Part shown: positions 1 through 64,000 of the stretch, one piece after another
Numbering within the stretch: the stretch's first letter is position 1
How the letters are laid out: each line of letters starts with the position of its first letter
From: Candidatus Hodarchaeota archaeon
GTDB taxonomy: Archaea; Asgardarchaeota; Heimdallarchaeia; Hodarchaeales; Hodarchaeaceae
DNA: 64,000 nt
Assembly: GCA_029856365.1 (NCBI GenBank)
Contig: JAHQWW010000003.1
Span: 52,040-116,039 of the forward strand
Direction of reading: 5' to 3'
Made by a program: the position numbers and the translations under genes
The notes under the pieces: generated by a model
Database searches by the model: none
The model's input: the letters and a program-made list of their open reading frames with translations, nothing else
Told to the model about the DNA's origin: nothing

Positions 1-592
1 TTGCTGAAGCGAAAAAATCTGATAAATAGTTAATACGAATATTGCCTTTCCCAGATCCGAAAACTCCTTGGGGTGTCATAATATGAGCTGGAATAGCCTC
101 GATCCATGGATCTAAATCTAAAATGGCGTGAATTCGTTCTGCAACTTGATCTGAAGATTGACATGTAATAAAAGGTCTTGCCATTTTATGGTGTTTAACC
201 CCCCATTGGTCCAATAAAACTCTAAATGTTTCTATTAAGGGAAAATTTGGAAATAGAAAGATTACATGTGTTTCTTTAGAATATTCTCCTATCTTTGCCG
301 TGAAAATCATTTCCGTCTGCAAAATAAACCGAGTTTGATTATTATTTTGGAGAAAAAATACTCCTTTCATATCTTCAATAAGAGCTTCCTTGAGAATATC
401 AGTCCACATTGTGAATTGACAATCTCCTGTCCCAATCAAGTCAACGCCTTTTAATGGCATTGTCTGATTCGTTTTTGCTAAATGTAAAATTCCTTTTTTC
501 CGATTTATAAGCTTAGTTTCTGGTTTAATTCCAAGGCTTTGAGTTCCACCAGCAAAAATAGAATGAGCGTGTAAATCTACCGCTACTTCCAA
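1..592 (-). CDS. Endonuclease Q-family PHP-domain nuclease (3' end runs off the window)
   Basis: Not in ORF track. Manual translation from TTG at 592 (GAGGAG SD upstream): MEVAVDLHAHSIFAGG...KGVDLIGTGD...RFILQTE...THVIFLFP...ARPF...IPAHIMTPQGVFGS. These match the DLHxHS, GTGD and PAHxxTP motifs of EndoQ-like proteins. Confidence 0.8.
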   Translation of the reverse strand, partial: MEVAVDLHAHSIFAGGTQSLGIKPETKLINRKKGILHLAKTNQTMPLKGVDLIGTGDCQFTMWTDILKEALIEDMKGVFFLQNNNQTRFILQTEMIFTAKIGEYSKETHVIFLFPNFPLIETFRVLLDQWGVKHHKMARPFITCQSSDQVAERIHAILDLDPWIEAIPAHIMTPQGVFGSGKGNIRINYLSDFFASA

Positions 593-607
593 TAATCGTT
601 CTCCTCA

Positions 608-1939
608 TTAAATATTAAGTTTATTAGGCATATTACTATTATCATTATTGTTTGAGTCAGGTTTTACTTGATATTCTAACACCTGCTCACTGACTAGTTT
701 CAATAGTCCTACTCCTTTAGTAGAATCACCGACCATGAAGAGAGAAGTATCTTTCGTGTTATTTGTTGCCCACCTTAATGCAATGGCGTTCGATCCATGT
801 TGGGACAATACCATTTGAACCAAATCAGTACGAAACAATCGTGAGCTAATATTGTTAATTGCTATGAAAATCTGGCATATAAACGCATGTTTTCTTGCTA
901 CACGAATAGTGCTAGCGCGGAGTGTGTCAACTTTGTCCATACTACACCGTAAAAGGGAAACATCTGTAATAATTGGTTTAAAGCTTTTGAGTAATTCGAA
1001 ACTCTTATCTAAAAACTGATTTTGAGGATATAGTTTGATTTCATCATTAATTGACATTGAATATCTCGAAATATAAGGTTGTGAAATATTCGAGCCTTGT
1101 ATATTCAAATGCCATAAAATTTCCCGAAAGGTTCTGAATAAACTCCCAAGGCGCCCTTTGCCTGAACTAAATGCAATGATAAAATTATTCCTAATATATA
1201 TTAAATAGAATTGTTGATTACTGTAAGTTTTCCCATGTATTTCGATGGGAAGCGCATCAAAGAAGGTTCCAAATGTCTTTAACTCACGCTCATAATCTTG
1301 TAGGAGTGTAGGAATTGTATTCACTAAAGAAATTATATCTGGAGACAGAATGATGTTATGAAGAGCTCGAATGGTTCCATCTGAAACCAAAACCGTCTCC
1401 GTATCTGTACAAATTTCACTAATTCGATTTTGAAGGGTATGATCAATTTTAGTTAAAAGAACTTTCCTAATGTTACTGAACACCTTGTTTAATGAATAGG
1501 CTTCTTGCTTACTGTTGTTTTGAAATTTTATTTCTCGGATGGCTTCTTGAAGAATATTTGAGAAAGCAAGAGAATGTTGCAATAATTTGTCCTGATGAAT
1601 GCGTGGGATAAATAGCATGAAACTTTCAATTCGATTTTTTCCTCTAGCTTTAGGATCCTCAATTGTGAAAGAGTGGATCAATACACGGCCGCGGATACCT
1701 GTAACATTGATTGGTATTATTGCAGTCTCAGACTCTCCTGTTGGTTCACCCACACCAATTGCCATCGTAAATAACGTTGTTGTGATACCTTGAAGAATAA
1801 TTGTCGGGATTTCTAACTCATGGGTCAAATGAGATTTTAATACAGGACCATGTTCTTCATCAAAGACTATATGGGCCAAAAAAAATTGAATAGGAATATC
1901 TTCTGACGTTTCGGAAGTTCCCATGATATTAGGTCTCAC
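608..1939 (-). CDS. Folliculin/SMCR8-like u-DENN (longin) protein with probable C-terminal roadblock/longin-like repeats
   Basis: FDEEHGP at the N-terminus and HSFTIEDPKARGKNRIES resemble FLCN FCELHGP and HTFFIKDSLARGFQRWYS. Later segments (VLVSDG...GRLGSLF; KGVGLLKLV) look roadblock-like. Confidence 0.65.
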   Translation of the reverse strand: MRPNIMGTSETSEDIPIQFFLAHIVFDEEHGPVLKSHLTHELEIPTIILQGITTTLFTMAIGVGEPTGESETAIIPINVTGIRGRVLIHSFTIEDPKARGKNRIESFMLFIPRIHQDKLLQHSLAFSNILQEAIREIKFQNNSKQEAYSLNKVFSNIRKVLLTKIDHTLQNRISEICTDTETVLVSDGTIRALHNIILSPDIISLVNTIPTLLQDYERELKTFGTFFDALPIEIHGKTYSNQQFYLIYIRNNFIIAFSSGKGRLGSLFRTFREILWHLNIQGSNISQPYISRYSMSINDEIKLYPQNQFLDKSFELLKSFKPIITDVSLLRCSMDKVDTLRASTIRVARKHAFICQIFIAINNISSRLFRTDLVQMVLSQHGSNAIALRWATNNTKDTSLFMVGDSTKGVGLLKLVSEQVLEYQVKPDSNNNDNSNMPNKLNI

Positions 1940-2129
1940 CTTTTACTTGTTGAAACCAAATTGAAAAGGATTCTCAGTCTTTGTGTGAAATCAATCTCTA
2001 TCTAGAATCTACCTATATCCTCAATTAAGTGTTTTTCATTACTTATACGAAAATATTTCTTTCTTGGATCAAGAGAAAATAACATCTTTAAATGTGATAA
2101 AACATTATTGACATAAGAAAGTAATAAAT

Positions 2130-2426
2130 CTAAGATTCAGACTCTTTCTTCTTTATCAAATCGATTATATCCTCCCATTCTTGCTCTTGCTTTTGTTTTT
2201 TTGGAGGATTTAAACGATTTTCTACTCCTAGAATATCTAACGCCCATTGGCGCTCTTTTTCACGTTTTTGCAACTTCTTTTTTTTTCGATGTTCAGCTGC
2301 ATTGATCCAAGTCTCTAATGCTGCTTCCTGTATTCCACATTTAGTACAAACATACAATCTTTCCTCAGGATTCCAAAAAAGGGTTCCATTCTTGCAATTA
2401 GGGCAAGGAATTCTTGAATCGCGCAC
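2130..2426 (-). CDS. Small Zn-ribbon protein with basic helical tail
   Basis: CPNC-x14-CTKC; co-oriented 21 nt downstream of a roadblock gene. Confidence 0.7.
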   Translation of the reverse strand: MRDSRIPCPNCKNGTLFWNPEERLYVCTKCGIQEAALETWINAAEHRKKKKLQKREKERQWALDILGVENRLNPPKKQKQEQEWEDIIDLIKKKESES

Positions 2427-2447
2427 AGGAGGCTTAGACAGAGCTGT

Positions 2448-2942
2448 TCACTTCTCCATTGACAGAATGTTATCTAGTTCTTTCTGAGTAATAGATAAGG
2501 ATGAAATTTGTGATTGAGGACGCTTTGAAGGAGGCCATTGTTGTATTATCTGCATTATTGAATCAATAGCTGGGCCAATTATCAACTTCAAGAGCTCAAG
2601 ATCCACATAAGGATCTGTCAAGACTCCTAAGAAAGCGATACGCCCAATTGCTCGTAAAAATAATTTAAAATTATTTCTTTCTGCAGTGAAAGAAACCCAG
2701 GGGGAACTCCCAATTTCGTGTCTAATGGTATCCATGTTCGATTGAATTCCAGCCACTAAAGAACAGAGAATAAGACTGCTTTCTTTACCTAGCGTACCTT
2801 CTAAATTCGCCTCTTCAATTAGAAGTCCATCTGTATCTACACAGAAACCTGAATAAATACCATCTAGAGAGTTCACGATGTCAGTTAATACTTGTCGAAG
2901 TCCAGTTTTCGATTGTCTTGAATTATCATTGGAAAAGGTCAA
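2448..2942 (-). CDS. Roadblock/LC7 domain protein
   Basis: GIYSGFCVDTDGLLI...LGVLTDPYVDLELLKL pattern of roadblock/MglB proteins. Confidence 0.85.
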   Translation of the reverse strand: MTFSNDNSRQSKTGLRQVLTDIVNSLDGIYSGFCVDTDGLLIEEANLEGTLGKESSLILCSLVAGIQSNMDTIRHEIGSSPWVSFTAERNNFKLFLRAIGRIAFLGVLTDPYVDLELLKLIIGPAIDSIMQIIQQWPPSKRPQSQISSLSITQKELDNILSMEK

Positions 2943-3160
2943 GGATCATCAACCAGATCTTAGTCATATTGTTGAAGAAACCCTTTATTTAGTTAAGAAA
3001 AGACTATAATTGTCTTATATCTGAATCTATTTAATCTTTCTCACGTTTCTGACAATTGAATCTATGCTTAATTATGAATATAGATTAAGTAAATCAGGAG
3101 AACCACGATAAAAGAGGTGGATAGCTCATAGAGAAACCTCTTTATTATCAAGAGATGGTC

Positions 3161-3168
3161 TTTATAAA
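3161..3168 (+). promoter_or_regulatory. TATA box of SRP RNA gene
   Basis: TTTATAAA ending ~20 nt upstream of the predicted RNA 5' end. Confidence 0.6.
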
Positions 3169-3188
3169 GGCCCATAAGACAGACTACT

Positions 3189-3495
3189 TGGAACAGTAGG
3201 CGGCTGAGGATAGCGGCTCAGCTAAATCGTAACGCTATATGACGAGCTTAATCCCAGAACTGAGATGCTGAAGCCTGGTAAGGCTCCTTGGTTTGTGCAA
3301 TGAGAGATCCTCCGACTAGGTGGCTTCTGGCTGAGATTCCTCTGGAGAGAGGAATAAGAAAGCGAGGTTAAACTGGGTCAGGCATGGGAATGAACAGCCC
3401 TAAGACCGAGAGGTTATGCTTTTCGGGTTCGGGTCTTAAGCACGGCTAAGTTCAACCGATCTAGAGTGGAAGCCCCGAAGTTCTGGTCTGTTCCA
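3189..3495 (+). ncRNA. ffs: Archaeal signal recognition particle (7S) RNA
   Basis: GC-richer ~307-nt island. Helix 1 TGGAACAG(3189-3196)/CTGTTCCA(3488-3495); helix 6 ATTCCTCT-GGAG-AGAGGAAT (3336-3355); helix 8 GGTCAGG-CAT-GGGA-ATG-AACAGCC (3376-3399); upstream TATA and downstream T-tract. Confidence 0.92.
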
Positions 3496-3648
3496 CTATC
3501 ATTTTTAAAATAACAGAGTTAAAGAATTGTATCTCTGGTTTCTTTACTTGTAAGAATCCATAAGAGACCTAGAAGAACAGAAATTCAATAATAGAATAAT
3601 CTTTTTTATTTAACATTGTTAGTATCATTTTCTTCATTGATACAAAAG

Positions 3649-3709
3649 TTTAAAAGTGTCGCGCGACACGATCAACACGAGCAACACTAACAACACTAAC
3701 AACATGCAC
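3649..3709 (+). promoter_or_regulatory. TATA box + perfect 14-bp palindrome + five imperfect 9-bp tandem repeats upstream of wHTH gene
   Basis: TTTAAAA (3649-3655), GTGTCGCGCGACAC (3656-3669), repeats GACACGATC/AACACGAGC/AACACTAAC/AACACTAAC/AACATGCAC (3665-3709). The sequence pattern is certain; the regulatory role is inferred. Confidence 0.55.
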
Positions 3710-3785
3710 AGGAAAAAACTGTCATTTTAAATTCAATTTTGCTCAAATTTCCCATTAAATAGTATGAAATTGGTGAAAAAAGAAC

Positions 3786-4064
3786 TTGATGCAAATTTTG
3801 CTAGATAAAGAAGAGATCAATAAAGAATTACCAACTATTATTAGTTCAATACCTTTGCCTCAAAGTGCAAAGAGAATTTTCGAAATTTTATGTCAAGAGG
3901 GGCCTCTAACATCAGGAGATTTGGAGAAGAGATGTACCTATTCTGATCGGACAATTAGAAACGCCCTGAAGAAGTTAATAGGAATAGGTTTAGTCATAAA
4001 AGTTGCTAATTTCAGCGATATGCGAACTTCATTGTTTCATGTTCAAATGATGAATGCTGCATGA
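3786..4064 (+). CDS. Small winged-helix transcription regulator
   Basis: LPQSAKRIFEIL...GPLTSGDL...YSDRTIRNALKKLIGIGLV wHTH signature. Confidence 0.85.
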   Translation: MMQILLDKEEINKELPTIISSIPLPQSAKRIFEILCQEGPLTSGDLEKRCTYSDRTIRNALKKLIGIGLVIKVANFSDMRTSLFHVQMMNAA

Positions 4065-4104
4065 TCCGATTTTGTATTGAATAGCTTATTTTACTTTTCT
4101 TTTT

Positions 4105-4719
4105 TTAGAAGAAGAATTTTTCCCCGTAATAATTCCAGAGTATTTTCCAAATCCAACTAATGGGCAGTCCTACCACGTTAAAGTAATCTCCCTGTATTTT
4201 ACTAATTAAAAATGCGCCCAATCCTTGAATTGCATAACCTCCTGCTCTATTTTGCCATTCACCCGTTTCCAGGTAATACCGTATCTCTCCTTCTGAGATT
4301 ATCCTGAATTTTACTAATGTGGAAACTTTAGTCTGGTATTTCACTTTATCGGGGTAAATAAGAATTGTACAGCCTGTGAGAACCGTATGAGTCTTACCAG
4401 ACAGTGTTTGTAACATAATTTTCGCTTCATCTCGATCCTTAGGTTTACCTACAATCGTGTGAGATGGATCAATGACAACTGTGTCACATCCTATAACAAT
4501 ATAATTTTTCTTTTTGTATTGAAGTTGAGAAGCGACTAAAGCTGCCTTTTTCTGAGAAATATTTAACACGAACTTTTCAGGATCAGCAGAGAATTCAGTT
4601 TCATTGTCATTTTCATCTATTTCACTAGGAAAAACTGTAAAAGGTAATTGAACCTGCTTCAATACCTCGGCTCGTGCTGGGGATTGGGATGCAAGAATTA
4701 TTTCTGGGAAGTGTGACAT
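4105..4719 (-). CDS. maf: Maf-family nucleoside triphosphate pyrophosphatase
   Basis: ILASQSPAR, GCDTVV, GKP, LSGKTHTV, AGGYAIQG, NVVGLP motifs. Confidence 0.95.
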   Translation of the reverse strand: MSHFPEIILASQSPARAEVLKQVQLPFTVFPSEIDENDNETEFSADPEKFVLNISQKKAALVASQLQYKKKNYIVIGCDTVVIDPSHTIVGKPKDRDEAKIMLQTLSGKTHTVLTGCTILIYPDKVKYQTKVSTLVKFRIISEGEIRYYLETGEWQNRAGGYAIQGLGAFLISKIQGDYFNVVGLPISWIWKILWNYYGEKFFF

Positions 4720-4870
4720 TTTTTGTTCAATTTTTTGAAATTAAAAAAAAGACTTAAGGACTATTCATTTCCTATTGCAAATAGTAATTCTCTGAAAACT
4801 CCAAATGATCATCTATTTTTCTTTGGTAAAACTCTTTTTTTCATAAAAAAATAAGGGCTAGGCAAATAGA

Positions 4871-6070
4871 ATGACAGTAGAGAAAAACATTTTTGATTCT
4901 AAGCGAATCGCCATTCGTATGTCTCAGATTCGCCCATCAGGATTGAGAAAATTATTTGATCTTGAACATAAAATCGCAAAATCCTCTTCTCTCAAGATTC
5001 TCTCTTTTGGGCTTGGAAATTTAAATATTCCAACTATGCCTGAGATTATCAATCAATTGAAAATTGCCCTTGATGATCCTCTTTCTCACCGTTATTCTCC
5101 GAATGCTGGACTCTTCGAACTACGAGAGGCATTGGCTGCTAGATATAAAACTGAATATCATCTCGATTACTCTACAGATCAAATCGTTGTTACTTCAGGT
5201 TGTTTAGAAGCTTTGATTGATACATTCTTTGCTCTTATTAACCCTGGTGATGAAGTTCTCATCCAAGATCCTACTTTTGGTTACTATGCTAGCCAAATTA
5301 CGCTTGCTGGAGGAGTAGTAAGACCAATTCCTTTGAATGACAAATTTGAACTAGAAGCAGAAGCAGTGAACGAAGCTATCACCTCAAAGACCAAAGCTCT
5401 TGTTCTAAACTTCCCATGTAATCCGACTGGTAGTGTAATGAATCGTGAACAGATCCAAGCAGTAGTCGAAACTGCAACGGATAAAGGAGTTACCATAATA
5501 TCCGACGAAGCATATGAAGCAATCACATTTAATGGCCACAAACATACATGTGCAGCAGAAATTGACTATGATAACGTGATTATTATTTCATCTTTTTCTA
5601 AAACTTATTGTATGACTGGTTTTCGTGTTGGTTATGTTATAGCTCCCCCTGAACTTCTTACTCCTATTTCATTAGTTCATCAATATAATACTGCTTGTGC
5701 AAACAGTCCAGCTCAAATAGCTGCCAGAATTGCTTTACATTCTCCCTCTTCCATTAGGGAGGCAATGATGGAGACCCTTATAAAAAGGCGTACTGAGACT
5801 ATTAAAGCTTTTACTTCTGTTAAAGGTATTGAATTAAATTATAATCCACTAGGGGCTTTTTACATTTACCCCAACGTCAGAGGCCTAGGGATGAATGGAA
5901 CAGAATTCTCTGAAATTCTCTTAGAGAATTGTCAGATAATAGTGGTCCCAGGAACAGAATTTGGAACTGCTACCCCTGACCACGTTCGTGTATCTTATGG
6001 TTTTTTAAACCAAGAAGATATCCGAGAAGCAGGCACACGAATTCAATCATACTTTTCAAAATCTCATTAA
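4871..6070 (+). CDS. Class I/II PLP-dependent aminotransferase (aspartate aminotransferase-like)
   Basis: NFPCNPTG, SDEAY, SFSKTYCMTGFRVGY. Confidence 0.93.
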   Translation: MTVEKNIFDSKRIAIRMSQIRPSGLRKLFDLEHKIAKSSSLKILSFGLGNLNIPTMPEIINQLKIALDDPLSHRYSPNAGLFELREALAARYKTEYHLDYSTDQIVVTSGCLEALIDTFFALINPGDEVLIQDPTFGYYASQITLAGGVVRPIPLNDKFELEAEAVNEAITSKTKALVLNFPCNPTGSVMNREQIQAVVETATDKGVTIISDEAYEAITFNGHKHTCAAEIDYDNVIIISSFSKTYCMTGFRVGYVIAPPELLTPISLVHQYNTACANSPAQIAARIALHSPSSIREAMMETLIKRRTETIKAFTSVKGIELNYNPLGAFYIYPNVRGLGMNGTEFSEILLENCQIIVVPGTEFGTATPDHVRVSYGFLNQEDIREAGTRIQSYFSKSH

Positions 6071-6191
6071 ACGAAGAAAGGCCTGATTAAGAGTGCATAG
6101 GTTTCGTTGTTTTAAATAAATCCTTTATTCTTGACCATTTCTCCAAAATAGAGTCGCAGAAAATATAAAAAATATTAATTTTATTATTTCT

Positions 6192-7529
6192 ATGAATCTA
6201 AAGGTGCAAAACATGTCAGAAAGTAGAGAATTTATTCTTAAAGCTGATGATTTGCCAGATAAATGGTATAATATCATCCCAGACTTACCAGAACCTCTCC
6301 CACCACCTAAAGATCCTCCTGAAGGGTATTCAAGAGTTAAAGACCTGCCCAACATGCTCTTACATGAATGTTTAAAACAAGAAATGTCGAATCAGAGATG
6401 GATACCCATTCCTGAGGGAATTCGTAACCTATATTTAGCTGCAGGAAGACCAAGACCATTATTCAGGGCAAAAAATCTTGAGGAAAAATTAGGGACGCCC
6501 GCAAAATTATTCTATAAATCAGAATTTTTTAGCCCAACAGGTAGCCATAAGGTTAACACTGCCCTTGCTCAAGCTTATTATGCAAAACAAGAAGGCTTTG
6601 AACGACTCACAACAGAAACAGGGGCAGGTCAATGGGGTAATGCACTTGCTTATGCTGCGAGTTTAAATGATCTAGATTGCACTGTTTTTTGGGTTCGAGC
6701 TGTTTATCGTTGGAAAGAGCAGAGATTAAAATTCATGCAATTATATGGTGCAGATGTTTATGCTTCTCCTAGTAACAAAACGGATTTTGGAAAGAAATTA
6801 TATAAGGAAGACCCCAACCATAATGGTTCTCTGGGAATTGCTATTTCTGAAGGATTAGAAGAAGCCAAGAAAGACCCGAAAGCAGTTTATTGTCTTGGCT
6901 CTGTATTGAATCATGTTTTAATACATCAATCTATAATAGGCCTTGAAACCAAGGCACAGATGGAGCTTGCTGGAACATATCCTGATGTTGTGATTTCGTG
7001 TCTTGGTGGGGGTAGCAACTTTGGTGGGATTGCTATTCCCTTCATGCGTGATGTCCTTAAGAAGAAAACAGAAATTAAGTTTATTGCCTCACAAAGTAAG
7101 GCAGCCCCGAATTTACAGGGAGAGTATAAGTATGACTTTGCTGATCACGCAGAAATGACTCCTATGTTGAAAATGTATTCACTTGGACATCAAGTAACAA
7201 TGGTACCTATTCGTGGTGATGGTCTTAGATACCATGGCTGTTCACCAATCTTGAGCTTATTAAGGCATCACGGTTACATTGACACAGTAGCTTATCCAGA
7301 AGATGAAAAATATGTTTTTGAGAGGGCTAGAGAGTTTGTACGAGCAGAGGGCTTTCTTCCTGCACCTGAATCAGCGTACAGTATTACGTGTGCTATAGAT
7401 GAAGCAATAAAGTGTAAGAAAGAAAATGAGGAAAAAGTTATTGTTTTCAATGTAAGTGGACATGGTTTCATGGACATGGATGGTTATGCTGAGATCCTAG
7501 GTTTGAAAAAGCAGCTGGACAGGGCATGA
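6192..7529 (+). CDS. trpB2: TrpB2-type tryptophan synthase beta-like protein (likely start 6213)
   Basis: WYNIIPDLP, SPTGSHKVNTA, TETGAGQWG, LGSVLNHV, GGGSN, GLRYHG, PAPES, SGHG. Confidence 0.93.
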   Translation: MNLKVQNMSESREFILKADDLPDKWYNIIPDLPEPLPPPKDPPEGYSRVKDLPNMLLHECLKQEMSNQRWIPIPEGIRNLYLAAGRPRPLFRAKNLEEKLGTPAKLFYKSEFFSPTGSHKVNTALAQAYYAKQEGFERLTTETGAGQWGNALAYAASLNDLDCTVFWVRAVYRWKEQRLKFMQLYGADVYASPSNKTDFGKKLYKEDPNHNGSLGIAISEGLEEAKKDPKAVYCLGSVLNHVLIHQSIIGLETKAQMELAGTYPDVVISCLGGGSNFGGIAIPFMRDVLKKKTEIKFIASQSKAAPNLQGEYKYDFADHAEMTPMLKMYSLGHQVTMVPIRGDGLRYHGCSPILSLLRHHGYIDTVAYPEDEKYVFERAREFVRAEGFLPAPESAYSITCAIDEAIKCKKENEEKVIVFNVSGHGFMDMDGYAEILGLKKQLDRA

Positions 7530-7605
7530 AGGGTTCCTGAGAGATGTTGCTCTAATAGCAGAATCTTTATGAGAAGTTCGATCCTCCCTGTGTAATCTTA
7601 TATTT

Positions 7606-7818
7606 TCACGCAATCAATCTTCGAGATATATAATCGGATAGCTTCTTGTTACGGGGAATCCTGGTTACAAACGCATCCATACCACATTCATTGCACTTCA
7701 GACGAAGTGTCCCATGATTAACGATGGTACTGATGGTATGAGTATGACACCAAGGGCATAGAAGCTCTAATTCAGCCCGATGTTGTAGATCTACATTCTC
7801 TTCAATTTCGATAGTCAC
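7606..7818 (-). CDS. Small Zn-ribbon protein (weak Elf1/eIF2beta-ribbon resemblance)
   Basis: CPWC-x17-CNEC; strong GGAGGT SD 6 nt before the GTG. Confidence 0.75.
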   Translation of the reverse strand: MTIEIEENVDLQHRAELELLCPWCHTHTISTIVNHGTLRLKCNECGMDAFVTRIPRNKKLSDYISRRLIA

Positions 7819-7846
7819 TTTTTTACCTCCTTTTCTTTATTAGGAT

Positions 7847-7959
7847 GGAAAACTGCCCATTATGGGTTCATTTTCCGATATAGCTTAGCTATATCACACC
7901 AATTCGATTTTGGTGAGCTTTTCCTGTATGGAGATGCAAACTAGTAAAACTAGAGTGCA
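7847..7959 (-). promoter_or_regulatory. Structured 5' leader (four consecutive hairpins) of the Zn-ribbon gene
   Basis: Minus-strand TATA TTTTTATA at 7983-7990, then stems CTAGT/ACTAG (flanked by TGCA/TGCA), CACCAA/TTGGTG, GATATAGC/GCTATATC and GGAAAA..CCCAT/ATGGG..TTTTCC. Confidence 0.55.
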
Positions 7960-8668
7960 GATAATTTTTTTTCTTTAGGGTCTATAAAAATGTTATGATT
8001 TATGACGAATTTTGTAATTTTATACATATTTTCATGTTAATTTTCATACTGATTAATTTCATCTAACAGGTTTATTCTGTGTTTAAAGGATTAATATAAT
8101 TATATTTTATCACTATTTATTATAAATCTTCCTGTATTGGTAAATCTTATCAATTTCTACGATTATGAATTTTTTAAGGGAATAATAGCTCACATCTTAT
8201 TCATAAACATAAAATTTAGAAAATTTTAAAGCAAATGAATCTAGTATGACCTGGATTGGCAAAAAAATTCGCTGATTAGCACAGTTACAAGAAAATTCTA
8301 GATTAATGATAAAAATCCTTAAAAAAAGATCTATTTAATTTTTACACCTACAAAACTGATGAAAAATACCTTCATGTGATGTTTAACAAAAAGAATGTGA
8401 GGTATCAAGCTATAATTAATATATCATCAGGTTTTTTTCATTGTATTGCATTTGTTAGCATTTATTTCTTAAAACATTCTTGTAAAAATTAACAGATCTC
8501 CATTTAAAACTACGATATATTGTTTGAGTAAAGATTAAGTAGCAATGTTTTCACTTCATTCTATAAAAAATTTTTTCATTAAAAAATGTCTTTACTATTT
8601 AAAGCAAAATTACCTTGAACCATCCATTAACAAGAAATTTCTAGATTATTTAGAACTGTGTCCCCAAC

Positions 8669-9832
8669 ATGGCAATTATTCACCAGATATTTAGTAAATT
8701 CGCCTTAATTGGAGATGATCTCAGATTAAAGCAGAACGTACTGATTGATATCAATAAGCAAGGTAGAATTTTAAATATTAATTATAACTCATCGAAAGAT
8801 GAAAATGATGTAAAATTTTCTTTTCCTCATCATTTGCTTTTACCCAAGTTTATTAACTCTCACACACATCTTGGTGATACCGTTTTAAAGGATCAAGCTT
8901 TTGGATTGTCTTTAAATGAAGCTGTAGGGATCGGAGGTCGTAAATATCAAGCTAATAAACACGAAAGAATCCATAGAATCACTGCAATGAGATCTGCAAT
9001 AATAGAAATGATCGAAAGTGGTACTTCGGCTTGTTATGATTTCAGAGAAGGCGGATTAAATGGAATTATTGAACTCCAAGAAGCTGCAAACGATCTTCCA
9101 ATTGATCTTCATATCCTTGGGCGACAAAATACCAAGATTGATTTAGATGACGTTCTTTCTCAATGCGATGGATTGGGATTACCTACTCCTCTTTTCTTTT
9201 CCCCGCACGAATTGAATATGATTCAACAACAAACTTCTTCTCGGAATACCTTGGTGGCAACACATGTTGGAGAGGAGCCCCAAGTAATTCAAGAATCTCT
9301 AAATCAGTTTGGACTTTCGGATTTACAGGTGGCTTTGAAATACCTTAATCCGAATATTCTGATTCATTTAACAGCGTATGATGAAAATGATCTCATTAAA
9401 ATCCCTTCTTCTAAATTTATTGTTTTTTGTCCCCGATCCAATGCTTATTTCGGACTGGGATTTCCACCAATCAACTATTTTCTTAACAAGAAAAATTTGA
9501 TTGGCTTAGGAACCGATAATGTTATGACAATAGCCCCAAACATATTGGAAGAGCTAAGATGGCTTGTATTACGATTAAAAGAGCAAGGAATTTCAATTGA
9601 CCCGGTTCAAGCTCTAAAATTAATTACAATTAACCCCTCAAAAGCATTAAAAATGAAAACAGGCTGTATCAAAGAAGAATTTTGGGCCGATTTATTAATT
9701 ATTAATCTTCAAAGCTGTAGAACCGCGTATGGAAAAGATCCAATCATGAGTTTACTCTTTCGTTGCCTTCTTCCAGAAGATATTTCTCTTAATCTTTTCC
9801 ACGGAGAAATTGTTTCCAATGAGCTCTTTTAA
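8669..9832 (+). CDS. Metal-dependent amidohydrolase (deaminase-like)
   Basis: PKFINSHTHLGD, THVGE, CPRSN, LGTDN, ADL motifs. Confidence 0.9.
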   Translation: MAIIHQIFSKFALIGDDLRLKQNVLIDINKQGRILNINYNSSKDENDVKFSFPHHLLLPKFINSHTHLGDTVLKDQAFGLSLNEAVGIGGRKYQANKHERIHRITAMRSAIIEMIESGTSACYDFREGGLNGIIELQEAANDLPIDLHILGRQNTKIDLDDVLSQCDGLGLPTPLFFSPHELNMIQQQTSSRNTLVATHVGEEPQVIQESLNQFGLSDLQVALKYLNPNILIHLTAYDENDLIKIPSSKFIVFCPRSNAYFGLGFPPINYFLNKKNLIGLGTDNVMTIAPNILEELRWLVLRLKEQGISIDPVQALKLITINPSKALKMKTGCIKEEFWADLLIINLQSCRTAYGKDPIMSLLFRCLLPEDISLNLFHGEIVSNELF

Positions 9833-10529
9833 ACCTCCTGAGAACCGGCCTTTTGTATTACTGTCAGCAGCTATCAGTCTTGATGGTCAAATCGCAACAC
9901 TTCAAGGTAACACCCTTCTATCGAACTCAAAAGATTGGATTCGGGTCCACCATTTAAGAGCAGAATCTGATGCAATAATGGTTGGAAGTGGAACTATTCG
10001 AGCTGATGACTCTAAACTGACCGTTAATGAAAAATTAATTAATAAAGGCATTGAAAACCATCCCATCCGAGTCGTAGTTAGTTCGAAAGGTATTATTCCT
10101 TTGAAGTCTAGGGTAATTACCCATCGACCTGATATCCTGACCCTAATTGCAACTACATCACAATGTTCTCAAAACCAAAAAAAAAATCTGGAAGAAAAAG
10201 GTTGTCATGTCATTACATGCGGAGATGGCCCCTTAACAGACCTAATCCAGCTATTATACATCTTGAAAAAGGATTATCACGTTAAGAAATTAATGGTGGA
10301 AGGGGGAAGTCTCTTGAATGGAGAAATGTTAAATAATCAACTTATTGATGAAGTTCAACTAGCGATAGCACCAGTAATTTGTGGTCAAGGCATTCCTCTT
10401 TTTAATCTTTCACAGGCAATTCCTGCATTTTCAAAGTCCCCCTATTTCGAAATAAAAGCACACAACCAAATAGATGATATGATATGGCTTAAAATGTCAA
10501 TTCACTATCGATCCAGACGAGTTTCATAA
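9810..10529 (+). CDS. RibD C-terminal-type pyrimidine reductase (ArfC/Rib7-like; likely start 9819)
   Basis: RPFV...AISLDGQIA, VHHLRAESDAIMVGSGTIRADD, MVEGG, IAPVICG. Confidence 0.88.
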   Translation: MFPMSSFKPPENRPFVLLSAAISLDGQIATLQGNTLLSNSKDWIRVHHLRAESDAIMVGSGTIRADDSKLTVNEKLINKGIENHPIRVVVSSKGIIPLKSRVITHRPDILTLIATTSQCSQNQKKNLEEKGCHVITCGDGPLTDLIQLLYILKKDYHVKKLMVEGGSLLNGEMLNNQLIDEVQLAIAPVICGQGIPLFNLSQAIPAFSKSPYFEIKAHNQIDDMIWLKMSIHYRSRRVS

Positions 10530-10634
10530 CTATCTCCTTAATAGTTAATGAAAAATGATGTAAATAAGCTGATACTAGATTATTTTCCAGTCTTTGGGAG
10601 GTTTGTTTGAGTCTGTGTTTTTGAAAGAGGTGTT

Positions 10635-11549
10635 TTAACCCAAAAAGAAGAGAATTACAGCATATATTATTGCAATGATAACCGCATGTGACCCCTCTGG
10701 ATCAATTGACTTAACAGCAAAATAAACCAGCACAATACCCCAAATAAGGAAAATAATATCTATAAAGAAGAGAATATCCCCCACTATCCCAAGAGGAGTA
10801 CTCATTGCTGAAAAATCCAATATATCATTGATTATGATAGTTGATGGTTCAATAAAAAGAGCAAAAGCGGCAAGTCGAACCAGTTCATTGAAAATTCTAG
10901 GAAGAAAACTCCAACCCACGATAGATATCATAGTTTTAAAGTTTCTTTCATGTGATGGAACTCGGGACGAGAATATTGCATGTAAGATCCACAGGACAAT
11001 ACTTCCAACCAACCAAGTAATAAAAAATCCAAAAGGAGTAAAAAATGCAGATAATATCGTAAGAAATTGCATAAATTCTTCCATTTCAATATCCATCCCT
11101 GACAAACCCAAGCTCTCAAAGAAAGAAGAAGAGAATTCAATTGTAGTCTTTAAGGTAAGAACATAAAGAGCTAAACCTGAAACAATTCCAGCTATTAGAA
11201 CAATAAGAAATGGTTGGCTTAAGTTTGGTCGTTTAACAATCCGAGGCATCTCCAATTGAGGAGACATCAATACTCCTTGAAAATGTTGAGTAAATGGTAG
11301 AGCTGGTTCCCTCACTATTTTTTCAGGTCTATATGAAGGTGGATAAGTAGGAGTACCTCTATCAGAAACAGTTGGAGGGATTGATGTATGTGGAAAGGAA
11401 GGTTTCGCTCTGACCACTCCAGTTGAATCAATGGTTGGAACTGGAGTGCCACAGTATGCACAAAAAGTAGCTCCCCCTAGTAGCTTCTGACCGCAATTTC
11501 CACAAAATTTTGGAGCTGTTTCAGGAATATCTTTACTCATGAAAATCAA
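10635..11549 (-). CDS. Zn-ribbon + Yip1-domain membrane protein
   Basis: FCGNCG...FCAYCG, Pro-rich linker, then VLMSP and ~5 TM helices with FKTMISIVGWSFLP. Confidence 0.8.
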   Translation of the reverse strand: MIFMSKDIPETAPKFCGNCGQKLLGGATFCAYCGTPVPTIDSTGVVRAKPSFPHTSIPPTVSDRGTPTYPPSYRPEKIVREPALPFTQHFQGVLMSPQLEMPRIVKRPNLSQPFLIVLIAGIVSGLALYVLTLKTTIEFSSSFFESLGLSGMDIEMEEFMQFLTILSAFFTPFGFFITWLVGSIVLWILHAIFSSRVPSHERNFKTMISIVGWSFLPRIFNELVRLAAFALFIEPSTIIINDILDFSAMSTPLGIVGDILFFIDIIFLIWGIVLVYFAVKSIDPEGSHAVIIAIIYAVILFFLG

Positions 11550-11829
11550 CTTAATGATGTTAATACAGGAGAATATTCTATTATAAGCTAATGAAACATG
11601 AAATAAAAATTTATTGTTTGCGATGGCTATTTTTCACTAGAACATCCCACTAAGTATCCCCAAAGGGCTTCTTTTTGAATTAATCTGTGAAATAGAACTT
11701 GATTGAACTCTATTTCATGTAAAAAATATGCTTTCTAGCTATCAACAGTGATTCCAGAAATAAATGGGAGGAGATAGGTAATGAGTGTGTCAAACAGGTT
11801 ATGGTGAGAAAAACTAGTCAAAAATAGGA

Positions 11830-12147
11830 TTAGCCTGATCTGTCTTTTAAAACAACAATAGTGAAGCCAGCTGCTTCGTCAGGGGTGATGATTATTTCTG
11901 ATTTAGGCATCTCTACGTATACACTTTGAAGTCGTCCATGATCGAGGGCATCTGAAACACTACGAACCTTTTTTACTAGTGAAGCCACATGAGCAGATAC
12001 TCTTTCGGCATCTGACTGTGGAAGATTACTTTGGAGTGGCAAACCATCTTCATCACAAACCAGTATCCCTTTAACCCCACGTCGTGCGGCTAATCTTTTA
12101 ATTGTGTTCTGTAACACCGAGGGAATTACATATTCATCATTTGACAT
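11830..12147 (-). CDS. Roadblock/LC7 protein, dynein light chain roadblock (DYNLRB)-like
   Basis: TIKRLAARRGVKGILVCDEDGLPLQS...KVRSV...EIIITPD. Confidence 0.9.
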   Translation of the reverse strand: MSNDEYVIPSVLQNTIKRLAARRGVKGILVCDEDGLPLQSNLPQSDAERVSAHVASLVKKVRSVSDALDHGRLQSVYVEMPKSEIIITPDEAAGFTIVVLKDRSG

Positions 12148-12163
12148 TTGATCACATTCCTCT

Positions 12164-12511
12164 TTAATCCTTGGACGTTAGTGTCATTTTACTGCTCTCC
12201 CGTTTCACTAACGCCACAATAATAATTTCTGAGTCATAATCAGGGATTATCTCAACATCACCTACTTCCAATTCTAACCGTACGCTTCGAGCTTCTTCTT
12301 GTGAGATTTCCCTAGAAATACTTCTCACCTTCCCCACCAAAGAGGCAACGTGAGCAGCCACTCTCTCTGTATCCTCTTCAGGAAGAGAAGATTGGAGTGG
12401 TAAACCATCTGTATCACTTAATACGGCACCATATACTCCCTTATGCTTTCCGACTGATTCAATGACCTTCTCCAACGCCTGTTGTGATAAATACCCTGCT
12501 TCTTGTGCCAT
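12164..12511 (-). CDS. Roadblock/LC7 protein, paralogue of 11830-12147
   Basis: HKGVYGAVLSDTDGLPLQS; shares ERV.AHVASLV.KVRS with its neighbour. Confidence 0.9.
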   Translation of the reverse strand: MAQEAGYLSQQALEKVIESVGKHKGVYGAVLSDTDGLPLQSSLPEEDTERVAAHVASLVGKVRSISREISQEEARSVRLELEVGDVEIIPDYDSEIIIVALVKRESSKMTLTSKD

Positions 12512-12696
12512 TTTTCATCGTATGCCTTTTCTCCGACGGCCACTTAAAACCTTTTGCTTTTGATTCCACGAAGGAAAAGGTAAACCCTATTGAGTAGTAT
12601 AACCTTTTTAAAAATAGGCTAGTATATCAAAGTTCTGGTAGGCTAAACCTTAAAAGCGGGGGAAAACATGAAGCCCTTAGTCCTAGGAGGCTATAT

Positions 12697-13146
12697 ATGT
12701 TGGACTCACAAGAAAGTGATAGCAGCAAATCTTCAGATAAAAAGCTAGATGAAATTCTGTCAACGATCAAAAACTTAGGAAATCGTATCAAAACCCTAGA
12801 CCACAGGATTTCTCGACTTGAGGGACGTATCGACCTCCAATTGTCTAGTGTAATAGAATCTAGTGAGTCAAAATCAACAGAAAGAAAAATTAAACTAGAT
12901 AGTTTTGATGAATTGGATGAGCATCTAAAGCGTACATATCAAACTTTAGCAACAGCTCAAAAACCGATGGATGCCTCAGAACTCGCGGAACGAATGGGCC
13001 GAAGTCGCAGCACCACTAGTTATCATCTTAACCAGCTTGAGAAGATGGGTGTTCTTGAAAAAATTCCAAGTCCAAAAGATAGGTCAAGAAATGTCTTTTT
13101 TCGTCCTAAGGGTAGCTCTTTTGAGCTGATAGACTCTAAAAAATAA
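12697..13146 (+). CDS. Coiled-coil + ArsR-like winged-helix regulator
   Basis: N-terminal heptads; MDASELAERMGRSRSTTSYHLNQLEKMGVL; GGAGG SD. Confidence 0.85.
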   Translation: MLDSQESDSSKSSDKKLDEILSTIKNLGNRIKTLDHRISRLEGRIDLQLSSVIESSESKSTERKIKLDSFDELDEHLKRTYQTLATAQKPMDASELAERMGRSRSTTSYHLNQLEKMGVLEKIPSPKDRSRNVFFRPKGSSFELIDSKK

Positions 13147-13186
13147 TTTTTAAGGAAAAGAGAAAAGTAAAGCGGAGCTGTAACTT

Positions 13187-13735
13187 TTATTCAGAAGTAA
13201 AATCTAGTATCTTTGTTCCCAGCTGGTTAAAGGCAGCTTGTACACCCTCACCAGTTTTCGCACTGGTTTCAATGAAATTCAGCCCTAAACGGTCAGCAAG
13301 TGCTTTACCTTCATCTGTAGATACTGTTTCGGTTCCTTCCTCACGTAAGTCACTTTTATTTGCGAGGAGGATTACGGGAACGTCCCTATCACGTTTGGAA
13401 TTTTCTCGGATATCATTTAACCATTTTTCTACATTCTTAAAGGTTTGATGGCGTGTAATGTCATAAACAAGAATTCCACCAAATACTTTGGTATAATATG
13501 CTTTTACAACATCTTTAAAAACAGGCTGCCCAGCAAGATCCCAGATTTGCCAGCGAATGTGTGTTTCTTTTACTGTTGTATCATACAAGGCAAAATCTGC
13601 GCCCATTGTACTTAGATAATCTGTTTCGAACCCCTCACCTAGGTAACGTTTACGCAGTGAGGTTTTTCCAACTGCTCCATCTCCAATTAACACAATTTTC
13701 CATAAGCGATGATCCTCATTACTCAACAATTCCAC
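13187..13735 (-). CDS. Rab-like small GTPase
   Basis: GDGAVGKTS, YLSTMGADF, IWDLAGQ, VYDIT, NKSD, ETSAKTG; no C-terminal Cys. Confidence 0.95.
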   Translation of the reverse strand: MELLSNEDHRLWKIVLIGDGAVGKTSLRKRYLGEGFETDYLSTMGADFALYDTTVKETHIRWQIWDLAGQPVFKDVVKAYYTKVFGGILVYDITRHQTFKNVEKWLNDIRENSKRDRDVPVILLANKSDLREEGTETVSTDEGKALADRLGLNFIETSAKTGEGVQAAFNQLGTKILDFTSE

Positions 13736-13980
13736 CTTTTGTAATCCTATTTTGATAAATTTTACTATTTTAAAGTTTTCTAAAGCCTGTGTATGAAGGT
13801 TTAAAAACTTTTTTTCAATAACACTTGTATATATCTGAGTTTTTTTCGTTTTAAGTCAATTTTCTTTAAACACATAAATATCATTTGACTAGTGAGGATA
13901 GAATTTTAGGAGTTTTGATAAGGATTCTTAGACAATTTGTTATTTTTTTTCTTAGATCTCTCTGATTAAAAAGAATTAGA

Positions 13981-15684
13981 TTAAACATAAGATTTAGAAT
14001 CAGTAGGAGAAATTCGTTTGACATATCCCCGTTTTCGTAATTCTTCTAAACACTCAAGTTCTATATCTTGATCACGTTTTGTTATTTCTGTTGATGTTTC
14101 AGGAGAAAGCACATTGGATGTTAGTAGAGCTCTAATGGTTGGCCGTAATTTTTCTGGCAGAGCTAGTATCCCAAGGGTGTCGAAAGGTTGGATTTGAACA
14201 TATTTAGGGGGTTCTGTACATGAACAAACCTTTCTTCCTGTTTCATCTTCCAGTTTATGAAGAAATGGCCTTGGATTAATTCCTATTTCTAGCAAATATT
14301 CATGTCTAATGTTGTGGGCAGTTGTAAACTCATATAATAACAAATCTTTGACAATAGGGTCTGAAAAAAATTTTTGAACATAATTATGGAATAGAACTTC
14401 AGGATCACCGCGTAGGAGATCCATCTCAGCACCATATGTAAGTATATTCTGGCGCAATTGTTCATTTACAGTATCAATATCAAAGACATATGGTTCAAAG
14501 ATTTCTTCTACAACTTTTGTAGCTCCTGCAAATCCACCAGTTTTTCCTGTCTTGGAAAAATCATGAATAGCTTCACTAAACTCTTTCTCAAAACGTTGAA
14601 TATACTGAAAAAGCAATTCAGTCAGGGTTTCGGTCATCACTGGGCTATAGAGGATACCAATAACACGCTTTCCTTTTCGTTGAACAATTTTCATATTCCC
14701 ATTATCAATATAACGTAAATCACCCCGGCGTCCAGCAGTCTCCGAAACCATATGAGCAATACTAGTTAACGCTGCTGTTATCAGAACTGGGTTCTTCATT
14801 TCGTCCTCTGCCTTTCCAAAAAAGTAATAATACATAGTTGATCCTGATTCTCGATCTGTTATAAATATAGCGATGGGTGACGCTTCAATTTCAGTAGTAA
14901 TCCGTCCAAATTCCTCTTTTTCAGTGATTTCATAAAATTTTTGATTCAAATCTTGAAATGTTTCATTTACTGGGGAATATGGTTCTTCCAAATAATAGAC
15001 ACCTTGATCTGAAAATTCATTAAGTTCAGAAATCCAAGGAATTATGTAGAAAATGGGATGCTTTAATTTTGATTCCATCTGTTCAAGCATATATTCAAGT
15101 TTCCCAAAAACCACAGGGGGTTTAACCATGTTCATGATTAGCAGAGTCGGAGTGGTAAGGAAAGATAAGAAGTTCTGAATTACGGATTTTGTCAAACTGA
15201 ATGTAGGATATTTTTCTGACGAAACAATCCAGACCATGTCACTTTGAAGAATAGCTTCCATTGTGATACTTTTTTCTTCCAAATTAGCTGGTAAGATGAA
15301 TGCGAGAAGATCAATTGTGTCTTTAAAAAAAAGCGATTGTACTCGATATTTTGTGCGTTCTCTTAAGTCAATTTGTGATATTGGGCATCCTGCAGAAGGA
15401 AGAACCCGTACAAATGAGCCTTTATCCTCATCATCAAAGATTGACAAGGACTCACTCACAAGGGTATCCTCTGAAATTTCGCTTAGGAAATCTGAACTAG
15501 TAAAATGAGATTTACCATATTTTAAAAGAGAATATCTTAGCTTCTCGGTGATTGAAAAGTCGACAACAAGAATCCGGAATCCAGGTCTCGAACGAGCGTA
15601 AGCTAGGAAAAAATTTAGTGCTATAGTCTTTTTTCCACAACCAGGGGTACGAGAATAAATACTTATCACTTTTGGAGATACCAT
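13981..15684 (-). CDS. Degenerate MinD/ParA-fold + longin-like + C-terminal wHTH fusion
   Basis: KVISIYSRTPGCGKKT, RILVVDF, LIMNMV, IIPW (MinD fold); AIFITDRESGSTMYY...PVLITAALTSI...LRYIDNG...FEKEF (longin); LEELRKRGYVKR (wHTH). Confidence 0.7.
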   Translation of the reverse strand: MVSPKVISIYSRTPGCGKKTIALNFFLAYARSRPGFRILVVDFSITEKLRYSLLKYGKSHFTSSDFLSEISEDTLVSESLSIFDDEDKGSFVRVLPSAGCPISQIDLRERTKYRVQSLFFKDTIDLLAFILPANLEEKSITMEAILQSDMVWIVSSEKYPTFSLTKSVIQNFLSFLTTPTLLIMNMVKPPVVFGKLEYMLEQMESKLKHPIFYIIPWISELNEFSDQGVYYLEEPYSPVNETFQDLNQKFYEITEKEEFGRITTEIEASPIAIFITDRESGSTMYYYFFGKAEDEMKNPVLITAALTSIAHMVSETAGRRGDLRYIDNGNMKIVQRKGKRVIGILYSPVMTETLTELLFQYIQRFEKEFSEAIHDFSKTGKTGGFAGATKVVEEIFEPYVFDIDTVNEQLRQNILTYGAEMDLLRGDPEVLFHNYVQKFFSDPIVKDLLLYEFTTAHNIRHEYLLEIGINPRPFLHKLEDETGRKVCSCTEPPKYVQIQPFDTLGILALPEKLRPTIRALLTSNVLSPETSTEITKRDQDIELECLEELRKRGYVKRISPTDSKSYV

Positions 15685-15895
15685 TTTTATTTCAGCACTG
15701 ATATTTTGAGATTTTATATATATTAAATGTCCTTCTGCATTATGATCAAGTAAATTATATGTTTTCTTTCAAACCATAATCAATAAACTTTTGGTTCAAT
15801 ATCAAATTCTATCATTTAATACCCAAATGGCAAAGAAAATGACTACTCAAAAGTATTTTAATTCTGGCAACTTAATCATCCAAGGACTGTTTTGA

Positions 15896-16726
15896 ATGGA
15901 AAAAGAAACACAAGACCAATCCCCTGTTGTCTCATTATCTTTAGATGAAGTGGGACTCACTGATTTTCAGACTCAGGTCTCTATCACTCGGGGAACCAAG
16001 GTTTATCATTATCAAACAACTGTCAGTGTTGTTATTAACTTACCTCCTTCCCGAAAAGGAGCGCATTTATCTCGTTTTGTTGAATCGATTTCTGAAATTC
16101 TGAGTAGTGAAGTTCAAATCCATTATTCCTTAGAAGAGATGTCTATTCATGTTCTCCGAAAGCTAAATGAACGGCATCCGTTTGAAAAAGGAGCAATCAC
16201 ATTAGATTTCATTTTTTTCACGAATAGAATTACTCCAGTCTCACAGCGACCTTCAATAGAAAATTATAATGCTCAATTGATAACTTGGTGGGATCAGGGT
16301 AGTATTCTTCATAAGCTAACTTTGGGAACGTATGGAAGCACCGCATGTCCTCATGCTCTTTCTCAAAACTCTGCAAATCGTACCCACATTCAACGTGCTT
16401 ACGCAGAAATCAGTTTACAAGGTAGAACAATAGATATTCCCGATATGGAAGATTTATGTATAATTCTTGATGAAAGTTTCTCAGCTCCAACATTTTCTCT
16501 TCTAAAAGCTGAAGATGAACAGTGGGTTGTCAAACGAATGTGGGAAAATCCATTATTCGTAGAAGATGTTACCCGAAATCTTTTACAGCAAGCTCTGAAA
16601 CACTTCTCTGATCGAAAATTAGAAGTTCATGCTAAAACGATCTCTCAAGAATCTATTCATAAGCATAATATTATATCGAAGGGTAGTACCAGAACCTCCC
16701 CCTTGAAACGAGATAACAATCAATAA
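15896..16726 (+). CDS. GTP cyclohydrolase, FolE2/MptA family
   Basis: LDEVG, RKGAHLSRF, TPVS, TACP, THIQR, ENPLFVEDVTR, QESIHKH. Confidence 0.92.
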   Translation: MEKETQDQSPVVSLSLDEVGLTDFQTQVSITRGTKVYHYQTTVSVVINLPPSRKGAHLSRFVESISEILSSEVQIHYSLEEMSIHVLRKLNERHPFEKGAITLDFIFFTNRITPVSQRPSIENYNAQLITWWDQGSILHKLTLGTYGSTACPHALSQNSANRTHIQRAYAEISLQGRTIDIPDMEDLCIILDESFSAPTFSLLKAEDEQWVVKRMWENPLFVEDVTRNLLQQALKHFSDRKLEVHAKTISQESIHKHNIISKGSTRTSPLKRDNNQ

Positions 16727-16769
16727 TATTTTTAAAGAAAAATTGCCAAAAAAGGTTTACTCAAAATTT

Positions 16770-18098
16770 CTAGTCGGATTTCTCTTTCTCTCTGAATATT
16801 TTACTTCGAAATTTCTTTGCTGCAGAAAATATACCGACTCCGCTTGCTTCAACTGCTTTTTTTCCCACAGTAAGGGCAATATCTGTTTTACTTATTTCTC
16901 CTTTCTTAATACGTTCTATATAATCTACTAAATCATCGTATGGAGGTAAAAAATCAAAGCGAAAAATATCAGATGCCCAATAGCCAGATCCTCGTTGTGC
17001 TATGTAGAAAATAATTACAATAACAAGGATGAAAACCATAAATATCAAAGTAATATCGTGATAGACTTCAGAAAAAGATAGATCTCCTATTAAGCTCTTT
17101 ATGACCTCTGGTAATAACCTTACGCTCATTAATTGGAGCTGAAAGACTTGAAATCCTAAAGCAAGACCCAGATAAATTAAGACAACTCCTTCCCCTCCAA
17201 CGAAGCCAACAAATCTGCCAATGCGAAAAGGATCCTCCTTGAGTTCTTTCTTTGATGGATCTCCGACAACTCCTTTCATTTTAATTCGACGTGAAACATT
17301 CTGAGCGGTATATACTAGTGAGAACAGAACCATAATATAATTGAAACTAGTAATAATACTCTCGGATCCGTTAATAGAAGTAATAAAGATCATAATTTGA
17401 TTTGGTAAACTCACAATGAAAAAGAAACCTAAAATTGTATTGAAAACATCATCCCCCAATAATATTCCTTGTACCACTAAGATAATTAGGACTGCAGCCC
17501 CAATTCCAATAACCCCGAGAATTATATAGCTAATGCGTGTTTCATTATAGCCAACATAGATCATTATCAGATTCCACACAAGAGACAAAAATATAATAAG
17601 GGTCATTAATCCAGAAAAAATGGATTTACGATCTGTTGTTGGTTTTCCCAAAAATAACACGCTTCCTGTTATTTTATTGGAAAAGAGACCTTTTGAAAAT
17701 GAGAAAGTGGCTAATGGGACTAAAAATGCCCAAATCAAGAGAGCTATTAGCGGAAAAAATGTAATGAAGAGATCTGAAATAGAAGCTATTACAGCAAAGA
17801 TAGCAGCAACTAATAAAAGCAGAAGAAATCGAAATAACAAATTTAATTTTTTAGAAAGTAAGCCCGAAATTATGAATCCAATTGCAATGCTAATTTGTAA
17901 CGAAAATATTAGGTTAAGCAGGTCGTTAGTGATTACATCAGAAGCTTGGCTTTGAAGTACAAATGCGCCTGTAGTAACTGCCGAAGTAATAAATAAAATT
18001 AAAGAAAAAAGAACAAGGCGCCTTGATAATAGAATTCGTACGCCACCAAACAATGTTGATTTTAAATAGTCCCAAAATGCCTTTTCTACATAACTCAT
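16770..18098 (-). CDS. Multi-pass membrane protein of unknown function
   Basis: 442-aa ORF with ~10 hydrophobic helices; GAGGA SD. Confidence 0.8.
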   Translation of the reverse strand: MSYVEKAFWDYLKSTLFGGVRILLSRRLVLFSLILFITSAVTTGAFVLQSQASDVITNDLLNLIFSLQISIAIGFIISGLLSKKLNLLFRFLLLLLVAAIFAVIASISDLFITFFPLIALLIWAFLVPLATFSFSKGLFSNKITGSVLFLGKPTTDRKSIFSGLMTLIIFLSLVWNLIMIYVGYNETRISYIILGVIGIGAAVLIILVVQGILLGDDVFNTILGFFFIVSLPNQIMIFITSINGSESIITSFNYIMVLFSLVYTAQNVSRRIKMKGVVGDPSKKELKEDPFRIGRFVGFVGGEGVVLIYLGLALGFQVFQLQLMSVRLLPEVIKSLIGDLSFSEVYHDITLIFMVFILVIVIIFYIAQRGSGYWASDIFRFDFLPPYDDLVDYIERIKKGEISKTDIALTVGKKAVEASGVGIFSAAKKFRSKIFREKEKSD

Positions 18099-18241
18099 TA
18101 GTCATTCCTCAATTGTTTCTACTAAACAACACCACTAAAGAACAAATAAGAGAAATTTTAAAATTTCTTCGAACCCTTGGATTTTTGTTGTAACAAAGGA
18201 CAATTCTGTTATGAAAGAATGCTTTCAAAGAAGTGAATATG

Positions 18242-18541
18242 ATGGATTTGAACAGGATTACTAGTTAATTAGACAAGTTTATTCGGAATCATGGTGGTTA
18301 TTGGGAAGATCCTTGACTTTTAGCTGCAATAACAGAAGAATTGGGGGAGTTATCTCGAAATTTACAAATTTATCATAAAATTCAAAATATAAACGGTTTA
18401 AACCAGAAAAAATCAAGTAAGATATTCATTGAAAAAGAATGTGGTGATCTTTTCTTTGCCTTTACCTGTTTGGCAAATTCATTAGGTATAAACCTAGAAG
18501 CTGCATTACTTAATACATTGAAAAAGTATAAATCTCGATAA
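18242..18541 (+). pseudogene. MazG-like (YpjD-type) NTP pyrophosphohydrolase pseudogene
   Basis: In-frame translation from ATG 18242: MDLNRITS*LDKFIRNHGGYWEDP*LLAAITEELGELSR...EKECGDLFFAFTCLANSLGINLE. Stops are TAA 18266-18268 and TGA 18314-18316. Confidence 0.8.
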
Positions 18542-18734
18542 CTCTTCTATTATCAGCCCGTAAAAAATAACAATTAAAGTGATTATTACTTAAAATAGGA
18601 TTATTATGAGGGATAGACACCTAAGAAGCGGGTTAATAGGATTTAAACGAATTTTATCCTATTAAGAATACCGCAACCTCTAATTATTTATTAAAAGTTA
18701 TTATTTACTTTAAACAGACATTAATACAAAATAG

Positions 18735-20201
18735 ATGAGTGTAATAAGCATGACAAGTGTAATAAAAATCATTGCAGGCATATTCATCATATTAATTGGA
18801 TTTCCCATCTTTATTGGTGGTTCAGCGATTCTTCTTTTTGTCCCGCTATTTACTGATGGCGAAGGGTATTTTATGACAGATCCGATTGCTATTTCATCGG
18901 AGGATCTGAACGCTAATTTTTCAGCAATTCGAGTAGATATTCCTCTTGATGACGTTCAAATAGGGGTGCAAATTGATCCTGCTAAATTTGTCAAGTTCAA
19001 AATGAATGTTCATGGACAAACCCGCTCAGAGGAAGTCTTCTTGGGTTTGTGTACTGCAGACGAAGCTGATACATTTCTAGGTACGAATATTGCTTATCTT
19101 CTGATTCGAAATTTTGAATATTATGGCTTTGACCTTGGTGAAAATAGAGAAGATCCTATTTATCAGATGGAGTATGAAATTTTTCCAAATTCTACCAATT
19201 GGACTCTTCCATTGGAAGACAGTGTATCTTGGCTTACAGGAGGTTATAGTGATACCTCTTTCAAATGGGATCCGTCATACGAAACCTTAACAGGAAACGA
19301 ACCTATCTCACTAATTCTAATGCACGAAGACCTTGGTGAATCAATTAGTGTTGATATAACTTTCAGTGTTGGTGCGAATGTTCCTATAATAAATGCAATC
19401 GGATGGATACTCCTCATATTTGGTGGTTTATTCACCTTATTGGGTATTATCCTTGTATGGAGTGGGATGCGAACTAAAAAGCCTCAAGTTGAGCGTGTAC
19501 GATATTACTACGGAGCTTCAGCACAGATAGTTGAACCTGTAAGCAAACCTACTCCCAAATTCCAACTTCAATGTTCCAACTGTGGTTCATTAAATGAACC
19601 AGATAGCGCATTCTGCTCTCAATGTGGTGAGATTCTCCTTTCAGAGGATCGAAAATCCGTAGAAGATGTGGTAGAAGGGAAAAAAATCGAGCTATATGAA
19701 CCAGTAGGAACTAAACTAGTTGTAGCAGAAGGTTGGCCTCGCTTCTGGGCATGGTTAATTGACATCTTCATCGTTGGTATGATCACGAGTATTCTGAGCT
19801 CGATAGTGTTCTTTTCTTTCAGTAATTGGGATTGGTGGTCATTTGGTTTCTGGAACCCCTTTCAATGGTTATTTAGTCTCGGACCCTCTTCAATAATTTT
19901 CCTTTTGTACTGTATTTTCATGGAATATTACTATGGGCAGACTATAGGAAAGATGGTTCTGAATCTCGAGGTAGTGTCAGAAACCACTGGGGATCGTCCC
20001 GTATTGCAAGATTTAATCATTTCTGCGCTAGGAAAATCCTTCTTTCTTCCATTGGACGTGATATTAGGATGGTTTGCACGTGACAAGAGCCAAGTACCAA
20101 ATCTTGAGCAACGATTGACCCAGAAATGGGCTCGAATCGTTGTTATAGTTCAACAGAAGAAAAAGGAGAAATCTGCTCAATTTGTTTCCAGTAGAATTTG
20201 A
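18735..20201 (+). CDS. Membrane protein with extracellular loop, Zn-ribbon and C-terminal RDD domain
   Basis: Two TMs flanking a beta-rich region; CSNCG...FCSQCG; RFWAWLID...GQTIGKMVLNLEVV (RDD). Confidence 0.85.
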   Translation: MSVISMTSVIKIIAGIFIILIGFPIFIGGSAILLFVPLFTDGEGYFMTDPIAISSEDLNANFSAIRVDIPLDDVQIGVQIDPAKFVKFKMNVHGQTRSEEVFLGLCTADEADTFLGTNIAYLLIRNFEYYGFDLGENREDPIYQMEYEIFPNSTNWTLPLEDSVSWLTGGYSDTSFKWDPSYETLTGNEPISLILMHEDLGESISVDITFSVGANVPIINAIGWILLIFGGLFTLLGIILVWSGMRTKKPQVERVRYYYGASAQIVEPVSKPTPKFQLQCSNCGSLNEPDSAFCSQCGEILLSEDRKSVEDVVEGKKIELYEPVGTKLVVAEGWPRFWAWLIDIFIVGMITSILSSIVFFSFSNWDWWSFGFWNPFQWLFSLGPSSIIFLLYCIFMEYYYGQTIGKMVLNLEVVSETTGDRPVLQDLIISALGKSFFLPLDVILGWFARDKSQVPNLEQRLTQKWARIVVIVQQKKKEKSAQFVSSRI

Positions 20202-20268
20202 GAAAACTTTACTACCTCCTCCACCTTTTTTTCTTTTCATCTTTTTTACTTGATTTAATTTCCACCAG

Positions 20269-20751
20269 TCAAATTGAACTCTTGATTCCCTCATCAGTCA
20301 TCAGGACTTCATGGGACTCTTTTAAAACCCGTTGATAATCATCGAATGTGAGTAACGAGAGAGCTTCTTCAAACGTAACCCATCGCCAGTTGATATGCTC
20401 TGGAGAAATATTTATTTCTTTAGAAAAGAATCTAACTAAAAAAAATACTACTTTTTTGACTATTGTTTTTGGGCCTCGTTTAGGAAAATAGATTGAATCA
20501 CTAAGTAATCTTCTAATAATTTTGAAGTTTGATTGCCCTGTTTCTTCACGGATTTCGCGAATAGCGGTTTGCTCATAGGATTCCCCTTTATCTTGACGCC
20601 CTTTAGGAAATGCCCAATACTTGATAGGTCCATGGTGTTGTACTAATAAATAGAGAGGTTTATTCCGTTTATCCAGTTCATTGATGTACACAGGCACCCC
20701 TCCGCACGAAATTTCATCGAAATGAGGGAGAAATTCCTGTTTGGAGGTCAT
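20269..20751 (-). CDS. Nudix hydrolase (Ap4A hydrolase-like)
   Basis: WAFPKG-x5-E...AIREIREETG Nudix box; SPEH. Confidence 0.9.
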   Translation of the reverse strand: MTSKQEFLPHFDEISCGGVPVYINELDKRNKPLYLLVQHHGPIKYWAFPKGRQDKGESYEQTAIREIREETGQSNFKIIRRLLSDSIYFPKRGPKTIVKKVVFFLVRFFSKEINISPEHINWRWVTFEEALSLLTFDDYQRVLKESHEVLMTDEGIKSSI

Positions 20752-20976
20752 AAATTGGCATTCCTTGACATTGGGATTAGGAATATTGACTAATCATACT
20801 ATTACAAGCAATGTTTTAATAGTTAAAGATGTTCTGTTATAAGCATAGTAAATCATTTGTTCATTATTAGGCATACTAATAGAGAAATAATTTAAAACTT
20901 ATTATTCTGTTTCTGAAAGTGAATAAAAAACACAATTAATGTGTAAAGGATTGACACATTATCTGGAGATAGATCT

Positions 20977-21864
20977 GTGAAAGAAAAGGACATCATTAAA
21001 TACCGTGTGATTCTGAAACACGAGGATCCATCGACTGATATTTCAAATGTAAAAGGAGTCTTATCATTCCAAAGGAATGAAATATTTTTCACCCCCCATG
21101 ATCTTGATCCAAACCTAGAAAGAACTTATGCTTTAAATGAATTAACAAGTGCAACATTAGTTACTGCGCGAGAATGGTTCAAGAAAAAAGAAATGGTGTC
21201 ACTACAATTTACAAAGAGGCATGTTTCTGTATCCGTCCTTTTTGAACCCATTGATGTATCGCCTGAGTTTTTTTTGCAGGAAATCCTGAAGCTTCAGGAG
21301 CATATAACAAAAGGATCTTTTTCTGGTGTAGTAGGATCTCTGATTGAAAAAATTGGAGAAGAAGGCCAGAAGATAGTCCGTGAAGTCGGGGCAATGATTC
21401 AATCTTCTTCCCAAGAAATTACCCAAGCTATTGATCAAACGAGACAGTTCATCAGAGAAGCAACAAAGACGGCTAACTTATTGGAATCTGTCGATGTAGA
21501 TCCTGAGAGAAAAAGTAAAACAATCAATTTAGAGGTAACCGATATCGATGAAATTCTAAAGAGGTCTCTAGCTTCAGAAAAAATAGAAGCAATGATTTCT
21601 GGTTTGATAGCTAAAGGCCTAATTTCTGCAAAGGATCAAAAATTTCAGGAGGCGTTAGATGCTTTAAAGATTGCTCGAGAAGCTGCAAAGAATGAAAATC
21701 TGAAAGAATATACTGAGGTTGCTGATGAAAATATTAAACAGATTGAAAACCTAGATACTGAGAATCTAGATAAAAAAGCTATCAAATATGCTAATGAGGC
21801 TCGTGATATTGTAGCAGAATGGGAAGCGTCAAAAAATAATGAAAAAAAAGATGTACCTGATTAA
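20977..21864 (+). CDS. Hypothetical protein: PH/GRAM-like N-terminus + helical (TPR/MIT-like) C-terminus
   Basis: GVLSFQRNEIFFTP...YALNELTSA is PH-like; IAKGLISAKDQKFQEALDALKIARE is a helical repeat. The ORF is solid; the domains are tentative. Confidence 0.6.
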   Translation: MKEKDIIKYRVILKHEDPSTDISNVKGVLSFQRNEIFFTPHDLDPNLERTYALNELTSATLVTAREWFKKKEMVSLQFTKRHVSVSVLFEPIDVSPEFFLQEILKLQEHITKGSFSGVVGSLIEKIGEEGQKIVREVGAMIQSSSQEITQAIDQTRQFIREATKTANLLESVDVDPERKSKTINLEVTDIDEILKRSLASEKIEAMISGLIAKGLISAKDQKFQEALDALKIAREAAKNENLKEYTEVADENIKQIENLDTENLDKKAIKYANEARDIVAEWEASKNNEKKDVPD

Positions 21865-22966
21865 ACGGATCATTATAATAATATGTATTATATGGAATTC
21901 GTCCTTTACAATCCCTCTTTGGGCTGTAAGTTATGTTCATTCCCCCTCATCTTATGAAATATTTGTAAACTATGATTTTAAATTTAACAGCACACGAGCT
22001 TATGATATTATCCAAAAGCAAGTCAAATTTGGGCCGCGTTTTCCTGGTTCTGAAGGTATTGAGAAAACTAGAGGATTGATCGCTTCAGAACTCCTCCCAA
22101 CTCAAAAGTGGGTCATCTCATATCAAAATTTCTCAAAAAATTGGATAGATGGCCAAGAAGTAAATCTAGTGAATGTCATTTGCAATCCTATTGATTGGGA
22201 TCCAATGCGGCAATCCTTTTTTCTAATAGCCCATTATGATACACGATTATGGGCTGATGAAGATCCTGATCCTGTAAACCGAAAAAAACCTGTTCTTGGT
22301 GCAAATGATGGTGCTTCAGGAGTAGCAGTAGTACTAGAGCTTGGAAGGGTATTACTTGAAGACCACAATGTCACAAATTTTCAATTAATTTTCTTTGATG
22401 GCGAAGATCAAGGAGATATTTATGGTTGGGATTGGTTAGCAGGATCTCGATTTTATGTTGAGTCTCCTCTGTTTAAGAGTCAAAATTTATCGTTTGTAAT
22501 TCTATTTGATATGGTTGCTGGGAAAAATGCTATATTTAAGCGGGAAAAGTATTCCGATCAATATGCAGGTAAACTTGTAAACCAGATTTGGAATGAAGCA
22601 AAGGAATTGGGCTTTAACAATTATTTTGTAAATCAATCTGGAGGCTATATATTAGATGATCATTTTCCTTTTATCCAAAAAGGATTCCCAGCCATTGACA
22701 TTATTGATGATTTTTCTCATCGTTTCAAACCTTGGCATACAAGCTTTGATAATATGACTTTCATTGATACCAGAACTCTAGAAGCTGTGGGTTATACCCT
22801 AGAATCAGTATTAACTCGTCTTACGGCCTCAATGGAATGGTTATCTAGACTTTCAACATTCCATTTTCAAAGTCCAGTTAAAATCTTTGATTTCATGAGT
22901 GGATGTCTTCTACTTACATTTGGAATGATATATCGAAAAAGAAAGAATGTAAAACATCGGATTTAA
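21839..22966 (+). CDS. Membrane-anchored M28 peptidase / glutaminyl cyclase-like protein
   Basis: Signal peptide; AHYDTR, GANDGASG, FFDGED, DDH, WHT; C-terminal hydrophobic + basic tail. Confidence 0.9.
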   Translation: MKKKMYLIKRIIIIICIIWNSSFTIPLWAVSYVHSPSSYEIFVNYDFKFNSTRAYDIIQKQVKFGPRFPGSEGIEKTRGLIASELLPTQKWVISYQNFSKNWIDGQEVNLVNVICNPIDWDPMRQSFFLIAHYDTRLWADEDPDPVNRKKPVLGANDGASGVAVVLELGRVLLEDHNVTNFQLIFFDGEDQGDIYGWDWLAGSRFYVESPLFKSQNLSFVILFDMVAGKNAIFKREKYSDQYAGKLVNQIWNEAKELGFNNYFVNQSGGYILDDHFPFIQKGFPAIDIIDDFSHRFKPWHTSFDNMTFIDTRTLEAVGYTLESVLTRLTASMEWLSRLSTFHFQSPVKIFDFMSGCLLLTFGMIYRKRKNVKHRI

Positions 22967-23105
22967 CCATGACTCCTAAGGAGAATTAGTTGAAAAACTA
23001 TTGTATAAGAAAATAATTTAAAACTGGATCAATAATTTTCGATTAAATCCACAAAGTGACAAAGTATTTATTTTGTGTCCTAAATCCATCAAAAAACAGT
23101 GAGAG

Positions 23106-23579
23106 ATGATAATCATGCCCATGACTAAAGAATTGAGCTCTCAATTAACTTTTAGGCCTCTTACAGAGGATGATATTGATACTATTGTAAGAATTGATGA
23201 ACAAATTCTTCGAAGAAAACGTTCTACGTTATTTCATGACCAATTGCGTGAACAAATTCAAAAACATGGCGAAGAAAGTTTTGGGGCACTTAATGATGAT
23301 GGGGCACTCATCGGATATCTCATCGCTGAAACTGTGGTTTATATTTATGGAGAAGACGACCTCAGTGCCTGGATCATTTTACTAGGAGTCGATCCTGCAC
23401 ATCAGGATAAAGGTGTAGGAACAGCTCTTGTAAAAAAAGCAATCAACTACTTTGGTGAAAAGGGAATTAAAACGATTCGTACAATCTGTGCATGGAATTG
23501 GGGTGATTTAGTCGAATTTTTTAGCTCAGTTGGATTCGATCTCTCCACTTACTTGACATTGGAATTGAACATTGGATAA
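23106..23579 (+). CDS. GNAT-family acetyltransferase
   Basis: LGVDPAHQDKGVGTAL motif A; FFSSVGF. Confidence 0.9.
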   Translation: MIIMPMTKELSSQLTFRPLTEDDIDTIVRIDEQILRRKRSTLFHDQLREQIQKHGEESFGALNDDGALIGYLIAETVVYIYGEDDLSAWIILLGVDPAHQDKGVGTALVKKAINYFGEKGIKTIRTICAWNWGDLVEFFSSVGFDLSTYLTLELNIG

Positions 23580-23601
23580 AGTCCATAGGAGTAAAAAAAA
23601 A

Positions 23602-23748
23602 ATGAGTGAACTCATCCGACAAAGTAAATTCGAAGTTTATGGCGAAGAAATGTTAGAAAAAGAAGTAAAAAAGAGTGGAAATAGTGGTCGGGTATATCTA
23701 CCACCCTCTTGGATTGGAAAACGGGTGAAAATTATTCGCATGGACTGA
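23602..23748 (+). CDS. DUF2080-family small AbrB-like protein (48 aa; below the ORF-track cutoff)
   Basis: MSELIRQSKFEVYGEEMLEKEVKKSGNSGRVYLPPSWIGKRVKIIRMD; AGGAG SD; the EKxVKxxGNSGRVYLPxxWIG motif is typical of DUF2080. Confidence 0.85.
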   Translation: MSELIRQSKFEVYGEEMLEKEVKKSGNSGRVYLPPSWIGKRVKIIRMD

Positions 23749-23761
23749 TAAGTACTGATGT

Positions 23762-25012
23762 TCAATTTTTGCTAGGAACATCTGTTATTGATGCTTTTTT
23801 ATTCTTCTTTTTCCGTAAAGCCTCGGTGTTATCCCGAAGCTCAGATATCATGACCCCTGATTCTTTATATAATTTATCAGCTTGTTCCAGATCAAAGTAA
23901 AGATCATTTTCAATCCATTTATACTTACGGTACTTGTAAAGTGAGATACTGCCAATTCTAGATTCAATGGCAGGGATATCCCTTTGTATGAGAGTCTCAA
24001 GTTCTTCAACTGACAAATTTGCAAGTTTACTGAAGTTTTCCGACACAAAGATTTTGCATCTCTCCAGCTCAGTCTTAATTTTTACCAATTCAGCTTGATA
24101 TTCCGTAATAATGGGATCTTTTATCTCCTTATAAATTTTTAAGACCATATCACTGTCGACATTAAACAAATACTCATCATAGTATTGGATAGCAATTAAG
24201 CTATCACCTTGTGCTACTTTCTCAATTTCCGAAACGATGACTTCAGCTGGTAATTGTTGTAAGGCCCAAATTGCCTTTCCTTGAACATTCACATCCCTAT
24301 CCTTAGCTACCTGTAATAGAGGGAGGACTGAATCAGTATGCCTGATTTTACCTAAAGCTTCTGCAGCATTTCCACGAGTTCCTTTATCTTTGTCCTTTAA
24401 AGCGTTAATCAAAACAGAAAGAGCCCTAGCATCTTTTAACTCACCGAGACTCCAACTCATTTCTCGACGAGCATATTCTTCAGGTTCCTTCTCCAGCGCT
24501 TTTATCAGGGGTTCAATAGCATTTAGAACCCTAATTTGCCCTATGGCGTGGGCAGCATTTTCTCGTACTTCAGAGCTTTCAGTATCATTAAGTACTTTAA
24601 TAAGACTCAGTCCTGCTTCAATAGCTATATCTCCCATTTCTCCTAATTGTTTGGCAACCATAGCACGAAAATCTGGATCCTCATCGGATTCTAAATACTT
24701 AACAAGGGGGTTAACAGTTGATTTATTTGCGATCTCGCCAAGTGCTTCAACTGCACCAAATCTTACTGTCCAATAGTCAATTGATGGATCTAAAGCAGCA
24801 AGTATTTTTGGTATAGCCATTTGGGGATTATTTTTACCTAAGATAACTAGTTGATTGACTGCTGATGCACGAATAAGTAACTGATGACTCTCTAACGCTC
24901 GTAGCATAACATCGCACAAAGCATCAGGAGGTAGTTCTTGGTCATCAGGTATTTGCATGATTTTTCGAAGGGCAGGATCTATATCTTCCTCTTTATTTGG
25001 GATCACAGTCAT
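23762..25012 (-). CDS. HEAT (PBS-lyase-like) repeat protein with helical C-terminus
   Basis: ~7 repeats such as VRFGAVEALGEI, VRENAAHAIGQI, TRGNAAEALGKI. Confidence 0.9.
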   Translation of the reverse strand: MTVIPNKEEDIDPALRKIMQIPDDQELPPDALCDVMLRALESHQLLIRASAVNQLVILGKNNPQMAIPKILAALDPSIDYWTVRFGAVEALGEIANKSTVNPLVKYLESDEDPDFRAMVAKQLGEMGDIAIEAGLSLIKVLNDTESSEVRENAAHAIGQIRVLNAIEPLIKALEKEPEEYARREMSWSLGELKDARALSVLINALKDKDKGTRGNAAEALGKIRHTDSVLPLLQVAKDRDVNVQGKAIWALQQLPAEVIVSEIEKVAQGDSLIAIQYYDEYLFNVDSDMVLKIYKEIKDPIITEYQAELVKIKTELERCKIFVSENFSKLANLSVEELETLIQRDIPAIESRIGSISLYKYRKYKWIENDLYFDLEQADKLYKESGVMISELRDNTEALRKKKNKKASITDVPSKN

Positions 25013-25348
25013 TACTCCTGAAATAAGCTTATCTTAATTCAAATAAGCATCTAATAATATTTATCTATTTACTGAATAAATCATACTTCATTTAAAGGAC
25101 AATTTTTCCAAGAACAACAATAATTCAAAAACTATTACTTAGTGAATAAAAGATCATCGACTTATCTGATAATAAATTACTCTATTTACTAAATAGGCCT
25201 TTATATGAATGTAAAGTCCAGGAAAGACCTCGGAATAAGTTATAAAATTTGTTACTGAAAAACAGTAGTAGACTTTTTAAAGACTCTGATGTTAAGAACA
25301 GTTCAAAAATACATTTATGAAAAAGGGAAAAATTAAGAATCTGAGGTT

Positions 25349-25843
25349 TTAACCAATCCGAACTTCAACTATTTGTTGCTTCGTTCGCAAGTTAGAAGAT
25401 AAGAAACGTCCTTCTACTGAAGATAATTCCATCATTAGTGGATTATTTGTCCATGAACAACGAATTGAAGCCCCTTCAAAAACCCGTTCTGTTATCTCTG
25501 GATTTCCTCGTACAATGACTGGTTCTTGAAACTCAAATCCATTTTTGACCTTCTTTACTTGCAGAAAAAAAACAGAAAGTGCTATCCCTCGCTTCATCAT
25601 ACTAGATACATTCTCCTCTACTTCAATGGCCTGATTCTCCACGTTCCAGAAAATTCGAGCACGAATGCGTCGCGGCTCTGGTTGTTCAATATTGATAAAT
25701 CTCATACCAGTAATGAAGAAACCCGTCCTGTTTCGACCATCTTCATCTTTCAATCCTTTCACATTGAGATGACTTTCTACATCAATAATGGGGTAGATTT
25801 CGATTTTTTTTACTTCATCGATTCGGGTCATTCTCATTCTCAT
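25349..25843 (-). CDS. Hypothetical beta-rich protein
   Basis: 164-aa ORF co-oriented 34 nt behind the aminotransferase; no recognised motif. Confidence 0.65.
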   Translation of the reverse strand: MRMRMTRIDEVKKIEIYPIIDVESHLNVKGLKDEDGRNRTGFFITGMRFINIEQPEPRRIRARIFWNVENQAIEVEENVSSMMKRGIALSVFFLQVKKVKNGFEFQEPVIVRGNPEITERVFEGASIRCSWTNNPLMMELSSVEGRFLSSNLRTKQQIVEVRIG

Positions 25844-25877
25844 TCCTAAGTGCTACATTTTACCAAGTCAATAATTA

Positions 25878-27080
25878 CTATACTGTTTTCAAGAAGGATT
25901 CAACATGATCTAAGGCTTCCCTCATCATTGTGACATCAGGAAGTACAACAGATCGGAAATGGCCTTTTCCTAGCTCTCCAAAACCACTTCCAAATACGAA
26001 AAGTACGCCTGTTTCTTGAAGAAGATCCAACACAAAACGACGGTCATTGATATCTTTGCTAATCCGGGGAAACGCGTAAAAAGCTCCCTTGGGCGGAACA
26101 ACAGATAATCCATTCATTCCATTTACTCGCGTTGAAAAATAATCAGCACGCTTTTCCAGTTTTTCAATAACTGCAGGTAGAAAATCCATTTCTTTGTTAA
26201 TGATTTTACTCACTGCTACTTGCACGGGGCTATTAGCGCACAACCGAATCCGTGACTGTTTGGCTAATGCTTCCCAAAATTCTGAGTAGATATCATTATC
26301 ATCCCTTAATATTGCCCACCCTAAACGCCATCCTGGGGAAAGCAACGTTTTTGAAATACCATTTAACTCTAAAACTGGTATATCTGTTATTGAAGCCGTT
26401 GATCGAAAATTCTTCTCGAATGTCAGTAAATCATAAATTTCGTCAGAGATTAATAGAAGATTGTGTTCCCCAGCGAGGTCTGCAATCTTTTTCACAACTT
26501 TTTTTGAATAAACTGCTCCAGTAGGATTATTAGGATTGATTATAATAATTGCCTGAGTTTTTGGAGATATTTTTCTTTGAATATCTTCAACATCAGGTTG
26601 CCAATCTTCTGATTCTAGAGTATGATATTCTACCGGAGAAATATTATGATAATTAAAATACGATAAATATGGAGGATACGCAGGAGAAGGCACTAATACT
26701 TCTGTTCCAGCTTTAAGACTTGCAGATATGAATGATATTGCTTCAGAGACCCCTGATGTGACCAGGATTTTGTTAAGATCTAAATCAGTTCCCCAAAGTC
26801 GTTTCTGTCTTTTAACTATTTCTTTACGTAAGGTAGGATCCCCTGCAGAATCACTATAGTAGTTAGCCTTATCTTTTGTAACTGCCTCCAATAATGCCTG
26901 TTTTAGAAAATCGGGAGTATCGAAGTCAAATTTATCAGGATCACCAATGTTAAAGTAATAAAGCTTTTTTCCTTGTTTTTCTACCTTTTTAGCTAGAATT
27001 ACAATGTCTCTAATTGCATATTGGATATTAGTAACGTTCGGTGAGAGTTCCATAAGTGTACCTTCTTTAAATGCGGACAT
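25878..27080 (-). CDS. Class I/II aminotransferase (alanine aminotransferase-like)
   Basis: YAIRD, NIGDP, INPNNPTG, SDEIYD, NGISK..PGWRLGW. Confidence 0.92.
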   Translation of the reverse strand: MSAFKEGTLMELSPNVTNIQYAIRDIVILAKKVEKQGKKLYYFNIGDPDKFDFDTPDFLKQALLEAVTKDKANYYSDSAGDPTLRKEIVKRQKRLWGTDLDLNKILVTSGVSEAISFISASLKAGTEVLVPSPAYPPYLSYFNYHNISPVEYHTLESEDWQPDVEDIQRKISPKTQAIIIINPNNPTGAVYSKKVVKKIADLAGEHNLLLISDEIYDLLTFEKNFRSTASITDIPVLELNGISKTLLSPGWRLGWAILRDDNDIYSEFWEALAKQSRIRLCANSPVQVAVSKIINKEMDFLPAVIEKLEKRADYFSTRVNGMNGLSVVPPKGAFYAFPRISKDINDRRFVLDLLQETGVLFVFGSGFGELGKGHFRSVVLPDVTMMREALDHVESFLKTV

Positions 27081-27510
27081 GCTCTTTCCTATATCTAACG
27101 AAGGAGAATTAACCTGAAAGAACAGTAAGGAGTTGTTAATTAAGTTGTTTAATCAACATTTACTTAAACTCTTCTATTTCTCTAGACATGATTCCTTTGA
27201 TTTTCAGAACTATTATTTCAAGTTCTAGTTGATTTTATTTCTTTATCCTTTAATCCTGCATAATTCATTACAATGAAAAGTTAAAAATGGATTTTTAACG
27301 CGAAAAATCAATTATGGCTTTAAACTAAATGAATACCTATTTTAAAGTATCATATAGATAACTTTCAGAAATTTTATCGGGTTTTGACTAATTGAAATCA
27401 AACACCCTCTATTACTCAAAGAAAAAATGATCTTCCTTTTGCAAGCCTTTTTTAAATTTTAAAAAATTAGGATGATTAATAGAAAGTAACACTCGAGGAA
27501 GGTAATCTCA

Positions 27511-28200
27511 TTGAGTACTGATGTAGAATCATTATCTGTACTTATTGCCTCCATTGTAGATCTTGGAGCTAAAATCTGTGTTTTATCAGACATTTCAGGG
27601 TTACCTATTGTTACTCGTTCGAAAATAAACATAGAAGATGTAGAAATTGCACTTAGTGCTCTCAGTAGTCTCGTTATTTCAACAGGAGATACTATTGCCC
27701 GAGAATTAGAAGGGAATTTTTCAAATATGTCCGTTCGAACGAGTGGTGGTCTGCTTCTTTCTACTGTCATCGATTCAAATCCCAAAGTGGTTCTTACAGC
27801 TATTGTTGATGAGAATCTTGAAACTACAGTCATCCATGAAATGCGTCGTCTTCAACCAATTATCTCCAATGCCATTGAGGGAGTAGCCATTGAGATAAAA
27901 GAACGTGAAAGATTACAGGCCCCAGATCAACGAAAAATTCTCACATTTTTTGATTCATTTTCTCTTAAAGTAAACCAAGCAGACTCTCCAAATAATTTGG
28001 TTAGTATTATTCAAGCAGCTAAAGATGATCTGTTTACATTAGTCAATTCAGGAACAATATCTTATGAAATGAATCGATTTGCTCTTAAGCTGGAAAAATA
28101 CATCCAATACGAATCTCTCAACCCAGAAACTCTATCGAAAATCAAAGAAGAAATCAAAAAAGCTGTAGAAGATTGGAAAAGACGACTCTTACCAGAATAG
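27511..28200 (+). CDS. Roadblock-domain protein with C-terminal helical domain
   Basis: CVLSDISGLPIV...ALSSLVISTGDTIAREL...VVLTAIVD; GAAGGT SD before TTG. Confidence 0.8.
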   Translation: MSTDVESLSVLIASIVDLGAKICVLSDISGLPIVTRSKINIEDVEIALSALSSLVISTGDTIARELEGNFSNMSVRTSGGLLLSTVIDSNPKVVLTAIVDENLETTVIHEMRRLQPIISNAIEGVAIEIKERERLQAPDQRKILTFFDSFSLKVNQADSPNNLVSIIQAAKDDLFTLVNSGTISYEMNRFALKLEKYIQYESLNPETLSKIKEEIKKAVEDWKRRLLPE

Positions 28201-28736
28201 ATCCATTTCACTTATTTGTTGTTAGAAAAACCTGTTTTATCATTTACTTTTCATAACGAATAGAGTTGTTTGTCAGTGATTTGTTGTACATTCAATGTTT
28301 CTTAAGTGAAAATCTGTTATTCATAAAATACAGCAACAAGAGAATTCCAATATGGAAACCAGATAACGATAAGAACCTGCAAACTTATAAGAGGAATTTC
28401 AGTAAAATCTAAACTTTGATAAGGTGTATTTTTGAAGCACTCAAAGGTAAGTATTTAATTAATGTCTAATAACAATATGCCTCTAGCAATATTCGTACTT
28501 GAAAATTGTTCCAAAGTACTCCGCGATCTCATGCCTCGAATATCACTAGATTTATCCTCATCCATGATCTGAAAGTTCCTCATGTGATATGACTTTCACA
28601 TTCTTACAAGCTGATATCTCATGTTAAGGCAAGCATCTGTCGAAGTAAAAAACGGTAAGAAGGGCTCTATTTTCGTAAAAACATGAATCGTCTATACGGG
28701 AAAACTTATAATCTAGGATGTGTTAGACTTATGTAA

Positions 28737-28797
28737 GAAAGAAAGGGCTTCAGTTCGTTTAACTCTTTTATGGTTACCGCAAACCGCCTTTTCTTTC
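28737..28797 (+). ncRNA. Candidate small structured RNA (three-way junction)
   Basis: 12-bp closing stem GAAAGAAAGGGC/GCCTTTTCTTTC with two inner hairpins. GGGAAAAC-TTATAA promoter-like motif at 28698-28711, ~25 nt upstream; pyrimidine tract downstream. Confidence 0.45.
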
Positions 28798-29097
28798 ACC
28801 TTTTCTCCCAAACAATAATTTCTCCATGTTTTATTTGAATTCTACCGTTTTTAGCAATGGTTAGTTTTTTTATCATTAGGTGTCATGAGTGTGTAGAAGT
28901 AATACAGCAAAAACTTTTTTGTCGGCTTCTTTCTCCTCAAACTGCTATTTATAAGGTTTTTAACCATTGAACAATACGACAAAAATGATGAATTATCTTG
29001 TTTAGAATCATGCTTCTCAATAGTTATATATTATGTTAATTGAAGTTTATAATTTTAGTAAAAAATCAAAAAAAATTCTTTTAAGGTTAAAAGAAAA

Positions 29098-29802
29098 CTA
29101 TTCTGCTGAAAGGCCAATTAGAAAGTTCATTATTGAACTCGCGTTATCAGGACTTTCACGCTGAATTCCGCAGTTTGTGCACACAGAGTACGGAACACTA
29201 TGGCTTTTTCCCCAGTAATTAATCTTGTAAGTACCTTGCCAGAATTTCCCCCCACACTCACAGTCATCACCAGGAGTCTCTATGAAATCCGTTTCCACTT
29301 GTCGCACTTGACCAACGACCTTACGAAGATAAATACTGGGATTAGTTATCTTATGAATGCTTTCAGGATCATATCTTGTTTCGAAAAAAGTAATTTCGTG
29401 TATATGGGGATATTGGCTAGTATAATCTATCTGCAGCAATTCTGGAGTCAAAATTCCATTTGTTACAAACATAAAATGAATATCATCTAAATTTTCTCCT
29501 TGAATTTGTGATATACTATCATTCAAGGCAAGGTCTCCTGAAAAGTGAGCTACTAATTCGTCAGACTCAACAGATTTAACAAAGGTTTTTCTACTATTGG
29601 GATCTAATGTGAAAATATCTGCAATTTCTCCATTGATCAATGGGAGAAGAGGCTTAATGTCACTCCGTGAAGCTAATGGAGTGGTCGTTCGTGATAATGC
29701 GTGATGAGCAATCCGATGACTGTTTGTTTTTAAATAATCAATGATTACCCTGAGGTATAGAAATCGCTTACGGTTAGACGAGGTACTTCTAGCTTCAAAC
29801 AC
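29098..29802 (-). CDS. Hypothetical protein with C-terminal YgiT/MqsA-type Zn ribbon
   Basis: CECGG-x22-CTNCG at the C-terminus; AAGGAG SD. Confidence 0.7.
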   Translation of the reverse strand: MFEARSTSSNRKRFLYLRVIIDYLKTNSHRIAHHALSRTTTPLASRSDIKPLLPLINGEIADIFTLDPNSRKTFVKSVESDELVAHFSGDLALNDSISQIQGENLDDIHFMFVTNGILTPELLQIDYTSQYPHIHEITFFETRYDPESIHKITNPSIYLRKVVGQVRQVETDFIETPGDDCECGGKFWQGTYKINYWGKSHSVPYSVCTNCGIQRESPDNASSIMNFLIGLSAE

Positions 29803-30066
29803 TCATACTAACTCCTTCTACTTATAAAAACAAACCAAAAACTTATTCAGATGGGTGAAATGCCCATCTAGGAGTATGAATTCACTATAACGATTTACTC
29901 CATTTAAAAATATCTCTCTTGATATATATAGCAATATTAGTAACACGCTTTGTTTTTTATTTTTAGCTCTAGGTTACATTCTCTAAAAGTACTTAAATAA
30001 GAAGTTAAATTTTTTAATACCATCTTAGTTTATGTTTTATTTTCTACTTCCATTTAGGTATTCTTC

Positions 30067-31239
30067 ATGTCATCATCACATTCTTCAAAGCGAATATTAG
30101 TTGTTGGAAGAGAAGTTGGATCTATCACACGTTTACTCAAAGAAAAAATTCCTAAAGTATTAATAGGCGCGGTTGATGTATTAGGGAACGAGGAAACTCG
30201 CTTTTATGCTGATTGGAAATTTTCTGTTGAAAAACAGTCTCCTAATGTTTCTATTTTTCGTTTCAAACATCGTCCTATTCTTGATCTTCTCTTTGAACTA
30301 ACCTTAATAATGCTTGAGGATAGAGACTTTGATTTATTGATTCCTTTATCTCCCTTTCAAACTAATCCTCAATACATTCACAGATTATCTCGGGAAATAG
30401 AAGTTTATACTCCAAATTATAACTCATTAAAACTGACTACATCCGCTTATACTTTTTTAACATATGTTTCAGCTAATTTTCCTGAAGTAATTCCTCCAAA
30501 TATTATAATTTCTGATCTATCTAAGGTTTCTTCGATCGACCTTCCAGCAATTTTTATTTCTGACCATCAAACATATTGTTTTTCTTCTGAAACATCTATT
30601 TCATCTATTGGTTCATTGAACCAGTCTGGATTTCTTTTTCCTTTTTCTAGGATTCACTGTGCATTCTTTATAGTTTTTTATCAATGTATAAGATTTCTTG
30701 GGATACAAACACTCTCCAATCCTCATGACCACGCATTCTTTCCTGATTACCTTGAGAAAAATGCCCTTATCCCTTTTCACTTACCACAAAATTTCTCTTA
30801 TCAAAGAATCATCTCATTTCTCTCTCGAATTATCACTCAATTGGAAGTTACTGGTATGATTACCATCTATTTTGGATTATCAAAGGAAAATATTTTTCCT
30901 GTTTCTTGCAGTGTCCTACTTGATGAAAATTTTGACCTTTGGGAAAGACGATCCTCAAAAACGCTTATACCATATATTTTTTTTCCTGAAGATGAACGAG
31001 ATCCTCTTTTAGCTTCCTCCAACTTTGCATTTAAACTTCCTATATACTCTCGTCGTTCTATTAGAGTTCCTCCCCTTTTGAATAACCTTTGTTATCAACG
31101 AAACTTGGCTGGGGTGATTTCTCACCCTGATTATCCACTTTGTGCCCTCTTAGAAGCAAACTTCTCGTTTTCGGTTACACACCACCTATTCCAGCAAAAA
31201 AAAATGGAAATCCTTGAGATCCTTGATCCCAAAGCTTAA
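30067..31239 (+). CDS. Divergent ATP-grasp-like protein (COG2232-like)
   Basis: RILVVG...AVDVLGNEET..YAD N-terminus and DYPLCALL C-terminus resemble archaeal COG2232. The KP..G.GG and ExNxR motifs are absent. Confidence 0.5.
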   Translation: MSSSHSSKRILVVGREVGSITRLLKEKIPKVLIGAVDVLGNEETRFYADWKFSVEKQSPNVSIFRFKHRPILDLLFELTLIMLEDRDFDLLIPLSPFQTNPQYIHRLSREIEVYTPNYNSLKLTTSAYTFLTYVSANFPEVIPPNIIISDLSKVSSIDLPAIFISDHQTYCFSSETSISSIGSLNQSGFLFPFSRIHCAFFIVFYQCIRFLGIQTLSNPHDHAFFPDYLEKNALIPFHLPQNFSYQRIISFLSRIITQLEVTGMITIYFGLSKENIFPVSCSVLLDENFDLWERRSSKTLIPYIFFPEDERDPLLASSNFAFKLPIYSRRSIRVPPLLNNLCYQRNLAGVISHPDYPLCALLEANFSFSVTHHLFQQKKMEILEILDPKA

Positions 31240-31578
31240 TTTCCCGCTTTAACTTCAGAAGCTTCATGGGTTCCCTTACAAATTCTATTCTAATCTTTTC
31301 TAGACCAAAATTGTTAAATTATATTTTTTCTTCTTTCTTCTCGAGATATTTGTTATATCGATAAGAATTATCACATAAAGATTATTACTGAATAATTAAG
31401 ATGATTTTTTAGTACGGATTCAGAGATCCTTTATGAAATTAGTATCGGAGATTTTTCCTTTTTATCTTGCCCTAAATGTGGAAAAAACAGACATAGAAAC
31501 CTCTACTAATCGTTTGAAAGCAAAAGAAAATGGAAACCTTTATGAATCATATTTTTTCCATGACAGATAGGTGTTAAA

Positions 31579-31986
31579 GTGGTTGGAACTGATTCAACAG
31601 ATAATTTTGTAAGAGATGCGTTTAAAAAGTGCAGCCCTGAACTTGCTTTCCGGTTTTTTGGTAGTAATGGTAAAGTTATAGCGACAATTTCTAATCTTTC
31701 TGAATTAATCTCTACATTACCAGAGATTCCAGCCACAATTGCGCAATTTCACATCTTTCGAGAAACAACTAAAGACCTCTTCGACCTAAAACAACTTGAT
31801 GGCCCAGTAGTACGCTCAGATCTTGCTTTATGGATTAACTATGTTTTAGGTGATGTGGAACTCTCTCGTAGAGTATACGAACTCGGAAAAATGGAATCTA
31901 CTAATCCAGAAACTCTTAAACAGCGAGTCATTGATTTATTAAAACAGAGAGAACGAGAACTAATTAACTTGATTCGTCCATCTTAG
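31579..31986 (+). CDS. DUF5752-like protein
   Basis: FRF...NLSELISTL...FH...SDLALWINYVLGDVELS. Confidence 0.65.
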   Translation: MVGTDSTDNFVRDAFKKCSPELAFRFFGSNGKVIATISNLSELISTLPEIPATIAQFHIFRETTKDLFDLKQLDGPVVRSDLALWINYVLGDVELSRRVYELGKMESTNPETLKQRVIDLLKQRERELINLIRPS

Positions 31987-32192
31987 ATCGTCTCAATAAT
32001 ACAATTAATAGCTCTCTTTTTTTAACTTCTTTGAAGTCATATTCTAAGGAGTCATTTTTTCTCGAGGTATTAATGGTATAATTCTATTAATCTCTTATTC
32101 CTTTTAGAAATCATGTTTATCTATTCTACAAACTTTCAAAAAATATTCAAAATTCTATTAATTCAGCTGTTTTTTAAAAAGATGGTGTATTA

Positions 32193-33431
32193 ATGTATAT
32201 TATTCGAAGAATACTCCGTATAGATCCTCAACGAGACTTCTCAAAAGGACGAGAGGCGTTTGATCAAGGAAATTACGCCTTAGCTTCTAAAATTTTTTTA
32301 AAGACTCATAAACAATTTGATACTATCGATATGAAAATCATTTCTATAGAGAATGCGGCTATAGCAGCAGAGTATGCTGATATGTTTGATAAATCGCTAG
32401 AACTTTATTATCGTACTGTTCTCATCAAATTACATGTAGAGAAATCTCCCAAGGAGGTTTTACTAGATATTGATAAGGCCATACATATGGCACGACAATG
32501 TGAAAAACCCCCTATTCCTATAAGTAAATTAATCTTTATGAAATTCTTGATTTTCCTTTCCCAAAAGGATTTTGATCAATTAAACTCTTTTTATAACAAA
32601 TTGAAGTTTGAAATTTCAGATAATTATAGTAATGCGATTGAAAAAACTTGGATTCTGATTCATTCAACTGATACTTATGAAAAAAAAGAACTGCTTCCAC
32701 AGGTGGATCTTCCAAAAGAATTTTATAGCATTTCGGAAGCTGCTGAACGAGTTATGCAAAGGTGTTCATTATGTGACATCGTGTTGAATAAAATTGATCA
32801 ATCTGAGCTTATAGAAAAAGGTACCAGTTTTTCACTGTCTGTAACATTAACAGCATATGCACCTTTATCTGTTCAGAAGATTAATCTCAAAACTGGAACA
32901 AGAGGAAGGATCTTGACCTCATCAGCTCCTGAATTTCCCTTAAGATTAAGTACAGGTGAAAATTATTCGATTATATTCTCTCTTATTCCCAATTTGCCAG
33001 GGGAGTGGTTGTTAGGTCCGTTGTTTCTGGTTTATTCTATTCCATCTGAGCCAGGAGAATATCCAGTGATATCAAAACCCATTTCTCTCATGGTGGAAGA
33101 TGCACCACCCGCTTTAAGTTTATCAATGGAATCAGAGACAATTGAAGAAGATCTGGAATACTTGATAACTATTTTTGCAGAGAATGTTGGGAAAACAACC
33201 CTTCAAGAAGTGAAAATTGTTACAGAGATTCCAGAGGGAATTAAAATTCATGAGGGAACCAAAGAGAAACATATCAGCACTTTAGGAGAAGGAGAGTTGT
33301 TTCAATATGAAATTCGTGTTCGGTTTGAGCTAGATCGAACCCATTTTTCAGGACATATAGTTAAAGTATCTGGATACATTAAGGACAATCAAAGACTTTC
33401 AAAAGCTTCTCTCAGACTGGGAGACAATTAG
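32193..33431 (+). CDS. Cytoplasmic TPR/SNAP-like solenoid + two Ig-like beta-sandwich domains
   Basis: GREAFDQGNYALA and AAEYADMFDKSLELY (TPR); LSTGENYSIIFSLIPNLPGEW and ENVGKTTLQEV..LGEGE (Ig/CARDB-like); no signal peptide. Confidence 0.7.
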   Translation: MYIIRRILRIDPQRDFSKGREAFDQGNYALASKIFLKTHKQFDTIDMKIISIENAAIAAEYADMFDKSLELYYRTVLIKLHVEKSPKEVLLDIDKAIHMARQCEKPPIPISKLIFMKFLIFLSQKDFDQLNSFYNKLKFEISDNYSNAIEKTWILIHSTDTYEKKELLPQVDLPKEFYSISEAAERVMQRCSLCDIVLNKIDQSELIEKGTSFSLSVTLTAYAPLSVQKINLKTGTRGRILTSSAPEFPLRLSTGENYSIIFSLIPNLPGEWLLGPLFLVYSIPSEPGEYPVISKPISLMVEDAPPALSLSMESETIEEDLEYLITIFAENVGKTTLQEVKIVTEIPEGIKIHEGTKEKHISTLGEGELFQYEIRVRFELDRTHFSGHIVKVSGYIKDNQRLSKASLRLGDN

Positions 33432-33445
33432 TTTATTTCAGTTGA

Positions 33446-35608
33446 TTAACTAGATCGAAGGCCAAGTCTTGCAATAAAGGTAGAATAATAATCAAAACAA
33501 TCGACCGATTCTTTTTCATCTAAAGTGATTGAAGAGTGGACAATCCTGTTCCTTAAATTTCGGAAACGAGCGATCTTCCTATCACTAGGTAGGTCGAAAC
33601 CCCGTTTACGAAGGCTAGCAACTTGAAACTGAAAATCAGGTTTAGAATGAGTAGGATCGAATAATAGTTGTTGAAATCGAGTCGTTAGAAGATTTTTGAC
33701 TGACGCATCAGCCTTAATCACAAATAATTCAAAATTATTTTCCTTGAAAGCATGTTTAGCTTGATTCCACAAAACTCGAACATAATTTATGTTTTTCAAT
33801 GCTTGATCGGGATCCAAAATCTGAGGAGGATATTCTTTATTTGAGTTTTCCTTATAGTTTTTTAAAATATAATTCATCCTATTAATGACTTGGCTGTAAC
33901 TAATAAAAGTAGTTACATTTATAAAAATCACTGTGATTACGAGTAATGCTGTTGGAATTGTCAATACAATGAATAATACTGTGAAACTAGGAATATAAAT
34001 TGGGAGAAGATGGGATGTAAAAAGAATATAACCTAGAAGATTCAGAAGATCGTAAATCAGAAATCCAATAAAAATATAGAAAATCCATTCGATTTTTCGG
34101 TGCAATCGTTTTGATATCACAAGTGTTTCTGTTTCAGAGGATTCCATGAAACTAAGTAATCCAAATGTTTTGAATGGGATATTGGTCACTCGGATTAGAA
34201 TTGACTCGTTAGGAACCTCCTTAATATTGAAGATTCCACGAAGATTACTTTCTAAATATTTGTAGGTATCTCCCAACGAAGCAGGAATAGTCCATTGATT
34301 GATTCGAAACCATTTTCCTTTTGAATCTAAATACATTAGGTATGCTGGTAATGCAGCCAGAATAATAATGGAAAGAAGGATCGAGGGGAGAGTCCATATG
34401 AAGGGTTTCGGTAGACGATATTCAAAATGAATGTAGAACAGTCCTTTAGTTTCTGTTTTAGGATAAATTATTAAATAATATTTCCCCTCGTCCAATAACT
34501 TGGTAATATTAATCTCGCCATCTTGGGTTGATTGGTGCTCATATGCAGTATGAATTGGATCTTGAAGTCCCTTGTCTTTGATCTCGATGTGTGCAGAATC
34601 AAGGATTTTATTAATCGTTGGATTTTCTGCAAAAACACGAATGTTAACCTTTGATCTACTTGTATTCACCATAAACCAGAAATAATATTTCTTGAATACA
34701 TAATTATGAACCTCACGAACAGAAATAGTTTGGTTATAAGGTATTTTTCCTGCTGTAAGGTAATTAAAAAAGTTTTGATGAACAGAGGAGGATATATTAT
34801 ACAGCCCTGTATATTGTGTTTTGTGTGAGATTTCAATAATATAGTCATCTTGCTCAGGAGGATTCCAAGAAAAGTTATACAATCCGAATATTTCAGAATG
34901 TTTTTTTTCCACGGCGGTAGGATTTCCTCTTCCCGATTCCTTTGGGTATATTATTACCTCCACTTCTTCAAGTACGTTAGATGTTGTTTCTCTTAAAAAA
35001 ACGGTACAATTTTGGTTTTCCTCCAATGAAACCTTCCAATATTGGATTTCATGATCTATAGTGAAATTAGCAACCCTAAATGATTTATTAAGGGAGATTG
35101 CAGATTCAACGCTATACCCTATACTAGGCATACTAGCCAATATTTCATAAGAAAAATCCCCGCTTTTCTCCACTCTAGTATCATTCACTTGTATTGTCCA
35201 GTTACCTGTTCTTGAAGCAATCCAGGATCCCAAGTATTTATCAGAAGGGAAAAGATTTATTCTTTTTGGATCTAGTGTAGCTTGTGCACCTGAAGGATCA
35301 TAAAGCGTGACTTGAAAATCAGATTTGGAGAAAGGTGGATTAGGATCGATTGAAAAATATACTATTTGTCTTGAATTAACAGTATTAAGAGTCCAATTAT
35401 GCTGTGTAGACTTATTTGTGAAATAATGAGTTTGAGGAATTCCATGCCTCAGTATGGTTACGTTTTGGAAATTTGTCGATTTCTTCACTTTATCAAGTAA
35501 GAACATAGAAGAGGAACTAGTAGACACTGAAGAGAAATGAAAAATTAAGAGATTAAGTGTAATAATTGCAACGAGAAGCATAACATGCTTTTGGGGTATA
35601 GCTTTCAT
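33446..35608 (-). CDS. Signal peptide + three PPC-like beta-sandwich repeats + 3 TM + C-terminal HEPN domain
   Basis: N-terminal hydrophobic leader; DFQVTLYDPSG..GNWTIQV, DDYIIEI and EGKYYLII repeats; TMs at ~aa 405-427, 505-530 and 545-575; FRNLRNRIVH. Confidence 0.75.
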   Translation of the reverse strand: MKAIPQKHVMLLVAIITLNLLIFHFSSVSTSSSSMFLLDKVKKSTNFQNVTILRHGIPQTHYFTNKSTQHNWTLNTVNSRQIVYFSIDPNPPFSKSDFQVTLYDPSGAQATLDPKRINLFPSDKYLGSWIASRTGNWTIQVNDTRVEKSGDFSYEILASMPSIGYSVESAISLNKSFRVANFTIDHEIQYWKVSLEENQNCTVFLRETTSNVLEEVEVIIYPKESGRGNPTAVEKKHSEIFGLYNFSWNPPEQDDYIIEISHKTQYTGLYNISSSVHQNFFNYLTAGKIPYNQTISVREVHNYVFKKYYFWFMVNTSRSKVNIRVFAENPTINKILDSAHIEIKDKGLQDPIHTAYEHQSTQDGEINITKLLDEGKYYLIIYPKTETKGLFYIHFEYRLPKPFIWTLPSILLSIIILAALPAYLMYLDSKGKWFRINQWTIPASLGDTYKYLESNLRGIFNIKEVPNESILIRVTNIPFKTFGLLSFMESSETETLVISKRLHRKIEWIFYIFIGFLIYDLLNLLGYILFTSHLLPIYIPSFTVLFIVLTIPTALLVITVIFINVTTFISYSQVINRMNYILKNYKENSNKEYPPQILDPDQALKNINYVRVLWNQAKHAFKENNFELFVIKADASVKNLLTTRFQQLLFDPTHSKPDFQFQVASLRKRGFDLPSDRKIARFRNLRNRIVHSSITLDEKESVDCFDYYSTFIARLGLRSS

Positions 35609-35900
35609 TGGTTAAACTTCATAAAAATGAGTTAGATTATATTTATAAAATTAATTTGTATTTTAAGTTACCATGTTTCTTTTTAGTAAACTATTTGAGG
35701 CAGATAGGTTGAATGAATAAATCTGTTATTACGAACTGAAAGATTCATCTTTTATATATTTTATATATTACTCATTCCTTTTTGATTAAGTTTATTATTG
35801 AGTGTAGAGAATTATGGTTAATGAACTATAATAAAACTTATTGTCAATAAATACACTACTTGGAGAATTTTAGCATCAACCATTCGGGTTTGGAAAAAAT

Positions 35901-36542
35901 TTGAATCAAAATATTCGGATTTTCAAAAAACGCCTCCAAATTTCTCAAAAAAAGTGGAATACGGTTCAGGGCCATTCATTAAGAACAGTTAATACCATCT
36001 TAACCATCCTTTCGAGATTAAATTTGACTCAACGTCCTGATGCTTTTTCAAAGGCACTTTTAACTAGATTTACTGACATTCCAGAACGGTTAGCTTATCA
36101 TCTTGCAGAATTGATAAATAAAAGTATTATAGATTTATATTCTTATATTGAGCAATTCTCCGATATTGTTCGTGAAATGAGAAAAATAGAGAAAGTTTTT
36201 CGGCAAGATTTTTCTCTTATGGCTAGAAAACAAGTGATAGGAGGAAATGATGCATGGCCACATGATCTCGAGATCATAGAACAAGCTGAAAGAACTTTCC
36301 AAGAAATAATCGATATGTATGAGACTGAGCTTACACTTAGAAAGCAATTAATAAAAGAAATACAAGAATCAATTTCTTTACAGCCCTTAATGATCACTGT
36401 TTACTTGGTTCTCTGGACATCAGAAGTTTATATCGAACCTACTAGGATTCATGAACTCATTGAAGAATTTACACATGTAGAGAAAGTTTGTGAGCGCGTG
36501 TTCCAACAAGATTCTTATAATTCCGTTCCAAAATCTCGATGA
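35901..36542 (+). CDS. C1orf109 (AIRIM/CK2S)/CINP-like all-helical protein
   Basis: QKKW...LSRL...LTRFTDIPERL (C1orf109-like); MYETELTLRKQLIKEI...VYLVLWTSEVYIE (CINP-like). Confidence 0.65.
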   Translation: MNQNIRIFKKRLQISQKKWNTVQGHSLRTVNTILTILSRLNLTQRPDAFSKALLTRFTDIPERLAYHLAELINKSIIDLYSYIEQFSDIVREMRKIEKVFRQDFSLMARKQVIGGNDAWPHDLEIIEQAERTFQEIIDMYETELTLRKQLIKEIQESISLQPLMITVYLVLWTSEVYIEPTRIHELIEEFTHVEKVCERVFQQDSYNSVPKSR

Positions 36543-36560
36543 TCTATTTTTTGAACACAT

Positions 36561-37994
36561 TTAGCTTGCATGGAATTTAGTTAATTTTAGAATGTTATCT
36601 ATTGATCCATTATGAAACCCTTTCACTAGCAAGCCCTGAATTTTATCGTTAACAGCGTATTCGGGTTCACCATTCTCTAAAAATTTCTTTACTAAATTCA
36701 TTGACACAGTTAAACTATCTCGAGCATTCTTTTCCAAACCTGCAGGACAAATTGCAACACCTCGTAATTGAGAATTTTGTGGCCCTACTTGCGATATAAA
36801 GACACATCGTTTATCTCCTGCAGTTAAGTGGTCAGGCGTATGCCCAATTAAGTCTGAACTCATAGATTGAATAGCAGAAAACAAACCTGTGTACAAACAA
36901 ACTTCTTGTCCAGCTGGACGATGACTCGCGAATAAAGGAAGACCACCATCATCGAAAATATATATCTCTGAATCTGAGAATATCTTATTCAACACGTTAA
37001 AACGTTCATCCTCGTCGGAGGGCTCCGATGGTACTGATTCTATAGAATTTCTTTTGATTGAAGTTTCACATGAAGCAAGTGCTGGAACCACAGAAGTTAA
37101 AAAATCATTTGAAGCAGTATTGGGCATAATATTTCCTATTGTGTTAGAGTCTGTCAGAAAAAGAACAACATTATAACCTGAAATGCTAGAATCAACCACA
37201 TTAGAAAAAACTATCTCAAATTCTTTTCCAAATGTGTTTGCTATTTGTTTGGATGTGTTGTTCATGGTTTTAAGATTAAGAGATTTAATTGAAGTCACAG
37301 ATAAAAATATCATCTCCAGACTTTCGAGTTTTTCAGGAAGCGTTGTAACTAGATTCTCACCAACTTGGTCAATAGCGCCGTTTATTGCGTCTTCTAAGAT
37401 CATTGAAGATGAAATTCCATAATACATACATTTAGAGTCGCCAAAAATACGAATTAAATTGGGAAATGAAATTCCAAATCCAGATGACGGTGTAAGACTT
37501 GATATCAAACTATTTAATAGAACTAAAAAATTCTGTCGACCTTTATCGAGAGTACAATCAAAATGAAAATAACATTCTCCAAAAAAATCCCTTTGATTCG
37601 AGTGAAAACCTTTTCCTGTATCAATAAATATAGGAACAATACCAGAAAAATCGATAGAAGCCATGATTGCTCCTAAGACTCTGAAAATTCCTTCTTCGGA
37701 AGAATTGAATATGAATATCAAGAAAAAAGAATTTAAAAGGCTGCATATTTGCGGTATCATCGTTTCAGAGTCAAGAACAACTACTTGATCACATATATTA
37801 GGCGTGAAGGATGTTCCAGTGGTTATAAGTAGCAGAGGTAAGCGAGACTCACTTTTTGTGGCTAAGTAATCTTTCAATACTTCTAATTCAGTTACCAAAT
37901 CCTTGCCAACATATACGATTTTCCCACGAGGTCGGAAATATTCCAATATTGAATTTCTATCAGATCGTGAGCTCAAAGCTGATATCTCTTGCAT
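36561..37994 (-). CDS. Degenerate FtsZ/tubulin-fold protein fused to C-terminal longin-like domain
   Basis: aa ~160-282 follow the FtsZ C-domain pattern; no GGGTG[S/T]G. The C-terminus IYIFDDGGLPLF...LYTGLFSAIQSMSSDL is longin-like. Confidence 0.6.
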   Translation of the reverse strand: MQEISALSSRSDRNSILEYFRPRGKIVYVGKDLVTELEVLKDYLATKSESRLPLLLITTGTSFTPNICDQVVVLDSETMIPQICSLLNSFFLIFIFNSSEEGIFRVLGAIMASIDFSGIVPIFIDTGKGFHSNQRDFFGECYFHFDCTLDKGRQNFLVLLNSLISSLTPSSGFGISFPNLIRIFGDSKCMYYGISSSMILEDAINGAIDQVGENLVTTLPEKLESLEMIFLSVTSIKSLNLKTMNNTSKQIANTFGKEFEIVFSNVVDSSISGYNVVLFLTDSNTIGNIMPNTASNDFLTSVVPALASCETSIKRNSIESVPSEPSDEDERFNVLNKIFSDSEIYIFDDGGLPLFASHRPAGQEVCLYTGLFSAIQSMSSDLIGHTPDHLTAGDKRCVFISQVGPQNSQLRGVAICPAGLEKNARDSLTVSMNLVKKFLENGEPEYAVNDKIQGLLVKGFHNGSIDNILKLTKFHAS

Positions 37995-38279
37995 TTTATG
38001 GATTAAATTACCCTATCAGATTTTTTCTTAGAGAAGGGGAATTTCAGATGACAGGTGATCACAATCTTCGACAATCTCTTCAATGACCATATTATGTAGA
38101 AAATATTCTAAATCGCTTTTAAAGGGAGATGATACAGCTCCATGTTACATTCCTAATTAGGATTCTGACAAATTTTAGAGATTAAAAAATTATGAAAATC
38201 AACATCCATTGTTTAAGTAATAAATAGATTAATTCATATAGCAATTTTCTTCTTCCATTAGTATATTTGGTAGGTTATA

Positions 38280-40205
38280 ATGACATTTGAAATCGAAAAA
38301 TGTGAAGGCTGGGGGCGATTGGGACTAGCTTTTGGAAAAGAAGGTTTTATCACACCAAATATAGTAATACCTTGTTTTTTTAACAATAATTCTTCTTCTC
38401 AACAAAATTCTCTTTTGGACTTATTAAAATTCCAGGAAAACAATGCTTCTTTAACCTCTAGAAATAATGTAATAATGGATAACATAGATTTCGACTATTT
38501 TCCCTCATGTTTCATTTATCCTTCTTTACAAATGCAAGGAAAGTCTCTAAAGGAGGTTACTTGCTTTGAGGATATGTTCCCCGTGGACATAAACCAAAGC
38601 TCTAATCTAAAAGCTTCGTATCACCTTATCCCATGGGATTTACCTACAATATATTTGAATCGATATGATAAATACATACAAACTCTTAATAAAATCGAGG
38701 TACCAGAGTTAGATGATAAAATTAAGTTAATGTTAAATGTTCCATTCACACCTGAAATCCTAGAAACAGAGCTCCCACCTCTAAGGCCATCTGTTATTTC
38801 TGTGGTAAGTTTGGGAGATATTTCATCATTATTAACACATCCAAAACTTTTAATCAGATATTTGATTCGTATAAAGTCATGGTTACCTTCTAATAAGATG
38901 CTATACGCCCCTGCAGTTCCTTCAAGTTATATTCCAATTTTGGTGTACCTAGGTATTGATTTATTTGACTTATTAATTACAGAAATGTACTCAGCGAACC
39001 CTGATCAGCAATTGGATCTAATTCTTGAACAGCAGAAGAGTAGAAAGGCTTTTTCACAGATTCTGGATCTCACTAGAAAAGCTATAGAAACCTACAAATT
39101 AAGGGATTTAACAAGAATTTTCGCGAATTCCTATCCTTCTTTAAAGACATTATTAAGAATTAGTGATAAACAGATCCCACTTGAAGAAGGAACCCCGATT
39201 TATGGGTCTCGAACCCTCTACTGCACTGATGAAACTGATTTTACCCGTCCAGAAGTGACACGCTTTCGTGAACGAGTACAAACTCGTTATTTTCCTCCCT
39301 CTCACACTACTGGGATCATTTTCCTCCCTTGCTCCGCTAAAAAGCCATATTCAAAATCAAAATCACATAATATTTTTTCAAAAGTAATTCGTCAAAATTT
39401 GAAGAAAAAACGATTTTCAGTTGGAGAAGTAATTCTAACAAGCCCTTTAGGTGTTGTACCGCGAGAACTTGAGTACTCTTTTCCAGCAGCCCATTATGAT
39501 ATTCCAGTTATAGGAGAATGGAGTCAAATTGAGAAAAAACATCTTGAAGAAGATCTCGTATATTTTTTAAGTAAAATCAAACCTTCTATTCCGCTTGTGG
39601 GATATGTTAAAGGAATTGAACGTGATATATTGAAAAAAGTGTGTAAACTACATAATCGTTCGATATACCTCATAACTCAAGATACAACATCATTATATTC
39701 AAAAGAAGCTCTCAAAGAATTTTCAGCAATTCTCCAAGAGATTTGGCTAAACATTTCCTATAAGCCTAAAATCCCTAATCGACTCATGTTCCTAAGAGCA
39801 ATTGCTGATTTTCAATTCGGAAAAGGGATTGGACAAGTTCTTATTCCTGATCATGTCAAAATTTACGGTCGAAAAGAACTTGGTATCAGAGTTCAGCTTA
39901 ATAACAAACATCTACTCACATTTCGTCCAGAAACAGGTTATCTCACCTTATCCCTTACTGCAGGAAAACTGTTATTAGATTACAGTTGTAACTTAGTGAC
40001 ATTTGACGGTCAGAAGATCATTGGTTCTACAATATTCTCAAAAGCTATAATCATGGCAGATCCAGAGATACGTCAAAATGATGAAGTTCTTATTACAGAT
40101 AGAAATGGGGAATTATTAGCTGTTGGTATTGCACATTTACCAGGAAAACTTTTAGTTGAAATGAAAAGGGGAAAAGGGGTTACTATTCGGCAAAAGGTGA
40201 ATTAA
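38280..40205 (+). CDS. arcS: Archaeosine synthase alpha subunit (ArcS/TgtA2)
   Basis: TGT-like start (GRLG..TPN), LPCSAKKPYSKSKSH, TSPLGVVPRELE..PAAHYDIPV.GEW, C-terminal PUA. Confidence 0.92.
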   Translation: MTFEIEKCEGWGRLGLAFGKEGFITPNIVIPCFFNNNSSSQQNSLLDLLKFQENNASLTSRNNVIMDNIDFDYFPSCFIYPSLQMQGKSLKEVTCFEDMFPVDINQSSNLKASYHLIPWDLPTIYLNRYDKYIQTLNKIEVPELDDKIKLMLNVPFTPEILETELPPLRPSVISVVSLGDISSLLTHPKLLIRYLIRIKSWLPSNKMLYAPAVPSSYIPILVYLGIDLFDLLITEMYSANPDQQLDLILEQQKSRKAFSQILDLTRKAIETYKLRDLTRIFANSYPSLKTLLRISDKQIPLEEGTPIYGSRTLYCTDETDFTRPEVTRFRERVQTRYFPPSHTTGIIFLPCSAKKPYSKSKSHNIFSKVIRQNLKKKRFSVGEVILTSPLGVVPRELEYSFPAAHYDIPVIGEWSQIEKKHLEEDLVYFLSKIKPSIPLVGYVKGIERDILKKVCKLHNRSIYLITQDTTSLYSKEALKEFSAILQEIWLNISYKPKIPNRLMFLRAIADFQFGKGIGQVLIPDHVKIYGRKELGIRVQLNNKHLLTFRPETGYLTLSLTAGKLLLDYSCNLVTFDGQKIIGSTIFSKAIIMADPEIRQNDEVLITDRNGELLAVGIAHLPGKLLVEMKRGKGVTIRQKVN

Positions 40206-40206
40206 G

Positions 40207-41304
40207 ATGCCTCAAGAAAGAAACCAGCTTTTAGCTTCAACGGTTTTTAATTTACGTCAAGAATACTTAAGTAAACGACCTCCAGATTTTCAACCAAAAT
40301 TATGGAGTACTAAAACTGAAACAAGAAAAAGTATTGTAATAACTATGGTAATCCCAACAAGAGGATGTAGTTGGGCTTTTTCAGATAGTGGAGGATGTTC
40401 CGTTTGTGGTTATGTAAACGATTCCTCTTATGATCAAGTTATTCCGACCCAAAAAATTCTTGAGGAAATTAATCTTTCCTTGAGTCAGGTCGACTCTAGT
40501 AAGCCCATTGAATATAAGTTGTATAATTCAGGGAGTTTTTTTGACGAAAATGACGTTCCACAGAGATTACGATCACAAATTATTGATCTAATTAGGAAAA
40601 CAAATGGAATTCTTAAATTAAGTGTTGAAAGTAGGCCAGAATATCTCATAAATAATCAAAAAGCTATCAAAAAAGTAAAAGAAATGCTAGAACCCATTAA
40701 ACTAGAAATTGGCGTGGGGATTGAAAGCTCAAATAACGCTATCATAAGAGACTGTTGGAATAAAGGATTTTCTGTTGAAGATTATCAGAGAAGCGTACAA
40801 ATAACTCGAACACTGGGTATTCGGATTAAAAGTTATATTCTAATAAAACCTCCCTTTTTAACTGAGGTAGAGGCAATAATTGATGCAATAAAGACAGCTT
40901 GTGACACAGTGGAATTTGGAACTGATGTTATTTCATTCAATCCCTGTAATATCCAAAAAGGAACACTAGTCAACCATTTACACAAACAAGACCGTTATCA
41001 ACCTCCTTGGATATGGTCTGTGTTATATATTGTAAAAACAATTCGAAAAAAGTATCCAAATGTCGAGATAATTTGCGAACCGACTGCAGGAGGAAAGCAC
41101 CGAGGAACTCATAATTGCGGGAAATGCGATAAAACCGTCATTGACCTTGTTGACAAGATTATTAATAAGAAAAAGATACCTGATGATCTTTCTACAATCT
41201 GCTCCTGTTTTTTAAAATGGAGAATCCTAGTAAAAACCCCAATTGAGATATTTCGCTCAAGAAATCTGTCACGGTTGCGACGATTTGATCCTCTAAATGA
41301 GTAA
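40207..41304 (+). CDS. raSEA: Archaeosine biosynthesis radical SAM enzyme RaSEA
   Basis: TRGCSW-x5-GCSVCGY, SGSFFD..VP, ESRPE, KPPFLTE, YQPPWIWS, HNCGKCD; begins 1 nt after arcS. Confidence 0.92.
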   Translation: MPQERNQLLASTVFNLRQEYLSKRPPDFQPKLWSTKTETRKSIVITMVIPTRGCSWAFSDSGGCSVCGYVNDSSYDQVIPTQKILEEINLSLSQVDSSKPIEYKLYNSGSFFDENDVPQRLRSQIIDLIRKTNGILKLSVESRPEYLINNQKAIKKVKEMLEPIKLEIGVGIESSNNAIIRDCWNKGFSVEDYQRSVQITRTLGIRIKSYILIKPPFLTEVEAIIDAIKTACDTVEFGTDVISFNPCNIQKGTLVNHLHKQDRYQPPWIWSVLYIVKTIRKKYPNVEIICEPTAGGKHRGTHNCGKCDKTVIDLVDKIINKKKIPDDLSTICSCFLKWRILVKTPIEIFRSRNLSRLRRFDPLNE

Positions 41305-41310
41305 ATACAT

Positions 41311-42471
41311 TTATTTCAAAGAAGAAAGAGTTTTTAACAGCTCATCATTGTCCTCAAAAACATAATCCTTGTCTATTAACTTCTCAAGTTCATATAAAAC
41401 TTTTTTAGATGTTTTATTCAGCTTCTTGGGAAATTTCACGATAATTCCTATGTGCATATCTCCTTTCTGGGAGCTATTTGGATATGGAGCACCTTTATTA
41501 CGAAGTGTTATGATCTTTCCATGTTCTGTTCCTGGATCTATTTTAATTGTTTCTTTCCCATCTATAGTGGGAACTTCAACCTTTGTACCTAGAATAGCAT
41601 CAATAAAACTGATGGGATATTCTATAAGAATATCAGAGCCATTTCTATGGAAAAAAGGATGTTCTTCTACTGAAACAACGAGGTATAGATCTCCTGATGG
41701 TCCTCCTAGTTCTCCTGGCCGGCCTTCTCCCTGAATAACGACTCGCATACCGCTATCTACACCTGCAGGAATTTCAGCATTGACATTTCGAAATTGCTTT
41801 ACCTTTCCAATACCATTACACGTATTACATTCTGCACCTTTGGGAAGACTTTTGCCCTCTCCGTGACATGTTGGGCACGTAGATATATTAACAATTTGAC
41901 CAAACGCGGAACGTTGAATCCTACGGATTTCTCCAGTTCCTTGACATGTGTCACAATTTTTCAATGATTTTCCTTCTTTTACTTTCATACCATGGCAAGT
42001 TGGACACTGTGCCCAATTAGGAACTTTTATTTTCTTTTTTAATCCTTTCATTGCTTCATCAAAGGATATTTCCAGATTTAAACGCACATCCTGTCCTCGT
42101 CTTGCTCTAGGACGTGATGTTCGGGCACGGGAACCCCCACCAAAGGCACTGAATAAATCATCGAAGATTCCAAAGCCACCAAAGAGATCATCAAAACTAA
42201 TCCCAGAGAAATCTCTAAATGGGGTTCCTGACAATCCTTCATGACCAAAACGATCATAAGTAGCACGTTTGTCGTTATCTGAAAGAACTTCAAACGCTTC
42301 AGCTACTTCTTTAAATTTTTCTTCAGCATTTGGATCATCAGGTTTCATGTCAGGATGATATTTCCTAGCGAGATTACGAAATGCCTTCTTTATTGTTTTT
42401 AAATCAGCATCTCTAGAAACTCCCAAGACTTCGTAATAATCTCTTCTAATCTTCTCGCTCAGCACTTTCAC
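41311..42471 (-). CDS. dnaJ: Chaperone DnaJ
   Basis: J-domain with HPD, G/F region, four CxxCxGxG-type repeats. Confidence 0.97.
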
Positions 42472-42504
42472 CTAGCTTGGATTTCTAATTTTTGAAATCT
42501 TTAT

Positions 42505-44370
42505 TTAATCATCGTCTACTATTTCATAATCAACATCAACAACTTCAGAGTCATCGGCTCCACTTGGGGCGCCTTGAAAACCAGACGCACCCGCCTGCTG
42601 AGCTTGGGTCTGAGCCTGTTGAGCTGTTTGTTGTGCATATAGTTTTTGAGCGAGTTCGTGAGTAATTCTTTCTAGTTCCTCACTTTCTTTTTTAATTTCA
42701 GAGACATTACTTCCTGTCAACGCTTTTTTCACGACTTCAATCTGGTTTTCAGCTCTTGAACGTAAATTAGTATCAACTTGGGCTCCTAAATCTTTTATGA
42801 GTTTCTCTGATTGATAAACTAATGAATCTGCTTTATTCCGAGTCTCTGCTTCTTCAAGGCGCTTCTCATCTTCTTCTTCGTAATTAGCTGCCTCATGAAC
42901 CATCCGTTCAAAATCCTTCTTGGTGAGCCCGCTTTCACTCTTTATAGTAATTTTTTGTTCGTTTCCAGTCCCAAGATCCTTTGCAGAGACGTTGACAATC
43001 CCGTTTGCATCGATATCAAAAGTTACTTCTATTTGTGGAACTCCTCGGGGAGCAGGAGGAATACCAACAAGTTGAAACCTACCTAAAGTTATGTTATTTG
43101 ATGCCATTTTACGCTCACCTTGTAATACGTGAACTTCGACAGATGGTTGATTATCTGCTGCTGTAGAGAATATTTGACTTTTTTTAGTGGGAATAGTAGT
43201 ATTTCTTTCAATTAATCTTGTAAAGACTCCGCCTAATGTCTCTATACCAAGTGAAAGAGGAGTTACATCAAGTAGCAACACATCCTTCACGTCTCCCATT
43301 AAGATTCCAGCCTGAATAGCAGCACCTAAAGCAACACACTCATCAGGATTGATTTCTTTAGTTAACTCTTTTTTATAGTAGGTTTTTAACGCAGATTGAA
43401 CAGCAGGTACTCTAGTTGAACCACCAACAAGTAGGATTTTATCAATATCGGAAGGTTGTAGTTTCGCGTCCTGCATTGCTTGGTGAGTAGGCCCCATAGC
43501 AGCCTCGATTAGATCAGCTATCATTATCTCGAATTTAGAACGTGATAATGTAAGGTTTAGATGCTTTGGGCCAGTATTATCAGCATAAATATATGGTAAG
43601 TTAATATCAGCAGATGTTTTTTGTGATAGTTCAATCTTGGCTTGCTCAGCTGCATCCTTTAAACGCTGCAATGCCATTGGATCTTTTGAGAGATCTAATC
43701 CGGTTTGATTCTTGAATTCTTCAACCATCCAATCCATTATTCTTTGATCAAAATCATCCCCTCCTAGGCGATTATTGCCCGAAGTAGCCTTTACCTCGAA
43801 AACACCTTCTGATAACTCCAAAATCGAGACATCAAATGTGCCTCCTCCTAAATCGAAGACCAAAACAGTTTGTTCTTCCTCTTTATCAATTCCATAAGCC
43901 AATGAGGCACTTGTTGGCTCATTGATAATACGAAGTACCTCCATTCCTGCAATTCGTCCAGCATCTTTGGTAGCTTGCCTCTGTGAGTCAGAAAAATAAG
44001 CTGGAACTGTGATAACAGCCTGTTTAATGGATTCTCCTAAGTATGCTTCAGCATCTCGTTTAAGTTTCTGAAGAATCATTGCACTGATCTCTGGTGGTTT
44101 ATACTCTTTTCCATCAATAGTAACAGTATATATAGTACCCATTTCTCTCTTTATGGATCTAATCGTGCGTTCAGGATTTGATACGGCCTGTCTTTTAGCC
44201 AAAAGTCCTACGACTCGTTCTCCTTCCTTTGTAATCGTAACTACCGAAGGAGTGATTCTCTGACCTTCCGCATTTGGAATAATTTTCGCTTTTCCGCCTT
44301 CTATAGTGGCAATAGCAGAAAAAGTCGTTCCTAAATCTATACCAATTGGTTTTGCCATTTTATTTCTCAC
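42505..44370 (-). CDS. dnaK: Chaperone DnaK (likely start 44358)
   Basis: [32 protein letters not shown]. Confidence 0.98.
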
Positions 44371-45010
44371 CTGTCTTTGTTTTAGCTACTACAACTTTTG
44401 TTGGACGTAATACTTTTGAATTCAACAGATATCCAATTTGAGCTTCCTCTAGAATAATATTCTCTTCAGTCTCAGAATCAGGTTTCACAAAAACAACTTC
44501 ATGGAAGTTTGGATCAAACTTCTCCCCAATAGCTGGAATTCTCTCGATTCCTTCGTTCTTTAAAATCGTCTTAAACTGGTTATGAACAGCTTGAAAACCG
44601 TCAAGTATTGATTCGTGCGTTGTTGACTTATTAGTGGATATTTCACTTTCAGCTTTTTCAAAGCTGTCAGCAAGATCGACAAGCTTAAGTAAAAGCCTTT
44701 CATTAGCTTGTTTCACAATTCTAGCTCGTTCTGTTCGTGTCCGTTTCTCTAAATTCTCGTAATCCGCTAATGCACGAAGATATTTCTCATGAGCTTTATT
44801 ATAAAGCTCATCCTTCTCTTCAAGTTGATTGTAAACGCGTTTCAATTCATCTAATAGTTCTCTATTAGTGGCTCCCTCCGTTAGTCCTGAGACTGATTCT
44901 TTCTTGTCCTCAACTTCAGAAGGAGTCTTATCATCTGTTGTTTCGATTTGATAATCAATATCAACAATTTCCTCTTCGCTCTCATGATTATTAGGTTTCT
45001 TTTGGCTCAT
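44360..45010 (-). CDS. grpE: Nucleotide exchange factor GrpE
   Basis: [35 protein letters not shown]. Confidence 0.96.
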
Positions 45011-45020
45011 TGCAAATACC

Positions 45021-45758
45021 TCATTCTGGTTTTACACTCAATGCTGATTCTAGCTTGTTCATTAAGTGAATTCCTTTCTCTGGTAGTAAATTTTTTTCAT
45101 GTAATCTCCGTAGTGACGCTAAAAGTTCAGGTCGCTCAGTTTCAATCTCTTTTTGGATTAAATCAATAGTTATAGGAGCTGAACTTGAGAAAATAGCATA
45201 GGCTAGTTCTCTATCTTTACGGTGTGCGTCACCTTCAAGTTTCATTGAAATCGTTTCATTTAATTCCCCAGTAATAGAGAGCTTCCTGCTTAGCAGAAAC
45301 GTCTCAATAGAACCGAGTTGATCAAGTACAGCATTTAATCTGCTTATTTTTTCATCAAAATTGGCATCTCTTTTTTCTAAAGCTTCCAATACACTTAACG
45401 ATAAATCTTTGCTTAAGGACTCGACATGCTTTAAGGGAAATATTTGTTTCGTATTCGATTCTCCGATTGATATCTCGAAAACGTCAAAATCAAAAGAGTG
45501 TTGACTTAAGGTGATCCTAACAGAAAGATTTTTCGCTATTCGATATATTTTTCTAGAAGGACCAAAAGGTCCCTCAACTGATTCACGAATAATCCAACCT
45601 TTATCCATTAGGCAGTTGAGATGTCTTTGAAGAGATTGTTGTGTTTTCTCCAATTCCTGTGAAAGCTGAAAAAGATATTTCGGCTCATGTGCAATAGATC
45701 TTAAGATATTTCGACGTGTTTCGTTACCAATCAATTCAAAAAATTCTTTTTCATCCAC
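45021..45758 (-). CDS. ArsR-type wHTH regulator heading the grpE-dnaK-dnaJ operon (archaeal heat-shock regulator, COG1777-like)
   Basis: LIGNETRRNIL...PKYLFQLS...RHLNCL...GPSRKIY. Confidence 0.85.
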   Translation of the reverse strand: MDEKEFFELIGNETRRNILRSIAHEPKYLFQLSQELEKTQQSLQRHLNCLMDKGWIIRESVEGPFGPSRKIYRIAKNLSVRITLSQHSFDFDVFEISIGESNTKQIFPLKHVESLSKDLSLSVLEALEKRDANFDEKISRLNAVLDQLGSIETFLLSRKLSITGELNETISMKLEGDAHRKDRELAYAIFSSSAPITIDLIQKEIETERPELLASLRRLHEKNLLPEKGIHLMNKLESALSVKPE

Positions 45759-45840
45759 AGGAAGTTAATCTCCCTTACGATTAATTCATTTTGTCCGTGG
45801 AAGCAACAATTACTAATCAATTTTAAAGCTTATTAGCAGA

Positions 45841-45860
45841 CAAGCTGACTAGTTAGCTTG
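45841..45860. promoter_or_regulatory. 20-bp near-perfect palindrome upstream of the heat-shock operon promoter
   Basis: CAAGCTGACTAGTTAGCTTG (one mismatch), 13 nt upstream of a minus-strand TTTAAAA at 45821-45827. Confidence 0.4.
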
Positions 45861-45880
45861 ACTGATGAGTAAATTTCAGG

Positions 45881-46837
45881 TTACTCCTCTTCCTCTCTAT
45901 CAGGACTTGATTCAAGAAAATCAGGATTCTGTGTCATCATGATTCTCATTTCTTCAATAGAAAGAGTTTTCTTTTTTGTGTGACTTAACTTCTCACGTAT
46001 TTTCGCGCTTTGTGCTTCAAGTATTTCAGCAGTAACTCTATCACGCTCAATTTGAACTCGTTCCTTTTGAATACGGCTTTGTTCTCTTAGAATACTCGAT
46101 TTTTCCCTAAGAGTCTTATTCAATGTACGAAACTCGTCACGTAGTACCCGTATTTCATCTACTTTTTCCAAGAATTCCTTATGTCTACGATCAGCTTCAT
46201 CTTTCGCTCTTTTTCCTGCTTCGTACAGTTCAGTTAATTGCTGATGTGACTTTTGTGATTTTTCTACTAGTTCAGAGAAATCTTTCCAGCTATGATCGAG
46301 AAATCCACGAAGATTGTTTATTTCACGATTTAGCTCTTTTCGAGCTTGTAGTTTCTCTTCTGAAACAGATATTTCACCTAACTGTTCCATTAAACTGTTA
46401 ACTTGCTCTGTTAACTGTCTTTCTTCAGCTACTCCCATAGATGGTGTTGTTTGAATTTTCCAATCTAATCTATCAATCCGTTTACGAATACTTTTAGAGT
46501 GTTTAATTTCTTTTTCATCAATATCCATTGATTTAATCTCTTCTTGTAGTGACTGAGCGTTTTTAATCAAACCTTTCATTTCCTCAAGAACACTACGTCG
46601 AACCATTTTCAATTCTTGGATAGATTGATTGTTTTTGTCCCGTAAATCTTTTAGTTCCCTCACTTGAACAAAGTTTTCTGAAGCTACCTTATTAAGTTCG
46701 TCCCTTTCATTACGACATTGATTCCGTTCTCGCTCTAGTTTTCGAAGCTGGCTGAGTAAATGGGATTTTTGGTTACGAAGTTGTATTATTTCATCTTTCA
46801 GAGTCCTAAGGTCTTGAGCTTCAAAGGCCTTGGCCAT
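45881..46837 (-). CDS. Archaeal long coiled-coil protein (COG1340-like)
   Basis: RNERDELN, LDWKIQT...EERQL, KDEADRRH motifs. The MAKAF start at 46837 is preferred over the 46996 start in the track, whose extension is atypical. Confidence 0.8.
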   Translation of the reverse strand: MAKAFEAQDLRTLKDEIIQLRNQKSHLLSQLRKLERERNQCRNERDELNKVASENFVQVRELKDLRDKNNQSIQELKMVRRSVLEEMKGLIKNAQSLQEEIKSMDIDEKEIKHSKSIRKRIDRLDWKIQTTPSMGVAEERQLTEQVNSLMEQLGEISVSEEKLQARKELNREINNLRGFLDHSWKDFSELVEKSQKSHQQLTELYEAGKRAKDEADRRHKEFLEKVDEIRVLRDEFRTLNKTLREKSSILREQSRIQKERVQIERDRVTAEILEAQSAKIREKLSHTKKKTLSIEEMRIMMTQNPDFLESSPDREEEE

Positions 46838-47176
46838 ATATAATACACCATTAGGAATTAAATAAACAGTTATTGGTATTTTTATGAGAACAATAGCAGA
46901 AAAACCCGTTAACCAGTATGATAAGGAAAAAATACCTAATTTAAAATATCTTTGATTGGGTCTAATAAGCACTTCTAATAAAATAATTGAAATCATGAAT
47001 AAATTGGATTACTGTAATGCAATTTGTTCTGCTTAAAGCTTGTTTAAATGATTATAAAGAGATTTTATCGCAAGACTGAAATTTTCAATTCTCAAAACAA
47101 ATAGAATGATATTTACACGAAAACTGTATAAATATGACTTATAAATAATATTTATTTCTTTCTTAGTGGTATCGCA

Positions 47177-47920
47177 ATGACATCTAATGCCTTAGGAGTT
47201 ATTTTTGATCTGGATGGTACGTTAATAGATTCAATGAGAAGTTTCTATGATTTAGTTGTCAGCAATCTTGAACAGAGAAATCTTAGGATTTCAATAGAGA
47301 GTCTAAAGAAAGTTGGCACTGAATTAATAGAAGATTATAAAACAGCCCCATCTGGACAAGGATTACGACTTGTTATCAGCTTATTTTGGAAGATTGGTAG
47401 AAAATCTGGACTTTCTAGACTCAAAACAATCGGATTTTCATTTAATTGTGTTTCAAAAGCGAGAAAGGTTTACTATTCAGCGCCATTGTTCGCAGATGTG
47501 AAAAAAACATTATTACGCCTTCAAGAGGCTGGATTTCACCTTGGTGTATATACAATGGCTTCTCGAAGGCAATTAATGGAAACTTTAGTTAAACACGAGA
47601 TTAATCACTTTTTTAATCCAAAGGGATTAATTTCAAGGAACGATGTTAAGCGAGCGAAACCAGATCCAGAGGGAGTTTTATTAGCGTGTGAAATGTGCTC
47701 TATTCATCCTTCAAAAGGGGTTTATATTGGAGACATGCCTGTTGACGTGATAGCAGGAAACAATGCAGGAACAATTACTATTGCTATGACTACAGGATTA
47801 GTGAACAGGAGAATATTCGAGCAGTATTGCCATCCTACTGCTATTTTTGACTCTTTAGAACAAGCAACAACTTGGATCTTACAAACAATTTCCCCTAATT
47901 CTCCAAATCTTATATTTTAA
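47177..47920 (+). CDS. HAD-superfamily hydrolase (phosphoglycolate phosphatase-like)
   Basis: IFDLDGTL, KPDP, YIGD..VD..AG..AG. Confidence 0.92.
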   Translation: MTSNALGVIFDLDGTLIDSMRSFYDLVVSNLEQRNLRISIESLKKVGTELIEDYKTAPSGQGLRLVISLFWKIGRKSGLSRLKTIGFSFNCVSKARKVYYSAPLFADVKKTLLRLQEAGFHLGVYTMASRRQLMETLVKHEINHFFNPKGLISRNDVKRAKPDPEGVLLACEMCSIHPSKGVYIGDMPVDVIAGNNAGTITIAMTTGLVNRRIFEQYCHPTAIFDSLEQATTWILQTISPNSPNLIF

Positions 47921-48042
47921 CTGTTGTGCGAAAAAACTAAAGAATAATTATTAATGATTTTAAACAATAAATATAGGGATTTTTTAAAAAAAAGATAAAA
48001 ATAACTATTTATCATCCTATCCCCATCTTTGGAGTTTTAAAA

Positions 48043-49092
48043 ATGACTGATTTATCCTTCAACGAAGTACTCACCCGTTTAAGTGAACTAGGTAAGTCCG
48101 TGGAGCCGAAAATGCAAGATTTTCTCTTAAAGGGAATTGATCAAGAATTTCAGGATTTAATAATGTGGCAGACAAAAACAGGAGGAAAAAGATTGCGACC
48201 AGCACTGACTATTATTTTTGCTCAAGCATTTGGAGCATCTCCAAATGATCCAGAGGTTTTAGCTGCTGCAGCAGGAATTGAACTTATTCACAATTATTCA
48301 CTGATTCTAGATGATATCATTGACCGTGGTGAGGTTCGACGTGGTTATCCTTCTGTGAGAGCTAAATATGGAGACGAATTCGCGATTCTATCGGGAATAA
48401 TTCATCGTGAGAGTGTTTATGAGGCTTCGAAAGCAACTGGAAAGTATGCAACTGATGCAATCAATATTTACTCGGAAACAATTAGGAAGTTAACAGAAGG
48501 AGAACGATTAGATATCCTTTTCGAACAAAAAGATGATAGAACCCACGAATACTTCCAAGCAAATCGTTATCGTACAATTACACTTGAGGATTATCAGAGA
48601 ATGATATCAGGAAAAACAGCTTCACTCCTCTCTGCTGCTTGTAAACTGGGTGCTCTCGTTGGAGGAGCCTCTCTTGATGAACAGGAGGTTGCTGAAAAAT
48701 TTGGTTGGACAACAGGTATTGCTTTTCAAATAACTGATGACTATCTGGATATTTTTACTGTTTCGGATAAGTTTGGAAAAGAAATTTATAAGGATATTAT
48801 TGAACAGAAACTTGGAAATTTTGTTATATTACAAGCATTAAGAGCGCTTAAAGAAGATAATGCAAAACAACTCAAAAAAAGCCTAAGAGATTCTATACTT
48901 TCAGATGATGATCGAATTAGTAATTGTCTCCCCTTGATAGAGAAATCTAATGCAAAAGAAACCGTGATAAAAGAAGCTGAAAGATGGGTTGATGAAGCAA
49001 AAATGATTTTATCAAATGTTAAATTCAAGAATGAAAAAATCCGCATCATTTTGGAAAAGATTGCTGAATTTACTGTTAAAAGAGCTTTCTGA
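48043..49092 (+). CDS. Polyprenyl (geranylgeranyl) diphosphate synthase
   Basis: GGKRLRP, HNYSLILDDIID...RRG, KTA, FQITDDYLD. Confidence 0.93.
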   Translation: MTDLSFNEVLTRLSELGKSVEPKMQDFLLKGIDQEFQDLIMWQTKTGGKRLRPALTIIFAQAFGASPNDPEVLAAAAGIELIHNYSLILDDIIDRGEVRRGYPSVRAKYGDEFAILSGIIHRESVYEASKATGKYATDAINIYSETIRKLTEGERLDILFEQKDDRTHEYFQANRYRTITLEDYQRMISGKTASLLSAACKLGALVGGASLDEQEVAEKFGWTTGIAFQITDDYLDIFTVSDKFGKEIYKDIIEQKLGNFVILQALRALKEDNAKQLKKSLRDSILSDDDRISNCLPLIEKSNAKETVIKEAERWVDEAKMILSNVKFKNEKIRIILEKIAEFTVKRAF

Positions 49093-49184
49093 CTTATATA
49101 TAATAGCATCTTATCAGTTTATCTCATATCAAAGGATATAAGGGTTTGAAAATAATTCTCAATTATAAAAAGAATAGAAGAAAA

Positions 49185-49844
49185 TTATTTTTTCGGAATT
49201 GACTTTTCCATAAGTTCAGCTAAATCATCAAGCTCTTCTAGTCCAGTTTTAAGTTCTTCATCTAATTCTTTAATTTTCTGCTTTAAGAACTTAATAGTGT
49301 TTTCATTGTCTTTCTGTGATAACTCCTCTCCACATGTAGAACAGATAAATCCGAGTTCAAACGCATCAGAGAAAGTAACAGGTGTATGTCCTTCAGCACA
49401 AACATATAATAGGTTTCTTTGTTCGTAATCCAAACGTTGTCTTAATTTTTTTATTGAGAGCTTTCGTCGGCTTACAATAAGATCGAGGATTCTTTCAAAA
49501 ATAGGACTCCAATAATACACAAAATAACCAGTTTCTTTATCTCGAACACGTCGATAACGAGCTAAAGATCGTTCATTCAATTTATACAACGATTTTCTAA
49601 CTTCTTTCAAAGCAATACGTGAAATTATTTTTTCCTCATCCCCATTCAGATCTTCTTGTAACTGTTCTATCTCTTCATTAAGAATATTTACCATCTCTTC
49701 GTCAATTATTTCTTTATGTTCTAGAAGTACATTAAGGACTTTGACTGTGGTTTTATCTGTCAATTTAAGAATAATATTATTGAGTTGAGAAAAAGACAAA
49801 GACAACACCTTAACGCAAGGATAAATAATTCTTGACTCTTTCAA
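49185..49844 (-). CDS. tfe: Transcription factor E alpha subunit
   Basis: DEE..., EVRKSLYKL, RVRDKETGYFVYYW, Zn ribbon C..GH...F.DAFELGFICSTCG. Confidence 0.93.
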   Translation of the reverse strand: MKESRIIYPCVKVLSLSFSQLNNIILKLTDKTTVKVLNVLLEHKEIIDEEMVNILNEEIEQLQEDLNGDEEKIISRIALKEVRKSLYKLNERSLARYRRVRDKETGYFVYYWSPIFERILDLIVSRRKLSIKKLRQRLDYEQRNLLYVCAEGHTPVTFSDAFELGFICSTCGEELSQKDNENTIKFLKQKIKELDEELKTGLEELDDLAELMEKSIPKK

Positions 49845-49899
49845 TTATTAATTACTGAAATACCTAAGATATCAGAATAAAGGATAGAGAACGAACTAG

Positions 49900-50373
49900 T
49901 TAAAAATTTTCTAATTCTTTAAGTGCTGCCATGATTGATTGAGATTCTGGTTTCTTTATTTTGACAGCAGAAGGTTCTGTTATCTTATCCATCAGAGAAG
50001 ACAAAGCTTCAGAGGATTCCTTCATCTTGACACGAATTAATCCAAGTTGAGCATCTGGTTCGGCCACAACAACTAAAATACCTCGCTCACCGCTTTGTGC
50101 GGTGAGAATTTTGCCATCATTAAATTCGGCAAGCATTATTCCTAGCTCTCCTAATGTAAGAGCACTCCCTTGTTCCGCAGCTCCACAAAATACAGCAGAG
50201 GCAATTGCTCCAATACTTTCGAGATCAAAGGCTCCCATTGTTTCTGAAACTAATAGCCTAGAAGCTCTAGCTATGGTCAATCCAGTTCTATCACCCAATA
50301 GAGTGACCTTAATAGAAGTATCACTTTTCAATAGACGAGTCAGCTCGCGGTGGATTTCGTCTCTTTGTACCAT
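49900..50373 (-). CDS. Roadblock/LC7 domain protein
   Basis: LLGDRTGLTIA...GAIASAVF...ILVVVAEPDAQLGLIR; AGGTGA SD. Confidence 0.9.
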   Translation of the reverse strand: MVQRDEIHRELTRLLKSDTSIKVTLLGDRTGLTIARASRLLVSETMGAFDLESIGAIASAVFCGAAEQGSALTLGELGIMLAEFNDGKILTAQSGERGILVVVAEPDAQLGLIRVKMKESSEALSSLMDKITEPSAVKIKKPESQSIMAALKELENF

Positions 50374-50498
50374 ACAGCTTTCACCTAAATCCTCATAACT
50401 TTCTAGTCACTGTTCCACTTATATCACTTTTCAATATTATGATTATAAATTCTTTTTCTAATGTTTCTTTAATACGTTACACCTTCAATTTAACTGTT

Positions 50499-51218
50499 TC
50501 AAAGAATAACAATTACGATGACTAAGGCAATTACTGACCCTGCTAATAAGGCTAATAATGTCCTGTTCTGAGTTAACTTTCTAGAAATTTTTCCTAACGT
50601 AGATTGAACTTTTTGTAGTTTACTGTCAACCTCTGTAATTTTCTCGTCAATCTTATCGATTTTGACACCTTGTTCGTCAAGTCTTTGTGTTAAGGTAGTC
50701 AGACTTTGAGAAATTTGATTCATTTGAGCATTCATTTGATCCATTGATGTTAGAAATGAATTCTCTAGAATTTGAAGCCGTTCTTCTAAGGTGCCTACAT
50801 TTTGGGATGTGATCACTTCACCAGGGTAAGCTAACTCATATATACGGTTTCCCATTTCATCACTTGCAGATGGAGCGGCTTGTAAATCCATTGATTCTAT
50901 CGATTCGCTTATATTAGCCAATGTTCCTCGCAATAGGTGCATCTTTCGTTTCGTTTCTCTTATCTCGCCTACTTTTTCATTTTGCTTACGCACGCGTTTT
51001 GGTTGTATGAACTTAGGCATTGATGATAAAACCTTTGAAGAAATTGATCGTTTCTGAATAACTTGGTTAGAATAACCTTTAGAGATATCATCCGCCATTT
51101 CTTCCATAGATTCCAAAACAGACTCAAGATCGTCGATGAAACCTACAATGAGCTCTTTCTCGCTGGGTTCTTCAGTTTTTTTTAACCATTTTCCTAATTT
51201 TTTTGTAATAACAGACAT
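50499..51218 (-). CDS. Tail-anchored SNARE-like protein
   Basis: Heptad region ...LTQRLDEQGVKIDKIDEKITEVDSKL... with central Q, basic linker and a TM helix at the extreme C-terminus. GGAGG SD favours the MSVITKK start at 51218. Confidence 0.75.
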   Translation of the reverse strand: MSVITKKLGKWLKKTEEPSEKELIVGFIDDLESVLESMEEMADDISKGYSNQVIQKRSISSKVLSSMPKFIQPKRVRKQNEKVGEIRETKRKMHLLRGTLANISESIESMDLQAAPSASDEMGNRIYELAYPGEVITSQNVGTLEERLQILENSFLTSMDQMNAQMNQISQSLTTLTQRLDEQGVKIDKIDEKITEVDSKLQKVQSTLGKISRKLTQNRTLLALLAGSVIALVIVIVIL

Positions 51219-51622
51219 TCTTTTTCCTCCAGCTCGCTTATTCTGGAAATTAACAAATTTAATCATGTAGTTATGATGTAACACCTTTATTTGAGATTTT
51301 CATTGTTCTTTAAATTTAAATTAATTTAACTTATTCTTTCAAGGATATTCTTTGATAAGTAAGTGCATAATCATCTTTTAGAACTCTTTATTCTATATTA
51401 CACACCGAGATTTTCTCTTTTAAATTGTTCCAATGATCAATCAAGTTTTTATTAAACATTAAATGATTATGTGTTTTTGTGTCGATCATTAGGTTTTATG
51501 TTCAATCATTACCATCATTAAGATTATTATTAAAAAATTTTAATACAATAAAATTAAGCATACAAGCATAAAGGATATGAAGACCTCTAGAAGATAACCT
51601 TTCCTACAAGGAAGGAATTCTT

Positions 51623-52930
51623 ATGCAAACAACAAATAATTCTTTGATACTTTCAAATGCAAGTGAAATTGTAACACTTAAATCTAAAAGTTCTACTTCC
51701 TCCTTAAGAATGAGCGACCAGGATTTGATATTAATCAACAATGGATCTCTTATTATCCAAAATGGGAAAATCACTGATATTCTTGATTATCCTGTTTCTA
51801 ACTCTAATAGTCCCATACCTGAACCATTTACTTTGTTGGATGTAACTGAGAAAACAGTAATTCCAGGTTTAGTTGATTCTCACACACATGTTTCTTTTGC
51901 AGGAAATCGTGAAGATGAATTAGAAATGAAGTTGCGAGGATTATCTTATCTTGAAATCCTTAAACAAGGCGGGGGAATCATGAGAACAGTTAAAGCAACA
52001 CGAAAAGCTAATCTAGAAGAATTAGTTGAGAGAGGTAAAGAAAATGCAGAGATTATGCTTAAACACGGAACTACCACTATCGAGGCAAAAAGTGGTTATG
52101 GTCTCGATATGGAAACCGAGATCAAACAATTAAAAGCTTTAAGAGAATTAAATCAAAAGTGTTATAGTACAGTGATTCCAACATATTTAGGCGCTCATGC
52201 TCTGCCACCCGAGTATTCTAATCAAAGGGAAAAATATGTTAATTTAATGATAGAAGAGGTCATTCCTATAATCTCAAAAAATCATTTGGCTACATTTATT
52301 GATGTTTTCTGCGAAAAAGGTGTTTTTTCTATTCAAGAAAGCCGAGAAATTCTATTAACAGGAAAAAAAGTAGGTCTGAGGCCGAAAATTCATGCTGATG
52401 AGATAGAACGAATGGGAGGGGCTCAGCTAGCTGCAGAAGTAGGAGCTATTTCGGCTGATCATCTGTTGATGACTGATGATGACGGATTCAGAGCTCTTGC
52501 GGATGCAGGAGTCATTCCAGTACTTTTACCTGGAACTCCTTTCTCCCTTATGAAAAATGAGTACCCATCTGCTCGTCGAATGATTGATGAATTTGATCTC
52601 CCGGTAGCATTAGCTACTGATCTGAATCCAAATTGTTTTTGTCATTCTATGCTCCAAATCATCACTTTAGCTTGTTTCAACATGCAAATGTCACCTACAG
52701 AAGCCTTACTTGCTGCAACTAGTAATTCTGCTGCAGCTATTGGTCTTCAAAGAAATATAGGAAGTATCGAGGTAGGGACACAAGCTGATTTAGTAGTAAT
52801 AAACGCACCTAATTGTAAATTCATTCCATACAAGTTTGGATCAGCTAGTCTGATAAATACGGTAATAAAGAACGGTAGAATAGTTGCAGCGAATGATCCT
52901 GCTCTTATTACAACACACGAATGCTTATAG
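51623..52930 (+). CDS. hutI: Imidazolonepropionase
   Basis: PGLVDSHTH, GGGI, EAKSGYG, GAHA, DVFCEKG, HADE, SADHL, ATDLNP. Confidence 0.95.
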   Translation: MQTTNNSLILSNASEIVTLKSKSSTSSLRMSDQDLILINNGSLIIQNGKITDILDYPVSNSNSPIPEPFTLLDVTEKTVIPGLVDSHTHVSFAGNREDELEMKLRGLSYLEILKQGGGIMRTVKATRKANLEELVERGKENAEIMLKHGTTTIEAKSGYGLDMETEIKQLKALRELNQKCYSTVIPTYLGAHALPPEYSNQREKYVNLMIEEVIPIISKNHLATFIDVFCEKGVFSIQESREILLTGKKVGLRPKIHADEIERMGGAQLAAEVGAISADHLLMTDDDGFRALADAGVIPVLLPGTPFSLMKNEYPSARRMIDEFDLPVALATDLNPNCFCHSMLQIITLACFNMQMSPTEALLAATSNSAAAIGLQRNIGSIEVGTQADLVVINAPNCKFIPYKFGSASLINTVIKNGRIVAANDPALITTHECL

Positions 52931-54424
52931 CTTCCTGTTTTTGATTAATTCGACACATCGATTAATTTCGGGTGACAATTCACGATCATCACTGAGAGTT
53001 GGTACAACTTTTCGAATTGTTTGATATACTCCTAGAGATTTAGGGGCGACTTGATCTTGAATTCCAGCCAAGTCAATGGCTTGTGATGCACACAGGAGTT
53101 CAATAGCGAGAACATATTGGACATTCTTAATAATTTTCCGAGCCTGAATCGCTGCGATAGTTCCCATACTCACATGATCTTCTTGATTGGCAGATACTGG
53201 TATCGAATCGATTGAAGCTGGGAATGCCAAGTGTTTATTTTCGGATACTAATGAAGCAGCCGTATATTGAGCTATCATATAACCAGAGTTCACTCCACTC
53301 CTAAGGGTTAGAAATGCGGGTAAACCACTGAGAGTAGGGTTCAATAACCGCTCTATCCTACGTTCTGAAATATTTCCCAGCTCAGCAATAGAGATACCTA
53401 AGAAATCCATGACTAAAGCGATGGGCTGCCCATGAAAGTTTCCACCACTAAGGATGTTATCTGGAGAAAAAATTAAAGGATTGTCAGTTGAGGAGTTTAT
53501 TTCAGTATTTACAACATTTTTTACAAATCTAATTGTATCCAATGTAGCTCCGTGAACTGTAGGAACACAACGTAGAGAATAACTGTCTTGATAAGCAATA
53601 GATTGGCGTGTTCGCTTGCTTCCTTTTAGATATTCACGAATTGATTTAGCTGTTTGTATTTGGCCTTTATGTGGACGCGCCTCGTGAATTAATGGGTTTA
53701 ATGCATCAATATTAGCTTGATGTACTTCCATGCTCATGCTAGCTGCTAGATTCGCAATTTTGACAAGATACTCTGCATCTACCACCGCTATTGCTGCTAT
53801 CGAGGTCATAGCTTGAGTTCCATTGAGAAGAGCTAGGCCTTCTTTAGCAATCAGTTTTATAGGTGACAAGCTAGCTTTATCTAAAGCTTGGAGCCCTGTC
53901 ATCCGCATTCCCCCATAATTCGCAAAACCTTTACCGATTAAAACCAGCGCGAGATGTGCTAATGGAGCTAGGTCTCCGCTCGCCCCTAAGCTTCCCCGTG
54001 AGGGCACGACAGGAATGATATTTTTATTCAGGAAATCCATTAATAGGGATACTAACTTCAAACGAATACCAGAGTGACCTCGTGCAAATTTATTGACTTG
54101 GAGTACCATCATACCTCTTACCACCTCCTGAGAGAATTCTGAACCCACTCCAGCAGAATGACTAAGCACTAAGTTCTTTTGCAGTTTTTCAGCATCAAGA
54201 GGTGAAACAGCTGTATTTTGTAAATATCCAAATCCAGTAGTAACACCATATACCATACGTTTTTCATTCAGAATATCTTGTACAATTTTAGCAGCTTGAT
54301 TAATCCTTTCTTTGGCTTCATCAGTAATATCAACTATTTTATGATCACGAGCAACAGCAACTAGGTCCACGATAGATAGATCATTCCCATTTAATTCGAT
54401 TATTGATTTGTGCATTATTATCAC
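52925..54424 (-). CDS. hutH: Histidine ammonia-lyase
   Basis: YGVTTGFG, GSLGASGDLAPL (MIO), QDSYSLRC, GGNFHG, QEDHVSMG. Confidence 0.96.
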   Translation of the reverse strand: MIIMHKSIIELNGNDLSIVDLVAVARDHKIVDITDEAKERINQAAKIVQDILNEKRMVYGVTTGFGYLQNTAVSPLDAEKLQKNLVLSHSAGVGSEFSQEVVRGMMVLQVNKFARGHSGIRLKLVSLLMDFLNKNIIPVVPSRGSLGASGDLAPLAHLALVLIGKGFANYGGMRMTGLQALDKASLSPIKLIAKEGLALLNGTQAMTSIAAIAVVDAEYLVKIANLAASMSMEVHQANIDALNPLIHEARPHKGQIQTAKSIREYLKGSKRTRQSIAYQDSYSLRCVPTVHGATLDTIRFVKNVVNTEINSSTDNPLIFSPDNILSGGNFHGQPIALVMDFLGISIAELGNISERRIERLLNPTLSGLPAFLTLRSGVNSGYMIAQYTAASLVSENKHLAFPASIDSIPVSANQEDHVSMGTIAAIQARKIIKNVQYVLAIELLCASQAIDLAGIQDQVAPKSLGVYQTIRKVVPTLSDDRELSPEINRCVELIKNRKL

Positions 54425-54672
54425 ATTATAAGTAATGGAAAAGATTTTAGAACTTTAACTTAATTTTTCTAATCTCAATTTTGCTTTTATAATACTAGAA
54501 CTCATGCTAAAGGCATATTATAGTGTCATAAAAATCTATTTTTAAGTCATAGGAAGAATCCTTCTATATCTTGCACTTATTCATCAATTGTTGAAAAATA
54601 CTTCTTTATGTTGAAGAAGTTTAGTGAAAGCTCCAATAATTTTGAACAATTGATCCCTTGGTTCTCAAAAGC

Positions 54673-56559
54673 TTAGAGAAGATCGAGTGATACTGTTTCC
54701 ATAGGTGGATAGAGCTTTATCTGGGTACGCTCTTCTACCAACTGAATGAGTTCCAAATACAATCTTTTATAATTCATTTGTCTCTGGTTAGTTTTTCCAG
54801 GTAAAGCAATCTCATTGACACTTGCAACTTGAAAAGCTTTATTGTAACCCGCAGCAGCATGACGTAAAATTGCTGACATTGGATCCCAGGTTAATACCCG
54901 AAAGATCATCTCTTGAGACAAAGGAGTTCCATCAGCAACACATACCTGACCTGCATGAAGCGAGTATCCTACGCCAACTCCTCCTCCACCGTGATAGCTG
55001 GTCCAAGTTGCCCCACAAAGAGAGTTTCCTAATAAATTTAAAACTGGATAGTCTCCAATCGCATCAGAACCATCTTTCATTCCTTCTGTTTCTCGATAAG
55101 GACTTGCTACAGAACCTCCATCAAGATGATCTCGTCCAATTATCACAGGAGCTTTAATTAAACCATCAGAATATAGCTTATTCAGAAGCATTCCAAATGC
55201 AGCCCTTCCTTTATATCCTGTCCAGAATACCCGCGCAGGTAAACCGCCCTCAAAGGGAATATATTTAGATGCTAGGTTTATCCAGTTTATTAACATTGGT
55301 TCATCGTAAAATAATAGTTTAGCATATTTATCTGTAACACGAATATCTTCTGGGTCATTTGAGAGAGCTGCCCATCGAAATGGCCCTTTCCCCTCACAAA
55401 ATAGAGGACGGATATAATTAGGTACAAATCCAGAGAAGTGAAAAGCATCAGAAAGTCCTGCATTATACGCTTGAGCTCTAATATTATTCCCATAATCAAA
55501 TGTTTCTGCACCTCTCTCTTGCAAAGTCAGCATTGTTTGTACATGTTGTTTTACTGTTTCAAATGCTTGTCTCTTATATTCTTTAGGATTTGATTTTCTA
55601 AGCTCTATCGCTTCTGAATAAGTCATATTAGCTGGAATATAGCCATTTAACATATCATGAGCTGAAGTTTGATCAGTAAGGACATGAGGAGTAATGTTTT
55701 GTGCAATTAAATATTTTAAGAGATCCACAGCATTACACAGAATACCTATCGATGTAGGTTCACCTTTTTCCACAGATTCTCGCGCTAGTTGAATCCCCTC
55801 TGTAATTGATTTCACTTTTTTGTCTAAATAAGGAGTTCCTTTGTCCCTACCCTGATGAAATATCCGATCTAGATTTTCAGGATCAATTTCTGCAATTAGA
55901 GAAGTTTTACCGGCCATTTTTATAGCTAAGGGCTGAGCTCCTCCCATTAAACCTAAACCTGCAGTTACAACAAGATTCTGTTCAAAATATGAAAGTTTAG
56001 AAAATGGTTCTTTAGATTCAGCTGCTTTTATTGCCGCAACGACAGTTTCATAAGTTCCTTGAATAATTCCTTGTAAACCAATAAAAATCCAGCTTCCTGC
56101 AGTCATTTGACCATAAACAGTTAGCCCTGCATCGACCATCTCTTGAAAGGATTGAACCCAATTTGGGACAATTACTGAATTAGTAACAACACAACGAGGC
56201 GCAAGGGGGTGAGTTATTGTTTTGCCATAAGGAACCCCTGATTGCATGAATAGAGTCTCATTGGGCTTTAGAGTCCTCAGTAATTCAAGTGTATCATAGT
56301 AAGCTTTCCAATTTCGCATAGCTTTTCCACTACCTCCATAGATGAAGAATTTTTCCCAATTTTTACCGTTATGGAGGTTTGAAATTATTGCACGGATGAT
56401 CCCCTCAGTTTGCCATCCAGCTAGAGTTGTTGGAGTAAGTGCATCCTTTCCACGAGGAAGTGAAGGGATGTCTTTGGGCTTTAAATCCAATCGTAATCTT
56501 TCAATTTCACTAAGTTTATGTGCACCTTCTTGGATTTCTTTCAATCGTGTTTTTTTCAT
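54673..56559 (-). CDS. hutU: Urocanate hydratase
   Basis: YGQMTAGSW, TDQTSAHD, GKGPFRW, GRDHLD, SPYRETE, HGGGG. Confidence 0.96.
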   Translation of the reverse strand: MKKTRLKEIQEGAHKLSEIERLRLDLKPKDIPSLPRGKDALTPTTLAGWQTEGIIRAIISNLHNGKNWEKFFIYGGSGKAMRNWKAYYDTLELLRTLKPNETLFMQSGVPYGKTITHPLAPRCVVTNSVIVPNWVQSFQEMVDAGLTVYGQMTAGSWIFIGLQGIIQGTYETVVAAIKAAESKEPFSKLSYFEQNLVVTAGLGLMGGAQPLAIKMAGKTSLIAEIDPENLDRIFHQGRDKGTPYLDKKVKSITEGIQLARESVEKGEPTSIGILCNAVDLLKYLIAQNITPHVLTDQTSAHDMLNGYIPANMTYSEAIELRKSNPKEYKRQAFETVKQHVQTMLTLQERGAETFDYGNNIRAQAYNAGLSDAFHFSGFVPNYIRPLFCEGKGPFRWAALSNDPEDIRVTDKYAKLLFYDEPMLINWINLASKYIPFEGGLPARVFWTGYKGRAAFGMLLNKLYSDGLIKAPVIIGRDHLDGGSVASPYRETEGMKDGSDAIGDYPVLNLLGNSLCGATWTSYHGGGGVGVGYSLHAGQVCVADGTPLSQEMIFRVLTWDPMSAILRHAAAGYNKAFQVASVNEIALPGKTNQRQMNYKRLYLELIQLVEERTQIKLYPPMETVSLDLL

Positions 56560-56719
56560 TTAATATTGCACTCCAAATTTCAGTAATCTTCAAGAGGATT
56601 TTATTCGTAAAAGCTCTAGACTTAGAATGGTATAATTCTTCTCTAATGCCGAGAATGGTTGTTATTGGGTTAAATTTCAGTTTCTCCTAATGAATAGGAG
56701 ACAAACAACTAATCATGAA

Positions 56720-57460
56720 TTATCCTTTTCGCAGTTCAGAAACTAGAATATCACGAATTACCATTTGAATAGGTTGAATGATTCTTTGGACTGCTTGAGG
56801 ACGTCGTTTGGGATTCCATTCCCCCTTACCCCAGGCCTCTTTTAAAGCTTCTAATGCTTCTAGACAACTGACTTCAAAAGTACTAGCAAAAGTATCCCGT
56901 AATTTGTCAGAAACACCAGCTTCTAACATTAATCTTCCAACATCTGCAGTAGAAATTCGTGTTTCAGCAGGAAGATCCATTTTATTGAGCATAATGGCCA
57001 TCTTAACTTCTCGATTATAGAGCTTCTCACCCAATATCTGAAAAAGTTCAGTGAGGCTGTCCTTATTCTCCTCCCAGCGAGCACTCTCTGAATCAACTAC
57101 CACAATTAGTCCGTGGAGCCCATTCACAACGATTTTTCTCATTGATTTAAAACGATCTTGGCCTGGTGTTGTAAAAAGATGATATTTAAATCCTGTTCCT
57201 GGTCCTGTGCCTAAACCAAACGTTGCTTGATCGAAACCAATAGTTCGTTCAGTTGCTTTATCCTCGAGTTTCAAAAAGTTATAAACGCTCTCAGGATCCT
57301 CTTTCTTCTTGATAGCATGAAATAAACTGAGTGCAGTAGTTTTTCCAGCTAACGTTGGACCCCAAAATACAATTTTAATTCCTTTTTGAGCCTCTTCAAA
57401 AACAAGTTCTTCTTCCTGACTCAATGAAGCTTCCTCGTGTGTGTTAATTGTCCACGACAA
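56720..57460 (-). CDS. MglA-family small GTPase
   Basis: KIVFWGPTLAGKTT, ERTIGFD, HLFTTPGQ, VVDS, NKMDLP. Confidence 0.9.
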   Translation of the reverse strand: MSWTINTHEEASLSQEEELVFEEAQKGIKIVFWGPTLAGKTTALSLFHAIKKKEDPESVYNFLKLEDKATERTIGFDQATFGLGTGPGTGFKYHLFTTPGQDRFKSMRKIVVNGLHGLIVVVDSESARWEENKDSLTELFQILGEKLYNREVKMAIMLNKMDLPAETRISTADVGRLMLEAGVSDKLRDTFASTFEVSCLEALEALKEAWGKGEWNPKRRPQAVQRIIQPIQMVIRDILVSELRKG

Positions 57461-57651
57461 AGAATATTAACCTTTCAAGCTGATAACATACTGGAGAGTG
57501 TTAAAAACACTTGACTCTGAGCTAACACGTATATCTCCTTTATCATTATTATATATTTTATTCTATTTAACAACTTCATCCTACAATGTTAGAAATCAAA
57601 GTAATTTAATGAAAAGTTAATCAAATAATCATAATAATACTATCTTATTAT

Positions 57652-58434
57652 TTGCTAAACAGTTCTCAATTTAAGTTTCCAGTTTTGTGGAGAAAAAGAA
57701 TGTCTGATTTTGATATAATTGCAGTTTCTCCTCATCCAGACGATGCAGAGATTGGATGTGGTGGAACCCTAGCTCAACTTGCTGAATTAGGATATCGAGT
57801 AGGAATCATTGATTTAACAGATGGAGAACCAACCCCCTTTAATGATAATCCCGAAATTCGGATAGAGGAGTCTTTGCAAGCAGCTAAAATATTAGGAGTT
57901 GAAAGAATATTACTCAATCTCCCTAATCGCAGTCTTATGGATAATATCGATGCTAGGATGACCTTAGCTAAAACATTTCGTCAAATTAGGCCTAAAATAG
58001 TAATCGGAATGCTGGGAATGACTCCTCAAGGATCACCTGACCACTATCAAAGCCAACTTATTTTTGATGCTGCTATTTTTTACAGCCGTTTATCTAAATG
58101 GGAGCATCACTTTGATAATCTTCCTCCGTGGAGAATTGAAAATACATTTTACTACTATACTGCTCGAGAATTGATTCCTTCAGATCTCCCTCTTCAGTTC
58201 ATCGTGGATATTGATAAGCACTTTGAGATTAAAAAACAAGCATTATTAGCTTATAAATCACAATTTAAGGCGCATTCTTCTTATAATCCACCAATCATCG
58301 ATTGGATAGAAGGTATGGGGCGCTATTTTGGATCGCTAATCAATAGAAGATACGGGGAGGTCTTTTATGGAACAAAAGTATTAAATCTTAATCTTTTTCA
58401 ATATTATCTCTCGTCTACCTCATATTTGAAGTGA
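57652..58434 (+). CDS. PIG-L/LmbE-family N-deacetylase (BshB1-like; likely start 57700)
   Basis: SPHPDDAEIGCGGT, DLTDGE, PDH, AYKSQF. Confidence 0.9.
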   Translation: MLNSSQFKFPVLWRKRMSDFDIIAVSPHPDDAEIGCGGTLAQLAELGYRVGIIDLTDGEPTPFNDNPEIRIEESLQAAKILGVERILLNLPNRSLMDNIDARMTLAKTFRQIRPKIVIGMLGMTPQGSPDHYQSQLIFDAAIFYSRLSKWEHHFDNLPPWRIENTFYYYTARELIPSDLPLQFIVDIDKHFEIKKQALLAYKSQFKAHSSYNPPIIDWIEGMGRYFGSLINRRYGEVFYGTKVLNLNLFQYYLSSTSYLK

Positions 58435-58574
58435 AGAAACAAGCATTTTATCTTAAATTAATTTGCTGTTAATGTCCTTGAGAACACTTTTCTTGCCATT
58501 TATCCCACACCTGTTTTGGACTTCTAACTAACTTGGTCAAAACTTGATATATATGCTATTCAAGTAAAAATACG

Positions 58575-59501
58575 TTATTCATCAACATGATTTCGTGCTA
58601 TCTTTGCTGCAAACAGGGCGTACTCTAAGAAATCTTGGGGTTCTAATTGTTCGATTGAGTCTTTTAGAGCTGTTAGAATTCGGTCATGTTCAGTCTTATC
58701 AAGAAGGGCTTTTTGTGATAAACACTTAGAATAAAACACTGCAGAGTCCTGAAAGCTTCCTAATTCATAGAGCCCATCAGCAAGTTCCTGGTGCTCTTCA
58801 GGGGGATTAATTCGTGTTTCAGATGTGAGACTATCTAAAAGATCAGCGTAGTGCTTTAAAGCGATGATCGCACAACGAAGACCTTCAATGACTGCATGCT
58901 TTGATAGACTATCACAAATTTTCGTATGTAGATTCAAAATCAAACTTTGCTCACGTTCATTTTTTGGAGTTATCTTTCTCAAACGCTGAATTACACGCCA
59001 ATATTGAGGCACCTCATATCCTTGAATGGGATCAGAAAAACGTTGTAAAATTCGAGATTTTACACCATAATCCGATAGATCCTTTACATCTGTTTCTAGC
59101 CCAAGAACTTCAGTTATTCCGAACTCTCGCATTTTCGCAGAATAAAACGATTTTAAATAACTATAAAAATCAAAATTGTTGGAATATATCTTTTTGACGT
59201 ATTTTAATGCTATATGTTGAAATTTAGGAAAACTAGATGGATCGATTAGTTGAAATAGTTGAATTTCAGAACCGTGGACTATAGCCATGGAGATTACTTG
59301 ACCCTGTAATCCATCAGACTCGAGTTTTAAGATCGCTGTGCCACTTGGGAGAGAAATTGGAATACTTACTGTTTTCTCAAAAACAGGTTTTTCTAGATCA
59401 TCGTTTGTAACCCAGTCTTCAACTAGAAGATTACTAAAAATCCAAAGCTCAGGTTGGCTGGAAATCTCTAATAATGTTTTTCGTGATCGCTTCCGTGGCA
59501 A
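58575..59501 (-). CDS. Hypothetical protein, possibly a degenerate YprB/RNase_H_2-like exonuclease fold + TPR
   Basis: LESDGL (cf. DIETTGL), DPIQGYEVPQYW, KHAVIEG (cf. HN..D), then a TPR-like LADGLYELGSFQDSAVFY. Confidence 0.5.
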   Translation of the reverse strand: MPRKRSRKTLLEISSQPELWIFSNLLVEDWVTNDDLEKPVFEKTVSIPISLPSGTAILKLESDGLQGQVISMAIVHGSEIQLFQLIDPSSFPKFQHIALKYVKKIYSNNFDFYSYLKSFYSAKMREFGITEVLGLETDVKDLSDYGVKSRILQRFSDPIQGYEVPQYWRVIQRLRKITPKNEREQSLILNLHTKICDSLSKHAVIEGLRCAIIALKHYADLLDSLTSETRINPPEEHQELADGLYELGSFQDSAVFYSKCLSQKALLDKTEHDRILTALKDSIEQLEPQDFLEYALFAAKIARNHVDE

Positions 59502-59609
59502 TACTCTAACACTTCTTTCTTTTATTCATATAAATATAGTAAATCCGTTTTGATAAATGTTTTTTTTCAATTGGAGAAATTTCTACCCTTCACATTTAAG
59601 ATTATCAGA

Positions 59610-61535
59610 TTATCGACGAACATGAACGGCCACTCCACGATTAAACGCGATCATCTCTGGGGCAGCAAGGCCACTTTTGCCAAAATTAAGAAATGTGTCG
59701 TTTTTGTCAACAATGAATACTTCCTCACCACACAAAATTTCAGGATCCACATCTTGTACAAATCTTGCCAGTAAATCTTTGTTATTGGCAATATAAGGAA
59801 TAGATTCACTTGCTGCTACCACTCGTAAACGTGGGGGGGGAATATGTTGGTGTAATTTTTGAGCGAACGTTTCTGTGGGTATAATAACAAAATCTGAAGC
59901 ACGAAATGTTCCTAATACTCCTGATTTATCTGAAAAACGACGAATAATTCCAGTTTTTCTAGAACGTTCAATAATTAAAGATTGATCACTCAAAATTGTG
60001 TGTGTACCAGCCCCAAATTGATAATCTATTATAGCATTGACAATATGAGTTTCATTCAATTTATTCTTATTTATAGTTCTTTCAAAAATATCAATATCTT
60101 GTAATATTTTGAAATTTAGATCTAATGAAGGATGAATTTTGACTCGTTTGAATTTTGATTTATACTTTTGAAGAAATTGTGATATAAAGTTGGATATCTC
60201 TGAAGAAAATGACATTGGAATTCTTTCATGTTGAATTAAAGGATAAATCCCCTGTAATTCGTCAGGAACTATTCCAAAGATTGGAGATAATCTTATTACT
60301 TGGTACGAGCCTGAAGAGTGCAAGTTCTGAAAATCTTGTCCTATGATTAAAGTTTGATTCCAGATATAAAAACGCTCCAACATTCGTTTCCTATATCGTA
60401 ATAAGATAGGGTGAAAAGAAAGAATTGGATGTGTAATAAGGAGAGATCGGGATTTTGATATTGGTTCGTATTGTTCGATAAATTCGGAGGTTGTGGAGCC
60501 AAATAAAAGATCTAGAACCTTAGCTAAAGAAGGATGGTTCATTACTCGGGATAAAACAAGTTCATATAACCGCCCTTCAATGATGGCTTGCTTGATTCTA
60601 CGAATTTCTTCCAAACTGACAATGAGATTATGTTTAGCAAGTAAACTGGTTCGAATCTCTTGATCAAGTTGTTTTAATTCAGTAGCAGTATAAGCTTGGC
60701 AAACTTCACATGAACAGGGGAGATACTGAAGATTCTCTAGATATTCTGTACCAAAAACTGTGATATAACGATTTTTTTTAGCATATAGAATATAAGCTGC
60801 TGAATCGAACATATCTATCCCAAGAAAAACTGCAACAGCAAAAAACATAGGATGACCGACACCAAACAAATGAATCGGACGATTTACAGGTAAATGTTGT
60901 TTCACCGTGAGTGCTATCCGAACAACAGTCTTGAAATCATATTTCTCTAATAGCGGTACAACAGATCCTATAGGATGCACCGTGAAGTCCTTTTGGGCCA
61001 TTTCTACACAGGATTTCTCAACAAGCTCTAAATATTCTCCGCCCTGGATCGGACCAGCCCATAAAATTGAATCTGTTAAATTACGATGGTGAATATGCTC
61101 ATCCGCTCTGAGAAGTGTCTTTTCCAAAGCTAATTTGGATTCCTCATAGCTTCCTCTTTTTATTGGGACATCTAAGAAAACACCAATATCAGTACCAATT
61201 TGTTCTTGAAATCGTGTAATTTCTTTATTGGTTACTGTTACCTCACCGTATTCCATTAACTGAAATGCCCCTGAATCAGTCATAAGTGGACCAGAATAAC
61301 CAATATAGTTATGTAATCCCTCTTTTAATGCTCGTTCACGATTTACAGGCTCTTTATATAATAAATACGCATTTGTGATAAAAGATTCTGCCCCATATCT
61401 TATCATTTCTTTGGGAGGGATTAATTGATGATTTGGATTGAGGACGGGCAGAAAAACTGGCGTTGATATCTTGCCATGCTTAGTCATTATCGTTCCTATT
61501 CGTGCTAATCCATCTTTTTTTCTTACTGAGAACAA
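59610..61535 (-). CDS. tgtA: Archaeal tRNA-guanine(15) transglycosylase
   Basis: DGLARIG, TDSGAFQ, GPIQGG, HLFG.GHP, FDSAAY, CSCEVC..HNL, C-terminal PUA. Confidence 0.95.
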   Translation of the reverse strand: MFSVRKKDGLARIGTIMTKHGKISTPVFLPVLNPNHQLIPPKEMIRYGAESFITNAYLLYKEPVNRERALKEGLHNYIGYSGPLMTDSGAFQLMEYGEVTVTNKEITRFQEQIGTDIGVFLDVPIKRGSYEESKLALEKTLLRADEHIHHRNLTDSILWAGPIQGGEYLELVEKSCVEMAQKDFTVHPIGSVVPLLEKYDFKTVVRIALTVKQHLPVNRPIHLFGVGHPMFFAVAVFLGIDMFDSAAYILYAKKNRYITVFGTEYLENLQYLPCSCEVCQAYTATELKQLDQEIRTSLLAKHNLIVSLEEIRRIKQAIIEGRLYELVLSRVMNHPSLAKVLDLLFGSTTSEFIEQYEPISKSRSLLITHPILSFHPILLRYRKRMLERFYIWNQTLIIGQDFQNLHSSGSYQVIRLSPIFGIVPDELQGIYPLIQHERIPMSFSSEISNFISQFLQKYKSKFKRVKIHPSLDLNFKILQDIDIFERTINKNKLNETHIVNAIIDYQFGAGTHTILSDQSLIIERSRKTGIIRRFSDKSGVLGTFRASDFVIIPTETFAQKLHQHIPPPRLRVVAASESIPYIANNKDLLARFVQDVDPEILCGEEVFIVDKNDTFLNFGKSGLAAPEMIAFNRGVAVHVRR

Positions 61536-61775
61536 TAGGTAATGACAACTCCTCAGATCTGGTTTATAAATACCCCCATTTCAAAGAAATTAGTACCACC
61601 TGACTTTAATCTCTTAAATAACATATATTTTTTCCTTTTAGTAACTTCAGGCATGAATAAACGACTATCTTATACACCGAAGCCGATTTAATTAACTTAT
61701 ACTATTTATCTCTTCAGTTGAATCTCTTTTTGTTAGAAGTCTTTTTTTGGTTGAGCTGTGAAAAAAGCACAATAA

Positions 61776-62675
61776 CTATTTGGAATCTTGATCCTTCTCT
61801 GTGATAACACGAGAAATCTCTACTAGAGAATCAGCAAGTTTATTATCGCTTTCCTCTTCTTCAATGATCTCTATCACATTAGAAACAGTTTTAAAAATGA
61901 AGTGTAGATCCTTTACCTTAAACTCTACTTCCTCTTCTTCAAGTCCTGATGGCAATGAAACTTCAGCCCAAATCTCTGTTCCCGAAAAACCTGTAAAAGC
62001 AGGAGAGTTTTGAAGCTCTTCTTCTACCAAAACAGAGTCTTTTAATGTAAGATTCTCAAATTTTAAACTTATAAAACTACCCTCAATATTTAGGTCTACT
62101 TCAAGACCATAAGACTCCGTTAGAGTTTCTACAATAGAACGAAACATATTAATGCTGTGAATGCTAGTCTCTTGAGCATTTACCAGGCATAAATCCAGTT
62201 TTGGCCAAAGGAGAAAAAGTTGATCTCGTAAAAAATGGGTTTCAATGATTTGATCCACACTCCCCATAGGTAAAACCTCCTTTCCCTTGATTATGGTTCT
62301 TTTAAGAAGGTCTGAAGCTGAACGACGAGCTGTTGACTGTTTTTCATGAATGATCTTCCAATAGTCATCGATATAGACATAAACATCAGGAAGCAGCATT
62401 TCACCCTCTTGAAACGATCTCATAAGCCCTTTTATTCGTTGAGAATAACAAAACATTGGTATTTGCTTTTTAGACTCACGTTTCAATAGGAGGACGTCCA
62501 AATAACGACGTTCAGTGCACTTAGGACGTAACATGTTAACTACTTTGTTGTTTTGACACTTTTCAATACAGAATAACCTTCGATCACGAACCATCTCTTC
62601 CCAAAGAGTAACCCCTGATATCAAATTTAAAGTCTCCATCGCGGTTTTTGGGGCTTCCTCTTCGTTCCATTTCAT
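61776..62675 (-). CDS. Hypothetical protein
   Basis: 299-aa ORF with a Cys-containing N-terminal half and an acidic C-terminus; no recognised family. Confidence 0.7.
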   Translation of the reverse strand: MKWNEEEAPKTAMETLNLISGVTLWEEMVRDRRLFCIEKCQNNKVVNMLRPKCTERRYLDVLLLKRESKKQIPMFCYSQRIKGLMRSFQEGEMLLPDVYVYIDDYWKIIHEKQSTARRSASDLLKRTIIKGKEVLPMGSVDQIIETHFLRDQLFLLWPKLDLCLVNAQETSIHSINMFRSIVETLTESYGLEVDLNIEGSFISLKFENLTLKDSVLVEEELQNSPAFTGFSGTEIWAEVSLPSGLEEEEVEFKVKDLHFIFKTVSNVIEIIEEEESDNKLADSLVEISRVITEKDQDSK

Positions 62676-63216
62676 TATGTTAAGAGTCTCCGGGTCTTTT
62701 CTTCCTGAAATCTTAATTAAACACTCTTTACACTAGGGTGTCAAACCCTTCTATCCACATCTGCCTAGTAACAGCAAGATATCTCTTTAAACGTGCAATA
62801 ATACTTTTAATCGTCCGTATTGCAAGTCTTGTACTGTTAAATTGGCTATGATGAGTAGATGGTTTCTTAAAGAAGTATGTCCACACTCTAGTGGTTCACT
62901 TAGCTTAGTTAACCTTCGATTATAAAAGATGTACTGATATAACTTACTGATGTGTGATAACCCCTCCTTAATTTCGGTTACTAGGGCGACAAAGTCAATA
63001 TTTTCTTTGGATTGTAAAATAAATAGGTTGGTTTCTCGTTAGTGGCTTGTAAAAGTATTCTTTTTAGAATAAATACGTTACACAAATCATACCTTTAGAC
63101 TACATTTATCATCCGATTCTTTAATTTCTCATTCTCGTGTTTAAGATATTAAAAAATCATGAGGCGTTTCAAACTTAAACTCAAAATTATGTAGAGTAGT
63201 TCTCTTTTCTCCATAA

Positions 63217-63900
63217 CTATCCACATTTGGAATAGCCACAAACCCGACAAAGAATACACCCTTCACCGTGCTCTACAATATTCCCACATTCAGGACATTC
63301 GGGCCGTAAACCTGAAGTAGTATGAGATAGGTAAATTGTATTACCCCCTGAATTAGAATCACTTACAGCTGTTTCCCTCACCTCATCATTCTCATGTTTG
63401 TGATTATTAATACTATAGCGTTTTATAAAACGTTCTACTGACTTGGCTACCGCATCAGCACAAGACAAGATTGGGCCGTCCTGACCAAATGTAGGAGATG
63501 GACAACGAATGGATTTAAGCTGTAATATAATTTCCTCAGGCTCAATCCTACTTCGTAATGCTAGGGAAATTAGCCGACCCATTGACTCGATATGCGATGC
63601 AACACAACCACCAGATTTCCCCAGTGACAAAAACAGTTCGGCTAATCCCTCCTCATCCTCATTGATAGTAATAAATAAGTTTGTACCACAACCCACACGA
63701 ACCCGTTCCGTGACTCCCCGGGTAACATCTGGTCTATATCTAGGCTTTTTTGATGGAATAACCTCATCTGATTTGGTTTTTACTTCGTTTGTTCCTTTTT
63801 TAGACAAAACGTCGTAAGTACGAGACCCAGAACGGTATACTGTTAGTCCTTTACATCCCAATTTGTAAGCTAACATATAAGCATTGTTAATATCAGCGAT
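63217..63900 (-). pseudogene. nrdJ: C-terminal fragment of class II (B12) ribonucleotide reductase: last barrel strand + TSCPD domain + Zn ribbon
   Basis: IADINNAYMLAYKLGCKGLTVYRSGSR, GCG.LFITIN, GRLISLALR, SCADAVA, CPECG..EGC..C..CGYSKC. An in-frame TAG at 63949-63951 closes the frame, so the catalytic core is not contiguous. Confidence 0.75.
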
Positions 63901-64000
63901 TTTTTTATCATCTTTTTGCTCACCTCTATATACTATAACGTAAATTCCCTATTAATATAACATAAATTTTAATGAAAAATTTGTTATTTTTCACTATTAA

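Follow-up and report, generated by a model that had tools for sequence, protein, structure and literature searches.

The SPATA5-SPATA5L1 unfoldase, which works in late 60S maturation and in replisome proteostasis and has been linked to neurodevelopmental disease, depends on two essential cofactors, CINP and C1orf109 (AIRIM). The locus described here raises the question of whether a member of the same family exists in an archaeon and, if so, whether it represents the state that preceded the two eukaryotic proteins and acts together with an AAA+ ATPase. It lies in a 64,000-nucleotide stretch of DNA from a Candidatus Hodarchaeota archaeon, referred to below as the window. An initial annotation made from the letters alone had described the product as resembling both C1orf109/AIRIM and CINP; the gene is called CINPL in what follows.

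The CINPL gene occupies positions 35901..36542 of the plus strand and comprises 213 codons, from a TTG start (35901) to a stop codon ending at 36542, with a product of ∼24 kDa. This assignment draws on the ORF list and its translation, the match to Pfam family PF15011, homologues with an identical start, and an AlphaFold2 model. The TTG start was backed by 84 database homologues with the same start position (54 to 98% identity), all of them from Heimdallarchaeota/Hodarchaeales-type Asgard metagenome-assembled genomes. The sequence strings on which the annotation had relied (QKKWNTVQGHSLRTVN..., LLTRFTDIPERL, IIDMYETELTLRKQLIKEI, and VYLVLWTSEVYIE) were all present in the 213-aa ORF. The model, computed from a 25-row alignment, was all-helical, as had been claimed (pLDDT, 88.3; pTM, 0.82), with helices at residues 2-43, 51-56, 60-114, 119-156, 162-174, and 180-206.

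The gene is monocistronic, its upstream neighbor being divergent and its downstream neighbor convergent. The former (33446-35608, minus strand) encodes a 720-aa predicted membrane protein, and the latter (36561-37994, minus strand), separated from CINPL by an 18-bp gap, encodes a 477-aa protein; neither product matched a Pfam family. The 292-bp divergent intergenic region upstream of CINPL (35609..35900, no strand) is AT rich (23% GC) and, judging from its sequence and composition, presumably contains the promoters of both the CINPL gene and the membrane-protein gene.

Membership in the family was assessed with sequence profiles. CINPL matched PF15011 (CA109-like; in full, "CA109-like, ribosome biogenesis protein C1orf109-like") with 42.5 bits against a curated cutoff of 27 (E=7.8e-11), residues 10-156 of the protein aligning with positions 7-152 of the 161 in the model, and the same model was matched by 21 of 23 diverse relatives. 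A single-sequence phmmer search of the PDB gave only a marginal match to the C terminus of human CINP (E=0.18), so that profiles were needed. With a Hodarchaeales profile, human CINP was reached at E=3.8e-4 (residues 18-181), and with profile A3, built from 23 diverse Asgard sequences only, at E=4.3e-10, with residues 5-178 collinear with 6-179; the latter profile reached AIRIM at E=0.1. A mixed profile, which combined Asgard sequences with two fungal relatives and one C1orf109-type protein (P0107), matched both human proteins collinearly (6.6e-15 for CINP and 6.4e-5 for C1orf109/AIRIM).

The fungal protein P0104, from Piromyces, is orthologous to CINP and matched the human protein at E=2e-8. 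P0107 belongs to the C1orf109 type, since it scored 103 bits with PF15011 and its sole PDB matches were two AIRIM/C1orf109 chains; its contig is eukaryotic looking, with 47% GC and a long noncoding tail. A further CINP-type protein, P0109 from the chytrid Synchytrium microbalum (341 aa), has a C-terminal part that matches a fragment of V-ATPase subunit a, probably because two genes were fused in the gene model. When 1.84 billion representatives were searched exhaustively by HMM with the Hodarchaeales profile, only 27 proteins came back; those with a traceable source were other Asgard proteins, two fungal proteins, and P0107. In this search, the Hodarchaeales-only profile matched P0107 at E=4.3e-6.

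Profile-sequence comparison was in agreement with these results. With hhalign, the Asgard profile gave a probability of 98.9% against the fungal CINP orthologue (E=3.8e-17, 174 columns) and 98.0% against the C1orf109-type protein (E=2e-13, 171 columns, residues 17-189), which bore out the resemblance to both proteins. The proposal that the protein is a mosaic, with a C1orf109-like N-terminal half and a CINP-like C-terminal half, did not hold, since relatives of both kinds align end to end, across approximately residues 10-190 of CINPL, and the archaeal family is nearer to CINP. The Pfam score does not speak for C1orf109 orthology: the fungal CINP orthologue (42.8 bits) scored like CINPL, far from the 103 bits of the C1orf109 type, so the match is a mark of the superfamily. 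To judge from these alignments, the archaeal family is homologous to CINP and C1orf109 over their full lengths and closer in sequence to CINP. Because both eukaryotic proteins are homologous to CINPL along its entire length, these two proteins form a pair of paralogues; the similarity of their five-helix architectures has been remarked on in a cryo-electron microscopy paper (PMC12019325).

Three conserved segments support this relationship. The first is an N-terminal helix motif, KKWNTVQGHSLRTVN (residues 17-31; 35949..35993, plus strand), delineated from alignments of Asgard sequences and from the match of the profile HMM to CINP chains. Its residues W19 and S26 recur in at least 90% of the Asgard sequences, and the segment aligns with KWETLNDAGFTTAN of human CINP. 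The second is the family signature I-x-x-M-Y-E-x-E-L-x-L-(R/K)-K (residues 136-148; 36306..36344, plus strand), in which I136, M139, and E143 are nearly invariant in the Asgard alignments; it is shared with human CINP (LLEMYRKELLLKR) and weaker in the C1orf109-type protein (IEQMFSAELKLKH). The third is the C-terminal signature Y-L-x-x-W-x-x-E-x-Y-I-E (residues 168-180; 36402..36440, plus strand), recovered in the Asgard, phmmer/hmmsearch, and hhalign alignments, with W172, E175, and Y177 nearly invariant among the Asgard sequences. It lies outside the matched portion of the PF15011 model. Human CINP has the same signature (YLSMWLHQPYVES), and the C1orf109-type protein has a degenerate version of it (LALYAAQPNVNG). 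The combination typical of the C terminus in the CINP group, MY..EL.LK followed by YL..W..(E/Q)PY.E, is thus found in CINPL at residues 136-148 and 168-180.

Overall, CINPL and human CINP (PDB entries 8CIH, 9GWJ_B, 8RHN_C, and 9LGO_J) are collinear over their full lengths, share the same multihelix bundle, and have the motifs KW, MY..EL.LK, and W..(E/Q)PY.E in common, although their identity is only 17 to 18%. Human C1orf109/AIRIM superposes on the CINPL model as well as CINP does, and the match between CINPL and its Pfam family lies above the PF15011 gathering threshold; C1orf109/AIRIM is nevertheless more distant than CINP, as reflected in the E value of 0.1 with the Asgard-only profile and in the degenerate W..EPY.E segment of the C1orf109 type.

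Structure comparison pointed in the same direction. The AlphaFold2 model packs five to six helices into an elongated bundle, the arrangement known from the experimental structures of CINP and AIRIM, and each of the first seven Foldseek matches was either a 55LCC chain or CINP solved by itself. The TM scores were 0.66/0.73 for CINP (8cih_A) and 0.70/0.73 for AIRIM (9lgo_H), with E values of only ∼1e-3. In VIA-align, CINP (8cih_A) ranked first (Z score, 16.3; 177 residues; 2.6 A), and the nearest clusters in an ESM Atlas feature search were eukaryotic C1orf109-like proteins (0.94). However, de novo designed helical bundles reached Z scores of 14 to 15 against the same model, almost as high as that of CINP, so that the fold alone is weak evidence and the case rests on the sequence profiles; structure by itself was accordingly dropped as a proof of homology. 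The reading in which CINPL resembles its relatives only as one long helical bundle resembles another, without homology, can draw on these designed bundles and on the modest Foldseek E values, but it is effectively refuted by the fold-independent statistics (PF15011, 7.8e-11; CINP, 4.3e-10; hhalign, 98 to 99%) and by the conservation and collinearity of the MY..EL.LK and W..EPY.E signatures, and its probability is negligible. Taken together, CINPL almost certainly belongs to the CINP/C1orf109 (PF15011) family.

The distribution of the family was established with a six-frame profile scan of 399 Asgard genomes, 128 of which were positive. CINPL was present in 20 of the 21 genomes of its own genus, in both genomes of the sister family, and in three other Asgard families (17 of 19, 4 of 4, and ∼80 of 89 genomes). 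The same scan found it in none of the 31 genomes of another family of the same class, nor in a family of 135 genomes. Nearly all the positive genomes carry a single copy, the few with two matches being cases of split fragments. The genome studied here, which is 84% complete, gave one match, and 20 other genomes of the genus have one copy each. Identity between Asgard lineages is only 16 to 33%. In one "Promethearchaeota" MAG (prefix ACFFCZ_), two divergent CINPL paralogues were observed, P0101 and P0114, and the pair could reflect either an independent duplication or a mixed bin.

Genes typical of archaea, among them ArcS and DnaK-DnaJ-GrpE, are found on the same contig. The first is represented by an archaeosine-synthase-like protein with DUF5591, TGT_C2, and PUA domains (38280-40205, plus strand), and the second by a bacterial-type GrpE-DnaK-DnaJ chaperone operon (41311-45758, minus strand), which is preceded by a gene for an ArsR/HTH_5-type regulator. 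A 365-aa ORF without a Pfam match comes after the archaeosine-synthase-like gene. The 477-aa protein downstream of CINPL was syntenic in all 11 same-genus loci examined (59 to 86% identity) and does not adjoin CINPL in other Asgard families, and the 720-aa membrane protein was kept upstream in 10 of these 11 loci (36 to 81% identity).

That the family is otherwise eukaryotic, and patchy within the Asgard archaea, might suggest eukaryotic contamination or a recent transfer from a eukaryote to the archaeon. Against this, the GC content of the gene (33.5%) is like that of the window (35.3%), both flanking genes are syntenic in 10 to 11 other same-genus genomes, typical archaeal genes share the contig, and the family occurs across the genus, the sister family, and several other Asgard families at the low identities given above. 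GC content, synteny within the genus, broad Asgard distribution, and single copy together exclude such an origin; this reading is effectively refuted and can be regarded as very improbable. Within Hodarchaeales and several further Asgard lineages, CINPL has been passed on vertically. Thus, its proposed status as a eukaryotic signature protein of Asgard archaea was upheld on both counts, homology to CINP/C1orf109 and nativeness to the genome.

The CINPL of Hodarchaeales is already known, as it was published in a 2024 preprint and in Nature Microbiology in 2026. In [quoted passage not shown] Koestlbacher et al. described Asgard homologues of CINP under the name CINPL (Nat Microbiol 2026;11:747, PMC12962969, Fig. 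4h; bioRxiv 10.1101/2024.07.03.601958). Among prokaryotes, they found them confined to five major Asgard clades, and in their tree the eukaryotic sequences were monophyletic and sister to Hodarchaeales with a UFBOOT value of 99% (PMC12962969; 10.1101/2024.07.03.601958). Both the protein family and the lineage are those studied here, nothing of substance differs, and the distribution obtained here (128 of 399 genomes) matches their five clades. The PF15011 label, for its part, was already precomputed on CINPL proteins in public collections. C1orf109 is not included in the published CINP tree and appears only in the title of a cited reference (PMC12962969), so that the full-length tie to C1orf109/AIRIM and the argument from single copy number are small additions.

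This tie bears on the question of what preceded the eukaryotic pair. A single copy, together with full-length homology to both paralogues, fits an unduplicated ancestor type, and we give roughly even odds to CINPL representing the unduplicated state from which both CINP and C1orf109 arose. The greater distance of C1orf109 can be explained by its faster evolution after duplication. We also built a tree, for which word-indexed searches with P0104 and P0107 supplied four proteins and one protein, respectively; the fungal CINP type was represented in it by three sequences and the C1orf109 type by one, all on very long branches (2.9 to 4.2), and it left C1orf109 unresolved and placed the fungal clade apart from Hodarchaeales.

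The main alternative is that CINPL is orthologous to CINP only, C1orf109 deriving from an older archaeal paralogue that was lost in this lineage. The asymmetry of the Asgard-only profile (4.3e-10 for CINP against 0.1 for AIRIM) is in concordance with it, the published tree treats the family as CINP (PMC12962969; 10.1101/2024.07.03.601958), and the divergent paralogues P0101 and P0114 occur together, under a common locus-tag prefix, in one Asgard MAG. Nearly all of the 128 positive Asgard genomes, however, have one copy, the profile built from Hodarchaeales sequences alone also found the C1orf109-type protein among 1.8 billion proteins (E=4.3e-6), and a faster-evolving C1orf109 after a eukaryotic duplication accounts for the asymmetry equally well. 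We thus consider orthology to CINP alone improbable.

What CINPL does must be approached through its eukaryotic relatives. In the human 55LCC complex, the six N-domains of SPATA5/SPATA5L1 combine with two T-shaped CINP-C1orf109 heterodimers to form a funnel above the AAA+ rings (PMC12019325; PMC11055677). Human CINP contacts the pre-60S particle directly, through GTPBP4 and ES27A, and thereby docks 55LCC, and the tail of RLP24 enters the funnel (PMC12019325). In plants, the OPNR-OAP1 pair sits on CDC48D-CIP111 and acts on RPL24C (PMC12332008). The occurrence of an adaptor pair on the ATPase in both plants and animals indicates that the association is at least as old as their common ancestor. 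The Arabidopsis proteins OPNR-OAP1(-OAP2) (PMC12332008) are the plant counterparts of C1orf109 and CINP; in OPENER there are two or three different adaptor subunits, and both the ATPase partner and the substrate, RPL24C, have been demonstrated, whereas the archaeon has a single gene for a putative adaptor. OPENER attests to the great age, within eukaryotes, of adaptor pairs on Afg2-type ATPases, and it is this that gives meaning to an origin of the adaptor in archaea.

The archaeon differs from the human system in having no paralogous partner and no evident C-terminal extension of GTPBP4 or ES27A. Instead of the paired adaptors of 55LCC and OPENER, a single family member was found in its genome (84% complete). 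No second, Rlp24-like L24e was found in the same genome, which gave one Ribosomal_L24e match (a 72-aa frame), nor a long-tailed Nog1, the only match being a short Nog1 in a 384-aa frame. An Rlp24-like L24e or a long-tailed Nog1 was thus discarded as a candidate substrate or docking site. Residue E147 of CINP, which pairs with R84 of SPATA5 (PMC12019325), appears in the sequence alignment opposite R131 of CINPL.

As for an ATPase, the genome encodes four Cdc48/VAT paralogues with N-D1-D2 architecture, none of them adjacent to CINPL. One is a 1,238-aa protein (G000:C36:52545-56261, locus L031, outside the window) whose D1 AAA domain is split by an intein, and this intein contains a LAGLIDADG homing-endonuclease domain. 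Another, designated C9 after its contig (G000:C9:44587-46893, locus L034), lies on the same contig as CINPL, 41 kb upstream of it and 7 kb before the start of the window, and has an insertion of ∼30 residues in N-domain 2. The remaining two are at G000:C183:3557-5758 and G000:C36:16632-18809. On another contig, a 426-aa protein without an AAA module (G000:C87:5400-6680, locus L035) begins with a domain weakly resembling CDC48_N and also contains a von Willebrand factor A domain.

When two of the paralogues were compared with the PDB, both ranked VAT above p97 and p97 above AFG2A. The C9 paralogue showed the smaller gap between p97 and AFG2A of the two (630 versus 599 bits). Choosing an Afg2-like partner by this ranking was abandoned, since both tested paralogues are VAT/p97-like. 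The N-domain of the C9 paralogue has clear orthologues only in its own order (its own genus plus one sister-family genome), and its weaker matches fall mostly in CINPL-negative families; C9 was therefore rejected as a codistributed partner, because the distribution of its N-domain does not follow that of CINPL. No AAA+ gene adjoins CINPL in any Asgard lineage examined. The gene context is kept only within the genus or family, other Asgard families having different, unrelated housekeeping neighbors, and the neighborhood was likewise set aside as a functional clue, since both neighbors are syntenic within the genus only and differ between families. CINPL is absent from many Cdc48-bearing Asgard lineages (for example, 0 of 31 genomes in one family) and hence is not a general Cdc48 cofactor. 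Cofolding of two copies as a homodimer (42-row alignment) scored 0.01 against a mark of 0.42, which is uninformative either way.

By analogy with eukaryotes, where the CINP- and C1orf109-type paralogues bind the N-domains of Afg2/Cdc48-family ATPases, line the funnel, and act as substrate and docking adaptors (PMC12019325; PMC11055677; PMC12332008), CINPL may serve one of the four Cdc48/VAT-type ATPases as an adaptor or lid, positioned on the ring of its N-domains. With one CINPL gene only, it would sit there as a homo-oligomer or as single copies, and it might steer the unfoldase to particular targets. As an account of the whole locus, a CINP/C1orf109-family member that caps or adapts the N-domain ring of a Cdc48/VAT ATPase is the best explanation, with a chance only a little short of even; the AAA+-adaptor mechanism taken on its own is a tentative proposal, for which we would put the chances at two in five.

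The main rival is that CINPL is a helical scaffold that works without an AAA+ ATPase, perhaps by binding ribosomal or replication components, attachment to an Afg2-type ATPase being a eukaryotic trait only. Neither genomic context nor phyletic distribution links CINPL to any Cdc48 paralogue, and its neighbors elsewhere in the Asgard archaea, in a context that is not conserved, are housekeeping genes of translation and RNA, such as those for Trp/Tyr- and Met-tRNA synthetases, an RNA cyclase, and a SAM synthetase. Moreover, the contacts of human CINP itself with the pre-60S particle through GTPBP4 and ES27A (PMC12019325) are direct, so that target binding could be the older role. On the other hand, in animals and plants the family is known only within AAA+ complexes, which dates the association to the last eukaryotic common ancestor, and the C-terminal segment of GTPBP4 and ES27A have no evident counterpart here. 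With no partner substantiated, and no evident equivalents of the substrate and docking elements used in eukaryotes, the scaffold is a serious rival, though on balance we deem it unlikely.

The adaptor reading can be joined to the question of ancestry. It is conceivable, though doubtful, that the single-copy Asgard protein was the ancestor type of CINP and C1orf109 and already capped the N-domain ring of a Cdc48/VAT ATPase as a homo-oligomer. If so, the adaptor-capped funnel of 55LCC and OPENER would be older than eukaryotes, and subfunctionalization would later have given rise to the heterodimer and to the divergence of SPATA5 from SPATA5L1. A recent preprint still describes the SPATA5-SPATA5L1 complex as eumetazoan specific; the Asgard homologue and the plant OPENER make the adaptor lineage much older than that, which was known already for CINP. 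For its part, CINPL offers a simple system, with one gene only, for studying the role of the adaptor before the eukaryotic duplication.
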